In this document: positions 1 to 51,610 of the stretch, piece after piece | How the letters are laid out: each line of letters opens with the position of its first letter | Numbering within the stretch: position 1 is the first letter of the stretch | From: Candidatus Saccharimonadales bacterium | Lineage (GTDB): Bacteria > Patescibacteriota > Saccharimonadia > Saccharimonadales > JANWIN01 | NCBI GenBank assembly: GCA_038231155.1 | Contig: JBBRLY010000009.1 | Location: 1 to 51,610 of the forward strand | Length of the DNA stretch: 51,610 nucleotides | Direction of reading: 5' to 3' | Made by a program: the position numbers and the translations under genes | Notes under the pieces: model-generated | Databases searched by the model: none | Told to the model about the DNA's origin: nothing | The model's input: the letters and a program-made list of their open reading frames with translations, nothing else

Positions 1-651
1 ACTTTGATGCAAGGTCAACTTGACCCGGCCTCTACACCGCCGCCGCCAGCTGACCCCCCATTTTCACTTCCGGGTAAGTCTGATGCTGATACCTGGTGGG
101 CCAATAATGGTCCCGATCCAAGCAATTATTATCGTGATCATATTAAAATACCACCCAAAGATACCACTCCACCAACTATACCTACTGGCTTAAAAGCAGT
201 TGCAGTATCTGACACTTCGGTTAAATTAACTTGGATTGCCTCAACAGATAATGTTAAGGTGAGCTACTATATAATTTGGCGTGCAGTTGGAAGCGATCCA
301 AATAGAATGCTGTTTTTAGGCACGTCTAAAACCACCAAGTACATTGATAGGTCGGTGATTAGTAATACAAGTTATACGTATGCTGTTAATGCAGTTGACA
401 CCGCCGGACCAATGATTGGTGAAGGTAATGGGTCAGCTAGATCATTGCCAGTGACAGTAAAAACTTCAAAACCAACAACATTTAGACCAACAGATATTAA
501 TCAAGATGGCAAGGTTGACCAATTGGATTTCAGCCTAGTCGTAAGCAGTTTTGGCAAAACCGGTAAAAGCTTAGGGCGCGTAGATGTCAATCAAGACGGT
601 ATTGTTAATGAGCTTGACTTCAGTCTAGTGATACAGGACTTTGGCAAATGA
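1..651 (+). CDS. C-terminal part of a surface protein with a fibronectin type III domain and a dockerin-like duplicated repeat; 5' end probably outside the window
   Basis: Frame is open to the window edge. FN3 signature DTTPPTIPTGL...LTWIASTDNVKVSYYIIWR...YTYAVNAVD, then two EF-hand-like repeats DINQDGKVDQLDFSLV and DVNQDGIVNELDFSLV. Confidence 0.8.
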   Translation, partial: TLMQGQLDPASTPPPPADPPFSLPGKSDADTWWANNGPDPSNYYRDHIKIPPKDTTPPTIPTGLKAVAVSDTSVKLTWIASTDNVKVSYYIIWRAVGSDPNRMLFLGTSKTTKYIDRSVISNTSYTYAVNAVDTAGPMIGEGNGSARSLPVTVKTSKPTTFRPTDINQDGKVDQLDFSLVVSSFGKTGKSLGRVDVNQDGIVNELDFSLVIQDFGK

Positions 652-1751
652 AATATTCCAGCCATTATCAACTCATCAAACGTCTATCTGCAGTGAGCGG
701 CAGTCTTGTAATCATATTAACTATATTAATTGGGTTAATCCCTGGTGTTAAGGCTGATTCGGCAATTGCTACCAATCCAGCAACTTTTCATTTAAATCCA
801 GGTAGTCTTTCGCTTCAGACCGGTCAACAATTCAAAGTAGATATCAAACTAGATAGCAGTGGTTACGCTGTAGATTCTACCCGTGCGGAGTTAGGCTACG
901 ATTCCAACGTACTTCAATATGTCTCTACAGATGTTTCGCATAGTGTCTTCCCCGTCCAACTGGAGGCTGCTTCGGGCGGAGTTGGTTCAACCAGTTTAGT
1001 GCGTGGCACAACTTCCCCGGTGAGTGGCGACGTACTGGTAGCAACACTTAGTTTCAAAGCCCTAACGCCGGTGACTGATACGATTGTTTATTTTAAAAAT
1101 ACTTCAAAGGCTACAAGTCAGGGAGCATATATCGATCTGCTGACCACTGGTGCAACCTATACATTTACTGATGCAACGCCTGGAAGCACAACACCTGACC
1201 CTCCCGCCAATACTAGTACAGGAAGCACAACTGGCTCATCTCAAACAAAATCCTCCTCAGTAACACCTAAACCGACTAAAATAGTACCTATTACTAATTC
1301 AACCGGTATAAATAATTCGACATTGACACCCACAGCTACTCAATCAAATGGTTCAAGTAAAGTAGCTTCTGATAATACTACGAATAATAGGTACGATGCT
1401 ATGTCAATTATTAGAGAAAAAGTCAACCATCTTCCTTTTAGCAGTTTTTTTGCTAAAAAGCGAAATCTATTCATCGTAATAGGCACTGCAATTGCCTTGA
1501 TTTTCGCGATCATTTATATCTCTGCAACGTCAATACATCACCGTGCGCTGCGCCGAGCTAAGCAGACGCAAACTTCTAAACCAACTGACACTGGGCAACC
1601 GGCGGTAAATATCCAACAACCTCAGTCCGCCAACCCTCAAAATAACGCAGCACCGAATGTAAAGCCACCAGACAGTGTACCTATAACTGTTAACCAGCCT
1701 GGTGAAGTTGTATCACCCCAATCAGATGTAAATAAATATCCAAAAGTTTAA
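648..1751 (+). CDS. Cohesin-domain membrane-anchored protein (signal peptide, cohesin, Ser/Thr-rich linker, TM helix, Pro/Gln-rich tail)
   Basis: GQQFKVDI...AELGYDSNVLQYV...LVATLSFKA cohesin-like pattern; hydrophobic IVIGTAIALIFAIIYI helix; ATGA overlap with the upstream stop. Confidence 0.75.
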   Translation: MKYSSHYQLIKRLSAVSGSLVIILTILIGLIPGVKADSAIATNPATFHLNPGSLSLQTGQQFKVDIKLDSSGYAVDSTRAELGYDSNVLQYVSTDVSHSVFPVQLEAASGGVGSTSLVRGTTSPVSGDVLVATLSFKALTPVTDTIVYFKNTSKATSQGAYIDLLTTGATYTFTDATPGSTTPDPPANTSTGSTTGSSQTKSSSVTPKPTKIVPITNSTGINNSTLTPTATQSNGSSKVASDNTTNNRYDAMSIIREKVNHLPFSSFFAKKRNLFIVIGTAIALIFAIIYISATSIHHRALRRAKQTQTSKPTDTGQPAVNIQQPQSANPQNNAAPNVKPPDSVPITVNQPGEVVSPQSDVNKYPKV

Positions 1752-1897
1752 TAATTTTTGATAAATAAGTAATATATTCTGCGATAATTACGCTCATATT
1801 TTCCTCCAAACCTCAATAGTCTTTTTGAGTATTATAATATCTAAAGTTAGCTATCAAACAGTTCAAAATGTAAGCTCGGGGTTTATAGTTTATCTAA

Positions 1898-2953
1898 CTA
1901 AACAGTGTAAATTACCGGTTCTAGAGTATCTATCAGTAGATCATCAAGTACTTCCGTTTTTTGGAGTTGCCTGGATAAACCTAAGTTGATAATATGCATA
2001 ATCATCGACTCGTAGTCCATATTCTGATTTATTTTACAAGCGCTAGTAAAGTAGCTTGTGAAATCGTGATTGGCAACACCTGGAATTAAATTTGCTTCCA
2101 AGAAGTATAACCTGTCATGCTCATCCATTCTAATATCAATGCGTCCGTAATCTCTGGCACCTAATGCTTTATAAGCAGCTTTAGCAAAATCTATAATTTC
2201 ATTTCGCACTGGTCCAGGACTTACAGGTCTTACCTGTTCGCTATCTTCCGTTTTAATCTTGCTACTTAATACTCGGTCTCCTAAGTCATTTGGCTGAGTA
2301 AGAAGTTCAATTGGCATTGCAATTGGACTGTCTTGATACTTAGAATCAAGTAATGCGACACTAAACTCACGCCCCATTAAGTACTTTTCAACTAGTGCAA
2401 CCGTTCCATAGTTCTGTTCAATCTTCAAGACCTTACGTTCATAAGACATGAAATCTCTGACGATTGAATCATCATCAATTCCTTTGCCTCCACCTAGCTT
2501 AGGTGGCTTGATAAATAACGGGAATTTCAATGGTAAGGCGCCGGCACTCCGATATTGACCTGGCTGAGCAGTAAAATATGGAGCGGTCAATATTCCAGCA
2601 TCAGTTATTATTTTTTTGGCAGCTACTTTATTATGATCTAAAGTCATCGCCAGTTTATTAGAGCCAGTGTAGTTTATTTGATTATCATCTAAATACTCGG
2701 CTATCCATATATTACTATGACGTTTAGAATGGTCGTTCGATCCAGGTATATTTTTGAATCCCACAAATACCAAATCGGGCTTTTTAGCAACTAAAGCCGC
2801 TAGATCATGTTTACTATTTACTTGGCTAATACCAACTTCTTGAAAGTGGTTTTGGAGCAGCTGGCAGATCATTTCACATGACTTCAACCCCATAGACGAT
2901 AAGCCTGAGGTTGATGTACGCAGTATTTCAATATGTTTATTAATTTTTGTCAT
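1898..2953 (-). CDS. ddl: D-alanine--D-alanine ligase family ATP-grasp protein (atypical)
   Basis: YTGS..LAMTLDHNKVAAK, FPLFIKP...GGGKGI, LVEKYLMGREFSV, RDYGRIDIRMD, YFLEANLIPG motifs. Confidence 0.7.
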   Translation of the reverse strand: MTKINKHIEILRTSTSGLSSMGLKSCEMICQLLQNHFQEVGISQVNSKHDLAALVAKKPDLVFVGFKNIPGSNDHSKRHSNIWIAEYLDDNQINYTGSNKLAMTLDHNKVAAKKIITDAGILTAPYFTAQPGQYRSAGALPLKFPLFIKPPKLGGGKGIDDDSIVRDFMSYERKVLKIEQNYGTVALVEKYLMGREFSVALLDSKYQDSPIAMPIELLTQPNDLGDRVLSSKIKTEDSEQVRPVSPGPVRNEIIDFAKAAYKALGARDYGRIDIRMDEHDRLYFLEANLIPGVANHDFTSYFTSACKINQNMDYESMIMHIINLGLSRQLQKTEVLDDLLIDTLEPVIYTV

Positions 2954-3012
2954 ACAAATATTCTCAATACCAACTGACGGTTGGTTCCAAATAAACCCTT
3001 AATATTTACTAG

Positions 3013-3300
3013 TTAATAGCTTCTACGAAAACTGCCGGCTGGACGGCGTTCTTCTTGGGGACGAGCTTGATTGACTACAATTGCTCGACCTTCGATTTCT
3101 TTGCCGTTTAGTTCTTTAACTGCTGTCTGGCCTTCTTTTATCTCAGCCATCTCAACAAAGCCAAAGCCTTTTGACTGGCCGGTACCTCGATCTTTTATAA
3201 CAACTGCACTTACAACTTTACCTTGTGGAGCAAATAGCTCTTCCAGTTCTTTATCTGAAATACTGTAGGCTAGACCGCCTACATAAAGTTTCATTGACAT
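3013..3300 (-). CDS. Single-RRM RNA-binding protein
   Basis: RNP2 LYVGGL and RNP1 KGFGFVEM; IVVNQARPQEER tail. Confidence 0.95.
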   Translation of the reverse strand: MSMKLYVGGLAYSISDKELEELFAPQGKVVSAVVIKDRGTGQSKGFGFVEMAEIKEGQTAVKELNGKEIEGRAIVVNQARPQEERRPAGSFRRSY

Positions 3301-3521
3301 TTTTAAATCCTTCTTTTTAGCTTATATCGCTAGCGTTTAGTATCTTCCAACCGCAACGATATTCAGTCTCAAAGGACTAGTTATTATAACGGGCAGGTTC
3401 TATATTAACCACTTGCTTGGATTAATTATAACATAGAATGTCTGAATATGATACTGCTTAACAATGTTAGTGTTTTTATTTACAAAATAAAATCATTATT
3501 TACAATAAGATTTTAATACCT

Positions 3522-5066
3522 TTAAAAATCTAAACTATTTTGCCAATTTGGTACATAGTGTGTAGCCGGTATAATTGGTTTAAGCAGTCGTTTGGCGGTC
3601 TTATTCATATTAATTGCCGATTGGTTGCCTTGCCAATACCAAGCATCATCACTGTGTACAATGAAAGCTACTACTCCACCCCCCATTAAGAAAGCAAGTA
3701 CCAATAGTGAAATCAACCCCGTTTTAAGTTGCGGCTTGGTTTTAAGCCAAACTTCTAGGCCCAGTAGGAAAATTAAATAAATAAACGGCAAAAATGGCAC
3801 TAAATATCTACCTTGGACTGCAACTCTGCGGCCGGTGTGCAAATATTCAGTATAGTTAACTATCCAGAGACTCAATAGGTAAAGCAGCATCGATAGCAAA
3901 ATTAATCGTCTACTAGTCGAGTTAAATATCCGGCGTCTATAAGCTAGTATTAGGCCGAGGCCAGAAGTTGCCAGAACAATCGATGCGATGTACGGCACTA
4001 AAAGAGGTAAACCTATGGAGTAACCACTAGCTGGTCCGTTAATTGTCATCATCAAATTGTATTGCATGTGTTTGATCCATACTGCAGTAAAATATAGTGG
4101 AGATTTATTGAATGATAAAGGCTTGTTTTGAATATTATAAATATTTCTTTGATAAATGCTGTACCCCTGACAAGACTTCGCACCAATAACATCAACGCAG
4201 CTTGGTGTGGGTGTACGATATCTAATTATATTTAAGCCATAACGTTCAAAAAACAACCCAAAACTTACTATCAATAGGCCGATTAATAGGATCTTTAAAC
4301 CAATTGTCCAATTAGCTAATTCAGATTTGGCTTGCTCAAAATATCCTAAAGCACGACTCTTAGGACGCAAGAACTGTACTACCAAGAACAAAATCATGAC
4401 TGTAAAAATCGGTAGAAAGGTATACTTAACTAAGCAGGTTAAAAATCCAAAAGCCAAAAATAACAATGATTTTTTAAGATTAACTTTGCCTAATTTAAGT
4501 TGTTTTAGGATATCAATAGATAAAATAAATTCCAGAACTAAAAATGGTATAAACAAGTTGTCATAATTAATTTGAGCGGCTAATTGGGGAACTATTGGAG
4601 TTAAAATAATTAGCAATAAACTGACATGGATCAACTTTATATTATCGGTAATTCTTCTTAGTAGTTTTCTAAATAAGATAATGCCCCAAGTAAATAGCCC
4701 AACATTAATCAGGCGCATTATTATAACTTGAATTGTAAAACTTTTGACAGCAAATATTATTAATAACCAAGGAAATGCCATCAAGTATCTATATAAATAT
4801 GATGAGTCGTAGACAACCGCACCGTATTGATTAAGACTCGCTGGTTGATGTGTGAAAAAGGGATTGGGATGATGAGCAAAAAAATTAATGATGCTGAGAT
4901 GCGTTTCTTCGTCAAAGGCACCCGGATAAATGCTACTCAAAGCAATCCAGACGGCCTGTAGAATAAAGACAGCAATAATTAATCTAAAAAACCAGTCAGA
5001 ACTCAAAAAATTAGCAAGGCTTTTAAGCCAAGACTTAAGCTTGTTTTTTTTATGGTTATTGGCCAC
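3522..5066 (-). CDS. Polytopic membrane protein, probable GT-C fold glycosyltransferase (PMT/ArnT-like)
   Basis: About 12 hydrophobic segments; DE motif after TM1 (GAFDEETH), INYDNL, and QGRYLVP near the C-terminus. Confidence 0.6.
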   Translation of the reverse strand: MANNHKKNKLKSWLKSLANFLSSDWFFRLIIAVFILQAVWIALSSIYPGAFDEETHLSIINFFAHHPNPFFTHQPASLNQYGAVVYDSSYLYRYLMAFPWLLIIFAVKSFTIQVIIMRLINVGLFTWGIILFRKLLRRITDNIKLIHVSLLLIILTPIVPQLAAQINYDNLFIPFLVLEFILSIDILKQLKLGKVNLKKSLLFLAFGFLTCLVKYTFLPIFTVMILFLVVQFLRPKSRALGYFEQAKSELANWTIGLKILLIGLLIVSFGLFFERYGLNIIRYRTPTPSCVDVIGAKSCQGYSIYQRNIYNIQNKPLSFNKSPLYFTAVWIKHMQYNLMMTINGPASGYSIGLPLLVPYIASIVLATSGLGLILAYRRRIFNSTSRRLILLSMLLYLLSLWIVNYTEYLHTGRRVAVQGRYLVPFLPFIYLIFLLGLEVWLKTKPQLKTGLISLLVLAFLMGGGVVAFIVHSDDAWYWQGNQSAINMNKTAKRLLKPIIPATHYVPNWQNSLDF

Positions 5067-5097
5067 GATTAAACAATTATATCAGGCAATATACTAT

Positions 5098-6504
5098 TTA
5101 ACGCTTAATGTGGCTTAAGATACTGAGAACTGCCGATATAGTCCAGGCTTGGCCTAATTCAGGCATTGCTAAATGTTCACCTAGTCCGCTATTTTTAAAA
5201 TACTCGGCAGCTTGGTCACGATCATACCAAATCTTACCATCATCATTGACATAGAAGAATTCATAGAACTCACCAGCATGCCTCACACTATCTAAAATTT
5301 GTGATTCCAGTTGCCCGGCTAACTGAGAATTTCCGTTACGTCTCATACCTCGAGCAATGGCAAAGGTTTCTTTAGGCCAAACTGTATAGCTGCCGTGATA
5401 ATCAACAAAGCCAGGCATTTGTTTATTGCTTAGGGCTCTAGACCGGATTCCAGCAGTGGTCATAAATTCTTTACTTACAATCATAGCCGTTACACCCTCA
5501 ATAATGCTTTGTTTTTGATTAGCGGCTAATTGACTGAAGATGTCACTATCTAAAATTAAGGCTCCGTTTGACGTTAGGGTTTCAATCCGCCGGGTTTGGC
5601 CATCTTCACCACGATCTAAGCCCTGGGCAAAAAACTTTTGATCATTAAGCCATAGTCGTTCTAAGGTCTGGGTACTTAATTGTTCAGCTAAGTCTTGCCA
5701 GTCCTTTTTTTGGGCTTGGTTATCGGCAACCAGTTTTGTAGCTGTCAGAAGCGCGTCATAGGCATAACCTTGTAATTCAGCTGAGGCTATGCCATCGTCG
5801 TAATTAGCAGCTTCTCCGCTTGTATGAATGTATGAAGTTGACGAGTCTTTCCAAACTTGATTGGCCAATCCATCTTTTTGGTTTAGGCGTTTATATTCTA
5901 ATAAACCCCAAGACGAAGAATCAAGTTTTTTAATTATCCAGTTAGTTGCGGCTTTTAGACTGTCGATAATCCGTTCTTGAGTACCATGTGTAGTATAAGT
6001 CTCACTTAATATATCCGGACCGTACTCATCAACATAAGCACCGACAAGTCGCACATATAGTGGCGTGGCGTCATAACTGCCGTAATAACACATGCTGTCT
6101 GTACCACTGCCGCCCCAAACAGCTTGTAATTTGGTCATTATATTTAGCGATACTTCTGGAATAGGCTCGTCTAGAAAAATTCTAGTCCGATACTCATGAT
6201 GGATCTTACCTGGCTCTTCTTCACTTTTGAGATCGACTTTAACTCCTTGTAGTCGAGCAAGAGTCATAATAATAGTATGTACTAATTCCTGATGAGTTCC
6301 CAGTAAATCTTCGGCCACTTGTAAGGAATCACGTCCGAATATAGCGTAATCAAAATGTACACCTAAACTGGCATAAACGCCTAGCGGACCAGCACTGACT
6401 AGTCCAATGTAATTTGTCTGGTTCTGTCCAGCAATTAAATCCTTGAGTAACTGTTGTCGCTGAATTTTGGGCATACTCAGCCACATCTGGGCATTAATAT
6501 CCAT
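5098..6504 (-). CDS. Amylo-alpha-1,6-glucosidase / glycogen-debranching-like (alpha/alpha)6 glycoside hydrolase
   Basis: FGRDSL, EEPGKIHHEYR, YGSYDATPLY, GLANQVWKDS, ELQGYAYDAL and YHGSYTVWP motifs. Confidence 0.85.
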   Translation of the reverse strand: MDINAQMWLSMPKIQRQQLLKDLIAGQNQTNYIGLVSAGPLGVYASLGVHFDYAIFGRDSLQVAEDLLGTHQELVHTIIMTLARLQGVKVDLKSEEEPGKIHHEYRTRIFLDEPIPEVSLNIMTKLQAVWGGSGTDSMCYYGSYDATPLYVRLVGAYVDEYGPDILSETYTTHGTQERIIDSLKAATNWIIKKLDSSSWGLLEYKRLNQKDGLANQVWKDSSTSYIHTSGEAANYDDGIASAELQGYAYDALLTATKLVADNQAQKKDWQDLAEQLSTQTLERLWLNDQKFFAQGLDRGEDGQTRRIETLTSNGALILDSDIFSQLAANQKQSIIEGVTAMIVSKEFMTTAGIRSRALSNKQMPGFVDYHGSYTVWPKETFAIARGMRRNGNSQLAGQLESQILDSVRHAGEFYEFFYVNDDGKIWYDRDQAAEYFKNSGLGEHLAMPELGQAWTISAVLSILSHIKR

Positions 6505-6547
6505 TGCTTTTATCCTATACCATTAGCTCCTTAGGCTAAAATAGTTA

Positions 6548-7597
6548 TTATAATTTAACTATTCGTCCGTAGGCTTTTAGATAGCCCTCTGCCATACCTC
6601 GTGCCGAAAAATGTTTTTCGACATGGTGGCGGCAGGTCTCACGTTTGATCCGATCTATTATCTGTACTCTTTTAATCATTTGGTCAACATTACTGCATAA
6701 ATAACCGGTTTTCCCATCGACAATAATTTCTGATAGCGATCCGCGTTTTATACCGATAACTGGAGTTCCGCATGCCATTGACTCAATATTAGTAATGCCG
6801 AACGGCTCATCCCATTGAATCGGTGACAACATTGCTTTGGCGTTTTTCAATAAACTTACTTTCTTTTTATGGTCGACTTCCCCAATAAAAACAATTTGTT
6901 TACCGTCAATTAACGGTTTTATCTCATTTTCAAAATAATGCTGTTCTAGTGAATCAAGTTTAGCGGCTATTATAAGTTTATGGTTGGACTTTTTGGCAAT
7001 CTCGATGGCATATTCTAATCCCTTGTGAGGATGGATGCGACCTAAAAAGGCAAGATAGTCTTGGGGGTTTGGGTTAAATTTAAAGCGCTCTGGTTGAATA
7101 CCGTTATAAACAGTTGCTACATAATGTAGTTTAGCTCCGTGCCGTCGTTGTGATTTACTTATACTTACAAAAGGTTCGTTTTTAAACACCCCGTGCATAT
7201 GTTGTTCTGTTGGTTCAGATAAATTACCATGCAAAGTGGTTATAATTGGAGCTTTTATCAAGTCCTTAAATAACAGCAGTTTCCAACCAAAATGATTGTG
7301 GACAATATCATAGTTACCTGTACCTAAGGTTTTAACTGCTTGGGCTAGACCCTGCAAGTTAAGTGCTGATCTGAGATCTGGATTTTTGGCTTCTGGAAGC
7401 ATCCGAACGGCTTTAGTAACACATGGGATTAACTTAGCAGAAGTTTTTGAATCACCGCTAGCTAGCAGCGTAACGTCGTAGCCCATATTTACAAGCTCTT
7501 CAGCTAAATTAAACACAACTCTTTCAGTACCTCCATAAGTCCTTGGCGGTACTGGTTCTTCAAAAGGCGCGACTAACGCAATTTTAAGCATATACAA
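6548..7597 (-). CDS. Glycosyltransferase family 4 (start may be 7591)
   Basis: KIALVAP..EPVPP..YGGTERVV, FLGRIHPHKG, EPFGITNIESMACGTPVI. Confidence 0.92.
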   Translation of the reverse strand: MYMLKIALVAPFEEPVPPRTYGGTERVVFNLAEELVNMGYDVTLLASGDSKTSAKLIPCVTKAVRMLPEAKNPDLRSALNLQGLAQAVKTLGTGNYDIVHNHFGWKLLLFKDLIKAPIITTLHGNLSEPTEQHMHGVFKNEPFVSISKSQRRHGAKLHYVATVYNGIQPERFKFNPNPQDYLAFLGRIHPHKGLEYAIEIAKKSNHKLIIAAKLDSLEQHYFENEIKPLIDGKQIVFIGEVDHKKKVSLLKNAKAMLSPIQWDEPFGITNIESMACGTPVIGIKRGSLSEIIVDGKTGYLCSNVDQMIKRVQIIDRIKRETCRHHVEKHFSARGMAEGYLKAYGRIVKL

Positions 7598-7763
7598 GCT
7601 AAAGCTTTAAAGACTCTAATTTTATCCACCATGTCATACTACTGAATCCTGCCAGAAAATAATTATAGACTAACGACCCCCGTTATGTCCATATTATTAA
7701 GTCAAAATGAATGCAATTATCTGGTGTGGACACTAACATAAGCTTTATGACATACTGTCTGTT

Positions 7764-8768
7764 ATGGCTAACATTGCAATATATGATGCTTCAGTTGAGG
7801 ACGAAAAATTCTTCCGTCAGCGCCTATCTGACCAGCCCCTTGCCTTCACAACTGAACCAATGAGTCTTAGCAACGTTGCTCCGGCAGCCGATATAATATC
7901 GTTGTTTGTTAGCAGCCGATTAACCCGTGAGATTTTAAATAAATTCCCTAATGTTAAGTTAATTGCCACTAGATCAACTGGTTATGATCACGTAGACAGT
8001 GCAGCTGCTAAAGAACGCAATATACTAATCAGTACAGTTCCAACTTATGGTGAACACACAGTTGCTGAGTATACTTTCGGCTTACTGCTTTCTTTAACAC
8101 GCAAGCTACCGGATGCCTTTGATGCTGCTGACAATGGTAATCGCAGCCACGGTCAACTACAAGGAATGGATTTGTTTGGGCGAACTTTGGGCATAATTGG
8201 TTGTGGTCGGATTGGGCGCAACACCGCTAAAATAGCCAAGGGTTTTGGTATGGAGGTTATTGGTTATGACCCGTTTCCCAACCAACAAGCTGCTACTGAA
8301 ATTGGGTTTAGCTATAAATCTTTGGATGAAATTTTAATGACTGCAGATGTTGTTAGTCTGCATGTACCTTATACTCCCGAAAACCATCACTTAATGAATG
8401 TAGATCGGCTGGCACGATTAAAACCTACTGCCATATTAATTAATACCGCACGAGGAGAATTAATTGATACTAAGGCCTTAGTAGAAGCTGTTGGTGGAAA
8501 GCGCCTGGCAGGTGTCGCACTTGATGTCATCGAGAGCGAGCAGTTAATTAGCCCGCTTGAAGAATTAGCTCTTTTGAGAGCAGATAAGGTCGATAGTGAT
8601 TTACTTATGCATAGCGTGGAGATCAACATACTGAGGGAAATGCCCAATGTGTTAGTTACAAGCCATAATGCTTTTAACACAAGAGAAGCTATTGAACGTA
8701 TTAATCAAACTACAGCTGAAAATATTCGAAGCTTCCTAATCGGTCAGCCTAGTAACCTAGCAAAATAG
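7764..8768 (+). CDS. ldhA: D-isomer-specific 2-hydroxyacid dehydrogenase, probable D-lactate dehydrogenase
   Basis: RSTGYDHVD, VPTYGEHTVAE, GIIGCGRIG, INTARG, LDVIE and TSHNAFNT motifs. Confidence 0.8.
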   Translation: MANIAIYDASVEDEKFFRQRLSDQPLAFTTEPMSLSNVAPAADIISLFVSSRLTREILNKFPNVKLIATRSTGYDHVDSAAAKERNILISTVPTYGEHTVAEYTFGLLLSLTRKLPDAFDAADNGNRSHGQLQGMDLFGRTLGIIGCGRIGRNTAKIAKGFGMEVIGYDPFPNQQAATEIGFSYKSLDEILMTADVVSLHVPYTPENHHLMNVDRLARLKPTAILINTARGELIDTKALVEAVGGKRLAGVALDVIESEQLISPLEELALLRADKVDSDLLMHSVEINILREMPNVLVTSHNAFNTREAIERINQTTAENIRSFLIGQPSNLAK

Positions 8769-8780
8769 TTAGTTTAAGAA

Positions 8781-9425
8781 TTAACTTTTAGTTTGACTAC
8801 GGCGCCATTTTTCAATTTCGCCGTGATTGCCGCTTAATAAGACTTCTGGTACTTTTAGGTCTTTAAATTCCTCAGGTCGAGTGTATTGTGGAAATTCTAT
8901 GGTTTTATCGTCTTTTTGAAATGATTCTTTTTCTGCCGAGTTCTCACCTCCAAGAACACCAGGAATTAAGCGCACCACACTATCAATTATTATTAGGGCT
9001 GGCAGCTCTCCACCAGTCAATATGTAATTACCAATACAATACTGCTTGTCTATAAAATCTGTAATGCGCTCATCATAACCTTCATATCGCGGGCATACCA
9101 AAATAAGACCGCTAGACTTAGCTAGGCTTTTAGCATCGGATTGTTTATATAATTTACCTCTAGGTGTAGGCAAAATAACGGTGGCTTTATAATCTTTTTT
9201 CTTAGCTTCGGCAATGGCTGCCACAATTGGTTCAGGTTTTATTAGCATACCATCACCGCCTCCATAAGGAGTATCATCAACTTGCTTACGAGGACCTAGT
9301 CCGAAGTTTCGCAAATTGATATATGAATATTCTACAATACCCTTTTGCTTGGCTTTAAAAAGCATGCTTTGTTCTAGCATTGGTTTAACAATTTCTGGAA
9401 ATAAACTAATTATTTGTATTTTCAT
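8781..9425 (-). CDS. trmD: tRNA (guanine37-N1)-methyltransferase; likely start is the ATG at 9425 rather than 9449
   Basis: VDDTPYGGGDGML, CPRYEGYDER, YILTGGELPA, PQYTRP, LLSGNHGEI. Confidence 0.97.
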   Translation of the reverse strand: MKIQIISLFPEIVKPMLEQSMLFKAKQKGIVEYSYINLRNFGLGPRKQVDDTPYGGGDGMLIKPEPIVAAIAEAKKKDYKATVILPTPRGKLYKQSDAKSLAKSSGLILVCPRYEGYDERITDFIDKQYCIGNYILTGGELPALIIIDSVVRLIPGVLGGENSAEKESFQKDDKTIEFPQYTRPEEFKDLKVPEVLLSGNHGEIEKWRRSQTKS

Positions 9426-9443
9426 AGTAATTAATAGTATCAC

Positions 9444-9597
9444 AAACAAAATAACCCGCTAATCAGCGGGTTACATTGACACATAAAGCTCTCATCTTTA
9501 AGCTTTGGCTTTTAGATGACTCGCAGTGAGCTTTCCCGTATAGAAATTCTCAAGAAACTATAGCGGGTTTAATATTTAACGATCGTCAAAATGACTC
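9444..9597 (-). ncRNA. Candidate ~150-nt structured RNA (sRNA, 6S-like RNA or attenuator) between khpA and trmD
   Basis: Bounded by a sigma70 promoter and a terminator; two long internal hairpins (9535-9567, 9485-9534); no credible ORF. Confidence 0.5.
9452..9473 (-). terminator. Intrinsic terminator upstream of trmD
   Basis: 9-bp stem TAACCCGCT/AGCGGGTTA with a 4-nt loop, followed by TTTTGTTT on the minus strand. Confidence 0.75.
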
Positions 9598-9602
9598 GAA
9601 GC

Positions 9603-9631
9603 ATTATATATCGGTTAAGCTACCAACGCAA
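9603..9631 (-). promoter_or_regulatory. Sigma70-type promoter for the candidate RNA
   Basis: TTGCGT-N17-TATAAT. Confidence 0.65.
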
Positions 9632-9657
9632 GACTATTTGGAGTTTACATGACGTGT

Positions 9658-10176
9658 TTAAACGTCAAGGTCATCAAATTCTTTAAGTTCTTTGCGAGTT
9701 CGGTCAATACGGTTTTCGTGCTCTTTGTCTTCTTCTTTGTCTTCGTCAGTTGAAGTAGCGGTTGTTGAACTAGCTGTTGAAGTTTCTGCTTGCGAATCTT
9801 CTGCATCGCTAGTCTCGTCAACCGTAGATTGTTCAGTAGAATCTTCAGTAATTGCCTGTGGTTCTAAATCTGGTGCACCCTCTTCACTATGACGATCTTC
9901 AAAACGGCGCTCTCTACGCTCTGGTGCTTCACCATTGTTGACAATTTTTAAATTGTAGCGGGCATCATTTTTAGTCCCAAGTGCTCTTAGTAAAGTTCGT
10001 AAACTTTGAGCTGTAGCGCCTCTTTTACCGATTACTCTACCTAAGTCTTCAGGGTCAACAGTTAATTCTAATAAGACGCCCTTTTCATCTATCCGCCGTT
10101 CAATAGATACGGCATCTGGTTTGCTGACTAAAGATTTAACGATAAATTCAACAAACTGTTGGTCAATGCTGCTCAT
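9658..10176 (-). CDS. khpA: KH-domain RNA-binding protein (KhpA/YlqC) with an acidic C-terminal extension
   Basis: VDPEDLGRVIGKRGATAQSLR GxxG motif; lies next to rpsP. Confidence 0.9.
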   Translation of the reverse strand: MSSIDQQFVEFIVKSLVSKPDAVSIERRIDEKGVLLELTVDPEDLGRVIGKRGATAQSLRTLLRALGTKNDARYNLKIVNNGEAPERRERRFEDRHSEEGAPDLEPQAITEDSTEQSTVDETSDAEDSQAETSTASSTTATSTDEDKEEDKEHENRIDRTRKELKEFDDLDV

Positions 10177-10253
10177 TTCAGTCTCTCCTTTAATTACTGC
10201 AGGTAAATTGATTATACCAAAAGCTGATTATTGCGTCACTGGTTAACAAACGA

Positions 10254-10799
10254 TTAGCTGGCTGCTTCTTCGGATTCCTTTGACTCGACTACTATATCCG
10301 CAGATTCTTTAGCAGTTGATTGATTATCTTCTGAGGAATCGGCAGGTTCTTTAGTTTTGGCTTCGGCTTTAGTAGGTTCGTTTGCTTGATTTGTAGTTTC
10401 AGTCTGTTCAGAGTTATTTTCGATAGTATTCGTTTCAGCCGGTTTACTATCTGCAGCTACCGTTGGTTTTGGCTTTTCAGCTTCTGCTGGGCGGTTTCGA
10501 CGTAGTTTATCTTGGTTTCGAATAGTTCCAGCCTTTTTAGTCTTAGCTACTACCCAATCTGGCAATTTAATTCCTTCGCTTTTAAATAAGCTAGCTACTC
10601 GTTCAGAAGGTTGAGCGCCGTTTTTTAAATAAATCTCAGCTTTATCTTTAACTAAAGTACTGGTCTTAGTGTGAGGGTTATAACTACCGAGTTGCGCCAC
10701 GAACTTACCACTTTTTGGGCTCTGACGTGAGTCTTGGACTACGACTCTAAATTGAGCGGTGCCACGACGGCCAATCCGCTTCATACGAATAGCTAACAT
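10254..10799 (-). CDS. rpsP: 30S ribosomal protein S16 with a long C-terminal extension
   Basis: MLAIRMKRIGRR...FRVVVQDSR...GSYNP...GAQPSERV. Confidence 0.97.
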   Translation of the reverse strand: MLAIRMKRIGRRGTAQFRVVVQDSRQSPKSGKFVAQLGSYNPHTKTSTLVKDKAEIYLKNGAQPSERVASLFKSEGIKLPDWVVAKTKKAGTIRNQDKLRRNRPAEAEKPKPTVAADSKPAETNTIENNSEQTETTNQANEPTKAEAKTKEPADSSEDNQSTAKESADIVVESKESEEAAS

Positions 10800-10854
10800 G
10801 TAGTTAAACTTACTCCCTTAAACAGTTATAGCGTTTATGAAAATAATCTTGATA

Positions 10855-10883
10855 ATTTTACAGATATACGCCCCTGTTGTCAA
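10855..10883 (-). promoter_or_regulatory. Sigma70 promoter of rpsP
   Basis: TTGACA-N17-TAAAAT upstream of a GGGAG Shine-Dalgarno. Confidence 0.75.
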
Positions 10884-10917
10884 CTGTCAGTAGGCTTGAC
10901 CACCAACATTTTTGGGT

Positions 10918-11613
10918 TTATTTATAGTCTTTAAGGGCGGCTTCTGCAGCGGCGACCTGTCCAGCTTGCTTGCTTGGACCAACACCCTCACCCTTAATTT
11001 TACCATCTACAAATACGCCCACACTGAAGATTTTATCGTGATCCGGTCCTTCTTCGCTCATTACTTTATAGACTGGCGTAAAGCCTTCTTTACTTTGCAC
11101 AATTTCTTGCAAAATAGACTTGGGATCCATCCAGGTACCATTTTTTAAGATGTCATCAAATGTAACCAGTAAACCTGTAGTAATAAACTTTTTGGCTATT
11201 TCATATCCTTGGTCTAGGTATAGGGCGCCGATTACAGCTTCAAAAGCATTAGCTAGTATTTGAGCCCGGGCTCTGTCAGTACCGCGACGCTCGCCTCTAC
11301 TTAAGCGTAGTAGCGGCTCAAATTTATGTCTGACTGCAGCTGCACTGATACTTTCAGTCCTAACTAAAGCACTACGCCAGTTAGTTAATACCCCTTCTGG
11401 TTCCTTGAAGTTGATGTATAAATATTCGGTGACCACTAATTCAAGAACAGCATCACCTAAGAATTCCAGACGTTCGTTGTGCTCACGTACCGATTTGCGG
11501 TGTTCATTAACATATGAACGATGCGTAAAAGCCGTTAGTAGCAGATCGATATTATTAAAATCAACACCTAGCTCATCACGAGCAAAGTTTTTATATGGGC
11601 TATAGTCCTGCAT
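10918..11613 (-). CDS. rnc: Ribonuclease III
   Basis: HNERLEFLGDAVL signature, LANAFEAVIGALYLD, and a C-terminal dsRBD. Confidence 0.97.
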   Translation of the reverse strand: MQDYSPYKNFARDELGVDFNNIDLLLTAFTHRSYVNEHRKSVREHNERLEFLGDAVLELVVTEYLYINFKEPEGVLTNWRSALVRTESISAAAVRHKFEPLLRLSRGERRGTDRARAQILANAFEAVIGALYLDQGYEIAKKFITTGLLVTFDDILKNGTWMDPKSILQEIVQSKEGFTPVYKVMSEEGPDHDKIFSVGVFVDGKIKGEGVGPSKQAGQVAAAEAALKDYK

Positions 11614-12100
11614 GTCTAATTTTTTTCATTCCCAGCAAAATTATTTTGCCAATGTCTTCGTATTCAATTTTATCAAGCGCCTCGTTAACTGGGAACCACT
11701 TAATTCCATTCATCCAATCTTCAGGCTTTAGTTTGTCAGTATCACCGAGTGCTTTAACTAAAAATATCTCAGTTGTCATAAGTACTAGAGACTGCTGGCG
11801 ACGGTAACGGAAATTAATTTTTCCTAGCCAATTTAATACTTTTAGCTCTTTCAAACCAGTTTCTTCGCGAATTTCACGCTCCGCGGTTTCTTTGGCTTTC
11901 TCGCCTTCTTCAATATGTCCTTTGGGGATAGTCCAACGGTTCTTAGCGTCTTGGATTAGTAACACCTCAATATTATTGGATGTGGCATTACGTCTGAATA
12001 TAATTCCACCAGAAGTAGGCTCGCGTACGACTTCTTTGATCGCTGGTCTACGACGGTGAACGAATTTTTTTATGCCTTGGATTGGTTTAGGTCTTTTCAT
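11600..12100 (-). CDS. NUDIX hydrolase
   Basis: Nudix box GHIEEGEKAKETAEREIREETG. Confidence 0.92.
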   Translation of the reverse strand: MKRPKPIQGIKKFVHRRRPAIKEVVREPTSGGIIFRRNATSNNIEVLLIQDAKNRWTIPKGHIEEGEKAKETAEREIREETGLKELKVLNWLGKINFRYRRQQSLVLMTTEIFLVKALGDTDKLKPEDWMNGIKWFPVNEALDKIEYEDIGKIILLGMKKIRHAGL

Positions 12101-12112
12101 GGATTAGATTCC

Positions 12113-12565
12113 CTATGATTTCGAATGATTATTGTTCACATCTTGGAGCTGCTTCAGCAAAGTGCCTAATACTCCGTTAACGAACTTAGAACTATTATCG
12201 CCTCCGAACGATTTAGCTAGCTCTACCGCTTCATTAATAACTACTTTTGGTGGAACCGACTTAGTGTGTAGCAGTTCATACAGCCCAATGCGCAAGACTA
12301 TTCGGTCCATTCGGGCAATCTGGTCAATTGGCCACTCCGGTGCTACAGGTTGTAGTTGTTCATCCAGCTCAGTTTGTTTGACATTTACGCCTTTTACTAA
12401 ATCGGCAATAAAGGCCTGGTCATCAATTGTATCACGATATCGGCTGATATTGCGGGCTAACACTTCGTCTAAATTAAAGCTTTTATCACCACATTCCCGT
12501 CTAAAGTCCTGTTCAAACAGGGTTTGCAAGGCAACGATGCGGCCGAGGTGGCGGTTAGCACTCAT
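12113..12565 (-). CDS. nusB: Transcription antitermination factor NusB
   Basis: [38 protein letters not shown]...FVNGVLG. Confidence 0.96.
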
Positions 12566-12611
12566 ATTTACTATTGTTAAATTCCGTTTAGGTTATTCAA
12601 AACCGCTGTTT

Positions 12612-12770
12612 CTATTTGATAGCAGTTTGGGTTTGTTTGCCAGTTTCTTTGCGAGTGGTGTAAACCTTAACTGGCGAAGTAGCATTGACCTGGCGAGCCA
12701 ATTTTAGACCGATGTGACTTCTACGCATTCCGGTGCGCCGGGGACTAGTACGCTTTTTGGGTTTACCCAT
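12612..12770 (-). CDS. rpmF: 50S ribosomal protein L32-like, Cys-free form (52 aa; missing from the ORF track)
   Basis: Translated by hand: MGKPKKRTSPRRTGMRRSHIGLKLARQVNATSPVKVYTTRKETGKQTQTAIK. PKKRTS..R...RRSH N-terminus of L32; AAGGAG SD and a TATAAT upstream. Confidence 0.8.
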   Translation of the reverse strand: MGKPKKRTSPRRTGMRRSHIGLKLARQVNATSPVKVYTTRKETGKQTQTAIK

Positions 12771-12861
12771 GAAAAATAAGCTCCTTGCTTTATTTTAGAG
12801 TGATAGATTAACTGGTATTATACCCCATTAACAGATAAACCTCAAGCTTGCCCGTAATTGC

Positions 12862-15312
12862 TTAAATAACTAAATTAAGTAGTTTACTAGGTACATAAAT
12901 AGTATTTTTGATCAATTTATCTTTAGTGTATTTTTGAACTCTTGGATTGGTCGTAGCCGTTTCTTTTACTTGTTCTTCTGAAGCGTCGACCGGCAGATCG
13001 ATGTTGGCCCTAACCTTACCATTAACCTGAACAACAATTGTCATACGATCGGACAATAAATACTTAGGATCATGGGTTGGCCATTTGCTTTCGTGAACCG
13101 ATCCTTGATTACCGAGCTGTTCCCATAATTCTTCACTAATATACGGCGCAAAGGGTGCTAGCAGCTGGATTAATGTTTGAATTGCCAATGCCCACTCTTG
13201 GTGGTTTTGGAAATGATCTTTTTCCTTTGTTTTATACAGCGCATTAACCATTTCCATTAAGGCGGAGACAGCGGTGTTAAAACCAAGCTCGTCTAAGTCT
13301 TTACTGACGCGTGCAATAGTTTGATGCGCCAGCCTTAACAATACTTCCGATTCACTACTGCCCTTAGCTTCCGGTTTTTGAACAGACCTCTGCTCGTTAT
13401 ATTCTTGTACCAATGTCCAAACTCTCTGTAAAAAGCGGAAAGTTCCACCCAAACCTTCAATGCTCCAATTTGCAAGCTGGTCCCACGGACCAATAAACAA
13501 TTCCATGATTCGAATTGAATCAGCACCGTAACCTTGGTCGATTAAATCATCAGGGGCAATCACGTTACCCCAACTTTTACTCATTTTTCGACCATCAGAA
13601 GCTAAAATCATACCTTGGTTTCGAAGTGTCGTAAATGGTTCGTCAAACGTAATTAGACCCTCATCAAACATCACTTTTGTCCAGAAACGAGAATACAGTA
13701 AATGCATTACTGCGTGCTCGGCACCACCAATGTAGTCATCAACCGGCAGCCAATATTTTACTTTATCTTTTGCGAAAGCTTGTTTGTCGTTATTTGGATC
13801 CGCAAATCTTAAAAAGTACCAACTGCTACAGGCAAAACCGTCCATAGTGTCAGTTTCGCGTTGTGCTGGGCCTGCACACACAGGGCAGGTTGTATTTACA
13901 AATTCAGGCACCCTAGCCAAAGGGCTACGGCCATCCCCGCTAGGTTCATAACTTTCCATTGGCGGTAATTTTACCGGTAGATCTTTTTCTGGAACTGGTA
14001 CGGCACCGTCTTTAGGACAATGAATAATCGGAATCGGAGCACCCCAATAGCGCTGACGACTGATTAACCAATCCCTGATTTTGTAATTAATACGTTCAGT
14101 CGCGTATCCAGCTTCTACCATGTCAGCTAGAATTTTTTCCCGCACTTCTTCTGTTCTTAAACCGTTATAACTATCCGAATTCATAACTATGCCTTCACTG
14201 TGGAAATCATTCCCATCTTCATTTTTGTAGACTTTGCGTATTTCCAGACCGTATTTTTCAGCAAACAGTTTATCTCGAGAATCATGTCCTGGTACTCCCA
14301 TTACCGCACCAGTTCCGTAACCCAATAAAACGTAATCCGCAACCCAAATGGGAACTTTTTCTTTGTTAATTGGATTAATGGCGTAAGCACCGATAAAAAT
14401 ACCGGTTTTTTGTTTGCCAGCTTCTTCTTGACGTTCTATATCACTTTTGAGAAGCGACTTTTGGATATATTCTTTAACCGATGATTTATATTTGTCAGTT
14501 GTTAGGCTTTGAACCAGTGGGTGCTCCGGAGCAAGTACCATAAATGTAACGCCGTATTGAGTGTCTTGGCGTATTGTGAAAACATTCACTTTTTGACTAT
14601 TATTTTCTATGTTGAATTCAATTTCAGCGCCCGTGCTCTTACCAATCCAATTACGCTGCATGGTTTTAATAGATTCAGACCAATTCAATTTATCGAGATC
14701 AGACACTAATCTATCGGCATAGTCAGTGATTTTAAAGAACCACTGTTTGAGAGCCTTTTTCTCAACCTTGGCACCACTGCGCTCTGCATTCCCATCTATA
14801 ACCTGTTCATTAGCTAACACCGTTTTATCTACTGGATCCCAATTCACTAAGGCCTCTTTTTGGTAAGCTAGACCTTTTTTAAAAAGCAATAAAAACAACC
14901 ATTGAGTCCATTTATAGTAATCTGGATCGCTACTGTTGATTTCGCGTGACCAGTCATATCCAAAACCCATTTGCATTAACTGCTTTTTAAACTTGGTGGT
15001 ATTTTCCTGAATTGCTTGCTGGGGGCTAATGCCTGATTTGATAGCATAATTTTCCGCTGGCAGACCAAAAGCGTCCCAACCCATTGGATGTAAGACATTA
15101 TCCCCCATCATTCGCCGCCAACGAGCTATAGCATCTCCAATTGTATAATTGCGTACATGCCCTACGTGCATGGCAGCACCGCTGGGATATGGAAAGTACT
15201 CTAGTACATATCGCTTAGGCTTTTGGGGATCTTCTACTGCCCGGTAAATGCCCCGGTCTTCCCAGCTTTTTTGCCATTTAGCCTCAATTTGTTTTGGATT
15301 ATAGCGCTTCAC
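12862..15312 (-). CDS. leuS: Leucine--tRNA ligase; likely GTG start at 15312
   Basis: FPYPSGAAMHVGH (HIGH), KMSKS, CP1 domain GTGAVMGVPGHDSRD, DWLISRQRYWG. Confidence 0.97.
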   Translation of the reverse strand: MKRYNPKQIEAKWQKSWEDRGIYRAVEDPQKPKRYVLEYFPYPSGAAMHVGHVRNYTIGDAIARWRRMMGDNVLHPMGWDAFGLPAENYAIKSGISPQQAIQENTTKFKKQLMQMGFGYDWSREINSSDPDYYKWTQWLFLLLFKKGLAYQKEALVNWDPVDKTVLANEQVIDGNAERSGAKVEKKALKQWFFKITDYADRLVSDLDKLNWSESIKTMQRNWIGKSTGAEIEFNIENNSQKVNVFTIRQDTQYGVTFMVLAPEHPLVQSLTTDKYKSSVKEYIQKSLLKSDIERQEEAGKQKTGIFIGAYAINPINKEKVPIWVADYVLLGYGTGAVMGVPGHDSRDKLFAEKYGLEIRKVYKNEDGNDFHSEGIVMNSDSYNGLRTEEVREKILADMVEAGYATERINYKIRDWLISRQRYWGAPIPIIHCPKDGAVPVPEKDLPVKLPPMESYEPSGDGRSPLARVPEFVNTTCPVCAGPAQRETDTMDGFACSSWYFLRFADPNNDKQAFAKDKVKYWLPVDDYIGGAEHAVMHLLYSRFWTKVMFDEGLITFDEPFTTLRNQGMILASDGRKMSKSWGNVIAPDDLIDQGYGADSIRIMELFIGPWDQLANWSIEGLGGTFRFLQRVWTLVQEYNEQRSVQKPEAKGSSESEVLLRLAHQTIARVSKDLDELGFNTAVSALMEMVNALYKTKEKDHFQNHQEWALAIQTLIQLLAPFAPYISEELWEQLGNQGSVHESKWPTHDPKYLLSDRMTIVVQVNGKVRANIDLPVDASEEQVKETATTNPRVQKYTKDKLIKNTIYVPSKLLNLVI

Positions 15313-15349
15313 TTGGACATTGTACGATAATTTACCTCTGTAGTCACTG

Positions 15350-16255
15350 CTAGCGACCAAAGAATAAACCTTGCGAGTTAGACTGCAAGTTGAGTAGCTG
15401 TCCTACATTAACGAATTTATATTTCGGAGTAAGATCACGCAGGATGCTGTCTAGTGCCAATGCAGTTAGTGCATGATCGTGCATCACTAAAATCGCACCT
15501 GGGCGAACTTGAGTTTCAACTTGTTTAATTACACTGGCTGTATCTTTTTGGGCCCAGTCTTTGGGATCAACGTTCCATAAAATAACTGCCATTTTAATCT
15601 GACTTAATACTGCTGGGTTTACGGCCCCATAAGGTGGTCGAAACAAGTAAGGTGCTGGAATACCGGTAACAGTAATGGCATTTTGGGTTAGATCAATCTG
15701 TTGTTGAATTTGCGATACATTTAGTTTCGTAAAATCAGGATGTGACCAGCTGTGGTTGCCTACATCGTCGCCGTCGGTATACATACGTCTAACTAGGGCC
15801 GTATTTGGTGCTACTTTCAAACCAATCAAAAAGAAACTGGCATGGATTTTATATTTTTCAAGGGTATTTAAAATAAGCGGGCTGGAGTCGGCATTAGGAC
15901 CATCATCAAAACTAAGCGCGATACAGGCATCAACCTTACAGTCGGCTGGTGGTGGTGGCGGTGAAGCTAGCAGTTTATCTACTAAAAAACTGGACGGATT
16001 TCCGGTTTCTGGCAATAAATGTTCGATGTCGATTGATTGGCCGGCTACATGACCTTGCGGTTTGATTGGTTTTATTATTAAAGGTTTTGGCGCGGACGAA
16101 GCTTTAGTTGTAAGGCTACTGAAAGTTACAAATATAAGGGCTAAACAAATAAGTGCGCTGTTAATAAGCATTTGCGGCAGCAAATAAAACGATACCCTTC
16201 TTGGCCTTATATTTGGACGGTTATCCCATAACCGCCGCGAATTCACCATCCTCAC
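15350..16255 (-). CDS. Membrane-anchored polysaccharide/peptidoglycan deacetylase (NodB/CE4)
   Basis: LSFDDGP, NHSWSHPD, FRPPYG, WNVDPKDW and VMHD motifs after an N-terminal TM segment. Confidence 0.92.
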   Translation of the reverse strand: MRMVNSRRLWDNRPNIRPRRVSFYLLPQMLINSALICLALIFVTFSSLTTKASSAPKPLIIKPIKPQGHVAGQSIDIEHLLPETGNPSSFLVDKLLASPPPPPADCKVDACIALSFDDGPNADSSPLILNTLEKYKIHASFFLIGLKVAPNTALVRRMYTDGDDVGNHSWSHPDFTKLNVSQIQQQIDLTQNAITVTGIPAPYLFRPPYGAVNPAVLSQIKMAVILWNVDPKDWAQKDTASVIKQVETQVRPGAILVMHDHALTALALDSILRDLTPKYKFVNVGQLLNLQSNSQGLFFGR

Positions 16256-16299
16256 GCTGCTCTCAAGATAGCGTAGGTCTAAGTCAAGGTCAACCGTAA

Positions 16300-17325
16300 C
16301 TACAGGTGGCGTACTTTACGCCGAGCGGTTTCAAATAAATAAGTAGCTTGATATTTTATGGGGTTAACTACCAAATCGCGAGCCGGTAAATAAGCAACAT
16401 CTTGACCACCAAATCCACGCTTGAATACTGATGCTCCGTAAAAGCGGTGTTTGGTTTGTCCATGTTCGGTAATTCCCCAAAAATCATATAGTCTGCAGCC
16501 GCGTCTCTTAGCTTCATGAATAGCTTCCCATTGTATGGCATATGCACCTGGATACTGTCTGGCAAGATCAGTGCTGGCACCATAGTGATAAGCCGCTTCG
16601 CCGTTATAAAAAATTATAAAGGCCATAGCTAGTAGTTTGCCTTGATAAGTTGACCTGTACATCAAAACTTTGTCAGCTTTCGCAAATAATTTAAATTGTT
16701 CTGTTAAAAACTTATAAGAAAAAGGTACAAATTTCTGACGCTTGGCTGTTTGGATTTGCAGATTATAAAACTCATCTAATAACTTAGGTTCATTGGTAGC
16801 TTCAACTTTAATACCAAGTTTAATGGACCGATTGATTTCATACCTGGTACCTTTACGCATAGCTTTTTTAAGTTCATCATCATCTTTAGACAGATCGAGT
16901 TTACTGGTCAGTTGGGCATGTAAGTGCATAGGTGCTGTTTTAAAACCTAAGGTTTTAAACAGCTGGACTGCTTCTGATGTATTTAGAAGTTGTGGCCTAA
17001 CTCTAACAAATAGGCAGTTATGCTGTTTAGCCAGCTGCCCAATCTCGTTGACCCAAGTTGTTATAAGTTGCTGATTGTTCCAATTAAGGATTGGACCGCC
17101 GGGAATAGCTAAATGACGGCCTCTTTTTGCAGGTTCGACGACTGCTAAATTTAGTCCGACTAAATTGTCGGATTCATAGAAACCGCTACGAATAATTTGA
17201 TGTCCAAGTTGTTCATGAAATTCACCCCAATACCAGGATTGTAAAAAATTAGCTTCAGGATGTAAGGTGATGAATTCTTCCCAAATCTGCTGCTGGTCTA
17301 TGATTTTTGTTGTAATGTTTGCCAC
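16300..17325 (-). CDS. FemAB/FemX-family aminoacyl-tRNA-dependent aminoacyltransferase (GTG start)
   Basis: FLQSWYWG, YHYGAS, AIQWEAIHEAK, YDFWG and FKRGFGG motifs; short form with no coiled-coil insert. Confidence 0.9.
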   Translation of the reverse strand: MANITTKIIDQQQIWEEFITLHPEANFLQSWYWGEFHEQLGHQIIRSGFYESDNLVGLNLAVVEPAKRGRHLAIPGGPILNWNNQQLITTWVNEIGQLAKQHNCLFVRVRPQLLNTSEAVQLFKTLGFKTAPMHLHAQLTSKLDLSKDDDELKKAMRKGTRYEINRSIKLGIKVEATNEPKLLDEFYNLQIQTAKRQKFVPFSYKFLTEQFKLFAKADKVLMYRSTYQGKLLAMAFIIFYNGEAAYHYGASTDLARQYPGAYAIQWEAIHEAKRRGCRLYDFWGITEHGQTKHRFYGASVFKRGFGGQDVAYLPARDLVVNPIKYQATYLFETARRKVRHL

Positions 17326-18497
17326 TGCTTGATTTTAGCACAAATATCAGCCGCAATTACTGGGGTAATATGCCGGTGAGTTGGTAAGTTGACGATATGT
17401 TTAGCCAAATCTTCAGCTGATGGACAGCTACCGGCCTGATAGTTTGTTTTAGCCAAGTAATTCTTAGGACCAATTGGCGCATCGTACCAAGTGTCGCCAA
17501 TAAAGATATGTTGAGTACGTAAATAGTCAATAAGCGGCTTGGGGTCGTCTAGTCTAATCGGAAAACGTAGATAAGTTGGTTGACCGTTGTTGGGCTGAAT
17601 TAGCTGCAGTTCACTTATTATATTTTTGGTATAGATAGCGGCAATCTCCCGCCGGTGGTCTAGTTCAGATTGTCTATCCTGCCAGCGCTGCAAAATTAGT
17701 CCTGCGGTACTGCTCGACATACTATGCAGTCCTTCGAGTCCTTCGCTCATTGGAGTAGATAATAAGTGAAACCGTTTAAGACTAAAGTGCAAAACCCGCC
17801 CAATACCTAATTGATAAGTAGTCCGGATTAAGCCTGTCCAAAACGGATAAAAACGGTTTTTTAGGCGTTGCCAAGCTGAAACTAGTGGTAATTTAGTTAG
17901 ATTATTAGAAGTATTAGAGCGTCGATCGATTAAAGCTCCGCCGGCCACAACGTCTACCGGTTTATCCTGGCTAAATGACAGCATTATTAAAGCACCGACC
18001 GTGCCGACTTCCCGCCCATCGCTATAAATTGCTCCGACGGAATGAGCTAAGTCTTCGATTAATAAGATGCTTTGCGCTTTGCAGAATTTATCCAACTCTA
18101 CCATATCGGCCGGATAACCCAATGTGTTTTGGACAATTATGGCACTTAAACCGGGATTTTTAATTTTGGCATGTTTGAGTTGAATAATATCAAAGTTTGT
18201 TTGACCGGGAGTTATATCAATAAATAAGGCTTGATAACCAGCATTAACTACAGCCTGGTAAAGTACGTAGCATGTAAAGCCGTTAATACCAACTAGGCTA
18301 CCGGGAGGTAAATTACTATGGCGTAAGGCCAACTCTAAGGCCTCGCGACCTTTATAAGTCAGTATTACGTTTCCAGTGTAATGTTCTTTTAGGACTTGTT
18401 GAAGGTTATTAGACGCTGTTTTAGAGCTAAAAGCCAGTAAATTCCGCCAAACAAACTTTCCGGAGTAATTTGAGCCTAGTGAATTAAAAATACTCAT
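17298..18497 (-). CDS. DegT/DnrJ/EryC1/StrS-family PLP-dependent aminotransferase
   Basis: KGREALELAL, IEDLAHSVG (PLP Asp), LSFSQDKP..AGGAL (Schiff-base Lys), VNLPTH. Confidence 0.85.
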   Translation of the reverse strand: MSIFNSLGSNYSGKFVWRNLLAFSSKTASNNLQQVLKEHYTGNVILTYKGREALELALRHSNLPPGSLVGINGFTCYVLYQAVVNAGYQALFIDITPGQTNFDIIQLKHAKIKNPGLSAIIVQNTLGYPADMVELDKFCKAQSILLIEDLAHSVGAIYSDGREVGTVGALIMLSFSQDKPVDVVAGGALIDRRSNTSNNLTKLPLVSAWQRLKNRFYPFWTGLIRTTYQLGIGRVLHFSLKRFHLLSTPMSEGLEGLHSMSSSTAGLILQRWQDRQSELDHRREIAAIYTKNIISELQLIQPNNGQPTYLRFPIRLDDPKPLIDYLRTQHIFIGDTWYDAPIGPKNYLAKTNYQAGSCPSAEDLAKHIVNLPTHRHITPVIAADICAKIKQWQTLQQKS

Positions 18498-18500
18498 ATT

Positions 18501-19190
18501 TTAGCGACCTAATACTTTTACAACTATCGATGCGGTTTTTTCAGGATGACTGAAGAATGGTGAATGACGGGCATCGTCAATGATATATAAATCTGAACTA
18601 GCTATAGACTTATGCATTAATTGAGCTTCTTTAAGCGGCGTAATAGTGTCTTCCCTTCCCCAGATAATTGTTACGGGCAGGTTTATTAGTGATAAATCAA
18701 GTAACTGGTCGGCCTGTAGCATGTTTTGCATGGTACGTTTCATATTAGGCGGAGCGTTGTAGTAATCCTTAGCACCGATAAGCTTATAGAAGACTTTTTT
18801 AAGCGGTGGTATATATGAAAATAGTTTGCCAATTTTAGATAAAAATTTAAGAGTTTTTAGTTTAAGTAATGATCGTCTTTCAGTGTGGGCAATCCCGGCA
18901 CTGTCTATTAATATAAGCTGTCCGATCCGGTTTGGATATTTTTGAGCAAATGACAAGGCAATACGACCGCCGTTAGAGTGACCGATTACGGTTGGTGATT
19001 TTTGGCCACTTAACTGTTTATTTAACCACTCTATATAGCCATCGATATCCCATACTTTATCGCTGTCATCGGTTAAGCCTGGCACTCTAAGTTGAACTGG
19101 TTCAATATTATGTTTTCGTAGCTCAGCACAAAATACTGACCATTTATCCAAACTATAGGTCCAGCCATGAATAATGAAGACTTTTTTCAT
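18501..19190 (-). CDS. Alpha/beta-fold hydrolase
   Basis: IIHGW, GHSNGG nucleophile elbow, WGREDTIT, DARHSPF; ATGA overlap with the murF stop. Confidence 0.9.
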   Translation of the reverse strand: MKKVFIIHGWTYSLDKWSVFCAELRKHNIEPVQLRVPGLTDDSDKVWDIDGYIEWLNKQLSGQKSPTVIGHSNGGRIALSFAQKYPNRIGQLILIDSAGIAHTERRSLLKLKTLKFLSKIGKLFSYIPPLKKVFYKLIGAKDYYNAPPNMKRTMQNMLQADQLLDLSLINLPVTIIWGREDTITPLKEAQLMHKSIASSDLYIIDDARHSPFFSHPEKTASIVVKVLGR

Positions 19191-20467
19191 TTAGGTAATC
19201 CCCAGGCTTGGCGACGTTTTATGTCGGCTGACTCACGTCGTACAAGTTGCGCTTGGTCTTTTGGATCGGCTAATAATTGTTCGATTACACCCTCCAGGCC
19301 GCGTGCCCCTTTAAATAATACAGTTTCACCGCCTTTAAGATTAGCATTTAAATAATCAAGCACTTCTTTGGGACTTTCGAATACCGATATCGGAGTTTGA
19401 GGCACTGCCTGTTTTAAGATGGGGTAACTATATTTTTTAATCCTAGGGCCCAGTAAAATTATATGTTCTAGTTTATGTGTAGCTATATTGTAAGCTAATT
19501 TTTCATGTTCCTGCTGTTCAACGCTTCCTTGCTCTAAAATGTCACCGATTACTAACCACTTTGATTTACTGGGGTACAAGTCAAATAAATTTAAAAGAGC
19601 ATTCATAGCGCCTAAGCCGGTATTGTAAGTGCTATCTATAATCGTAATGTGATGACTGCCTTTAAACACACTGCTGCGGCCCGGAGGTGCCTGGTAGCGC
19701 GAATAGTTTTGATCTAGTCCCAAGCCTAAATAATCTAGTAATTGGTTAACCATTTGTAGGCCAATAGCCAGTTCTTTAGGTTGTACACCTGGTAATTGAA
19801 TGGTTTGACCGTTAAATCCAAAAACCGTCTCGTGAACTTTTATTTGATATCGGTCAATCCGTGCAAGTGAAACTCGTTTAACAGCTACAGACCGCTTAGC
19901 CCTTTTTAGTTCATTTACTAAGTCTGGTTGATCGCCGTTAGCGATAACTAACTTCTGGGTGGCTGACACAAAGTAACCAAATTCGTGAGCTATGGCTGCC
20001 TCATGGGATGGGAATTGGCCATTTTTGACTAGTTTGTCAAAATTCATAGAGTGAGTCCGATAAACGCTCACCCATAACAACACCTCCGGTTTCAGAAGCT
20101 TCGAGCTAAATCTACCCTCTTTGGGGCGGTCACAGTCGGATTCAACAATATATAGTTTTTGCTTGGGAAGTTTTCTAAAAATATGAAAAGGTGCTACTAA
20201 GATATATTTCAACCAAGCTGATTTGGATGGTACATTTGGTTTAAGGCCCAAAATATTAAAAGGTATGCCGATGGCGCTGTTAGCATGATGAGAGTAGGTC
20301 GCTTTAGCACCTAGCTGGGCTTCTATCATATGTAGTGTTGAGGTTTTGCCGCTAGAGCCCGTTACCACAATAATTCTAGGACGCCACCTCAGTAAAACTA
20401 GCTTTGCCCAAAATCCAAAATAGGCGGCAACAACAAAATAAAGACGCAGTTTTAATTTATGGAGCAT
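19187..20467 (-). CDS. murF: Mur ligase, MurF-like
   Basis: VTGSSGKTST P-loop, IIDSTYN, VIGDILEQG, LFKGARGLE. Confidence 0.8.
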   Translation of the reverse strand: MLHKLKLRLYFVVAAYFGFWAKLVLLRWRPRIIVVTGSSGKTSTLHMIEAQLGAKATYSHHANSAIGIPFNILGLKPNVPSKSAWLKYILVAPFHIFRKLPKQKLYIVESDCDRPKEGRFSSKLLKPEVLLWVSVYRTHSMNFDKLVKNGQFPSHEAAIAHEFGYFVSATQKLVIANGDQPDLVNELKRAKRSVAVKRVSLARIDRYQIKVHETVFGFNGQTIQLPGVQPKELAIGLQMVNQLLDYLGLGLDQNYSRYQAPPGRSSVFKGSHHITIIDSTYNTGLGAMNALLNLFDLYPSKSKWLVIGDILEQGSVEQQEHEKLAYNIATHKLEHIILLGPRIKKYSYPILKQAVPQTPISVFESPKEVLDYLNANLKGGETVLFKGARGLEGVIEQLLADPKDQAQLVRRESADIKRRQAWGLPK

Positions 20468-20514
20468 AGGGTTATTTTACCCCATTAAGTGCTTTCAGAT
20501 GTAATTCAGGCTTA

Positions 20515-20550
20515 TGGTGGAGCATTTGCGGGATGACCCACAAACGCCCC
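20515..20550 (-). ncRNA. tRNA-Ala-like acceptor minihelix (36 nt, CCA-ended)
   Basis: GGGGCGTTTGTGGG-TCAT-CCCGCAAATGCTCC-ACCA: 14 consecutive pairs including G3:U70, then discriminator A and CCA. First 5 and last 9 nt are identical to both tRNA-Ala genes in the window. Confidence 0.7.
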
Positions 20551-20626
20551 ATGATATGTGTCGGCAAATATATACTACCAAACTGTGCGAAATGCCGGAA
20601 GTCGGTTGTTTTAATAAGATTACCAG

Positions 20627-22639
20627 TTAATTTAGGCTAGACAGGTTATATTTACTACTGTCGCTTAAGGTGGCCGTTAAAGTGTATTTAGTGCATTCTT
20701 TACCAGCAGCATTACTACAAGCTTTACCATCAGAAGTTGTCGGAGCGTAAGCAAATATATGAGCAGCAGGTGTGGCGCTAAGTTTTGAGCTAGTGCCATC
20801 AGGGTCTTTAAGAGCACTTACATCTAAACCGGAGGCGTTTGCTGCTAGCCAGGTACTATCATTTAAATTAGCCAAAGTTGGATAAAAGCCATTTATAGCG
20901 TAGTAAACTTCCAGATTATTTGAGATTGATCGTAGATTAGCTTTTCTGTTAACATCCTTTGATTGAGTTGATACTGCAGAACTAGAAGTTAAATTATCAG
21001 TGCTTAGACTTCCCCCTAAAATACCGGCCAACAAATCTTGAATTGAGGTAGTTGGCGATGGCTTATCGACCTTTGTCTGGTTATTATTTGGACTAACTTG
21101 CAATTGGCCGCTGATTTTTTCGGTGTCACTATTAATACTGAATTGATTATTGGAAATGTTTGTTTTCATGTCTAGCGTTCCACTGAATCTACTAGTTGTT
21201 ACTGATTTGCCGCTTTTATCATACAAACTCAAACTATATGGAAATTGATTACCGCCTTGATAGTCTTGTCCAATTTCAAAATAACTTGTATCTTTACTGA
21301 CTCTCAATTTATGAATTAATTTAGTATGGGTATCAGCCCAGACGTCTAGGTTTGGAATGTTTTTTAACCGATCGACACTATCAGTTATTTTTGTGTCTGA
21401 TATACCGGCAATTGTCGGAAAATAAGCTTTAGCAAACTTTGTATCTTTAAGCCCATCGCGCAGCGCTTTGATATAGACTTTTAAATTTTGTTTATTTAAT
21501 TGAGCCTTGTAGTGATAGACTGATCGTTTATCTTGAGTTTCTTTACCAATTTTTTGCTTTATCTGGATAACTTGATGATTGGGGTTACTGGTAAACAGCC
21601 ATTGCTTACTTACTTTGCTAAAAGCATTTTGAAAATCAGTTATATCCTGGGCAGTTAGTTTAGGATTAGGAGAAGAACCGCTGGCTAATTGATCGGTATA
21701 ACTGTGATCGATTGAAATCCACTTGCCATCAAGTGAGTTAATCAAAGAGTCGTAGGGTGTACTTATCAACCCTAGACTTTTTATACCACTAACTTTGAAG
21801 TAAATATCTGGAAACTTAGAATTAGCTACAGCGATTGAACGTAGTTCAAAATTTATTGGTCCTTTGGTTAAATTCATACCTACTTTTAAAGAAGCGTCGG
21901 CGTTATAACTAAGAATATCGATAGAGCCAGAACCTGACTGACTACCTTCGGCTTTATACGATCCTTTAAGACTAAATCCTTTGGTAGACTTTTGGAGATT
22001 TGAAGAATAACTAATTAAATGGTCATAGCCAGCGCCTATATTAGCCCAGGATTTGTTCCAAATATTTTCCGGTTTATTTGGAACAATATAACCAAAGTAA
22101 GTTGCTGAAACGCCTGCACTTAATAAAACTATTAGCCCGAGCACTAACGTTAAAAGCTTAGTTTTTGAGCGTTTGGGCTTTATTGAACTTGAGACAACCG
22201 ATGCTACCGATTTTTGCATAGGTTCGTCAAATTGACCAATAACCGGTACAGCTGCAGTCGGTGCAGGTAAGTCTGGTAATGACTCGGTATCCTCAGTTGT
22301 ACCAAATTGTTGGGCGATGTTAGCAGTCATGATTTCACTAGCTAGCGTATTAGTAACTTGTGGTTGGATCGAAGCTACTGGATTGGCTTCGGTACTTACT
22401 TCGCCACTCAACGGTTTTGGGCGTGGATTGTTTGTACTTAAAGAAGTTGGAGCTGAAAAATTATTACTGGAAGAAAGCACTGAAACGCCTAGATCAGTAT
22501 TGTTGACTAACTCATTGTTACGCGAATCTAAGGGAGGAGCTGGCAAATCTGGTAGATTGGACTGTAACCTTGTTGGTTTTTGTGGAGGATAATTCGAATT
22601 GTTTGGTGGTTTAAAATCAACATCCATAGAATTAGTCAT
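20627..22639 (-). CDS. Membrane-anchored protein: Pro/Ser/Thr-rich N-terminus, TM helix, extracellular beta-rich domain and C-terminal pilin/GspG-like domain
   Basis: TM LLTLVLGLIVLLSAGVSATYF; C-terminal KDVNRKANLRSISNNLEVYYAINGFYP...KDPDG...C..C..Y.LTATL resembles the globular part of CPR pilins. Confidence 0.65.
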   Translation of the reverse strand: MTNSMDVDFKPPNNSNYPPQKPTRLQSNLPDLPAPPLDSRNNELVNNTDLGVSVLSSSNNFSAPTSLSTNNPRPKPLSGEVSTEANPVASIQPQVTNTLASEIMTANIAQQFGTTEDTESLPDLPAPTAAVPVIGQFDEPMQKSVASVVSSSIKPKRSKTKLLTLVLGLIVLLSAGVSATYFGYIVPNKPENIWNKSWANIGAGYDHLISYSSNLQKSTKGFSLKGSYKAEGSQSGSGSIDILSYNADASLKVGMNLTKGPINFELRSIAVANSKFPDIYFKVSGIKSLGLISTPYDSLINSLDGKWISIDHSYTDQLASGSSPNPKLTAQDITDFQNAFSKVSKQWLFTSNPNHQVIQIKQKIGKETQDKRSVYHYKAQLNKQNLKVYIKALRDGLKDTKFAKAYFPTIAGISDTKITDSVDRLKNIPNLDVWADTHTKLIHKLRVSKDTSYFEIGQDYQGGNQFPYSLSLYDKSGKSVTTSRFSGTLDMKTNISNNQFSINSDTEKISGQLQVSPNNNQTKVDKPSPTTSIQDLLAGILGGSLSTDNLTSSSAVSTQSKDVNRKANLRSISNNLEVYYAINGFYPTLANLNDSTWLAANASGLDVSALKDPDGTSSKLSATPAAHIFAYAPTTSDGKACSNAAGKECTKYTLTATLSDSSKYNLSSLN

Positions 22640-22666
22640 ATCTTAACATAAGCGTTAACGAAAAAG

Positions 22667-23572
22667 TTATTGTAAACTTTTTTGGATGCGTTGTTGTAGA
22701 TCAGTATCAGTAATTGTATGAGACGGAATTTTAATTGAATTTTCAATACCCTGGGCACTATAGTCAACTGTTTGTTTAGTGGATGGGTAGCTAAGTCTTA
22801 AAATATTACGAGACATTTTATCTACACTGATTTGCACTTGAAGTGGTTGAGCGTTTTGATATTGTGATGCATCTATGCCAGTGTTATCGAGTCCCAGCTC
22901 CTTAGCATATTGCAGCAAAACATTTACGTAAGCTAATGGGGAAACATTTACATCGTAAACATAAACCGCATGAGAATAAAGCTTGCTACTCTTAACACCA
23001 GAGATTTTATATACATTTTTATCTTTCATCATCTTAATTAAAGTATTACGTTGATCGCGGTTAAAATTTCCAAATGGTATAAGACTAAAAACATTTTGCT
23101 TGAAATATTGGGGTGACCTTTGGCTAGTAGCTGAAGCGTCGGTTTTAGACCAAATTCCAACAATATTGGCAGTATTAATCGGTTTGCCTTTACTATTTTT
23201 TTGAGTGGTATTGATGCTAATATACCGGCTGTAATCTGTTTTAGGCGTTCCAATCGATTCAGATTTGGCAGTAGCTTTAACATTATTTTGGTTTTGATTG
23301 AACGTCACTAAAGTATTGACAGCATTAGTCGATCCAAACTGTAGTTTAATATATTGATCGAGTGAACCTCTTTGATCTCCCTGAGTAAAGTGTCGAGTTA
23401 CACCAGCAGTAGCCAAGTTATTGTCCATCATTCCCCAAAATACTTGGTTTGTGTTTATATAAACTTTATACCAAAAGGTAATACTTACGGCAATTAACAA
23501 AAATACAATGATAAGGCCTATCGCAGTATTATTCCTTTTTAATGCTGAGCTACTGTTTGCTCCATCAATCAT
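22667..23572 (-). CDS. Hypothetical N-terminally anchored extracellular protein
   Basis: 301-aa ORF with one N-terminal TM (AIGLIIVFLLIAVSITFWY); TGTTACAAT promoter 6 nt before the ATG. Confidence 0.75.
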   Translation of the reverse strand: MIDGANSSSALKRNNTAIGLIIVFLLIAVSITFWYKVYINTNQVFWGMMDNNLATAGVTRHFTQGDQRGSLDQYIKLQFGSTNAVNTLVTFNQNQNNVKATAKSESIGTPKTDYSRYISINTTQKNSKGKPINTANIVGIWSKTDASATSQRSPQYFKQNVFSLIPFGNFNRDQRNTLIKMMKDKNVYKISGVKSSKLYSHAVYVYDVNVSPLAYVNVLLQYAKELGLDNTGIDASQYQNAQPLQVQISVDKMSRNILRLSYPSTKQTVDYSAQGIENSIKIPSHTITDTDLQQRIQKSLQ

Positions 23573-23626
23573 GTGACTATTGTAACAGCAATTAAGCTAT
23601 AATTGTCTCGTAAATTAAGTTGCTAA

Positions 23627-23702
23627 GGGGCCGTAGCTCACCTGGTAGAGCGCAGCATTCGCATTGCTGAGGTAGGGGGTTCGAGTCTCCCCGGCTCCAC
23701 CA
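23627..23702 (+). tRNA. tRNA-Ala(CGC)
   Basis: Cloverleaf GGGGCCG/CGGCTCC, anticodon arm CAGCA-TTCGCAT-TGCTG, TTCGAGT T-loop, encoded CCA. Confidence 0.95.
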
Positions 23703-23724
23703 CTGTGATATAATCTGCAGACTC

Positions 23725-23801
23725 GGGGCTATAGCTCAGCTGGCTAGAGCGCTTGTATGGCATACAAGAGGTCTGGGGTTCGAGTCCCCATAGCTCCACC
23801 A
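23725..23801 (+). tRNA. tRNA-Ala(GGC)
   Basis: GGGGCTA/TAGCTCC, anticodon arm CTTGT-ATGGCAT-ACAAG, TTCGAGT, encoded CCA. Confidence 0.95.
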
Positions 23802-23840
23802 TAGATTCTTATAAAGATTCTTTTAAGTGTATAAATGTAC

Positions 23841-23868
23841 TTGACTTTTCTACAAAGAATGCTATAAT
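23841..23868 (+). promoter_or_regulatory. Sigma70 promoter of the S8 protease gene
   Basis: TTGACT-N16-TATAAT with an extended TG; AAGGAAGG SD before the ATG. Confidence 0.7.
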
Positions 23869-23916
23869 GTAGTCAATTCTAGTGTGCTTAATACGCATTA
23901 AGGAAGGGACAATACA

Positions 23917-25617
23917 ATGAAGATTAATCGGTGGATTTCTAAATTTATTACTCCGCTAACAGCGCTAGTATTGATTGCTAGTAGCCTTAGCTTTGTTCCA
24001 GCTATGGTACAGGCCAAGTCTCAGCCTAATCGCTTACAACCCCTGTCAGTTGTTGAAAAAAACAAGATAAATATTAAATTTAAAGCTGGTAGTAATGTGA
24101 CATTGCAAAACGGATCGTTTCAAGCTCCTAACAACCAGGCCATAAATCAGTTAAATGGAATTTTAGCCACCGCCAAAAAAATTAAAGCTGAGCAGCTTTT
24201 AGCTAAAGCAGTCGGTGGTAAAAGTAATCCTTTAGCCCAAACTTTAAATAATTATTATGTCGTAACTTTTGCTAAAAATGTAGATGCAGATTCGATAATA
24301 GCTCAATTGAAGAGCCTGCCAATAATCGACCAAGCCTATGCTAAATCACAAGCTGCACCAGCACCGACAACTAATACCCCAGACTTTACTTCTTTAGAAA
24401 ATTACATCAAACCGGCCCCAGGTGGCGTTAATGCTAATTTTGCTAATAGTTACCCCGGCGGTAACGGTAGTAAAATTAAAATTGTCGACCTTGAATATAG
24501 TTGGAATGTAAATCACGAGGATTTAACTAAAGCGGCAAACGCCTTTATTAGCAATGGTACTCCAAGCGACCCATACAACGATGTTGGACATGGTACCGCA
24601 GTACTTGGGGAAATGGTTGCCGATAATAATAGTTTTGGGGTTACAGGAGCAAGTAATGGTTCTAAACTTAACTTGATAAATGTCTATAATAACGAGCGCG
24701 GTTGGGATATAACGACAGCTTTAGCGATTGCCACATACGTTACAAAACCTGGAGACGTAATCTTAATTGAGCAACAAACCTATGATACAAACGGAAACTT
24801 TGTAGCCGTTGAATGGGAACCGGCTATTTATGATGCAATTACCTATTTAACAAGCCATGGACGTACAGTAATCGAACCAGCTGGCAATGGTGGTCAAAAT
24901 TACGATAACACAAGTATATATGGTTCCAAATTTCCTCAAGGTAAAGCTGACTCTGGAGCAATAATGGTGGGTGCCGGTGAGAACTGCGGGACGACTAATT
25001 TTCGTCAGCGGTTGAGTTTTTCTAACTACGGTTCACGAGTCAATATGCAGGGTCCAGGCGATTGCGTAGTAACCACAGGTTGGTTCGGTGACTTATATAA
25101 TGCCGGTGGAGTAAATACTTATTACACAAATTCCTTTAGCGGTACTAGCTCGGCTAGTCCAGTTGTAGCAGCCTCAGCAGCTGACTTAAACTCAGCTTAT
25201 CTAGCTTTAAATGGTCAAGCTGCCACTCCAGCTTGGATACGCTTAACGCTAATAGGGAATGGTACTCCGCAGCCTTCTACAGATACATCCGGACATATTG
25301 GTCCTCTACCGGATCTAGCTAAGACTTTATTAAAAGCTGACAGCAAAGCTCCAACTTCCCCAACAAATATTACTGTAAGTTTAAACTCTAATAATAAACC
25401 GGTACTTAAGTGGTCAGCGGCTACAGATAATGTAAAAGTTAGTTCATATCTAATTTTACGCAATAATAAAATGTATAGCTTAGTTAATGCTCCTAGCACT
25501 ACGTTTACCGACAGCGGTGCTACTGCTCACATGTCATATATTTACTACATTATTACTATAGATAGTGCCAGTAATATCTCGGTTGCATCAAAGTCTGTTG
25601 GCGTTACTACCAGATAA
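23917..25617 (+). CDS. Secreted subtilisin-like (S8) serine protease with prodomain and C-terminal FN3 domain
   Basis: Signal peptide; catalytic triad VDLEYSW (D), GHGTAVLG (H), SGTSSASP (S); oxyanion EPAGNG; FN3 APTSPT..LKWSAATDNVKVSSY. Confidence 0.92.
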   Translation: MKINRWISKFITPLTALVLIASSLSFVPAMVQAKSQPNRLQPLSVVEKNKINIKFKAGSNVTLQNGSFQAPNNQAINQLNGILATAKKIKAEQLLAKAVGGKSNPLAQTLNNYYVVTFAKNVDADSIIAQLKSLPIIDQAYAKSQAAPAPTTNTPDFTSLENYIKPAPGGVNANFANSYPGGNGSKIKIVDLEYSWNVNHEDLTKAANAFISNGTPSDPYNDVGHGTAVLGEMVADNNSFGVTGASNGSKLNLINVYNNERGWDITTALAIATYVTKPGDVILIEQQTYDTNGNFVAVEWEPAIYDAITYLTSHGRTVIEPAGNGGQNYDNTSIYGSKFPQGKADSGAIMVGAGENCGTTNFRQRLSFSNYGSRVNMQGPGDCVVTTGWFGDLYNAGGVNTYYTNSFSGTSSASPVVAASAADLNSAYLALNGQAATPAWIRLTLIGNGTPQPSTDTSGHIGPLPDLAKTLLKADSKAPTSPTNITVSLNSNNKPVLKWSAATDNVKVSSYLILRNNKMYSLVNAPSTTFTDSGATAHMSYIYYIITIDSASNISVASKSVGVTTR

Positions 25618-25637
25618 GTTTAGCTGTTTAGTTATTT

Positions 25638-25661
25638 AAAAAAGCCCAAACGGGCTTTTTT
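25638..25661. terminator. Bidirectional intrinsic terminator between the convergent protease and ligA genes
   Basis: AAAAAAGCCC-AAAC-GGGCTTTTTT. Confidence 0.85.
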
Positions 25662-25676
25662 AAATTAATACTACTT

Positions 25677-25748
25677 CGTGCGCGCTCACCCAGCGGCGGG
25701 TGTTTTTTTGGTTTTATAGTTTTTGTTTCACGCGCCGCATGACGCACG
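25677..25748. other. GC-rich imperfect inverted repeat with a 26-nt A-rich (minus strand) or U-rich (plus strand) loop
   Basis: CGTGCG/CGCACG, TCAC/ATGA, GCGGCG/CGCCGC and GTG/CAC arms. Confidence 0.6.
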
Positions 25749-25775
25749 ATCTAATATAAGCATAATAAATTTGTG

Positions 25776-28771
<2,996 letters not shown>

Positions 28772-28786
28772 AAAAAATCCTCACAA

Positions 28787-29659
28787 TTATACGTGATCTT
28801 CCATTTGCTCTAAGCGCTTAATGCGCTCATCAATTGGCGGGTGAGTGCTGAATAAGTTAGTTACGCTATGCCCCTTTAAGGGATTTACAAAGAAAAAATG
28901 GGCGGTAGATGTATTTTGACGTTTCAAAACACTGCCGGTTTTTTCTATTTTTTGCAGAGCACTAGCAAGACCCTCTGGATATCGGGTAGTTAGAGCGCCA
29001 GTAGCATCCGCTAAGTATTCACGTTTTCTGGAAACTGATAATTGAATCAAAGTAGCGATAATTGGCGCTACAATAGCGGCCACAATTCCAAGAACGAAAA
29101 ACAACTGATTACCTTCACGGTCATCGTCTCCAAACCAAGCCATGCGAAACATAATGTCAGCTAATATACCGATTACGGCAACCATGGCAAAGGCAACTAA
29201 AGATACGCGCATATCATAGTTCTTAACGTGGCCAAGTTCGTGGGCAAGCACTCCTTCCAGTTCTTTATCGTTCATGATTTCAAGCAATCCTGAAGTAACG
29301 CATACCGTAGCCATATCTGGCTTGCGACCAGTGGCAAAAGCGTTGGGAGCCGGATCATCAATTATATAAACTTTAGGAGTAGGTAGCCCATCGGTAATGG
29401 CTAGGTTTTCGACAATTCTATATAACCTGGGATTATCTTTCTTGGCCATTGGCTGGGCGCCACTAAGGGCTAGCGAAAGTCGACTGCCAACAAAGTAACT
29501 TATCAGGGCATAAATAGCCGCTGCCATTAACACATACGGAGTAATCGCTGGCCGACCACTGGCTAAACTAAATATCCACCCGACTAATCCAATAAATAGT
29601 ACAAAGACGGCCATAATAATAACCGTTTTGCGTTTATTAGCAGCAATTTGCGAATACAT
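28787..29659 (-). CDS. htpX: M48 zinc metalloprotease HtpX
   Basis: PNAFATG, GVLAHELGHV, SRKREYLAD, FSTHPPIDERI. Confidence 0.95.
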   Translation of the reverse strand: MYSQIAANKRKTVIIMAVFVLFIGLVGWIFSLASGRPAITPYVLMAAAIYALISYFVGSRLSLALSGAQPMAKKDNPRLYRIVENLAITDGLPTPKVYIIDDPAPNAFATGRKPDMATVCVTSGLLEIMNDKELEGVLAHELGHVKNYDMRVSLVAFAMVAVIGILADIMFRMAWFGDDDREGNQLFFVLGIVAAIVAPIIATLIQLSVSRKREYLADATGALTTRYPEGLASALQKIEKTGSVLKRQNTSTAHFFFVNPLKGHSVTNLFSTHPPIDERIKRLEQMEDHV

Positions 29660-29695
29660 GATTTAGAGGTCCTTTAATAGTTAACAAACGTAAGC

Positions 29696-30256
29696 TTAGA
29701 ACTTAACTTCGGTAGGTTCTGCTACAGCTGCTTCTTGGGATTGATCAATTTCAAAGAATTCGCGGTCTTTATTAAAACCTAAAATACCGGCGAAAAGACT
29801 GGTTGGAAATACTTTACGCTTGGTGTTAAAATCGCGAGCCACGCCGTTATAAAAACGCCTAGAAGCCTGTATTTTATCTTCAGTGTCTACAAGTTCATCC
29901 TGCAAGGCTTTAAAGTTCTCATTAGCTTTAAGTTGAGGATAGTTCTCAGCAACTGCAAATAGGCTCTTTAAGGTTTGGCTAAACTGGTTCTCAGCTTGAG
30001 CAGTTTCGGCTGGCCCTTGGGCACTCATGGCCGCCGTGCGAGCTTCTGTTACCTTTTCAAATACTTCTTTTTCATGAGACGCATAACCTTTAACTGTGTT
30101 TACAAGGTTAGGTATTAAGTCATAGCGACGTTTCAGTTGAACAGTAATATCACTCCAAGCTTCACTGGCTCTAATATTTAAACGTACCAAACCGTTGTAC
30201 ATCACCACAAAAGCAATCACTACGATCGCCACAATGGCTATAATAATCCACAACAT
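29696..30256 (-). CDS. lemA: LemA family protein
   Basis: EAWSDITVQLKRRYDLIPNLV, AVAENYPQLKANENF, RRFYN. Confidence 0.96.
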   Translation of the reverse strand: MLWIIIAIVAIVVIAFVVMYNGLVRLNIRASEAWSDITVQLKRRYDLIPNLVNTVKGYASHEKEVFEKVTEARTAAMSAQGPAETAQAENQFSQTLKSLFAVAENYPQLKANENFKALQDELVDTEDKIQASRRFYNGVARDFNTKRKVFPTSLFAGILGFNKDREFFEIDQSQEAAVAEPTEVKF

Positions 30257-30406
30257 TATGTATAATCCTCCCGATTAATTACTAGTTTAATTATACCACT
30301 AAACGTGCTTTAAACTGGGGTTAAATACATAATATACTGCTGAATTGCTTTCGACTAAACACTAAACGTCTAAAAATAAAATTATCTCTAGTATAATTGG
30401 GCGGGT

Positions 30407-30480
30407 GGCACGTTGGCCGAGGAGTTAGGCAAAAGTCTGCAAAACTTTTTACACGAGTGCGAGTCTCGTACGTGCCTCCA
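30407..30480 (+). tRNA. tRNA-Cys(GCA) with a non-canonical D/T loop
   Basis: GGCACGT/ACGTGCC, discriminator U73, anticodon arm AAAGT-CTGCAAA-ACTTT, T-loop TGCGAGT, CCA. Confidence 0.9.
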
Positions 30481-30566
30481 GGGCGAGTGGCGGAATTGGT
30501 ATACGCGCAGCACTTAAAATGCTGTGCCTAAAAGGCTTGCGGGTTCAAGTCCCGCCTCGCCCACCA
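30481..30566 (+). tRNA. tRNA-Leu(TAA)
   Basis: GGGCGAG/CTCGCCC, CAGCA-CTTAAAA-TGCTG, long variable arm, CCA; abuts tRNA-Cys with no spacer. Confidence 0.95.
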
Positions 30567-30567
30567 A

Positions 30568-30918
30568 TTATATTTCTAATTTCTTTTGATCAAGTTTTAT
30601 TTCAAGATCATCAAACATATACTTTAGAGCTTCATGAGCTGTTTCTGGGAAACCAACTTCCTCAAGTCTCAATTCATAATCAAACATATATTGTCTAAAG
30701 TCCAGTAGATAAGGTTGATACGATTCTCCACTCCTCGTATGCTCGTTTAAGACGACGGCACCAATAACTCGGGCGGCATTAAGTCTTTCTTGTCTTTCTT
30801 TTTCATAATCTTTGGCAATAGTTTTAACCGGATACTCACTACTAATAGGAGTACGACTTATAGCAGACCGAAAAAGTTTAACTCCAGTATTAAGTCCATT
30901 ACCTATAATATTGGTCAT
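30568..30918 (-). CDS. Hypothetical protein (paralog of 31064-31360)
   Basis: 116-aa ORF that aligns by eye with its neighbour. Confidence 0.65.
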   Translation of the reverse strand: MTNIIGNGLNTGVKLFRSAISRTPISSEYPVKTIAKDYEKERQERLNAARVIGAVVLNEHTRSGESYQPYLLDFRQYMFDYELRLEEVGFPETAHEALKYMFDDLEIKLDQKKLEI

Positions 30919-31063
30919 ATAATTGGAGCAATGTGCGCCAGGGATCTATAAGAGTTGCTCTTCGTACACCTCCACTTAAAGACAACCAAATTATCTTAGT
31001 TTAATAAGTTTATTTCTGTGAAGAAATTCACAGACATATTCAGCTAATATGCATTCTAGGTGT

Positions 31064-31360
31064 TCAGTTTAAATCGGTTAATTCATTAAATACCATATTG
31101 TCAACGTCGGCAAAACCAAGATCCGATAGTTTCAACTTAGAACTTATCATCTCGTCTCTAAAGCCGTCCATGGTATTTTTATAAATCGGATAACCACGAC
31201 GGTAATCATTTAAAGCAATTCGGCCAAACATTGCAACTAATCTTAGGTTTGATACATCCCTTTCGTCATCAAGGTTATCTTCCAATCTCTCCCAGTCTCC
31301 TGGTGTTTTGATTATTGAAGAACGTATTACTTCAATACCTTTTGTCAATTTTCCTAACAA
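31064..31360 (-). CDS. Hypothetical protein (paralog of 30568-30918)
   Basis: 98-aa ORF with a TTG start after an AGGAG SD. Confidence 0.7.
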   Translation of the reverse strand: MLGKLTKGIEVIRSSIIKTPGDWERLEDNLDDERDVSNLRLVAMFGRIALNDYRRGYPIYKNTMDGFRDEMISSKLKLSDLGFADVDNMVFNELTDLN

Positions 31361-31380
31361 TAAAACTCCTTATTTGTCTA

Positions 31381-31443
31381 TTAAGTTATGGCCTTTAATT
31401 GTTTTGGCTTTTTAATTTCTTTTCTGCCTTTATCTTTAGACAT
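31381..31443 (-). CDS. Candidate 20-aa basic micropeptide MSKDKGRKEIKKPKQLKAIT
   Basis: Hand-translated; ATG preceded by a purine-rich GAATGGAAAA; below the ORF-track length cutoff. Confidence 0.35.
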   Translation of the reverse strand: MSKDKGRKEIKKPKQLKAIT

Positions 31444-31464
31444 AGTTTTCCATTCTTAAAATAG

Positions 31465-31487
31465 AGAGCCCCATTAATTGGGGCTCT
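31465..31487 (-). terminator. Probable intrinsic terminator after the 47-aa ORF
   Basis: AGAGCCCC-N7-GGGGCTCT stem followed by CTATTTT on the minus strand. Confidence 0.55.
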
Positions 31488-31498
31488 GTTTAACTAGT

Positions 31499-31642
31499 CT
31501 ATTTAGCTTCAGGTTGCGCAGGTGCTGCTGGTTCGGCAGGCTTGCTAACTACGTCATCAGGCTTATTTTCAGTACGAATATACTCTGAGGGATGAACTTT
31601 TGAAGGTTCGTCATCTTTACTAAATGCTATAATTACAGACAT
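31499..31642 (-). CDS. Candidate 47-aa small protein MSVIIAFSKDDEPSKVHPSEYIRTENKPDDVVSKPAEPAAPAQPEAK
   Basis: AAAGGA SD 8 nt upstream, its own promoter (31748-31776) and a downstream terminator. Confidence 0.6.
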   Translation of the reverse strand: MSVIIAFSKDDEPSKVHPSEYIRTENKPDDVVSKPAEPAAPAQPEAK

Positions 31643-31747
31643 AATTATGTCCTTTCGTTAAGAATCGTTGTAACTTATCAGGCCAAAAACAATCTTTACT
31701 TTTGCTCCCTAGTAGTTATTAGTGTTGAAGTGGACTAGCTACAAATA

Positions 31748-31791
31748 AGTATAGACTATATTTTGACAAATGTCTAATATGATATTATAAC
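31748..31791. promoter_or_regulatory. Overlapping divergent sigma70 promoters
   Basis: Plus: TTGACA(31763-68)-N17-TATAAC. Minus: TAGACA(31776-71)-N17-TATACT. Confidence 0.6.
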
Positions 31792-31856
31792 ATATAATTT
31801 TAATTGCTTAAGAGAGGTGACGTTGCTATTACTTAAGTAACAAATGCAACAATCCA

Positions 31857-32291
31857 CTAAGCTTTAAGTTGTTTTTCTTTGTAGGTAGCTGGACCAAACG
31901 CCAGTATTGGTAAACCAATAAAAGGCAGAAAACCCAATAGCCATCCAAAGGCAGTTGATTTACCAAAATTCTTAGCAACACCTAAGCATATCAGGAAGTA
32001 AAATACGAATGAGATTATATATACAACACTAAATACCAATAAAGCATTCTTAGATACAGAATGGTTATTGGAATTTAATCGGCTACCACCAAATGCAAAT
32101 GAACCAATGATGCCCCACCAGGCTGGTTTACTATCGATTTTAGCCAGTGTCCATCCGTTGTAAAACGGTATGATTGAGGCCCAGCCCGGTTTACCGGCTT
32201 TTTGAAATAATTTCCAATTGGAAATTAACCAAAATATTAATAATCCAAGTACTATAATTCCTAAGCTAAATAAGACTATAAAGTTCCTCAT
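31857..32291 (-). CDS. DUF5684-like small membrane protein
   Basis: WKLFQKAGKPGWASIIPFYN and AKNFGKS..FG.L...LPFIG..ILAFG motifs. Confidence 0.8.
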   Translation of the reverse strand: MRNFIVLFSLGIIVLGLLIFWLISNWKLFQKAGKPGWASIIPFYNGWTLAKIDSKPAWWGIIGSFAFGGSRLNSNNHSVSKNALLVFSVVYIISFVFYFLICLGVAKNFGKSTAFGWLLGFLPFIGLPILAFGPATYKEKQLKA

Positions 32292-32866
32292 CTTAACCTT
32301 TCTATTTTCATGATACTTTAAGCATAAGTATAAGCTTAAAATTAAGCAAACGGGTTAAGCTTATATTTACTGCATAGCTTCTTATAAGCTCAATTGACTA
32401 TAGGATAATTGAAAAACCGTATACGCCACCAAGCATTCTGACTTAGCCTGATACCAAATTAATACTGATTACACTTGGACGCCATTTAAGATTATTAAGA
32501 CCGGCTGCAATAAAGTTAAAAACAGTCAATCATAGTGCGTTAACAATATTCTCATTAATGGCATCTGCCATAAAATTTCCTTAATAGATTATAACTACCG
32601 GCGATGCAGTTACTTTCACCTAGACATTATCTTATCATTCAGGGCTAAGATAATAAGTTTGTTCTCCGGTAACATTATTAACAGTACTTTCTAATACTTT
32701 ATCTACCCAATTATAAGTAATGAAGTCAGGCTTCGGAAAGCCGTCCGCATTGGGTTGTCGCCTATGCGTTTCTTTGTTTTTCCGCCACTGGTCTAACTAC
32801 TAGTTACTAACTGTTGATCAAATCAGTTAATGTACTGGGTTTTGGCTATTCTAAACTTCGAAAGAA

Positions 32867-33964
32867 TCACGGTTCTCTGTAAGCACTGGGTATCGGGGGT
32901 GATGCTTGGATTGGGTTCCCAAGGGCAGCAGCGGGGGTAATCACATCAACAAACTCGACAGGATGAATCTCGGTCCAACCTGGATTTCCGTGGCCGTTGT
33001 CCTGCACCAGTGGACCTGTGGCGCTGATGTAGTCACCTACCTTGAGAGCTAGAGTCTCGGCATTCGGGGAGTGAAACACTGGGTCGGCTTGATTCTGAGG
33101 GATTGTTTCCAAATGTAAGGCCAATCGGGAATCGACAGATGCGCACTGATTGATGTTGTTGGAGTTGAGCAATGATTTGTACTGGGAGTCGACTATAATA
33201 TCGAAAGCATTGTCGCCATCAGCACCTTCATGAAACTCCAATTGGCAGATAATACCCGTAATCGTCTGACATGTTTTCGTTACTCCAAGTCGGCCTGGAT
33301 CCAGCACTCCATATAATGGGTCTCCGGGATGGCAAGTATGTGGAGGGGGTGCCACTGCGGTCTTGTTAATTATAACAGAGCCAACCTTTAGGAGCGGACC
33401 CATGTTTGATACTGTTACTTCCATTCCAGGACTGGAGGCAGTGAATGTAACTTTTGCTATACATGAGGCTGATTTATAGTCGATGCTTGCCGGAGCTGAA
33501 TATATTGTCGAAGCAATTGCACTTCCAACCGGACCACCGTTATAGTTAAAAACCTTAATTGATCCAACAGCCGGTAGTGCACCACCAGGATTTTTGGCAA
33601 TTAAACATACTTGGTACAAACCTTGTGAAAAACTATTGTAAAAGAAACTAGCTTCGGAAGGATTAGTGGGACTGGCTGCCGCAAGTTGAACCACTTTGTG
33701 GTTTCGCTTGGAACCGGTTGTTTCGGTAACAACCGTATAATTTGAAGAATGGGCTGTATCTAAATTAGTATAGTTTAAATCTACCCCAGTACTGGCTAAG
33801 CTCCACCATAAAAGAACACTTCCGATAACGGCAAAGAGTAGTACGAAGATAAGAATCTGCTTTTTAGTCATACCCAAACGACTGCCATATTTAATATTTT
33901 TTGATTTACCGGACTGTGATTTTGAACTTGAAAAACGTTTAACAGTTTTTTTTGTAGCAGGCAT
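32867..33964 (-). CDS. Membrane-anchored extracellular protein with a C-terminal OB-fold-like domain of unknown function
   Basis: Basic N-terminus plus TM; C-terminal P.RL.V...C, DGD, G..V.D..H..GW.EIHPV pattern. Confidence 0.7.
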   Translation of the reverse strand: MPATKKTVKRFSSSKSQSGKSKNIKYGSRLGMTKKQILIFVLLFAVIGSVLLWWSLASTGVDLNYTNLDTAHSSNYTVVTETTGSKRNHKVVQLAAASPTNPSEASFFYNSFSQGLYQVCLIAKNPGGALPAVGSIKVFNYNGGPVGSAIASTIYSAPASIDYKSASCIAKVTFTASSPGMEVTVSNMGPLLKVGSVIINKTAVAPPPHTCHPGDPLYGVLDPGRLGVTKTCQTITGIICQLEFHEGADGDNAFDIIVDSQYKSLLNSNNINQCASVDSRLALHLETIPQNQADPVFHSPNAETLALKVGDYISATGPLVQDNGHGNPGWTEIHPVEFVDVITPAAALGNPIQASPPIPSAYREP

Positions 33965-34290
33965 TAATTTATTCTCCCTCTTTCATATTATTATAACTGC
34001 CAAAACTTATTACTAATTACTAAATTATTCCCCCTGAGTATAACATTAATTGTCAAGAAAAAGCATATGCTTAAATTTGTTGGGTCGAAAAGCTAGTGTC
34101 GGGTTTCTAAAGAAATTACTGATTAAATAAATAGACGACTTATTAAGAGGTCAAAGTGCTTATGTTTGGCTTAGCAAGTTTAGGAAAAAGATTGTAGCAT
34201 ATTAGGAGCGAACCAGTTCGTTAGATTAAATTTTGGAAGAATTGTATGTGTAGTATTTGCTGAGAAAGTAGGAGTTAGGAGTTACATCTT

Positions 34291-34893
34291 TTAGGCAAAA
34301 GAACCAGTCTTGACTTCGCCAGACCTTTTATAGTTGGCCATGATGACACCACAATGTATAGCTACTGAGTCTATTAACTTAAAAGCGGCAGGGATTGTAC
34401 CTTTTGCAAATAATCGTTTTCCGGTGCCTAGGGTAATAGGAAATATTCTGAGCCGTAGTTCATCGACCAAATCGTTTTTTAGGAGTGTCTGTAAAAGCCC
34501 AAAACTGCCGTGTACCTGAAGCACCGGACCGTCCTCTTTTTTCAAGGCCTTGATTTTAGCCACAACATCACCATTTATAAGAATCGATTCTTTCCATGTA
34601 AGCTTTACAGTTTTATCTGATACTACGTATTTTTTAGCTTTGTTGAACGGGCTGGCTATCGCGCCTGTTTGCTTTGGCCAATATGAAGCAGATATTTCAT
34701 ATGTCTTCCTGGCGAGCAACATGTCAAATGGCACACTTAATTCTTCGTTGATTATATTGCCGAAAGATTCATCAGAATATGGCATGGTCCAACCGCCATA
34801 TTTGAAACCGCCAGAAGTATCTTCCTCGGGTCCACCAGGTGCTTGCATAACTCCGTCAAGGCTGATCATAGTAAAAACAATTATTTTTTTCAT
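34291..34893 (-). CDS. Dihydrofolate reductase-family (RibD C-terminal-like) protein
   Basis: MISLDGVMQAPGGPEED, LLARKTYE, VHGSFGLLQTL, PITLGTGKRLF. Confidence 0.9.
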   Translation of the reverse strand: MKKIIVFTMISLDGVMQAPGGPEEDTSGGFKYGGWTMPYSDESFGNIINEELSVPFDMLLARKTYEISASYWPKQTGAIASPFNKAKKYVVSDKTVKLTWKESILINGDVVAKIKALKKEDGPVLQVHGSFGLLQTLLKNDLVDELRLRIFPITLGTGKRLFAKGTIPAAFKLIDSVAIHCGVIMANYKRSGEVKTGSFA

Positions 34894-35076
34894 AAATATA
34901 TGGTATCAATTCTAACAAAAAAGATCTCTTTTCACAGAGACTATAGAGCTTATGCTTTGTGCAGCAAGTGGGTAAAAGTTTACACCTTATTAGGGATGAG
35001 GTGGCTCGATGATGGATCTGGAGGTTCCGTATGAGGAGAATTCGCTGAGTAATAAGATGATGGAGTTACATAACAG

Positions 35077-35490
35077 TTAGCTGCTAGGTTTTTTATTTAT
35101 GGTAATGAGCTTAACTATTCCCCATGCGATCAATACATAAACCACGGCAGCAACCACAATCGATGGCTCAAAAACAGAATGGGTCGTGCCCGCTGTAGTG
35201 CTTGTAACACCGAATATACGATCAAAAGGTACAGTCAACACATTAGTTATGTTGTACACCAAATTTACAAACCCACTTTCTGGATTAGCACCAAATATCT
35301 TAAGTACAAATCTTAACCCAAGCAGTATTTCTATAAAGCCCAGTATGTACCACACTACATTTTGTGCAGTAGTCTTGGTATCGGCAGCAGATTCTGTCTG
35401 AACTCGCTTAGTTTGCTGTTGTACTGACGCTCCTGAGGTATCTACACCTTCATCTTCCGTTCGTGTGACCGTTTGTTTTATATCTGCCAT
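35077..35490 (-). CDS. YggT-like small membrane protein; likely start at 35490
   Basis: IEILLGLRFVLKIFGANP..GFVNLVYNIT..L..PF; GGAGA SD before ATG 35490. Confidence 0.75.
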   Translation of the reverse strand: MADIKQTVTRTEDEGVDTSGASVQQQTKRVQTESAADTKTTAQNVVWYILGFIEILLGLRFVLKIFGANPESGFVNLVYNITNVLTVPFDRIFGVTSTTAGTTHSVFEPSIVVAAVVYVLIAWGIVKLITINKKPSS

Positions 35491-35782
35491 AGTTTTCTCC
35501 ATTTTGAGTATTGATATATTCATTATACTCTTACGGTTATGTGTTATAACAACTACTTATTTTGAGCTATACCTTACTTGTTCGGTCTAAAGTATTTATG
35601 CTTGGTGCAGGATAGTTGACGCATTTCAAACAGAAGCTATAGATGCACAGGATGACCATAAACTAAAACACCTTGTTAAAGTATTCAGTTTATCGGGCAA
35701 CCTGCTTGATATGAGAGGCGATTGTTGAAAGTTTATTTTTCCTCGCCGAATACATACTTAGAAACGTAATAATCTATTGGGA

Positions 35783-36382
35783 TTATTCTCCTACTCTCCC
35801 TGTTTCCACTTCTCCCGCTCGCTTGTAACGAGAAACGACGACACCTGACTTTCCGACATGATTTTCAATGAGCTTAAATGTTCTCGGAGCTGCACCATCA
35901 CTGAAAAGTTTCTTTCCTTGACCTAAGATTATTGGGTATGTCATGAGACTGAGTTCGTCTACTAGATTGTTAGCGAGGAGTAATTGAACCAATTTACTAC
36001 TACCCCAAACGTGGAGGTCAGGACCGTCCGAATTCTTTAATTTAGTAATGTCTTCGACGCTTCGCAAGAATGTGGTATTTTGCCATTCTGTATCTGTCTT
36101 TGTTGCAGAAAGCACATATTTCATATTGTCATTGATGAACGGCCAAATATCACCATGCTTCGGCCAGTAATCTGCCCATATCTCAAAGGTATATCCGCCC
36201 AATAAAAACTCGACGTCGGCTTTTAGCGCAGGTCCTGTTACTGCCTCGGCCGCCGCGTCGCCCATAAAAGGTGCTTGCCATCCGCCATATTCAAACTTCG
36301 CTGACGGGTCTTCTTCTGGACCCCCTGGTGCTTGCATGACACCATCAATTGTGACAAATTCTTGAACGAAAATCTTACGTAT
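35783..36382 (-). CDS. Second DHFR-family (RibD-C-like) protein; homology extends to an ATA codon at 36382
   Basis: GGAGGAG SD, then ATA CGT AAG ATT TTC...=(I/M)RKIFVQEFVTIDGVMQAPGGPEED, colinear with the paralog N-terminus. Confidence 0.85.
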   Translation of the reverse strand: MRKIFVQEFVTIDGVMQAPGGPEEDPSAKFEYGGWQAPFMGDAAAEAVTGPALKADVEFLLGGYTFEIWADYWPKHGDIWPFINDNMKYVLSATKTDTEWQNTTFLRSVEDITKLKNSDGPDLHVWGSSKLVQLLLANNLVDELSLMTYPIILGQGKKLFSDGAAPRTFKLIENHVGKSGVVVSRYKRAGEVETGRVGE

Positions 36383-36413
36383 GATACTCCTCCAATTACA
36401 GAATTATTGTATC

Positions 36414-36435
36414 AAAAAAGCCCCGGAAAGGCTTT
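36414..36435 (-). terminator. Intrinsic terminator after the tRNA-Phe/Gly pair
   Basis: AAAGCC-TTTCCGG-GGCTTT followed by a T-run on the minus strand. Confidence 0.7.
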
Positions 36436-36477
36436 AAAGTTAGAAACTACAGTTAAAAAATATCGTTTGGGTCCAAA

Positions 36478-36554
36478 TGGTGCGGGTGATGGGACTCTAA
36501 CCCACGGCCTCTTCCTTGGCAAGGAAGCGCTCTAAACAACTGAGCTACACCCGC
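36478..36554 (-). tRNA. tRNA-Gly(GCC) with U19/A56
   Basis: GCGGGTG/CACCCGC, CTTCC-TTGCCAA-GGAAG, T-loop TTAGAGT, CCA. Confidence 0.92.
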
Positions 36555-36567
36555 ATAGGTTTGAATG

Positions 36568-36643
36568 TGGTGGCGCCTCTCGGACTCGAACCGAGGACAC
36601 AAGGCTCTTCAAGCCTCTGCTCTACCGACTGAGCTAAAGCGCC
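36568..36643 (-). tRNA. tRNA-Phe(GAA)
   Basis: GGCGCTT/AGGCGCC, GAGGC-TTGAAGA-GCCTT, TTCGAGT, CCA. Confidence 0.95.
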
Positions 36644-36695
36644 ATAACTTCGGTATTTTATGGTATATAAGGAGTTATTACAAGGTTTGGAAAGG

Positions 36696-37460
36696 TTAAG
36701 CTTTTTCTTTAGCTAGGAAAGATTTTATATCTTCGATCGTACTCATAAATTGTGCCGGGAATATAATTGTACTGTTTTTCTCACTGGAAATTTCTGTTAA
36801 AGTTTGAAGGTTTCTCAGCTGTAAAGCAATTAGATGTGCGTTAATAATGTCTGCAACTTGACCAAGGGCTGTAGCGCTTAGTTTTTCACCTTCAGCAGCA
36901 ATAATTTTTGCTCTTTTTTCACGCTCAGCTTCTGCTTGTTTAGCCATAGCTCTTTGCATTGTATCTGGCAGTTGTATATCTTTTAATTCTACCGTACTTA
37001 CAAATATACCCCATTTGCCAGTCGCTACATCTAAAATTTCCTTAATTTTTTCGTTGATTTCTAAAGTATCACTTAATACTCCATCAAGATTGCTTTGTCC
37101 GACTACATTACGAACTGTAGTCTGAGCTATCTGATAAGTTGCACTCATAACGTTCTCTATTTCAACAACCGATTTTATAGGGTCGCTGACTTGGTAATAA
37201 GCTACAGCTGCTACATCAATCGACACATTGTCTTTAGTGATAATTTTTTGGCTTTCTATAGGTAGGGTAAGTATACGTAAACTTATTTTACGCATTTGGT
37301 CAACGATTGGTATTATTAAACGAAGCCCTGGCTGTTTAATGTCTTTACGGACTTTTCCAAGTCTGAATACCACGCCCCGTTCATATTGATTAATAATGCG
37401 CACGCCAAATATAACAATTATAAAGATCACTATCAAAAGAGTGATAACTAGTCCGGACAT
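36696..37460 (-). CDS. SPFH/band-7 (stomatin-like) protein
   Basis: [49 protein letters not shown]. Confidence 0.95.
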
Positions 37461-37494
37461 AAAGCCTCCTTAAGCTGTCTTTATTATTGCACAA

Positions 37495-37529
37495 ACAAAA
37501 AAGCTCACAAGTGAAGAGTGAACTTTTGT
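37495..37529 (-). terminator. Probable terminator after the tRNA-Leu/Val pair
   Basis: AAAAGTTCAC...GTGAGCTTTT stem followed by a T-run on the minus strand. Confidence 0.55.
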
Positions 37530-37532
37530 CTA

Positions 37533-37609
37533 TGGTGGGTGATGAGGGACTCGAACCCCCGACCCTCTCGGTGTAAACGAGATGCTCTAGCCAACTGAGC
37601 TAATCACCC
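37533..37609 (-). tRNA. tRNA-Val(TAC)
   Basis: GGGTGAT/ATCACCC, TCTCG-TTTACAC-CGAGA, TTCGAGT, CCA. Confidence 0.95.
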
Positions 37610-37616
37610 TTAATGC

Positions 37617-37701
37617 TGGTGGGCGAGAGAGGACTTGAACCTCCACGCCTTGCGGCATAGCCACCTCAAGGCTACGTGTATACCAGTTTCACCACTCGCC
37701 C
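37617..37701 (-). tRNA. tRNA-Leu(GAG)
   Basis: GGGCGAG/CTCGCCC, TAGCC-TTGAGGT-GGCTA, long variable arm, CCA. Confidence 0.95.
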
Positions 37702-37753
37702 TTTTTAGAACAGGGCTATCTTATCTGTTTTTAATTAAAAACTCAAGCTTAAA

Positions 37754-39391
37754 TTAAGCATGAGGCAAATGATCATATAAATGCTCTAATGAATAATGGG
37801 TCCTGACAAGTGGTTTGATATCTTCTAAACTAACGTTTATTTTAACTCCGGGGTTAAGCGTGCCGTATGGGTCAAATATTAATTTTAATTTTTGAAATAC
37901 TTCATAAGTTACTTGACCATACATTTGCTGCAAGTATGGAGCTCGCAAGCGGCCATCGCCGTGTTCTCCACTGGTACTGCCATTCAATTCGATTACCAGC
38001 TTGTAATAATCATCGACTATTTTAAATAACTTCTGTCGATCACCAACTTGGTTCAAGTCAAGAAATGGTTGCATATGTAAGTTTGCATCAACTAAATGTC
38101 CCCAAACTCCAGTATGTAATCGATATTTATTACATATTTCATAGACTCCATTTAAATAATTATTAAATTGTTCTGGTGGAACAATCCCGTCATCAATAAT
38201 CGGTAGGGCCCGGGCATTACCTTCATTTGAAGCCATAACTGTTGAACTTGCACGTCTAATTTTCCACAATCGTTCTTTTCCGGAATTTTCGGTTTCAACA
38301 CGATAATTAACTTGGTTTTTCTTTAGGATCTTCTGAGTGCGTTTAGCCATTTTTTTCTGGACACGTTGGCTTAGGTTATCAAACTCAATTAGTAGAACTA
38401 GCTTTGGAAAAGGTTTAATTATTACTTCCTTTAATTGGCTAGGATTTTGTTTATCAATTAACTCTAAAAGTTGTTGGTCAATTAATTCGGCAGCGCTAGG
38501 TCCATCAGGTAGTTTGCGTAGTTCAGCTATAATTTCTTCGGCTAGTTTGACATCGTCTAGGTAAGCAGCAATTAAAGTCGTAGACGGGTTATAGAGTTCC
38601 GTGCTTAATTCGGCCTCAGTAATAATTCCAAGGGTACCTTCGGAACCGACAAATAGAGGAGTTAAATCAACTGAACCATCTTTGGCTTTAACCCTAGACA
38701 GGTTATAACCGGCCGTATTTTTAGTAACCGGCCTGGGTATTTGTTTGATAGTATCCAAATTTTCTTCAATTAAGGCATCAAGCGATCGATAAATTTCACC
38801 CTCAAAAGTAGCAAGCCCCAGTTTTTTGTTAAGTTCGCGCTTATTTAAACGTTTGGTTTCAATTACTTCGCCGTTTGCCAGCACAACTCTCAGTGATTTA
38901 ACGTAATTTATCATGTTGCCGTATTTAACAGATTTTTCACCACCGCAGTTATTGGCAATGGCTCCACCTACCGTGCTGAATTCTAACGAAGCCGGGAAAG
39001 GCGGTAAAAAGCGACCATGTGTATTAAGTGTTTGTTGCAACTTTCCAAAGTTTATACCTGGTTCAATAACTACCGTACCAGTTTTAGCATCAAATTCTAA
39101 TATACGGTTCATGTGTCCAGGAAATGCCATAATAATGCCACTGCCAATGGCGCTGCCGGTTCGATCAGTACCGAGTCCACGGGCTGTGATTGGAATAGAT
39201 CTTCCTCGCTCGGCAAGTTGCCAAGTAAACCTTGCCGTTTTACGTACGTCGTTTTCGTTATGCGGATACAGCACCATGGTTGGAGTCACAGTAAATATTC
39301 CAGCGTCGGTTGAATAGTATTTACGGACGTCTGCCGCGGTTAGCACTTCACCTAGTAGATGTTCCTGTAAATAGTGCGCTATTTTACTCAT
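37754..39391 (-). CDS. FAD-binding oxidoreductase (GlcD / FAD-linked D-lactate dehydrogenase family)
   Basis: TARGLGT, STVGGAIANN, GSEGTLGIIT, SGEHGDGRLR, FDPYGTLNPG. Confidence 0.9.
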   Translation of the reverse strand: MSKIAHYLQEHLLGEVLTAADVRKYYSTDAGIFTVTPTMVLYPHNENDVRKTARFTWQLAERGRSIPITARGLGTDRTGSAIGSGIIMAFPGHMNRILEFDAKTGTVVIEPGINFGKLQQTLNTHGRFLPPFPASLEFSTVGGAIANNCGGEKSVKYGNMINYVKSLRVVLANGEVIETKRLNKRELNKKLGLATFEGEIYRSLDALIEENLDTIKQIPRPVTKNTAGYNLSRVKAKDGSVDLTPLFVGSEGTLGIITEAELSTELYNPSTTLIAAYLDDVKLAEEIIAELRKLPDGPSAAELIDQQLLELIDKQNPSQLKEVIIKPFPKLVLLIEFDNLSQRVQKKMAKRTQKILKKNQVNYRVETENSGKERLWKIRRASSTVMASNEGNARALPIIDDGIVPPEQFNNYLNGVYEICNKYRLHTGVWGHLVDANLHMQPFLDLNQVGDRQKLFKIVDDYYKLVIELNGSTSGEHGDGRLRAPYLQQMYGQVTYEVFQKLKLIFDPYGTLNPGVKINVSLEDIKPLVRTHYSLEHLYDHLPHA

Positions 39392-39478
39392 AAATATGTG
39401 GCCATTAACCCTCGATATTCCGCTAGCTACTATAGCATATTTGCACCGTCTATTTAGTTGAACTACAATACAGCCGCT

Positions 39479-39565
39479 GGGCGAGTGGCGGAATTGGTAG
39501 ACGCGCTAGCTTCAGGAGCTAGTGAGAGCAATCTCGTGGAGGTTCAAGTCCTCTTTCGCCCACCA
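39479..39565 (+). tRNA. tRNA-Leu(CAG)
   Basis: GGGCGAG/TTCGCCC, CTAGC-TTCAGGA-GCTAG, long variable arm, TTCAAGT, CCA. Confidence 0.95.
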
Positions 39566-39574
39566 CAACCCATT

Positions 39575-41356
39575 TTACTTTGGCAATTTATCTTGATGAA
39601 TCATCCAATTAGTTACATTGGCGTATCGGTCTATTCCACTAGTTAGACTCGTCGGTTCAAAGCCAAACAATTGTCCTCGCGTTAAATACAAAAACCGTGG
39701 TTGATAAAGGCCAATGGCTGGTGCATCATTGCGCCAGGCATCTAAAAATGGGCGATATTTAATAGTTCTAAGTACCGGATCTAAGCGAGTACGTCCAGCT
39801 TCTAGGGCAGTATCAGCAACTGATGATTTATATTCTGAAAAATTTAAGCGGGTATCTGATCGAATATCGGCCTGTGAACTATCCCAATAAGGGAAAACAT
39901 CTGGGTCAGTACCTAACTCTATGCCGTAAAGTAGAGCGTCATAACTATGACCTGCTAGTTTAACCTTCAGATCGTCTGCTGACTGCGTTGAAATACTTAG
40001 GTCTACTCCCAAGTCACGCCATTGACTTTGTAGTTCCTTAGTTACTACCACATAGTCTCTATTATCTTGTGAAGATAACCCAAAGCTTAGTCTTTGACCA
40101 TTTTTTACACGTATACCATCGCTGCCTACTGCCCATCCATCACTGTCCAATAATTTTTTGGCTGCGCTTAGGTCAAAACTGGATTGATTATATTTTTTAT
40201 CATAGCCAAGTTGCGATTTAAGCAGCGGCCCATGTACCACTGCTACTGGATAGCCGAGGGTTTCTATTACTTTAGGTACATTAGTAGCTATTACTAAAGC
40301 TTGTCTTACTTTGACGTCAACAAGTGGTACTTGAGTAGTCTTTAAAAAGACATATACACCGCTTAGTAGTGGAGTACTGTATTCGCGGACATTACTATCG
40401 TGTTCAAGATCTGAAGGTACAGTACTTAGCCCGGCTACCCCATTTAATTCTTGTTTTATAAAACTGTTTACTAAGCTACCTTCATCTAAAAATGATCGAA
40501 TCACAAATTTATTAAGTTTAGGTTTACCGCCGACATAACCACTGAATGGAGTCAGAGCAATTTGTTCCTCACGGGTTTGGGGAGTTTGGCCGCTAACTTG
40601 TATAGCTGACCACTTGAATGGGCCGGATCCAATAGGATTAACCGTATTAAAGCTAATTGATCTAAGTTGAGAAGCATCTACATTTTTAAGTAAATGCATG
40701 GGTACAATGCCATTTGTCATAAAAAGCGGGAATGAACTAAGTGGGTCTGGTAAGCTAAAAACGATTGTCTGATTATCTAAAGCCGAGACCTTAATATCTT
40801 TCCAGGCATTAAATAATGGCGATTTAGTATCTGGGTTTTGAATTTCCTTATAGGTGAAGACCACATCTTGAGAAGTTAATGGTTGGCCATCTTGCCAGGT
40901 AAGATTCGGTCTTAAATGAACCGTGTAATTTAATTCACTGTCATCAACCGACCACTTATCGGCTAATTCACCGACTAATTTATTGTTGACGTCTTGTTTT
41001 AATAAACCGGCAAAAACTAAGCGTGAGACTCCAGCGTCAACCGGACCAGAGGCATATAACGGATTAGCGTTTGTAAAAGTACCAAGGATGCCTTCAGTAT
41101 AGGTACCCCCAGGAACTGGCTGATTAACCAAGTAGTAATTACTTAAAGCCCGCGTTTGAACAATTAATCCGCCAATTAATATAACTAACAAAAGTATCCA
41201 AGTAATGCTAAATCGAAGTATTCCGGGTAGTTTGTTTAGTCGTTTAAAAAAATGACGTTCTAGTTGATCTTCAGCTTGATAGCTTAGATCTTCAACTTGA
41301 CGTTTACCGCGGCGCAGCCGGCGCCTCCAGCGTAAACGTGTGGTGCGATCAACCAT
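39575..41356 (-). CDS. Family-5 (peptide/nickel) ABC substrate-binding protein, N-terminally anchored
   Basis: LVFAGLL...GELADKW...YTVHLRPNLTWQDGQPLTSQDVVFT; PIGSGPFKW; DVKVRQAL. Confidence 0.9.
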   Translation of the reverse strand: MVDRTTRLRWRRRLRRGKRQVEDLSYQAEDQLERHFFKRLNKLPGILRFSITWILLLVILIGGLIVQTRALSNYYLVNQPVPGGTYTEGILGTFTNANPLYASGPVDAGVSRLVFAGLLKQDVNNKLVGELADKWSVDDSELNYTVHLRPNLTWQDGQPLTSQDVVFTYKEIQNPDTKSPLFNAWKDIKVSALDNQTIVFSLPDPLSSFPLFMTNGIVPMHLLKNVDASQLRSISFNTVNPIGSGPFKWSAIQVSGQTPQTREEQIALTPFSGYVGGKPKLNKFVIRSFLDEGSLVNSFIKQELNGVAGLSTVPSDLEHDSNVREYSTPLLSGVYVFLKTTQVPLVDVKVRQALVIATNVPKVIETLGYPVAVVHGPLLKSQLGYDKKYNQSSFDLSAAKKLLDSDGWAVGSDGIRVKNGQRLSFGLSSQDNRDYVVVTKELQSQWRDLGVDLSISTQSADDLKVKLAGHSYDALLYGIELGTDPDVFPYWDSSQADIRSDTRLNFSEYKSSVADTALEAGRTRLDPVLRTIKYRPFLDAWRNDAPAIGLYQPRFLYLTRGQLFGFEPTSLTSGIDRYANVTNWMIHQDKLPK

Positions 41357-41370
41357 TATTTATAATTAAC

Positions 41371-41592
41371 TTAAGCAATAATACCTAAAATTAAAGACAG
41401 ATTGAAAACTAAAACTAATATGATTGTTAACTGGTGGAGAGTTTTATCGGTTCCGCGACGGATAGTATTAACTTCACCGGCGCTACCACCTAATCCGGCA
41501 CCTAGTGATGCACCGCGGGTTTGAATTAAAACCAGCAAACTAAGTAGTAGCATCGATCCGATGGTTATATAGTTAAAAATATTCATTTTCAT
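41371..41592 (-). CDS. secG: Preprotein translocase subunit SecG
   Basis: VLIQTRGASLGAGLGGS, RRGTDKTL, two TM helices. Confidence 0.9.
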   Translation of the reverse strand: MKMNIFNYITIGSMLLLSLLVLIQTRGASLGAGLGGSAGEVNTIRRGTDKTLHQLTIILVLVFNLSLILGIIA

Positions 41593-41605
41593 AAATTAAT
41601 TCCAT

Positions 41606-41968
41606 TTACCTTTCATCAAGTGCAGCTGTCACTAAATAGTTTACCAAGCCGATAATAATACCTGCAAGCATGGCAGAGCCAAAACTACTAACAAATAAGG
41701 GGTGATAAAGTTTACTAACTAGTTCCACCATCAGCCCATTAATCACAATAATAAATAGTCCAAGGCTAAATAAAATAGCCGGAAGCGACAGTATTACGAC
41801 TATTGGTTTAATTATTGCATTAACAATCGCCAGAATAAATCCGGATACAATAATGACCATTGGACGGTTATCATAGCTAATTCGGCCGTCAAGTAGTCCA
41901 GCAGCAATCCATAGTCCTAAACTACAGACAATCCACCTTAGTAAAAACCGTATAAAAGGGTGAGTCAT
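41606..41968 (-). CDS. YvlD/DUF360 four-TM protein (often annotated as phage holin family)
   Basis: LAIVNAIIKP..ILSLP...SLGLF..VING motif. Confidence 0.85.
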   Translation of the reverse strand: MTHPFIRFLLRWIVCSLGLWIAAGLLDGRISYDNRPMVIIVSGFILAIVNAIIKPIVVILSLPAILFSLGLFIIVINGLMVELVSKLYHPLFVSSFGSAMLAGIIIGLVNYLVTAALDER

Positions 41969-41983
41969 TATTTATGCTTAATT

Positions 41984-43228
41984 TTACCATAGCTGTTTAG
42001 GTAGTCGCCGGCTTAATACTTTATTGCCAGAATCTGTTATCAAGACGTCGTCTTCTAGGCGAACTCCAATGTTCTGAGCCTGAATATAGATTCCCGGTTC
42101 TACCGTTAAAACCATATTGGGTTCCAGCGGTTTTTTATAATCACCAATATCGTGAGCATCTAGGCCCAAGAAGTGTGATGTACCATGAGGATAGTACTGA
42201 CGGACATTTTGACGATTAATAGATTTTATCAATTGTAATTCGCGTAGTTTTTCTCCCATAAAGTTTTCAACCTCCTGCTCATATTCACGCAGACTAACAC
42301 CAGGTTTTAATAGATCGACAGCATGAATTTGAACTTGTTGGACAGCTTCATAAACTAATCTTTGTTTTTTAGTCGGTTCCTTTAAAGAATATGTACGAGT
42401 AATATCGGCTGCGTAATTGTCTACTTCAGCGCCAGCATCTATAAGTAACAGCTTTTTCGTATCAATCTGGTCGTTATTAGCTACGTAGTGTAGGGTGCAG
42501 GTATTAAGACCACCGGCCACAATTGGTTCATAGCTATGTCCACTGGCACCTTGGCGTCTAAAATCTCGCGTTAAATCAGCTTCTATTTGGTATTCGTATT
42601 GATATTTTGATAACTTCGTTTTAATCGATTTAAAGGATGCAGTTGTAATATCTATAGCCGATTGAATAGCATTAATCTCTTCAGGCTGTTTGATGGATCT
42701 CAATTTTATAAAATGAGCTCTTAAATCAAGTAGCTCGGCATTAGGCGCTATTTGAATTAAGTGCTTAGCTAAGATTGCTCGAGCTGGATTAGTATAAAAC
42801 CCCTGACGTTTAACATAAACCGGCCCAGGACTTATGGTAGCGATGTGACGGACTTTGTTTAATCGTGACTTTAGCTGCTTCCAGCCTTCTTTATTCTCAA
42901 ATATGGCATTTATGCCAGAGCGCTTTGATAAGCTTTCTGTTTCAGTCTTGCCATCAAAGATGTCTTGAAGCGGATCGCGCCACGGTAATATCAGGTACTC
43001 ACGTCCTTTATCGATTACTAAAGTTAAGTCAGGGTTATTTAAACCAGTCAGATACCAAAAATTACTATCTTGTCTAAAGCTTAAGGTTGTATCGGCATTC
43101 CTTTGAACCAATCCATTAGCCGTAATAACTATAGGTGCCGTACCAGTAAATAAAGACCGTAGCTTTTCACGGTTACTTTTAAAAAACTCCGCCGTAAAAT
43201 GCGATTTCATTCTCTTAGAGGGTATCAT
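41984..43228 (-). CDS. pepP: Xaa-Pro aminopeptidase (M24)
   Basis: FRQDSNFWYLTG; metal ligands in LIDAG, YAADITRT, HFLGLDAHD, EPGIY, RLEDD. Confidence 0.92.
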   Translation of the reverse strand: MIPSKRMKSHFTAEFFKSNREKLRSLFTGTAPIVITANGLVQRNADTTLSFRQDSNFWYLTGLNNPDLTLVIDKGREYLILPWRDPLQDIFDGKTETESLSKRSGINAIFENKEGWKQLKSRLNKVRHIATISPGPVYVKRQGFYTNPARAILAKHLIQIAPNAELLDLRAHFIKLRSIKQPEEINAIQSAIDITTASFKSIKTKLSKYQYEYQIEADLTRDFRRQGASGHSYEPIVAGGLNTCTLHYVANNDQIDTKKLLLIDAGAEVDNYAADITRTYSLKEPTKKQRLVYEAVQQVQIHAVDLLKPGVSLREYEQEVENFMGEKLRELQLIKSINRQNVRQYYPHGTSHFLGLDAHDIGDYKKPLEPNMVLTVEPGIYIQAQNIGVRLEDDVLITDSGNKVLSRRLPKQLW

Positions 43229-43253
43229 AACTTGGTTAATTTTATGCCAGTGG

Positions 43254-44774
43254 TTAATTTATTGACTGAATATCTTTGGACTTGAGCAAGTTGGCTTTTG
43301 TTGATCCAACTACTGCGGACAACTCCGGATGGCTAGCTTGCATAACTGCGCGAGTGGAGCCAAATGCTTTAATTAGTTTTTTACGTGTAGCTGGACCAAT
43401 ACCTGGTATTTCATCGAGTAAACTGGCAGTTTGCTGCTTGCGTTTAAGAGTGCTGTGATAGCTGACTGCAAAACGGTGGGATTCATCTCGGATTCTTTGT
43501 AACAACTTTACTAAATTAGTGTTATGTGGCAAAGATATCAGTATAAAGTCTTTACTTTCATTAATAAATCCAACGAGTCTGTGAAGTGTTTCAAGATTAA
43601 TTTCTATATGAGAACTTGGTTGTTGATCGTTTAGTTCTTTACGAATAACGATTTGCTCTTCCCTTTTAGCCAAACCAATGAACGGAATTTCAATTAATCC
43701 GGCTTTATTTCTAGCCTTTATAGCGGCATCTAATTGACCTTTGCCACCGTCAATTAATACCAAATCTGGAGTTCCCCATTTTTTAATATTGCGATCAGCA
43801 AGACGCCGGGTTATGGTTTCATTCATATTGGCAAAATCGTCGTTACGGTTACGGTAAGTTTTAAATTTTCGGTATTCTCTTTTATTGCTTGTGCCATTAG
43901 TAAACACCACCATACTAGCGACCACGTTTGATCCACTCATATGACTAATGTCGTAGCCTTCAATTCTTTTAGGGAAATTTTTTAGACTAAGCAACTCAAC
44001 TAGTTCAGCTAGAGCGTGATCCTTACTTATATCTATAAATTCTGAATCGCTAAAGATTGGTTTTTGACTCAAGTTTTGTAATGCCAAAAGTTGGTTGCGG
44101 ATTTTAGCAGCTTGTTCGAAGTTCTGAGATTTAGCTAGTTTATTCATGTCTTTGGCAAGTTCTTTTTCAATTACACTACGTTTACCTTCAATCACAGAAA
44201 TTAAGCGACGTAAATTGGTTCGATAATCCTTAAGTTTCGTCTTACCTTCTTCCAGACCGGGATCTAAGCCAATATGATAATGTAAATTGGCTCGTTTTTG
44301 GCCGAATGTTTGGCGGGTGGCGTAAGGAAAAATGCGGCGCAGTAATCTTAAGGCTTGGCGAATATTAAATGCACTTAGATATGGACCATAATACTTGGCT
44401 TTATCGTCGAGGGGGCGACGATTTAAGCTAACCGTCGGATAATCACTATCGTAATCAATCCGAATATAAACCATAGATTTATCATCGCGCAGCAATATAT
44501 TAAAACGCGGTAAATAACGGCGTACCAGTTCCGCCTCTAAAAATAAGGCATCGATTTCACTATCAACAACTACCCAGTCAATATCTCTTATTTCGCTAAC
44601 AAGCAGATCAGTTTTAGGATCTCGCGTTCGGCTAGCTTGAAAATATTGTTTTACACGGTTTTTAAGATTAGCGGCTTTGCCAATATAAATAATTTCACCC
44701 CTTGTATCTTTATGAAAATAGACACCTGGGTTAGTTGGTAATTCGCTTAGTTTAGTTTGAAGCTTATCCACCAT
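43254..44774 (-). CDS. uvrC: Excinuclease ABC subunit C
   Basis: GIY-YIG (PGVYF..IIYIGKAANLKNRV), RIEGYDISH, LIDGGKGQL, QRIRDESHRFA, HhH IPGIGP. Confidence 0.96.
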   Translation of the reverse strand: MVDKLQTKLSELPTNPGVYFHKDTRGEIIYIGKAANLKNRVKQYFQASRTRDPKTDLLVSEIRDIDWVVVDSEIDALFLEAELVRRYLPRFNILLRDDKSMVYIRIDYDSDYPTVSLNRRPLDDKAKYYGPYLSAFNIRQALRLLRRIFPYATRQTFGQKRANLHYHIGLDPGLEEGKTKLKDYRTNLRRLISVIEGKRSVIEKELAKDMNKLAKSQNFEQAAKIRNQLLALQNLSQKPIFSDSEFIDISKDHALAELVELLSLKNFPKRIEGYDISHMSGSNVVASMVVFTNGTSNKREYRKFKTYRNRNDDFANMNETITRRLADRNIKKWGTPDLVLIDGGKGQLDAAIKARNKAGLIEIPFIGLAKREEQIVIRKELNDQQPSSHIEINLETLHRLVGFINESKDFILISLPHNTNLVKLLQRIRDESHRFAVSYHSTLKRKQQTASLLDEIPGIGPATRKKLIKAFGSTRAVMQASHPELSAVVGSTKANLLKSKDIQSIN

Positions 44775-44852
44775 ATTATTATACAGAGATAGCTCTCTGT
44801 TGACAGATAGGTTATAATAGCGACTAATGTTAAATTAAAGGAAAGGGGCTTT

Positions 44853-44918
44853 GTGTTAAATCAAAATCAGTTTAAAGATGGCTACTACGCCCCTATTGGC
44901 AAATTAGCCAGCCTTTAA
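44853..44918 (+). CDS. Candidate 21-aa leader peptide MLNQNQFKDGYYAPIGKLASL upstream of the ABC exporter
   Basis: TATAAT at 44813-18, AAAGGAAAGGGG SD, GTG start, TAA stop 61 nt before the transporter ATG. Confidence 0.45.
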   Translation: MLNQNQFKDGYYAPIGKLASL

Positions 44919-44979
44919 ATATAAAAATCTTTTTAGTTTAAGTTTGTTTAATTAAAAAGGGCAGCGGGAGGCTGTGCCT

Positions 44980-46761
44980 ATGAAATCTAGATCACTAACT
45001 TATAAAACTTTAGCTGCCTATTGGCAGCATATCCGGAAATACCCAACATATGTGGTTGGTGTGTTGATATTTGTACCTTTGACAGAACTAGTTTATCAAT
45101 TTATACCGCCGTTAATTCTTGCCAATGTACTGGATAGACTAAGTCGTCATGCTTACACGCCCCATAATATTTGGGGAAGTTTTGGTGGTAGTTTAGTTGA
45201 GTATGCCTTTTTTATTTTGTTTGGCAGTGTAGTCGCCTGGCGGGTGGTTGATATTTTTGTCTGGAAGCTAGAAGCCAACGTCGAAAAAGATATGGCTATG
45301 CATATTTTTAATCACTTGCTGGCTCAGAGTGCTGGATTTCATGCAAATCGATTCGGTGGTTCTTTAGTCTCACAAACTAATAAATTACTTGGTTCGTATA
45401 TTAGATTTGCCGATACCACCATATTCCAGGTGATGACGTTATTATCCAGCCTAATATGGGCTTCAGTTATACTTAGCAAGCGGGCTCCGTTATATGCCGT
45501 AATATTGCCAGTTTTTTCAATAATCTTTGTATTGGCGGCCTTTCATGCAACTAAAAATGTCCGCAAATTAAGCGCCAAACAAGCCAGTGCTGAAAGTAAA
45601 CAAACTGGATACTTGGCCGATGGTATTACTAATGTAATGGCTATTAAAAGTTTTGCTGGGTCGCAGTTTGAGAATCAGCAGTTCGATAAAATTACCGATA
45701 AAACCCAACAACGAACCTTTGATTTAATGCGCGGTAGTCAAAAGCATATGATTTTCTTAAGCGCTTCGAGTAGTCCGATATCAGCTTTAGCTTTATTTAT
45801 GGCCGTAGTTGGAGTGATGGTTTTTCATGCGAACCTAGCCACGGTGTTTTTAATCTTTAGCTACACGACATTGATTGTCCGTCAGCTATGGGATTTTGGA
45901 AATACTTCACTTCGAAATTACAACCGATCTTTTGGTGACGCTAGTGATATGGTAGAAATGCTGCAAATTGAACCTGATGTAAAAGATCCAGTTAAGCTAG
46001 AACAATCACATATTAAAGACGGTGTAATTGAATTTAGAAACGTTGATTTTACGCATGAGGATGCTGGTGAAGCCTTATTTCATAAGTTGAGTGTTTCAAT
46101 TGCCGCCGGTGAAAAAGTTGGACTGGTTGGTCGTTCCGGCTCAGGTAAAACTACTTTTACTAGGTTACTTCTGCGCTTTAGCGATATCGATGGTGGTGAG
46201 ATATTAATCGACAGTCAAAATATTGCCCATATCACCCAAGATGACTTACGCCGCCATATTGCCTATGTGCCTCAGGAACCAATAATGTTTCATCGCACGC
46301 TTACTGAGAATATTAGTTATGGTAAGCAAAATGCTACAGATGCGGAAATTAAGTCGGCCTCCAAAGTAGCCCATGCTGATGAGTTCATAAAAAAGTTACC
46401 GCTTAGTTACGAGACATTAGTAGGTGAGCGAGGAGTCAAGCTGTCTGGTGGTCAACGCCAGCGAATTGCAATTGCTCGGGCAATGTTAAAAGACTCACCA
46501 ATTTTACTTCTTGATGAAGCTACCAGTGCTCTAGATTCTGAAAGTGAGAAGCTCATTCAAGATGCCCTATGGAAACTAATGGAAGGTCGCACTGCTATAG
46601 TAATTGCTCACCGCTTGAGCACGGTTCAAAAGATGGATCGAATTGTGGTTTTAGAAGACGGTAAAATAGTTGAGCAAGGATCACATAATAATCTATTGGC
46701 TAAAAAAGGTGTCTATGCTGGGCTGTGGAAACATCAGTCCGGTGGCTTCTTAGACGATTAG
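44980..46761 (+). CDS. ABC exporter, fused permease plus ATP-binding domain (likely ATG at 44980)
   Basis: Six-TM N-terminal domain; GRSGSGKTT, LSGGQRQRIAIAR, LLLDEATSALD, IAHRLST. Confidence 0.95.
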   Translation: MKSRSLTYKTLAAYWQHIRKYPTYVVGVLIFVPLTELVYQFIPPLILANVLDRLSRHAYTPHNIWGSFGGSLVEYAFFILFGSVVAWRVVDIFVWKLEANVEKDMAMHIFNHLLAQSAGFHANRFGGSLVSQTNKLLGSYIRFADTTIFQVMTLLSSLIWASVILSKRAPLYAVILPVFSIIFVLAAFHATKNVRKLSAKQASAESKQTGYLADGITNVMAIKSFAGSQFENQQFDKITDKTQQRTFDLMRGSQKHMIFLSASSSPISALALFMAVVGVMVFHANLATVFLIFSYTTLIVRQLWDFGNTSLRNYNRSFGDASDMVEMLQIEPDVKDPVKLEQSHIKDGVIEFRNVDFTHEDAGEALFHKLSVSIAAGEKVGLVGRSGSGKTTFTRLLLRFSDIDGGEILIDSQNIAHITQDDLRRHIAYVPQEPIMFHRTLTENISYGKQNATDAEIKSASKVAHADEFIKKLPLSYETLVGERGVKLSGGQRQRIAIARAMLKDSPILLLDEATSALDSESEKLIQDALWKLMEGRTAIVIAHRLSTVQKMDRIVVLEDGKIVEQGSHNNLLAKKGVYAGLWKHQSGGFLDD

Positions 46762-46794
46762 CTTGGTCTCTAACAACCTTAATTACGTTAGCGA

Positions 46795-47487
46795 CTATTC
46801 ATCATCAGCTGAGGCTTTAATTTTAGCAGATTTTGCGGTTGTTTCGCCTTCTTCAGTAGTGGTCTCACCTTCAGCAGCATCACCCTCTTCACCTTCTTCG
46901 GTTTCTTCTTCAGCTTGTTCGGAGATTTCAGCTTTGGTTTCCTCAATTGTAGCTACCGGATGATCAAGTTCAGTCAGAATTTCTACGCCGACTGGAACTT
47001 TGATGTCGGCTACGGTAATCTTGTCACCAATTTCAACTAAGCTGGTGGCATCTACTCTCAGCTCATCAATCAGGTCTTTAGGAAGTGCTTCTATTTCAAC
47101 ACTGTCTAAATTGGTAATTAGCATTAAACCGGTTTTAACAGCTGGGATTTCACCTTCTAAATGCAGGGGTACTTCAGTCTGGACTTTTTGGTCCTGTTTT
47201 ATAGCATTAAATACGACGTGACGCATTTGATGCTTTTTAGGGTCAAAATCAACATCTTTAATAAGTGCCATGTAGGTTTGTTTACCAAGACTTAGTGATA
47301 AGGGATGATGCTTGCCGGCTTTACCATATACTTTCATTAAATCGATATAAGGGGCCATAACTACTTTAGATGGTTGGCCGTGGTCATGAATTACCGCTGG
47401 TATAAAACCTTCACGGCGTAAATGTTTAACTTTTTTGCCCAATACTTCACGTTCCTTTAAAGCTAAGGCAATTTCTTCGTTGCTCAT
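46795..47487 (-). CDS. rplY: 50S ribosomal protein L25/Ctc with an acidic tail
   Basis: GKKVKHLRREGFIPAVI, IKDVDFDP, VQTEVPLHLEGE.PAVK.G. Confidence 0.95.
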   Translation of the reverse strand: MSNEEIALALKEREVLGKKVKHLRREGFIPAVIHDHGQPSKVVMAPYIDLMKVYGKAGKHHPLSLSLGKQTYMALIKDVDFDPKKHQMRHVVFNAIKQDQKVQTEVPLHLEGEIPAVKTGLMLITNLDSVEIEALPKDLIDELRVDATSLVEIGDKITVADIKVPVGVEILTELDHPVATIEETKAEISEQAEEETEEGEEGDAAEGETTTEEGETTAKSAKIKASADDE

Positions 47488-47553
47488 GAATACTCCTAAT
47501 TCCGTACTATTATAACAGATAAGCTTAGCATTTTATGTGTTATTCTCATAGAT

Positions 47554-48183
47554 ATGCTTGACGTGAAGCACATTATTGAAAGTGGTGGGTTGCTACTTAT
47601 AGCATTTATTATTTTTGCAGAGTCCGGCTTATTGGTAGGTTTCTTTCTGCCGGGCGACACATTACTATTTACGGCTGGTTTTTTTGCTGCCCAGGGTAAA
47701 TTACCGCTACTTTGGTTGATACTAGTATTAATCGTGGCAGCTGTAGCTGGTTACGAGGTCGGTTACCAGATTGGACATAAATGGGGCAAGCGCTTATTTA
47801 AAAAAGAAGATGGTATTATTTTTCGGCGAGAATATTTACTTAGATCACAACTGTTTTATGAAAAGCACGGTGGTAAAACCGTCATGCTATCACGTTTTGT
47901 GCCAGTAGTACGGACTTTTGCGCCGATAGTAGCCGGTATTGGCGATATGCCCAAAAAGCGTTTTAGCATATTTAATCTACTGGGCGCCGTGGTTTGGATT
48001 ATAGGGGTTGTGACACTTGGTCATTATTTAGGAAGCCGCATTCCCAACATCGATAAATATTTATTGCCGGTTATATTACTAGCAATGATAGTTAGCTTTG
48101 GGCCGACTATTTATCACCTGGTTACTGATAAAAAAATCCGCCAAAAGTTAGCTGGCAGCATCAAGCGTCTGGTCCATCGTTAA
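47554..48183 (+). CDS. dedA: DedA/VTT-family membrane protein
   Basis: FAESGLLVGFFLPGDTLLFTAG, FYEKHGGKTVMLSRFVPVVRTFAPIVAG. Confidence 0.93.
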   Translation: MLDVKHIIESGGLLLIAFIIFAESGLLVGFFLPGDTLLFTAGFFAAQGKLPLLWLILVLIVAAVAGYEVGYQIGHKWGKRLFKKEDGIIFRREYLLRSQLFYEKHGGKTVMLSRFVPVVRTFAPIVAGIGDMPKKRFSIFNLLGAVVWIIGVVTLGHYLGSRIPNIDKYLLPVILLAMIVSFGPTIYHLVTDKKIRQKLAGSIKRLVHR

Positions 48184-48561
48184 GTCGATTTCGCCAATAT
48201 TGGTTACCGTAGCTGCAGCCTTTTTTAGTACAATTTCTTCAATATAGCTAAGGATAACCTCAAGTTGTTCATTACGTTTTATAAGAACATCAGGCATTTC
48301 ATTTCGCGGATCAACACCATTTTTGTGAGTTTCATCGTAAGGATCGACATTACCGGTTGCCCACATGAGGGCATCACGAGCTATAGCTTCTGGCGTTTCA
48401 ACTCCAGGTACTGCCAGTATTGGTTGATAGCAATTAGCCAAATTAAATAGTAATCTCGCTCGAGAGTTACGATCATGACTATTTTGGGCATCAAGAGCCA
48501 ACTCCGCTTGAGAAGTTACACTAGTTTCGGCTTTTAAAAATTGCTTATTCTGACGGTTCAT
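48148..48561 (-). CDS. Hypothetical protein
   Basis: 137-aa ORF with a TGTTATAAT promoter 9 nt before the ATG; 3' end overlaps dedA by 36 nt. Confidence 0.55.
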   Translation of the reverse strand: MNRQNKQFLKAETSVTSQAELALDAQNSHDRNSRARLLFNLANCYQPILAVPGVETPEAIARDALMWATGNVDPYDETHKNGVDPRNEMPDVLIKRNEQLEVILSYIEEIVLKKAAATVTNIGEIDLTMDQTLDAAS

Positions 48562-48571
48562 TACTTTATTA

Positions 48572-51391
48572 TTATAACATCTTTATCAAGTATTGACCAG
48601 TATAACTTTTAGTGTTCTTCGTTATCTGTTCTGGGGTGCCTTCAGCAATAATGTAACCACCGGCATCACCACCCTCCGGACCCATATCGATAATATGATC
48701 GGCAGACTTTATAACGTCTAGGTTATGTTCTATCACTATCATGCTATTGCCTGCTTCAACCAGAGCATGCAAAACATGTAAAAGCTTATCGACATCTGCC
48801 ATATGTAGACCGGTTGTCGGTTCATCAAGAATATAAAGGGTACGTCCGGTTGGACGGCGGGATAGTTCACTTGCTAACTTAATGCGCTGGGCTTCACCAC
48901 CCGATAAGGTTGTAGCCGGCTGACCCAGGCCAATGTAACCCAGGCCGACATCAACTAGAGTTTGCAGTTTACGTGCAACCGGTGGAATGTTTGCAAAAAA
49001 GTTTAGGGCTTGTTCACAGGTCATATCCAGTACGTCGCTAATAGTTTTACCTTTATAATGGATTTCCAGTGCTTCACGGTTATAGCGTTTGCCGTGACAG
49101 ACTTCGCAAGACACATATACGTCAGGTAAAAAATGCATTTCAATTTTAATAATTCCGTCTCCAGCACAGTTTTCACAGCGTCCGCCCTTAACGTTAAAGC
49201 TAAACCGGCCTGGTGAGTAGCCACGTAATTTAGCCTCTGGTACGCTGGCAAATAGTTCGCGAATCGGCGTAAATAAGCCAGTGTAGGTGGCCGGATTACT
49301 GCGCGGAGTACGGCCAATTGGCGATTGGTCAATAATTATAACTTTATCCAAGTGACTTATACCTTCGATGTCATCATGACGGCCTGGTACAGTATTGGCT
49401 CGGTGTAACCGAGCTGACAGTTCTTTAGCTAAAATGTCGTTTATTAGTGATGATTTACCGGATCCGGAAACGCCGCTTACTACAACTAATTCTCCAAGTG
49501 GAATTGTGATATCAAGGTCTTTTAAGTTATTTTCTTTAGCGCCTAATACCCTAAGTGACTTTCCATTGCCAGTTCGGCGTTTTTTGGGTACTGCGATCTT
49601 TTTATCACCTCGTAGATAGGCTCCAGTAATACTTGCTTTAGCTTTTGCTACTTTTTGCGGGACACCACTGGCAACAATCTTGCCACCATGAATCCCAGCA
49701 CCTGGACCAATATCTATTAAATAATCGGCAGTACGGATGGTTTCTTCATCGTGTTCAACCACGATTACGGTATTACCTAAATCACGCAGGTTTCTTAAAG
49801 TGCTGATTAGTCGATTATTATCTCGTTGGTGTAGGCCAATTGAAGGTTCATCTAGGACATAAAGTACTCCCTGTAAGCCTGAGCCAATTTGGGTTGCTAA
49901 TCGAATTCTTTGAGCTTCGCCACCGGATAAAGTTACGGCACTGCGCAGTAAGTTTAAGTAATTGAGACCAACGTCTTGCATAAAGCTAAGACGGGCTTTT
50001 ATCTCTTTTATAATCTGAGCCGCTATATGTTTTTGCTTATCATTAAGATTTATTTTATCAAAAAAGTTTGAGGCCTCATCGATAGACAGCTGGCAAATGT
50101 CCATGATAGATTGACTGGCAACTTTTACAGCTAGAACTTCCGGTTTTAGGCGCCTGCCATGACAAGCGTGGCAAGGTTTTTCCTGCATAAAGCGCTCAAT
50201 GTCACGTCGCATAAAATCACTTTCAGTTTCTTTATGCCGGCGTTCTAAATTAGGAATTACTCCTTCATAAGTTGTATCAAAGTAACGACCAATTCCAAGG
50301 CTAACTCGGTATTTACGACTACCAGTACCATAAAGTATCGTATTCAGCTGGTCTTGAGTAAGATCAGATGTCGGCACTTGAAGACTAAAACCGTGATCTT
50401 CCGCTACAGCCTGCATTTTTTTCATGTACCAGGCATCAATATTAATCCTATTGAAAGGTCTTATGGCACCCTCGGCAATTGTTAGTCTTCCATTTGGGAT
50501 TACAAGGTCTGGATCAACTTCTAATCTTGAACCCAGACCTGTGCAGACTGGACAAGCTCCGTGTGGGCTATTAAAACTAAAGGTTCGTGGTTCAAGTTCA
50601 GGAATAGATACGTCGGGGTGATCTACGCAAGCATACATCTGTGAATAACTAAACTCTTGGTTAGTATCTGCCTCAAGGGCATTGACTCGCTGGTCAGCAA
50701 TTTCCAAGGCTTGTTCGACGGCTTGACTTAAGCGACCTTGGCTTTCCGGGTCGTTAACTAGCCTATCTACAACTATTTCAATGGTATGTTTATAGTTTTT
50801 ATCTAGGGTCGGGAATTCGTCTAAGGCATAAATAACTTTATCGACTCTGACCCTAGCAAAACCAGCTCTTTGGTACTGCTCCGGAATGTGTTCAAAGGCA
50901 CCTTTTTTATCTATGACTATGGGAGCTAAGATTACTAACTTTGTCTTTTCAGGTAGCGAACTAATTTGATCCACAATTGCCGTAGAAGTTTGACGAGTTA
51001 CCGGCTTACCGCAGATTGGGCAATGTGGTATACCAACTCTGGCAAACAAAAGACGCAAGTAGTCATAAATTTCAGTGACTGTAGCTACAGTACTGCGAGG
51101 ATTACGGCTGGTGGATTTTTGATCAATGCTTATTGCTGGACTCAGTCCATCAATTTGATCGACATCTGGTTTTTCCATAAGGCCAAGAAACTGGCGGGCA
51201 TAAGAACTTAAAGATTCGACGTAGCGTCTTTGGCCTTCGGCGTAAATTGTATCAAAGGCCAAGCTTGATTTGCCTGACCCCGATAGACCTGTGATAACTA
51301 CTAGTTTGCCACGTGGAATATCTATACTTATGTCTTTGAGGTTGTGTTCTCTGGCCCCACTGACGGCAATAACATCACTCATAAAGTCCAA
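48572..51391 (-). CDS. uvrA: Excinuclease ABC subunit A (start may be the ATG at 51382)
   Basis: Two ABC cassettes ([33 protein letters not shown] twice) and zinc fingers. Confidence 0.98.
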
Positions 51392-51474
51392 GAATTATAC
51401 TCTAAAACAGCTAAATAATCTAGAGTCTAAGGTTAGGCTTTCTATATCCTAGGTCAATAATTGAGTTAACCCCC

Positions 51475-51610
51475 CTACCTCACCACCACACTGCCATTAG
51501 TAGATGGGTTAAGTTCGTCATGGTAGCTGAATGTACCTACTTGGGTAAACTGGTAGGAATAGCTACTACCTGGTCCTAGGTTAGACTTGGAGTCTAGTCC
51601 TGGTAAGTCC
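51475..51610 (-). CDS. 3' end of a cupredoxin-like domain protein, truncated by the window edge
   Basis: Hand-translated ...DSKSNLGPGSSYSYQFTQVGTFSYHDELNPSTNGSVVVR-stop; LxPGxSYxxxFxxxGxFxYH..G.V.V cupredoxin C-terminal pattern. Confidence 0.7.
   Translation of the reverse strand, partial: DLPGLDSKSNLGPGSSYSYQFTQVGTFSYHDELNPSTNGSVVVR

Follow-up and report, generated by a model that had tools for sequence, protein, structure and literature searches.

A candidate order-restricted family of independent small RNAs encoded between khpA and trmD in Saccharimonadales

The gap between khpA and trmD in a Candidatus Saccharimonadales genome very probably holds an independently transcribed, single-copy gene for a small non-coding RNA (positions 9597-9441, minus strand, of the 51,610-nt stretch of DNA that was analyzed, herein the window). 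The locus has the generic features of an sRNA gene: a conserved promoter of its own, a structure that forms on one strand and carries compensatory changes, and no conserved reading frame. Judged by sequence comparison, the RNA belongs to no Rfam family and is restricted to Saccharimonadales. The best explanation overall, to which we assign a probability of roughly 0.55 from comparative sequence analysis, is an order-restricted family of independent sRNAs that would act in trans through a conserved 3′ core.

Results

Genomic context of the RNA

On the minus strand the genes run in the order rnc, rpsP (10799-10254), khpA (10176-9658), a 232-nt gap, and trmD; rplS is not the next gene after trmD in the window. 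No ORF of note crosses the khpA-trmD gap, where the only AUG is followed by 0 to 14 codons. The features of the region are collected in Table 1.

The first-pass annotation placed the RNA in the position normally held by rimM. This stands as a positional match only, since none of 30 genomes of the order has RimM (PF01782), whether the RNA is present or not. Genomes without the RNA have khpA and trmD 9 to 69 nt apart, or unrelated genes between them. A replacement of rimM by the RNA was rejected, because RimM is missing both with and without the RNA, including where khpA and trmD abut in its absence.

The khpA-trmD junction is a recurrent insertion hot spot, where inserts as long as 2.7 kb flank the RNA on one side or the other, or take its place. 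These include opposite-strand ORFs of 124 to 191 aa (e.g., L003 1613-1987, L026 1548-2084, and L066 728-1237) and a NUDIX gene in genome G010, where the gene in the rimM slot is a NUDIX hydrolase. The KhpA proteins of the window and of related loci are ~150 to 190 aa long and consist of a KH domain and a long acidic tail, the end of which is a conserved (R/K)ELE(D/E)LDDLD(V/I/L); this tail is also kept in genomes that have no copy of the RNA.

Table 1. Coordinates of the features of the khpA-trmD region in the window
Feature	Positions	Strand	Remarks
khpA	9658..10176	minus	KH domain and acidic C-terminal extension; PF13083, E = 2.8e-22
-35 box TTGCGT of the sRNA promoter	9626..9631	minus	TTGnnn at the same spacing in homologous loci
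-10 box TATAAT of the sRNA promoter	9603..9608	minus	17-nt spacer; start predicted from sequence at ~9597-9596
P0, 5′-terminal hairpin GUCA-UUU-UGAC	9585..9595	minus	local hairpin, present in relatives
Hairpin A	9535..9567	minus	lineage-specific insert in the variable leader; folds in the minimum-free-energy structure
P1 5′ strand AAAGCUC	9528..9534	minus	invariant in 36 sequences; compensatory AAUCU/AGAUU in family f64
Asymmetric bulge ACUGCGAG	9520..9527	minus	8 nt on the 5′ side; UGCGAG invariant
P2 UCAUCU/AGAUGA	9492..9519	minus	variable tip (inner AAGC..GCUU); 5/5 pairs changed on both sides; 98.9% of cells paired
P1 3′ strand GAGCUUU	9485..9491	minus	near-invariant; covaries in f64
Junction AUGUG	9480..9484	minus	family consensus UAUGU; nearly invariant
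P3, intrinsic terminator	9441..9479	minus	stem 9474-9451; CAA/UUG extension, then U-tract
Extended -10 (TG-A-TACTAT) of trmD	9434..9442	minus	8 nt before the ATG; same arrangement in 91/112 loci
trmD (tRNA m1G37 methyltransferase)	8781..9425	minus	ATG at 9425; PF01746, E = 2e-52; probably leaderless mRNA

A single-copy RNA found across Saccharimonadales

The first search, of BLAST type and against 60 relatives, matched only the 3′ part of the gap. Alignment of 14 loci revealed a shared unit, and a first covariance model, covering the 3′ core, was built from five sequences. Covariance-model matches are present in 248 of 401 genomes of the same order (~60%) and in 169 of 255 genera, with one copy per genome except for two genomes that have two. 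The RNA is missing from ~38% of the sampled genomes of the order and is therefore not essential order-wide. All carriers found are uncultivated MAGs.

A second covariance model takes in the whole of the terminator helix; applied to a sample of 401 genomes from the phylum at large, it gave strong scores (>45 bits) within Saccharimonadales only. Two genomes of the same class that belong to other orders gave no match to the second model; four weak matches outside the order proved on inspection to be ordinary terminators that have neither P2 nor UGCGAG. Scanning 185,579 species genomes for the exact pattern gave at least 119 loci, and almost all of those listed are labeled as Saccharibacteria or Saccharimonadales MAGs. 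Pattern matches in contigs labeled Porphyrobacter, Steroidobacteraceae, and Ruminococcus fail the covariance model and are without khpA and trmD. A further match, labeled Oscillospiraceae (L176), has no khpA or trmD nearby, the covariance-model check having covered the other three only. Three contigs labeled Dormiibacterota, Nevskiaceae, and Woesebacteria (L096, L112, and L143, respectively) carry the Saccharimonadales khpA-RNA-trmD arrangement and match the model; these contigs are probably misbinned or mislabeled.

Searches of Rfam 15 with the whole window (gathering score), the region (E ≤ 10), and 20 homologous loci (E ≤ 5) returned nothing relevant; the families that the first-pass annotation had singled out for comparison (6S RNA, RF00013; riboswitches; ribosomal-protein leaders) gave no match. 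A literature search found no described sRNA of Saccharibacteria or of other CPR bacteria, nor any RNA of the present kind.

The core is conserved and covaries

The 162-nt stretch folds at -46.4 kcal/mol, compared with -32.1 ± 3.5 kcal/mol for shuffled sequences (z = -4.12; 0 of 200 dinucleotide shuffles as good). Across the family, conservation is concentrated in a 3′ core of ~85 nt that comprises P1, the UGCGAG bulge, P2, the UAUGU junction, and P3; the smallest homologs are ~85 to 100 nt long. A hairpin recognized earlier at 9534-9485 (AAAGCTC/GAGCTTT with an inner TCATCT/AGATGA) is present as described and corresponds to the conserved P1 and P2. The terminator is likewise present, with its stem and T-run, and is also detected by a consensus scan.

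Comparison of khpA-trmD intergenic regions, which had been suggested as a check on the structure, showed that the fold is conserved and that P2 and P3 covary strongly. Covariation was counted over 36 distinct sequences aligned to the covariance model. Overall, 97% of cells are paired versus 84% in shuffles, and 15 pairs are changed on both sides versus 7.2; on each of five measures the observed value is out of reach of all 500 shuffles, and the pairing drops by half when the partners are shifted by one column. The family helix of P3 has 14 pairs, a length it owes to pairing of the U-tract with the A-rich run that precedes the stem; 10 of these pairs are changed on both sides, and a C-G/U-A pair of the A-tract/U-tract extension covaries. 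Because G-U pairs are frequent, the structure can form on the khpA-sense strand but not on its complement.

Most families keep P1 (AAGCUC/GAGCUU) unchanged; the divergent family f64 has compensatory changes in it. The UGCGAG of the bulge is kept in 13 of 13 divergent members examined, while P1 covaries there. The junction takes the forms UAUAUGU and UAUUUGU in divergent members; the AUG that it contains varies and is thus not a conserved start codon.

Promoter and variable leader

The TTGCGT-N17-TATAAT promoter proposed for the RNA is present, and homologous loci carry a promoter in the same place. In the window, the site agrees with the consensus at 9 of 12 positions. Its -35 box, with 3 of 6 matches, falls below the per-hexamer cut-off of the consensus scan, which therefore did not list the promoter. 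A sigma-70-like site with at least 9 of 12 matches occurs in 79% of 138 loci versus 18% of shuffles, and over these loci the -10 box usually ends 40 to 50 nt before P1. The promoter can reach back into the upstream gene: in 25 of 109 loci a TTGAAG at the khpA codons for L-E-D/E serves as the -35 box, and TATAAT and the khpA stop codon often overlap.

Past the promoter, 72 of 109 loci have AGUC at a distance of 3 to 14 nt from the -10 box, followed by a loop and GAC, which places the 5′ hairpin ~7 nt past the -10 box. The first-pass annotation had instead paired TTGAC with GTCAA to enclose the whole RNA; this outer pairing is absent from the minimum-free-energy fold, and the relatives all have the local 5′ hairpin and the extended terminator helix instead. 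Between the hairpin and P1 the leader is variable, with extra hairpins in some genomes and only 9 to 15 nt in others. Hairpin A is found in the sequence and in the minimum-free-energy fold of this genome, but it is missing from the homologs, which usually have a AAAACAAAAA tract at that point. A-rich tracts of the AAAACAAAAA type occur in 64 of 109 leaders and are missing in this genome and in the minimal homologs.

A CGAGTCAT repeat that had been pointed out in the window was not found in relatives, and an 8-mer repeat is expected ~0.4 times by chance in ~230 nt. No closing helix between the A-rich leader and the U-tail was apparent, with -3.6 kcal/mol for cognate and -3.9 kcal/mol for non-cognate pairs (p = 0.91). 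One locus (L208 of genome G070, family f64; positions 1000-1060) has a second CUGCGAG immediately downstream of the 5′ hairpin, with the canonical UGCGAG bulge 13 nt farther on; this case is not general, second UGCGAG copies in leaders numbering 4 observed against 4.3 expected.

The RNA is separable from both neighboring genes

Of 145 distinct loci, 129 have a same-strand khpA ahead of the RNA and 131 have trmD behind it; most of the others are truncated by the end of a contig. Spacing on both sides varies widely. P1 begins only 17 to 50 nt past the khpA stop codon in many loci, and compact loci have the terminator 20 to 30 nt before trmD. At the other extreme, the distance from the khpA stop codon to P1 is 258 to 2684 nt in 12 of the 129 loci, and 191 to 2376 nt separate the RNA core from trmD in 33 of the 131 (25%), with opposite-strand ORFs in both loci read (L003 and L026). 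The compact loci that were read showed no terminator separating the RNA from the khpA stop codon; the upstream mRNA and the RNA therefore probably end at one and the same intrinsic terminator.

The gene downstream appears to be transcribed on its own. The TG-A-TACTAT promoter that had been assigned to trmD is present in the window, and a TAnnnT lies 4 to 10 nt (mode 7) before the trmD start in 91 of 112 loci (81%), TG-extended in 42; a Shine-Dalgarno-like motif is found in 9. The arrangement is alike in compact and interrupted loci. A -10 box this close to the start, together with the rarity of Shine-Dalgarno motifs, suggests that trmD is most likely expressed in this order as a leaderless mRNA from its own promoter.

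Since the RNA outlasts separation from either neighbor, has a conserved promoter, and is followed by a gene with a promoter of its own, these observations point to an independent gene rather than to an attenuator of trmD. The earlier inference of an independent ncRNA is thereby strengthened: the promoter is conserved, the structure covaries, the RNA is single-copy in the 248 genomes that were matched, and it persists when parted from khpA or trmD.

Discussion

A protein-binding core and its possible partners

As seen from these comparisons, the gene comprises a sigma-70 promoter, a 5′ hairpin at the predicted start site, a variable leader, and the conserved ~85-nt 3′ core. The leader is A-rich in most relatives, contains hairpin A instead in this genome, and can shrink to ~10 nt. 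The RNA would act in trans through the core, which may form a sequence-specific protein-binding platform and serve as a decoy, a scaffold, or a regulator. A platform of this kind is the most likely function of the core given that the near-invariant bases cluster at one helix, that P2 and P3 vary by compensation, and that the leader is dispensable. Conservation of this kind usually marks a specific site at which a protein or ligand binds and not an open antisense seed. P1 might just as well be near-invariant for the sake of a second pairing that excludes the first. We put forward protein binding through the core as a tentative mode of action, somewhat short of even odds.

None of 30 genomes of the order encodes Hfq (PF17209), and an Hfq-dependent sRNA was rejected on this ground. 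Apart from KhpA and KhpB, no global RNA-binding protein has so far been recognized in these ultra-small bacteria. In other bacteria that have no Hfq, both have only recently been recognized as global RNA binders (bioRxiv 10.1101/2023.10.30.564711; 10.64898/2026.10.12.757534). Both putative partners are encoded here: KhpA by the gene that adjoins the RNA gene, and a KH+R3H protein elsewhere in the genome. The latter, KhpB-like and 156 aa long, is encoded outside the window on the minus strand (contig C12:58259-58729); it combines a KH_KhpA-B domain with an R3H domain and has no Jag-N. A similar KH+R3H protein of about 134 to 217 aa occurs in nearly all of 30 genomes tested.

The locus resembles that of the KhpA/KhpB-associated sRNAs of F. 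nucleatum, C. jejuni, and S. pneumoniae in that its host is without Hfq and has KhpA and a KhpB-like protein, and in that the RNA gene adjoins khpA; it differs in that the association is here a putative one, KhpA is the same with or without the RNA, and the KhpB-like protein is without Jag-N. No KhpA alignment column discriminates the 127 genomes with the RNA from the 11 without, and the KhpB-like protein is present in genomes of both groups, so there is no co-evolution signal for the partnership. A limited literature search turned up no defined Khp-binding motif. From the gene content and conservation just described, we regard KhpA/KhpB as the first candidates for the partner, though doubtful ones. 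A more specific version, in which the RNA would be a dedicated, lineage-wide partner of a Khp dimer and the two near-invariant single strands on the flanks of P1 (UGCGAG bulge and UAUGU junction) would each bind one of its KH or R3H domains, is more speculative still.

The family also shares traits with CsrB/RsmZ, CrcZ, and 6S RNA, namely short conserved motifs displayed on a structured RNA and a housekeeping-like, single-copy gene with a strong promoter. Unlike these RNAs, it is built of one module without a repeated motif, is not rod-shaped, and has a partner that is only a candidate. Each RNA has a single UGCGAG site, second copies not being enriched, which sets the family apart from CsrB and other titrating RNAs.

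Base pairing with target mRNAs

The A-rich leader, the UGCGAG bulge, or the UAUGU junction might alternatively pair with target mRNAs in trans, either together with KhpA/KhpB or with no chaperone. We consider such a base-pairing regulatory sRNA unlikely, if a serious contender. The generic sRNA anatomy with its intrinsic terminator, the A-rich tract seen in more than half of the leaders counted, and a promoter inside or just past the upstream ORF all agree with it. This last trait recalls the type I 3′-UTR-type sRNAs, which have an internal promoter (e.g., DapZ and MicL of enterobacteria); here, too, the promoter lies in or just past the 3′ end of the upstream ORF, and the terminator is probably shared with the upstream mRNA. 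The differences are these: the host has no Hfq, no seed or target was found, the conserved element is a bulged helix rather than an open seed, and the RNA gene persists when detached from khpA. Against base pairing also stand the lack of the A-rich tract in this very genome and in the minimal homologs, and the location of the most conserved bases in and around a helix instead of in a long open seed. The junction region has no exact complement, and no above-chance complement was found elsewhere in the genome or in rRNA; searches for rRNA mimicry, rRNA complementarity, and exact-complement targets gave only 7- to 9-mers at chance level. One 16-nt look-alike, on contig C13, falls within a coding region and was set aside.

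A structured end of the upstream transcript

The element might instead act in cis, as a structured 3′ UTR that stabilizes and terminates the rpsP-khpA transcript and, as a bidirectional terminator, insulates the leaderless trmD promoter, with the internal promoter being incidental. The RNA always lies downstream of khpA on the same strand, often within a few tens of nucleotides of its stop codon; the A-tract/U-tract extension of the terminator suits both directions, and the trmD -10 box abuts the U-tract. Nevertheless, a plain terminator suffices in genomes without the RNA (L071), and a role confined to transcript ends leaves unexplained why UGCGAG, P1, and UAUGU are near-invariant across many carrier families, why the promoter is conserved, and why the RNA is retained in those loci where hundreds to thousands of nucleotides part it from khpA. 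This explanation is accordingly a distinctly unlikely one.

Attenuator, 6S RNA, and SRP RNA

Control of trmD by terminator read-through, with the RNA as a leader, attenuator, or riboswitch, was another possibility raised at the outset, and it now appears very improbable. Compact loci do place the terminator just ahead of trmD, the conserved core is aptamer-like, and AACCCGCUA could sequester the 3′ arm of the terminator in this genome. A quarter of the loci, however, have long intervening segments between the RNA and trmD, some with opposite-strand genes, and most have a -10 box of trmD at leaderless distance with almost never a Shine-Dalgarno motif. The mutually exclusive fold of AACCCGCUA with UAGCGGGUU exists in the sequence, but it breaks the conserved P1, needs hairpin A, and is thus specific to this genome; at -39.4 versus -46.3 kcal/mol it is 6.9 kcal/mol worse than the minimum-free-energy fold. 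A conserved antiterminator is impossible, given that the arms of the terminator change and the core upstream of them does not. Elements of the trmD operon such as the rpsP attenuator of E. coli and the L19 leader (RF00556) occupy the same rpsP-(khpA)-(rimM)-trmD-(rplS) neighborhood; the present RNA differs from them in having no Rfam match and in not lying upstream of a ribosomal-protein gene, and its setting differs in that trmD is self-promoted, rimM is absent, and rplS does not follow trmD.

6S RNA has a rod-like fold of about 150 to 200 nt with paired 5′ and 3′ ends, a large central bubble, and an apical stem. A divergent 6S RNA that sequesters RNA polymerase holoenzyme, the first-pass candidate, would account for a single-copy RNA with a strong promoter and for a 6S RNA otherwise unaccounted for in the seven genomes of the order that gave no RF00013 match (E ≤ 1; controls found). 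It can hardly be the identity of this RNA: RF00013 gave no match in the window (gathering score; E ≤ 10) or in the 20 homologous loci either, the core consists of two hairpins in series and the whole fold of three to four, there is no central bubble, no closing stem, and no cognate pairing of the 5′ and 3′ ends, the minimal members are too short, and over a third of the sampled genomes of the order do without it. SRP RNA was excluded because the phylum is without Ffh: the seven genomes gave no RF00169 match, an SRP54-type GTPase (Ffh/FtsY) was found in 0 of 121 Patescibacteria, RadA being the best weak match to such a GTPase, and this genome has no DTAGR motif. The lack of SRP in CPR bacteria has already been reported (PMC4508563, PMC8080830).

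Implications

An independent sRNA family acting in trans thus remains the reading that we favor. The RNA is strongly covarying and single-copy, has a sharply defined core, and is spread over most families of the order; it may be used as bait in pull-down experiments, as an Rfam model, and as a marker of a large subclade of Saccharimonadales. Were the proposed partnership with KhpA/KhpB true, the RNA would buffer or direct Khp activity and would represent a new kind of housekeeping regulator, one that resembles CsrB or 6S RNA and is encoded beside its protein.

Follow-up and report, generated by a model that had tools for sequence, protein, structure and literature searches.

A cassette of four genes that is conserved across CPR (ultra-small) bacteria lies, in the genome of a Candidatus Saccharimonadales bacterium, exactly in the slot that relatives use for their D-Ala-D-Ala ligase gene. 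On these grounds, the cassette probably completes the peptidoglycan stem peptide by a tRNA-dependent route that has not been described before. We found no paper in the literature that describes the cassette, and its sequence was found in DNA metagenomes only.

A conserved four-gene cassette

The cassette is part of a 51,610-nt stretch of DNA (contig JBBRLY010000009.1; the window), in which an initial annotation had noted five co-oriented, tightly coupled genes and read them as an unexplained envelope pathway. The features discussed here are as follows.

19187–20467, minus strand: MurF*, a MurF-type Mur ligase lacking the N-terminal domain (426 aa)
18501–19190, minus strand: ABH, a small serine hydrolase of the cytoplasm with the alpha/beta fold and Ser-Asp-His (229 aa)
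17298–18497, minus strand: DegT*, a PLP enzyme of the DegT fold, from a clade of its own (399 aa)
16300–17325, minus strand: FemX*, a Fem-family aminoacyl-tRNA-dependent transferase, short form (341 aa)
15350–16255, minus strand: CE4, a PgdA-like polysaccharide deacetylase anchored in the membrane by its N terminus (301 aa)
20515–20550, minus strand: minihelix, an anticodon-less tRNA-Ala acceptor (14-bp hairpin, 47 nt upstream of murF*)
12862–15360, minus strand: leuS, conserved border of the slot on the downstream side
22667–23572, minus strand: up301, a conserved 301-aa membrane protein with no Pfam or NCBIfam match, border of the slot on the upstream side
1898–2953, minus strand: distant Ddl-family ATP-grasp paralog outside the cassette (a caveat, see below)

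All five minus-strand ORFs are present in the ORF listing, and their spacing on the sequence is as had been claimed: MurF* and ABH share an ATGA overlap at 19187–19190 (reading CCT AAA TGA / ATG AAA), ABH and DegT* are 3 nt apart (18498–18500), DegT* and FemX* overlap by 28 nt (17298–17325), and 44 nt (16256–16299) separate FemX* from CE4. The catalytic motifs, described as intact, are invariant in the ortholog alignments of MurF*, ABH, DegT*, and FemX*.

Among 101 related loci, FemX was present in 98, DegT in 91, MurF in 89, and ABH in 87. With the next commonest neighbor at 26 loci, a block seen in 87–98 of them is more than chance would give. The four genes are co-conserved in Saccharibacteria, Microgenomates, and Doudnabacteria, and other CPR classes have the alternative order ABH-MurLigase-DegT-FemX. 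A lack of co-conservation in relatives, which would have spoken against the pathway, was thus looked for and not found for four of the five genes. The exception is CE4, near the cassette in only 14 of the 101 loci; the conserved unit is MurF*-ABH-DegT*-FemX*, so the coupled pathway stands and its fifth member does not. CE4 (Polysacc_deac_1, PF01522, 106 bits; best NCBIfam match PgdA, 160 bits vs. a cut-off of 800) belongs to the backbone synteny of the lineage and in one relative (G001) follows an ordinary murF-ddl pair. It is membrane-anchored, its site of action is probably extracellular, and it is best read as an independent enzyme that modifies peptidoglycan outside the cytoplasm and happens to lie next to the cassette.

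The cassette occupies the genomic slot of Ddl

We searched 40 relatives and found orthologs of MurF*, DegT*, and FemX* in the same 10, with those of MurF* (44%–72% identity) confined to these cassette-bearing genomes. A strong, canonical Ddl or a second MurF was present in none of the 11 cassette genomes (the 10 relatives and the window's own), versus 28 of the 30 relatives without the cassette (Fisher 2.5e-8, uncorrected for phylogeny); the Ddl of relative G008, for example, exceeds the curated cut-off (307 bits vs. 262). The two arrangements share a genomic slot, bounded by up301 and leuS, which these 28 relatives use for murF-ddl. Without the cassette, the order is up301-(ABH')-MurF-Ddl-...-LeuRS (21 loci), often with an ABH homolog present; in cassette genomes it is up301-minihelix-MurF*-ABH-DegT*-FemX*-(CE4)-LeuRS. 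LeuRS lies downstream in nine of 10 cassette loci and 19 of 21 murF-ddl loci, and up301 lies upstream of both types. DegT* and FemX* therefore stand in the place of Ddl.

The pattern extends to a set of 401 CPR genomes, with a strong Ddl in five of 99 DegT*-positive genomes versus 154 of the 302 others (p = 1.2e-18, uncorrected for phylogeny). One genome with a strong Ddl (G433) has ABH-MurLigase-FemX only, without DegT. Neither DegT* nor a strong Ddl was found in 148 of the 401, so the loss of Ddl in CPR bacteria does not need the cassette. In family f58 and genome G358, Ddl is accompanied by divergent DegT-FemX pairs that have neither MurF nor ABH next to them, which indicates that such a pair can have a role other than replacing Ddl. 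Alr was not found in 38 of 41 relatives. The Ddl-family paralog of the window (PF07478, 68.6 bits; NF002378, 109 bits vs. a cut-off of 243) could make a dipeptide; its counterparts occur beside canonical Ddl in non-cassette genomes and are missing from six of the 11 cassette genomes.

Protein families and catalytic residues

The reading of the first gene as murF needs one correction. The protein is of the MurF type (Pfam Mur_ligase_M and Mur_ligase_C) and has murF as its best NCBIfam match, but it scores far under the cut-off (116 bits vs. 288.6) and lacks the N-terminal domain; a conserved hydrophobic segment leads directly into the P-loop GSSGKTS. Aligned to MurF 4QDI, it keeps this P-loop and, in its C-terminal part, DSTYN and GDILEQG...EH, and seven of its seven PDB matches are MurF. 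The genome, 96.8% complete, has no other MurF candidate; its four further Mur-ligase-fold genes are MurC, MurD, MurE, and FolC. We read MurF* as the MurF of the cell, as part of a best reading that we consider, as a whole, somewhat probable.

ABH (Abhydrolase_1, 70.6 bits) has S72 (in GHSNGG), D181, and H209 invariant in its ortholog alignment. Foldseek matches its AF2 model (pLDDT 81.5) to carboxylesterases and lipases of a generic kind, for example ABHD6, BioH, and aryl esterases. A homolog with 28% identity lies upstream of canonical murF-ddl in relatives; ABH accompanies MurF-type ligases even in the presence of Ddl.

DegT* belongs to DegT_DnrJ_EryC1 (PF01041, 112 bits) and reaches no NCBIfam equivalog (at most 71 bits vs. 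cut-offs of at least 375). The catalytic lysine, K179, is invariant across both gene orders, as are D149, E148, R51, and C76. With a DegT* profile, full-length DegT* (E ≤ 1e-57) can be told apart from generic sugar aminotransferases, which give partial matches (E ≥ 1e-52), and the clade has altered motifs (GR for G(S/T), and FTC) and a specific insertion at approximately profile positions 210–265. The nearest folds to its AF2 model (pLDDT 88) are all sugar aminotransferases (TM ∼0.7). No DegT-fold enzyme is known to racemize or epimerize, and both points count against the route proposed below.

FemX* (FemAB, PF02388, 144 bits) is the only FemAB gene of the genome and has the short form, without a coiled coil. 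Its GTG start is backed by a conserved N terminus, (M/V)A.ITTK, in orthologs. Eight of the top 150 cluster representatives are DegT*::FemAB fusions of 706–743 aa, with DegT N-terminal and FemAB C-terminal. The best NCBIfam name for FemX* is UDP-MurNAc-pentapeptide alanyltransferase (61 bits vs. a cut-off of 500). The L-Ala transferase of this kind from Weissella viridescens (FemX_Wv; PDB 1NE9, 4II9) has the same short architecture, and its F304 and K305 align to the invariant F301 and K302 of FemX*. The two differ in that identity is ∼20%, that K36 and R211 of FemX_Wv are not conserved in the alignment, and that FemX* comes coupled to a PLP enzyme, or fused with one, and stands in the place of Ddl instead of alongside it.

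A minihelix beside the cassette

A conserved minihelix flanks the cassette in Saccharibacteria. Its acceptor reads G1-C72, G2-C71, G3:U70, G4-C69, then A73-C-C-A with the CCA encoded; nine of its 14 pairs show compensatory changes, whereas ACCA and the four pairs at the top do not vary. It has no Rfam match. A covariance model detected it at ≥23 bits in 11 of 11 cassette genomes versus three of 30 others, and it lies inside the slot in nine of 10 cassette loci versus one of 21 murF-ddl loci. Some genomes have the minihelix without the cassette (G008, G006, G039, G050, G146, and G402). It was not found outside Saccharimonadales, although the cassette occurs beyond this group. A mini-cloverleaf of 62–66 nt takes its position in other families.

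In published work, AlaRS together with FemX_Wv accepts a microhelix and a bare duplex as well as minihelices of tRNA-Ala (PMC2175331). Transfer of D-Ala from a helix by FemX_Wv is also possible, with 110-fold lower efficiency (PMC2655667). The pairs G1-C72 and G2-C71, invariant in the natural minihelix described here, matter to FemX_Wv (PMC2175331, PMC2655667). In Staphylococcus aureus, nonproteinogenic tRNA-Gly isoacceptors feed FemXAB (PMC7826273); these are likewise dedicated aminoacyl carriers diverted from translation to cell-wall synthesis. They are full tRNAs with anticodons, whereas the putative carrier here is a non-decoding hairpin of 34–38 nt or the mini-cloverleaf.

Comparison with other routes to the terminal unit

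The Alr, Ddl, and MurF route (e.g., ddl-murF operons) has the same pathway position and, in relatives, the same genomic slot beside a MurF-type ligase, and MurF* has in common with it the M and C domains of Mur ligases and the C-terminal motifs of MurF. In place of an ATP-grasp enzyme and a racemase, however, the cassette has a PLP enzyme and an aminoacyl-tRNA transferase. The VanH/VanA/VanX and VanC/VanT gene sets likewise give MurF a different terminal unit, but they still use a Ddl-family ATP-grasp ligase, and no Van enzyme family is found in the cassette. A precedent for fusing a PLP domain to a tRNA-dependent Fem/GNAT-like peptidyl transferase is DhpH of dehydrophos biosynthesis, which forms a dipeptide on a small-molecule amine; it belongs to Streptomyces secondary metabolism and has no link to MurF or peptidoglycan.

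Alternative explanations

One of two models proposed in the initial annotation survives as a rival, although we think it unlikely. Taking an aminoacyl-tRNA as donor, FemX* would attach L-Ala or another side chain at the diamino acid of the UDP-MurNAc-peptide produced by MurF*, in the manner of FemX_Wv, DegT* and ABH would modify or edit the free-amine branch, and D-Ala-D-Ala would come from the host or the ATP-grasp paralog. The FemX_Wv-like architecture and alanyltransferase name of FemX*, the gene order murF to femX, the DegT-FemX pairs beside Ddl, the paralog itself, and the many CPR genomes with neither Ddl nor cassette are consistent with such a branch. It leaves unexplained the position of DegT*-FemX* in the Ddl slot and the exclusion of Ddl (11 of 11 vs. 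two of 30 genomes), it passes over the exclusion of a canonical MurF and the fusions, and the paralog is absent from more than half of the cassette genomes. In addition, K36 and R211 of FemX_Wv, presumably contacts to UDP-MurNAc-pentapeptide, correspond to H37 and F202 in FemX*, which is weak evidence because of the low identity. Somewhat less probable still is that MurF* adds something other than D-Ala-D-Ala (a single residue, a different dipeptide, or a depsipeptide), with DegT*, FemX*, and ABH preparing this unit or adding it afterward and with different crosslinks, for example by L,D-transpeptidases. The low murF score, the missing N-terminal domain, the lack of both Alr and Ddl, and a SerRS gene adjoining the cassette in three distant loci all fit a noncanonical terminus; the retained MurF-type C-terminal motifs, at least one PBP-type homolog in the genome (tblastn, 33% over 493 residues, with the putative PBP of locus L134 as query), and the alanine identity of the flanking minihelix point away from it.

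The second model of the annotation now appears very improbable. In it, an amino-sugar arises through amination of a keto-sugar by DegT* or through release of an amine by CE4, and FemX* then N-alanylates it as part of a nucleotide sugar or a wall glycopolymer; the pathway would have nothing to do with the terminus of the stem peptide. In its favor, DegT* has the fold of nucleotide-sugar aminotransferases and its nearest relatives among them, XrtA/PEP-CTERM polysaccharide loci combine FemAB, CE4, and alpha/beta-hydrolase genes, and proteins of the window match TIGR03019 and TIGR03006 weakly. Yet no dehydrogenase or dehydratase that makes a keto-sugar is conserved with the cassette in the 101 loci, CE4 is outside the core, and DegT* forms a separate clade with altered motifs. 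The model also takes no account of the slot or the DegT*::FemX* fusion, nor of a cassette that always includes or abuts the only MurF of the cell and excludes Ddl.

A proposed route to the stem-peptide terminus

Our best reading, which we hold with moderate confidence and whose chemistry is inferred, is a tRNA-dependent route that bypasses Ddl in forming the stem-peptide terminus. It is supported by the co-conservation, the exclusion of Ddl from a shared slot, the fusions, the intact catalytic residues, and the sole MurF candidate. An aminoacyl-(t)RNA ester would serve as the activated donor in place of ATP-grasp chemistry, and the minihelix beside the cassette, as an acceptor of alanine, is probably the donor RNA in Saccharibacteria. 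AlaRS would load L-Ala onto the minihelix or tRNA-Ala, and the PLP enzyme would invert or otherwise convert either the alanyl ester with its free amine or the product's N-terminal residue. Condensation with an acceptor amino acid by FemX* would give a D-Ala-D-Ala-like dipeptide, the esterase-like ABH may release or proofread aminoacyl esters, and MurF* would add the unit to UDP-MurNAc-tripeptide. DegT* and FemX* would thereby replace Ddl by making or completing the terminal unit that MurF* ligates, and the cassette would complete the cytoplasmic part of stem-peptide synthesis for peptidoglycan, in one final step or several, in a lineage with neither Ddl nor alanine racemase.

A conserved four-gene cassette with the only MurF candidate

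An ORF listing of the window bore out, in coordinates and in spacing, the five-gene run described in the initial annotation and placed all five genes on the minus strand:

19187..20467, minus strand, Mur ligase gene MurF*
18501..19190, minus strand, alpha/beta hydrolase gene ABH
17298..18497, minus strand, PLP enzyme gene DegT*
16300..17325, minus strand, Fem-type gene FemX*
15350..16255, minus strand, PgdA-like polysaccharide deacetylase gene CE4

The ATGA overlap at 19187-19190 was read directly on the sequence; the three junctions after it are a gap of 3 nt, an overlap of 28 nt and a gap of 44 nt. For leuS, the TTG start as listed (15360, minus strand) overlaps the CE4 stop (region 15330-15360); the true start is probably further downstream, because homologues align only from residue 11-19 on. 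The source genome is 0.93 Mb and 96.8% complete. The window sequence was matched only in DNA metagenomes (sediment and soil), and no RNA runs contained it.

Orthologues of FemX* (49-71% identity), DegT* (39-62%) and MurF* (44-72%) were found in the same 10 out of 40 relatives from the same order, and in all 10 the genes MurF*-ABH-DegT*-FemX* were contiguous and in that order, and CE4 came next in six of them. When each species was scanned through a single genome (80 loci), the four-gene block was recovered in almost all loci where the contig extended far enough; carriers include Levy-, Davies-, Roizman- and Gottesmanbacteria and Doudnabacteria. Some cassette contigs (L050, L058, L061, L062, L075-L077 and others) have record titles that name 'Gammaproteobacteria', 'Pseudomonadales', 'Chlamydiae bacterium' and the like, and are probably mislabelled bins. 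Clustering the neighbours of 101 loci gave FemX in 98, DegT in 91, MurF in 89 and ABH in 87, the next commonest family appearing in 26. The proposed five-gene unit therefore held for its first four members, which are co-conserved (87-98 of 101 loci), and failed for CE4 (14 of 101). The result is a conserved four-gene cassette that holds the cell's only MurF candidate.

Several variants of this layout were observed. More distant genomes of the Candidate Phyla Radiation (CPR) have the same four families in the order ABH-MurLigase-DegT-FemX, with a ligase that bears an N-terminal membrane segment and a WQLKEYRxDR motif. Two loci (L113 and L117) read MurF-ABH-FemX-FemX, with a tandem FemX pair and no DegT detected, and L125 reads MurF-ABH-DegT-FemX-FemX, again with FemX in tandem. 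A Transglut_core gene adjoins DegT-FemX or FemX in three loci where ABH is absent (L128, L132, L133); this transglutaminase-like gene may be a non-orthologous substitute for the hydrolase. A SerRS gene lies within reach of the cassette in only four loci (L128, L136, L139, L140), in three of which, all from distant families, it is directly adjacent (L136, L139, L140). With so few cases, SerRS adjacency was rejected as a pointer to the amino acid involved.

MurF* is a candidate MurF without the N-terminal domain

MurF* matched the Mur ligase middle and C-terminal domains (PF08245 and PF02875) over cut-off, and the family scan found no other Mur domain. Its top NCBIfam name is murF, at a TIGR01143 score of 116.3 bits, below the cut-off of 288.6, which no relative in the order reached either. 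The match starts at model position 116, plus a small piece at 64-123. The N-terminal, UDP-MurNAc-binding domain is missing, and the P-loop (GSSGKTS) begins at residue 36, after a conserved hydrophobic segment. All seven PDB relatives are MurF, and in its C-terminal part the protein aligns to MurF 4QDI at IDSTYN and GDILEQG...EH. The source genome has five genes of the Mur-ligase fold, MurF* and four others:

MurE, 409 bits
MurD, 333 bits
MurC, 225 bits, under its own cut-off of 335
FolC, 271 bits

Judged by these sequence comparisons, MurF* is the cell's sole MurF candidate and is nearer to MurF than to MurC, MurD, MurE or FolC.

The cassette takes the genomic place of murF-ddl

We compared cassette and non-cassette genomes for the D-Ala-D-Ala ligase Ddl. 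Neither a strong Ddl nor a second MurF was found in any of the 11 genomes with the cassette (ten relatives and that of the window), where Ddl-type matches amounted to a 65-83-bit ATP-grasp paralogue, weaker ones or none. By comparison, a strong Ddl is present in 28 of 30 non-cassette genomes, at 126-251 bits or as partial matches at contig ends, and it usually adjoins a MurF; the Ddl of one of them (G008) exceeds its curated cut-off. The association of Ddl absence with the cassette over 41 genomes gave a Fisher P of 2.5e-8, without phylogeny correction, and the switch between cassette and murF-ddl occurs even inside the window's own family (f1).

Both arrangements occupy the same slot, the interval between up301, a conserved gene for a 301-aa membrane protein, and leuS, the LeuRS gene. 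Cassette genomes have up301-MurF*-ABH-DegT*-FemX*-(CE4)-LeuRS, and the murF-ddl regions of 21 non-cassette genomes have either up301-(ABH homologue)-MurF-Ddl-...-LeuRS or up301-short MurF-short Ddl-LeuRS. Three alternative fillings of the slot are thus seen within one order (L153, L157-L176; relatives G001-G037):

Set 1, ABH'-MurF(~478 aa)-Ddl
Set 2, short MurF(~425 aa)-short Ddl(~300 aa)
Set 3, the cassette

Comparison of the two arrangements indicates that ABH accompanies the ligase either way and that DegT* and FemX* occupy the Ddl position. The cassette and murF-ddl are mutually exclusive, the former positionally replacing the latter. CE4 belongs to the backbone synteny and lies outside the cassette, because in a murF-ddl genome of the window's family (G001) it sits between ddl and leuS. 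Three genomes (G025, G026, G035) have two MurF types side by side in tandem.

One gene in the window deserves separate mention:

1898-2953, minus strand, distant Ddl-family ATP-grasp paralogue (109 bits, cut-off 243)

This gene was considered as the missing Ddl and rejected, being a paralogue that coexists with a true Ddl in many relatives and that is absent from six of the 11 cassette genomes; it stays a caveat to the absence of Ddl. Alanine racemase (Alr, PF01168) likewise failed to discriminate, since 38 of 41 Saccharimonadales genomes lack it whichever cassette type they have, Ddl carriers included.

Extending the comparison to 401 CPR genomes required a marker. FemX similarity was dropped, with Fem proteins present in 373 of the 401 and similarity grading continuously; we used the DegT* profile because it is cleanly bimodal, separating full-length matches (E<=1e-57) from partial matches to generic sugar aminotransferases (E>=1e-52). 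DegT* was present in 99 genomes. A strong Ddl (E<=1e-35 in this sample) was found in five of these 99 versus 154 of the other 302 (p=1.2e-18, without phylogeny correction). The five exceptions (family f58, G358) have divergent DegT-FemX pairs with no MurF or ABH adjacent. DegT* and strong Ddl are both missing in 148 of the 401 genomes, so Ddl loss is possible without the cassette, and 109 have no Ddl-like match of any kind. One further genome (G433, locus L126) has ABH-MurLigase-FemX without DegT and a strong Ddl.

Protein families of the cassette and alternative roles

FemX* matched PF02388 (FemAB) over cut-off at 144 bits, and its invariant F301 and K302 align to the catalytic Phe-Lys pair F304/K305 of FemX from Weissella viridescens (FemX_Wv). 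Such features are consistent with an ordinary FemX branch, subsequently edited, as in the L-Ala branch model of the initial annotation. FemX* scored 61.3 bits against NF047883, the UDP-MurNAc-pentapeptide-lysine N6-alanyltransferase equivalog, below the cut-off of 500. K36 and R211, the UDP-MurNAc-pentapeptide contact residues of FemX_Wv, become H37 and F202 in FemX* in an alignment at only ~20% identity, which makes this weak evidence. Beside the exchange of cassette for ddl, we regard this branch as an unlikely role. A stem terminus other than D-Ala-D-Ala would also fit a cell without Ddl. Set against the MurF-type C-terminal stretches that MurF* keeps, a different terminus seems to us decidedly unlikely.

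The amino-sugar alanylation that had also been proposed draws on DegT*, which matched PF01041, a PLP enzyme family, over cut-off at 112 bits, and whose structure model (pLDDT 88) matched nucleotide-sugar aminotransferases at a TM of ~0.7 and 15-21% identity. The PLP-binding K179, the pyridine-nitrogen D149 and E148 are invariant, as are the family-specific R51 and C76. DegT* falls in no characterised sugar-aminotransferase equivalog (PseC, WecE, ArnB and others; best score 70.7 bits versus 423.5), and sequence profiles show an insertion at approximately positions 210-265 that is absent from solved relatives. DegT* forms a clade apart, marked by this insertion and by altered motifs. The conserved neighbours at the 101 loci include no oxidoreductase or dehydratase that could serve as a keto-sugar-making partner, and amino-sugar alanylation appears very improbable.

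ABH has a Ser-Asp-His triad with a GxSxG elbow, in which S72 (GHSNGG), D181 and H209 are invariant, and its model (pLDDT 81.5; lid region uncertain) matched generic carboxylesterases and lipases. Fold searches with the DegT* and ABH models gave family-level answers only, neither pinpointing a substrate. CE4 matched PF01522 (NodB domain) over cut-off at 106 bits, scored below the PgdA equivalog (160 bits versus 800), and contains the motifs FDDGP and HSWSH in its translation.

A profile search over 1.84 billion cluster representatives returned, among the best 150 matches listed, eight fusion proteins of 706-743 aa, all with an N-terminal DegT and a C-terminal FemAB/Acetyltransf_6 domain by Pfam. 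The PLP and Fem enzymes are physically fused in some proteins and therefore act together.

A tRNA-Ala-like minihelix beside murF*

Upstream of the cassette lies a hairpin that resembles the end of a tRNA-Ala, and two ordinary tRNA-Ala genes are found ~3 kb from the cassette:

20515-20550, minus strand, minihelix (14-bp hairpin, 47 nt upstream of murF*)
23627-23702, plus strand, tRNA-Ala (CGC)
23725-23801, plus strand, tRNA-Ala (GGC)

The minus-strand sequence of the minihelix is GGGGCGTTTGTGGG-TCAT-CCCGCAAATGCTCC-ACCA. The top of its stem consists of G1-C72, G2-C71, a G3:U70 wobble and G4-C69, followed by A73-CCA with the CCA encoded. This is the tRNA-Ala identity set, which is invariant in 7 aligned sequences and visible in 18 distinct hairpins. 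There was no Rfam match. The hairpin form (34-38 nt, anticodon-less, usually with YAT just before) was noted in the window and in L031-L037, L040, L041-L057, L090, L099, L107, L111 and L118, and it adjoins murF* in ~20 Saccharibacteria loci; its lower stem varies, its strand is sometimes opposite and it is at times divergent from murF*. A MAFFT alignment of all 18 minihelices placed the 5' G-run out of register, and pair counts and the covariance model were for this reason taken from seven 36-nt sequences. In these, compensatory changes affect 9 of 14 stem pairs, with the top four pairs and ACCA constant.

The covariance model also picks up a 62-66-nt mini-cloverleaf in the same place in other families, which combines an acceptor stem and ACCA with three hairpins (stems of 4-6 bp, loops of 3-5 nt):

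L102:3697-3762; L070:3612-3677; L103:284-346; L083:3713-3778
L084:3643-3704; L085:3741-3802; L071:2571-2636

ARAGORN does not recognise this form as a tRNA; it seems to stand midway between tRNA-Ala and the hairpin. At 23 bits or more, the model found the element in 11 of 11 cassette genomes versus 3 of 30 others, and it lies between up301 and leuS in 9 of 10 cassette loci versus 1 of 21 murF-ddl loci. Within the phylum sample it occurs only in Saccharimonadales, some genomes of which have an unlinked copy without the cassette. Many related loci have a tRNA-Ala gene near the cassette, which suggests that the minihelix was born by local duplication.

A bare duplex, a microhelix and minihelices of tRNA-Ala all serve AlaRS and FemX_Wv as substrates, with FemX_Wv dependent on the pairs G1-C72 and G2-C71 (PMC2175331). 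Given a helix as donor, FemX_Wv can pass on D-Ala too, with an efficiency reduced 110-fold (PMC2655667). The minihelix is a plausible candidate for an alanyl carrier of the cassette.

Discussion

We infer that DegT* and FemX* provide, from an aminoacyl-RNA ester, what Ddl provides elsewhere. AlaRS would charge the RNA with alanine, the PLP enzyme would invert a free-amine alanyl ester or a dipeptide N-terminus, and the Fem-type enzyme would condense the alanyl unit with an acceptor amino acid; the esterase ABH might serve in release or proofreading, and MurF* would ligate the product. As a complete route, it is a speculative proposal that about a quarter of CPR/Patescibacteria reach a D-Ala-D-Ala (or equivalent) end without Ddl or alanine racemase. 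The RNA we propose for it, with equal caution, is tRNA-Ala carrying L-Ala or, in Saccharibacteria, a dedicated genome-encoded, ribosome-excluded, anticodon-less minihelix. No less tentative is the enzymology, in which DegT-fold inversion, coupled or fused Fem bond formation and esterase supply or proofreading would feed a MurF without its N-terminal domain. Literature searches turned up neither an account of the cassette nor any report that Saccharibacteria have lost Ddl or possess a natural alanine minihelix.

The step performed by Ddl and MurF is essential to wall synthesis; it is the one that D-cycloserine targets, and it determines the target of vancomycin. The proposed route, if true, would be a new way through this essential step on which antibiotics act, and the first case of an alanine minihelix at work in nature, the flanking element being a natural counterpart to laboratory alanine minihelices. 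If PLP and Fem enzymes replace Ddl in much of the CPR, textbook peptidoglycan biosynthesis would gain an alternative branch, tRNA-dependent non-ribosomal peptide bonds would enter the core pathway, beyond side-chain decoration, and metabolic reconstructions in which CPR genomes score as lacking ddl would need rereading.

Follow-up and report, generated by a model that had tools for sequence, protein, structure and literature searches.

Aminoacyl acceptors reduced to the acceptor end of a tRNA are described as laboratory constructs. The synthetic tRNA-Ala minihelix, which is said to go back to Francklyn and Schimmel (1989), is composed of a 12-bp acceptor–T stem and a 7-nt T loop, and minihelices charged through the G3:U70 pair have been used in the laboratory for 35 years to model a primordial 'second genetic code'. 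In vitro, AlaRS charges synthetic tRNA-Ala helices, and FemX can use the charged helices (PMC2175331, PMC2655667).

Staphylococcus aureus provides an example of acceptors devoted to envelope synthesis: its non-proteinogenic tRNA-Gly isoacceptors serve FmhB, FemA and FemB as donors (PMC7826273, PMC9976931). These dedicated acceptors, which co-occur with Fem enzymes, are thought to feed Fem transferases and not the ribosome; they are complete cloverleaf tRNAs whose anticodon is functional and whose binding by EF-Tu is weakened by changes in T-stem pairs.

The tRNA-like domain of tmRNA (RF00023) is an alanine acceptor with G3:U70 and an ACCA end and has no anticodon. AlaRS charges tmRNA, whose maturation involves RNase P. 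The molecule also has pseudoknots, a T arm closed by a T loop and a reading frame for the tag, and it works together with SmpB on the ribosome. Small RNAs of another kind, namely, tRNA-like RNAs such as mascRNA and spacer RNAs of tRNA operons such as 3'ETS-leuZ, are cut out of longer transcripts by RNase P and enzymes of that sort, beside or within tRNA or rRNA transcripts. We know of no member of this class in which a full aminoacylation identity set and an encoded CCA are combined in one hairpin, and of none linked to an aminoacyl-tRNA transferase.

In the literature on minihelices in connection with FemX, CPR/Saccharibacteria, tRNA-like RNAs and AlaRS, synthetic minihelices were found and no natural example. 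Minihelices appear solely as synthetic constructs in a 2023 review of tRNA identity (PMC9976931). In a preliminary description of the locus considered here, no described natural minihelix gene of this kind was known, which agrees both with this literature and with Rfam.

Structure of the minihelix in the window

Analysis of the window, i.e., the whole stretch of 51,610 nucleotides, which belongs to a Saccharibacteria MAG of 0.93 Mb with 40% GC, showed the presence of a tRNA-Ala acceptor-type minihelix on the minus strand (20515..20550), recognized by sequence, fold, family and covariation. Read on the minus strand, 20550..20515 is GGGGCGTTTGTGGG-TCAT-CCCGCAAATGCTCC-ACCA, a 36-nt hairpin with an encoded CCA, the unbroken letters of which are GGGGCGTTTGTGGGTCATCCCGCAAATGCTCCACCA. 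The 5' strand (20550-20537, minus) and the 3' strand (20532-20519, minus) form 14 pairs without interruption, closed by the loop TCAT (20536-20533, minus) and followed by the discriminator A73 (20518, minus) and the encoded CCA (20517-20515, minus). Three of the pairs are G:U, including G3:U70 (G3 at 20548, U70 at 20521, minus), and U(-1):A73 is a possible fifteenth pair. The hairpin is present in both the MFE and the centroid folds of the 159-nt intergenic region, which has a Mur-ligase gene on one side and an unannotated ORF of 670 aa on the other.

The full set of AlaRS identity features, namely, G3:U70, A73, G1-C72, G2-C71, G4-C69 and a single-stranded 3' CCA, was found in the minihelix, and with it both acceptor-stem determinants of FemXWv, G1-C72 and G2-C71, as a feature of sequence. 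The terminal 5 nt at the 5' end and 9 nt at the 3' end are the same as in the tRNA-Ala genes at 23627 and 23725; from the acceptor of tRNA-Ala(UGC), encoded in the rRNA operon (C14:833-909), that of the minihelix differs at position 6 alone, with G for A.

ARAGORN and Rfam detected nine tRNAs across the window and none at 20515-20550, even at E<=10, and no Rfam family was assigned to the minihelix at the gathering threshold or at E<=10. Being a single 14-bp hairpin, it does not have the cloverleaf of a tRNA (RF00005/ARAGORN); the tRNA-like domain, pseudoknots and tag-peptide reading frame of tmRNA are absent from it as well. The tmRNA model (RF00023) gave no match at the minihelix, and tmRNA scored 55 bits at C16:34665-35063. 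No terminator was detected in a scan of the minus strand, where ACCATAAGCC stands 3' of the stem, without a U-tract. The preliminary description had read this element as a 14-pair hairpin with G3:U70, A73 and an encoded CCA, with its first 5 and last 9 nt shared with both tRNA-Ala genes, lacking a D arm, an anticodon arm and a T-loop, and not a terminator; sequence comparison, folding and the searches listed here bear out this reading throughout.

Similar to the synthetic minihelix, microhelix and duplex of tRNA-Ala, the element is one helix with G1-C72, G2-C71, G3:U70, G4-C69, A73 and CCA and without an anticodon. In contrast to the synthetic form, the natural one is genome-encoded, has 13-15 bp, a variable tetraloop, frequent mismatches at positions 7-9 and its own promoter, and occurs in many families. 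The T arm, pseudoknots, tag ORF and SmpB-dependent action of tmRNA have no counterpart in it. Unlike tRNA-Gly of S. aureus, it has no anticodon, D arm or T loop, and its predicted amino acid is alanine.

Distribution and conservation of the minihelix family

Matches to the pattern GGGGC-N16-34-GCTCCACCA were found in 14 of 41 related genomes, against one match for the reversed control, which rules out chance for the minihelix. Ten of the pattern matches are clean hairpins with differing inner stems, while L002, L011, L012 and L013 form poor hairpins and were rejected as non-members. MAFFT alignment of the ten first matches gave mis-registered 5' ends and was not used for the model; the covariance model was built from four members of equal length, and the other members were aligned onto it.

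The order was sampled at about 400 species of Saccharimonadales, and the covariance-model search showed 24 of 401 genomes to be positive, with one copy apiece, in 11 GTDB families. The strict filter missed at least six minihelix copies and all seven mini-cloverleaves (see below); more minihelix copies were gained by looser searches and by inspection of cassette loci. In total, about 31 distinct minihelices, drawn from 15 or more GTDB families of the order, belong to the family, with one more elsewhere in the phylum, in the genome G663, where it is flanked by tRNA-Lys and tRNA-Ala. Two copies were found in the genome G231. Weak matches in the phylum (L057-L061, L099, L103, L105, L107 and L109) have no CCA, or are palindromes or tRNA 3' halves, and were not accepted as members; membership was left undecided for L096, L101, L108 and L110.

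It had been proposed earlier that relatives be searched for a conserved hairpin with covarying inner pairs, and such a hairpin is present in these approximately 31 minihelices. In alignment A4, which contains 32 rows (31 minihelices and one genuine tRNA-Ala), pairing is realized in 91% of cells, compared with 70% in shuffles and 36-50% in slid controls, and compensatory changes on both sides were found at 10 of the 14 minihelix pairs. G1-C72, G2-C71 and G3:U70 are present in 32/32 rows, ACCA is invariant, 4:69 is G-C in 30/32 rows, and 5:68 alternates between C-G and U-A across the family. The second G:U, close to the loop, is exchanged for G:C (21 versus 8), whereas 3:70 is constant. The fixation of 3:70 while the other G:U drifts to G:C suggests that the wobble pair as such is under selection. 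Detection begins at about 20 bits and most members reach 35-50 bits, so any 3:70 variant would still be detected.

Positions 7-9 often contain A.A or tandem G.A mismatches. In a tRNA, these positions correspond to the junction of the acceptor and T stems. The acceptor of the minihelix differs from that of the adjoining tRNA-Ala at 5:68-7:66, and the stem interior has no similarity to present-day tRNA-Ala, only the termini being alike. A copy of the acceptor stem of the adjacent tRNA was rejected as an explanation because of these differences at 5:68-7:66.

In the genomes G022, G048/G104, G076, G392, G066 and G116, the minihelix is replaced by a mini-cloverleaf of 59-63 nt. The 7-bp alanine acceptor of this variant, with G3:U70 and ACCA, is identical, and G3:U70 was found in all six; three short arms are capped by tri-, tetra- or penta-loops, the place of the anticodon loop being taken by a tri- or tetraloop, and neither a 7-nt anticodon loop nor the D-loop or T-loop consensus is present. 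For every mini-cloverleaf, the fold obtained is a four-way junction, with energies of -28 to -31 kcal/mol and compensating arm sequences. Their third arm (GTAGG..CCTAC) is the motif of the distal half of many minihelices, and owing to this common motif the minihelix looks like the acceptor plus T-arm equivalent of a degenerate tRNA-Ala. It had been considered that orthologous loci might carry a full tRNA-Ala or tmRNA; an anticodon-less mini-cloverleaf was found there instead in some lineages. Judged by its sequence, this variant suggests that the element stems from a tRNA-Ala-like gene and has stayed under selection, and that it is not a decaying relic.

Promoter, terminators and genomic position

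An extended -10 element, TGGTAGTAT, is located at 20572..20580 (minus), 21 nt upstream of G1, and the ATG of the Mur-ligase gene (20467) is 47 nt downstream of the minihelix, both as given in the preliminary description. The motif TGnTAnnnT was found upstream of 22 of the 25 free-standing copies, with a chance expectation of 0.06 per sequence; in 19 free-standing copies, it ends 8-13 nt before G1 (mode 11), which implies a leader of about 4-5 nt. The spacing of 21 nt in the window is a long outlier, and the 5' leader would therefore be about 14 nt. U(-1) (20551..20551, minus) lies directly 5' of G1, and 31 of 36 family members have U at this position. It is the base favoured by bacterial RNase P in pre-tRNA leaders. 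Intrinsic terminators are present 5-40 nt after CCA at many loci, and T-runs directly follow ACCA at a few, e.g., L034, L036 and L014; in most relatives, the terminator is a hairpin distinct from the minihelix and farther downstream. In the window, CCA is not followed by a terminator, and transcription may continue into the ligase gene.

A putative -10 box, TAAAAT (20474..20479, minus), stands six nt before the Mur-ligase ATG, and gTAAAATa or a similar -10-like box directly precedes the orthologous ATG at many loci. Such a distance from the ATG suggests that the ligase gene has its own promoter and a leaderless mRNA, and hence that the minihelix is a separate unit.

The position of the element relative to the ligase gene varies. 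The minihelix is co-oriented with this gene and located 60-110 nt upstream of it in several relatives; the element lies on the opposite strand in G024, G115, G361 and G022, and 1.3-2.5 kb away in G065, G392, G066 and G148; terminators stand between the minihelix and the ligase gene in L008, L073, L087 and L026. At eight loci (families f33, f54 and f64), the minihelix is located within the 16S-23S spacer beside tRNA-Ala(UGC) and tRNA-Ile, mostly between tRNA-Ala and tRNA-Ile and, in L031, after tRNA-Ile, with spacers to the neighbouring tRNAs down to 3 nt. A ninth copy, that of G271 (L055), lies in a tRNA-Ala/tRNA-Val/tRNA-Ile array, as judged from the tRNAs. The variety of positions and orientations rules out an operon leader, and the claim that the minihelix stands at the 'head' of an operon had to be given up in favour of a separate unit, divergent in four genomes and located in the rRNA spacer in other families. 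Positions within rRNA/tRNA precursors fit an RNA that is processed like a tRNA.

The minihelix is very probably a real, independent stable RNA gene. From the sequence features described, we infer its transcription and processing. RNA runs containing the window region (20300-20700) or the rRNA-spacer copy L028 were not found; the best share of words was 0.14-0.19, probably from tRNA or rRNA words. The minihelix represents an unannotated RNA gene family of Saccharibacteria, missed by gene finders and by Rfam.

The FemAB cassette and its co-occurrence with the minihelix

The minihelix of the window is adjacent to an envelope cassette encoded on the minus strand. The first gene (19187..20467) encodes a MurF-type Mur ligase of 426 aa with the domains Mur_ligase_M/C. 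Against TIGR01143 this protein scores 116 bits, with a cut-off of 288.6, and is still the best match to the MurF model in the genome; the earlier name 'MurF' therefore holds in the sense of the best MurF candidate of the genome, while the protein itself, as a divergent Mur ligase, falls short of the MurF cut-off. Further genes of the cassette encode an alpha/beta hydrolase of 229 aa (18501..19190, minus), a DegT/DnrJ/EryC1-type PLP sugar aminotransferase of 399 aa (17298..18497, minus), a FemAB-family aminoacyl-tRNA-dependent transferase of 341 aa (16300..17325, minus; PF02388, 7e-42) and, as the last gene, a polysaccharide deacetylase of 301 aa (15350..16255, minus); LeuRS is next after the cassette. 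The gene 16300..17325 is the sole FemAB gene found in the genome. The best NCBIfam model for its product is FemX UDP-MurNAc-pentapeptide-lysine N6-alanyltransferase, at 61 bits with a cut-off of 500, so that by sequence it appears only distantly related to characterised FemX. The combination of Mur ligase, hydrolase, DegT aminotransferase, FemAB transferase and deacetylase is thereby flagged as a widespread uncharacterised envelope cassette of CPR.

The genes of tRNA-Ala(CGC) and tRNA-Ala(GGC) (23627..23801, plus) are neighbours of the cassette in synteny, and the minihelix may have originated from them. Of about 28 usable loci, 17 have tRNA-Ala(GGC/CGC) no more than 3 kb upstream of the cassette, the only other tRNA in these upstream regions being a lone tRNA-Gly. 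Since tRNA-Ala genes share this neighbourhood, inherited synteny may explain part of the linkage with the cassette.

FemAB genes were found in 22 of 24 minihelix-positive genomes and in 135 of 377 negative ones (p = 5e-8, genomes counted regardless of phylogeny), and the cassette in 14/24 and 31/377, respectively (p = 6e-9, with the same counting regardless of phylogeny). The two positive genomes without FemAB are 76% and 90% complete; FemAB is present in every well-assembled minihelix-positive genome. The distance between the element and FemAB is at most about 3.3 kb in at least nine genomes of five families, and a minihelix or mini-cloverleaf was found in at least 26 of the 45 cassette-positive genomes. 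Within the genus g162, the genomes G338 and G393 carry both the minihelix and FemAB, and G218 carries neither. The connection to a FemAB/FemX-like gene, proposed earlier from the window alone, is thus upheld by the common cassette and by these genome counts.

The distribution of the minihelix is patchy. It is absent from many FemAB-positive genomes, including the complete genomes G176, G305, G316 and G327 of positive genera, and from four near-complete genomes of the family f64 that have the cassette (G119, G246, G358 and G368); FemAB enzymes therefore do not require the minihelix. The specific cassette is absent from 10 of the 24 positive genomes, and 16S-23S spacer copies are distant from FemAB genes. 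The element was not found in the cassettes inspected in Levybacteria, Doudnabacteria, Parcubacteria and other CPR MAGs.

Predicted alanylation and possible functions

AlaRS is encoded at C16:14018-15904, and the protein stops after the editing domain; C-Ala, the domain with which other AlaRS touch the elbow of the tRNA, is missing. Minihelices of tRNA-Ala, a 24-nt microhelix and the bare acceptor duplex were functional in a coupled AlaRS-FemXWv assay (Villet et al. 2007, PMC2175331); FemXWv recognises G1-C72 and G2-C71, whereas G3:U70 matters for AlaRS only (PMC2175331), and acylated helices revealed G2-C71 as the main determinant of FemX (Fonvielle et al. 2009, PMC2655667). The invariant positions of the family are the exact union of the AlaRS and FemX determinant sets.

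The proposed pathway would begin with transcription from the extended -10 promoter of the minihelix or, in other lineages, within an rRNA/tRNA precursor; RNase P would cut at G1, after the conserved U(-1), and the 3' end would be trimmed to the encoded CCA. AlaRS without C-Ala could then charge the minihelix with alanine via G3:U70, A73, G2-C71 and G4-C69, and on the sequence features listed such alanylation is probable. Without an anticodon, a D loop and a T loop, the minihelix cannot decode; when charged, it would be an alanyl donor for a FemAB-family transferase reading G1-C72 and G2-C71, and in the window the user of this donor would be the product of the one FemAB gene, in the neighbouring envelope cassette. 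For this donor role, the chances are about even or slightly lower. Taken as a whole, the interpretation of the element as a stand-alone, anticodon-less minihelix of the tRNA-Ala acceptor/T-arm type, serving FemAB as a non-decoding alanyl carrier, is evenly balanced between being right and being wrong. The stem of 14 bp with a tetraloop, as opposed to the 12-bp stem with a T-loop of RNase P and synthetic minihelix work, speaks against the carrier reading, and so do the patchy distribution, the cassettes of other CPR phyla without a minihelix and the remoteness of the FemAB protein from characterised FemX.

More tentatively, and with chances a little short of even, a class of anticodon-less aminoacyl-carrier RNAs may be proposed for Saccharibacteria, matured by tRNA-processing machinery, charged by the acceptor code alone, excluded from the ribosome and feeding FemAB envelope transferases, in which mini-cloverleaves would record a stepwise reduction from tRNA-Ala. 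If so, Schimmel's minihelix would have its first counterpart in nature, modern cells would use aminoacylation by the acceptor stem only, and the division between amino-acid supply for the cell wall and for translation would be the most extreme known, beyond that of staphylococcal tRNA-Gly. Some Saccharibacteria are now culturable and genetically manipulable (PMC10633639), which makes the question directly testable.

A role in processing or stability, in which a hairpin originating from a tRNA-Ala gene acts as RNase P punctuation or as a protective end and aminoacylation is of no importance, is unlikely, though the likeliest of the rival explanations. G3:U70 and CCA would then be kept for the tRNA-like end needed by RNase P and exonucleases, and the locations in rRNA/tRNA precursors with 3-nt spacers, the U(-1), the T-runs straight after ACCA in a few loci and the gains and losses within genera would all be in agreement with it. 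But RNase P has no specific need for G3:U70 or A73, and yet 3:70 is G:U in every aligned row; the free-standing copies, with their own promoter and terminator, leave nothing further to process; divergent copies are unable to punctuate the mRNA of the cassette; and the association with FemAB is left without an account.

The conserved AlaRS identity set can also be explained by a stable tRNA-like RNA that binds AlaRS as a regulator or sponge, for example, tuning AlaRS availability or reporting alanine charging, and that, whether charged or not, is no donor. Overexpressed G3:U70 minihelices reportedly inhibit growth of Escherichia coli (Hipps and Schimmel 1995), and the patchy distribution suits an accessory regulator. 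This explanation is nevertheless rather improbable: the restriction to FemAB-positive genomes and the adjacency to the FemAB cassette remain unexplained by it, the invariant G1-C72 and G2-C71 are determinants of FemX, and copies placed in rRNA operons should be expressed constitutively at a very high level, as would hardly be expected of a regulator.

Still less probable is a charged carrier that serves a process other than that of FemAB, such as lipid aminoacylation or another transferase, or acts as a decoy against toxins targeting the acceptor stem. The positive genomes without the specific cassette and the position of the ITS-type copies, which are not near FemAB genes, are in its favour. 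However, FemAB, the sole aminoacyl-tRNA transferase family compared, is encoded in all well-assembled positive genomes, and no alternative candidate enzyme emerged.

The preliminary description had also offered two alternatives to the alanyl carrier for FemAB, one of which was a tRNA-mimic operator. Such a cis-acting leader of the murF-like operon, bound on the mRNA by AlaRS or FemX, is suggested by the window copy, with 47 nt to the ATG and no intervening terminator, and by the co-oriented copies of several relatives. It is contradicted by comparative anatomy, namely, by the intervening terminators, the opposite strands, the distant copies and the rRNA-spacer or tRNA-array copies in genomes without the cassette, and is very unlikely. 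The other alternative, a decaying pseudogene or deleted remnant of tRNA-Ala or tmRNA, together with an assembly artefact, is the least credible of all: the acceptor ends are indeed those of the local tRNA-Ala genes, but compensatory covariation extends over at least 15 families, the promoter is conserved, no tRNA-Ala similarity is left inside the stem, a tmRNA relic was dismissed in view of the intact tmRNA elsewhere in the genome, and the locus was found in two independent DNA metagenome runs by a run search with the window region 19000-22000.

Minihelices and mini-cloverleaf genes in related genomes

The tRNA-Ala acceptor-type hairpin of 36 nt (minihelix; window 20515-20550, minus strand) has counterparts among tRNA and rRNA genes. 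The 16S-23S spacer of the relative G231 (locus L031, 1151-1306) contains two different minihelices, A and B, in the order tRNA-Ala, minihelix A, tRNA-Ile, minihelix B. G663 (L056 / L116) represents another family of the phylum; its minihelix, GGGCTTTGAGTAGGGTAACCTCTACTCGGGTCCACCA, is flanked by tRNA-Lys and tRNA-Ala(GGC) and retains G3:U70, A73 and CCA, with C4-G69 at position 4:69. Therefore, the minihelix family extends outside Saccharimonadales.

Beside the same cassette, the minihelix is replaced in other relatives by mini-cloverleaf genes of 59-63 nt, anticodon-less and carrying the tRNA-Ala acceptor (G3:U70, ACCA). These were found at loci L066/L074 (genomes G048/G104), L073 (G076), L094 (G022), L100 (G392), L104 (G066) and L095 (G116); several of them have their own terminator.

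Alanyl-tRNA synthetase and tmRNA

The gene for AlaRS is located outside the window, on contig C16 of the same genome (14018-15904), and encodes a protein of only ~629 aa, which ends (...IRRIKAVLA*) directly after the editing domain and accordingly lacks the C-Ala domain. The absence of this domain may be relevant to the charging of RNAs without a tRNA elbow. The tmRNA gene on C16 (34665-35063) was detected by the Rfam model (55 bits) and was not called by ARAGORN in the analysis of the whole genome.

The cassette and its upstream neighbourhood

The cassette 3' of the minihelix begins with a divergent Mur ligase (window 19187-20467), which matches the MurF model better than any other gene of the genome (88 + 25 bits). 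Since every gene of the genome falls short of the MurF cut-off and no more than three further Mur-ligase genes were seen, this ligase may, by sequence comparison, be the MurF of the organism. A -10-like box (gTAAAATa, GTATAAT and similar) is present 6-8 nt 5' of the ligase ATG in the window (20474-20479) and at many of the loci compared (orthologous starts in L005-L014 and L041-L053); no Shine-Dalgarno sequence was found at these starts. The mRNA of the cassette is probably leaderless.

Four cassette genes, encoding the MurF-type ligase, alpha/beta hydrolase, DegT aminotransferase and FemAB transferase, are kept at 41-49% identity in L041-L053, from MAGs of Levybacteria, Doudnabacteria, Parcubacteria and Paceibacteria. 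The records of contigs L040, L044, L047, L048 and L053, with CPR-type cassettes, are titled 'Chlamydiae bacterium' or 'uncultured Gammaproteobacteria'; these MAGs are probably mislabelled or chimeric.

Genes for tRNA-Ala(GGC), alone or together with tRNA-Ala(CGC), lie at most 3 kb 5' of the cassette at most Saccharibacteria loci and one Doudnabacteria locus (window 23627-23801; L038, L039, L040, L045, L062-L092), while other tRNA types, except one tRNA-Gly, are absent from these stretches. Neither the ORF of 670 aa (window 20627-22639) nor that of 301 aa (window 22667-23572) matches a Pfam or NCBIfam model. The shorter ORF is syntenic, being located directly 5' of the minihelix in many relatives, and the C-terminus of the 670-aa product is 43% identical to a paralogue on C16.
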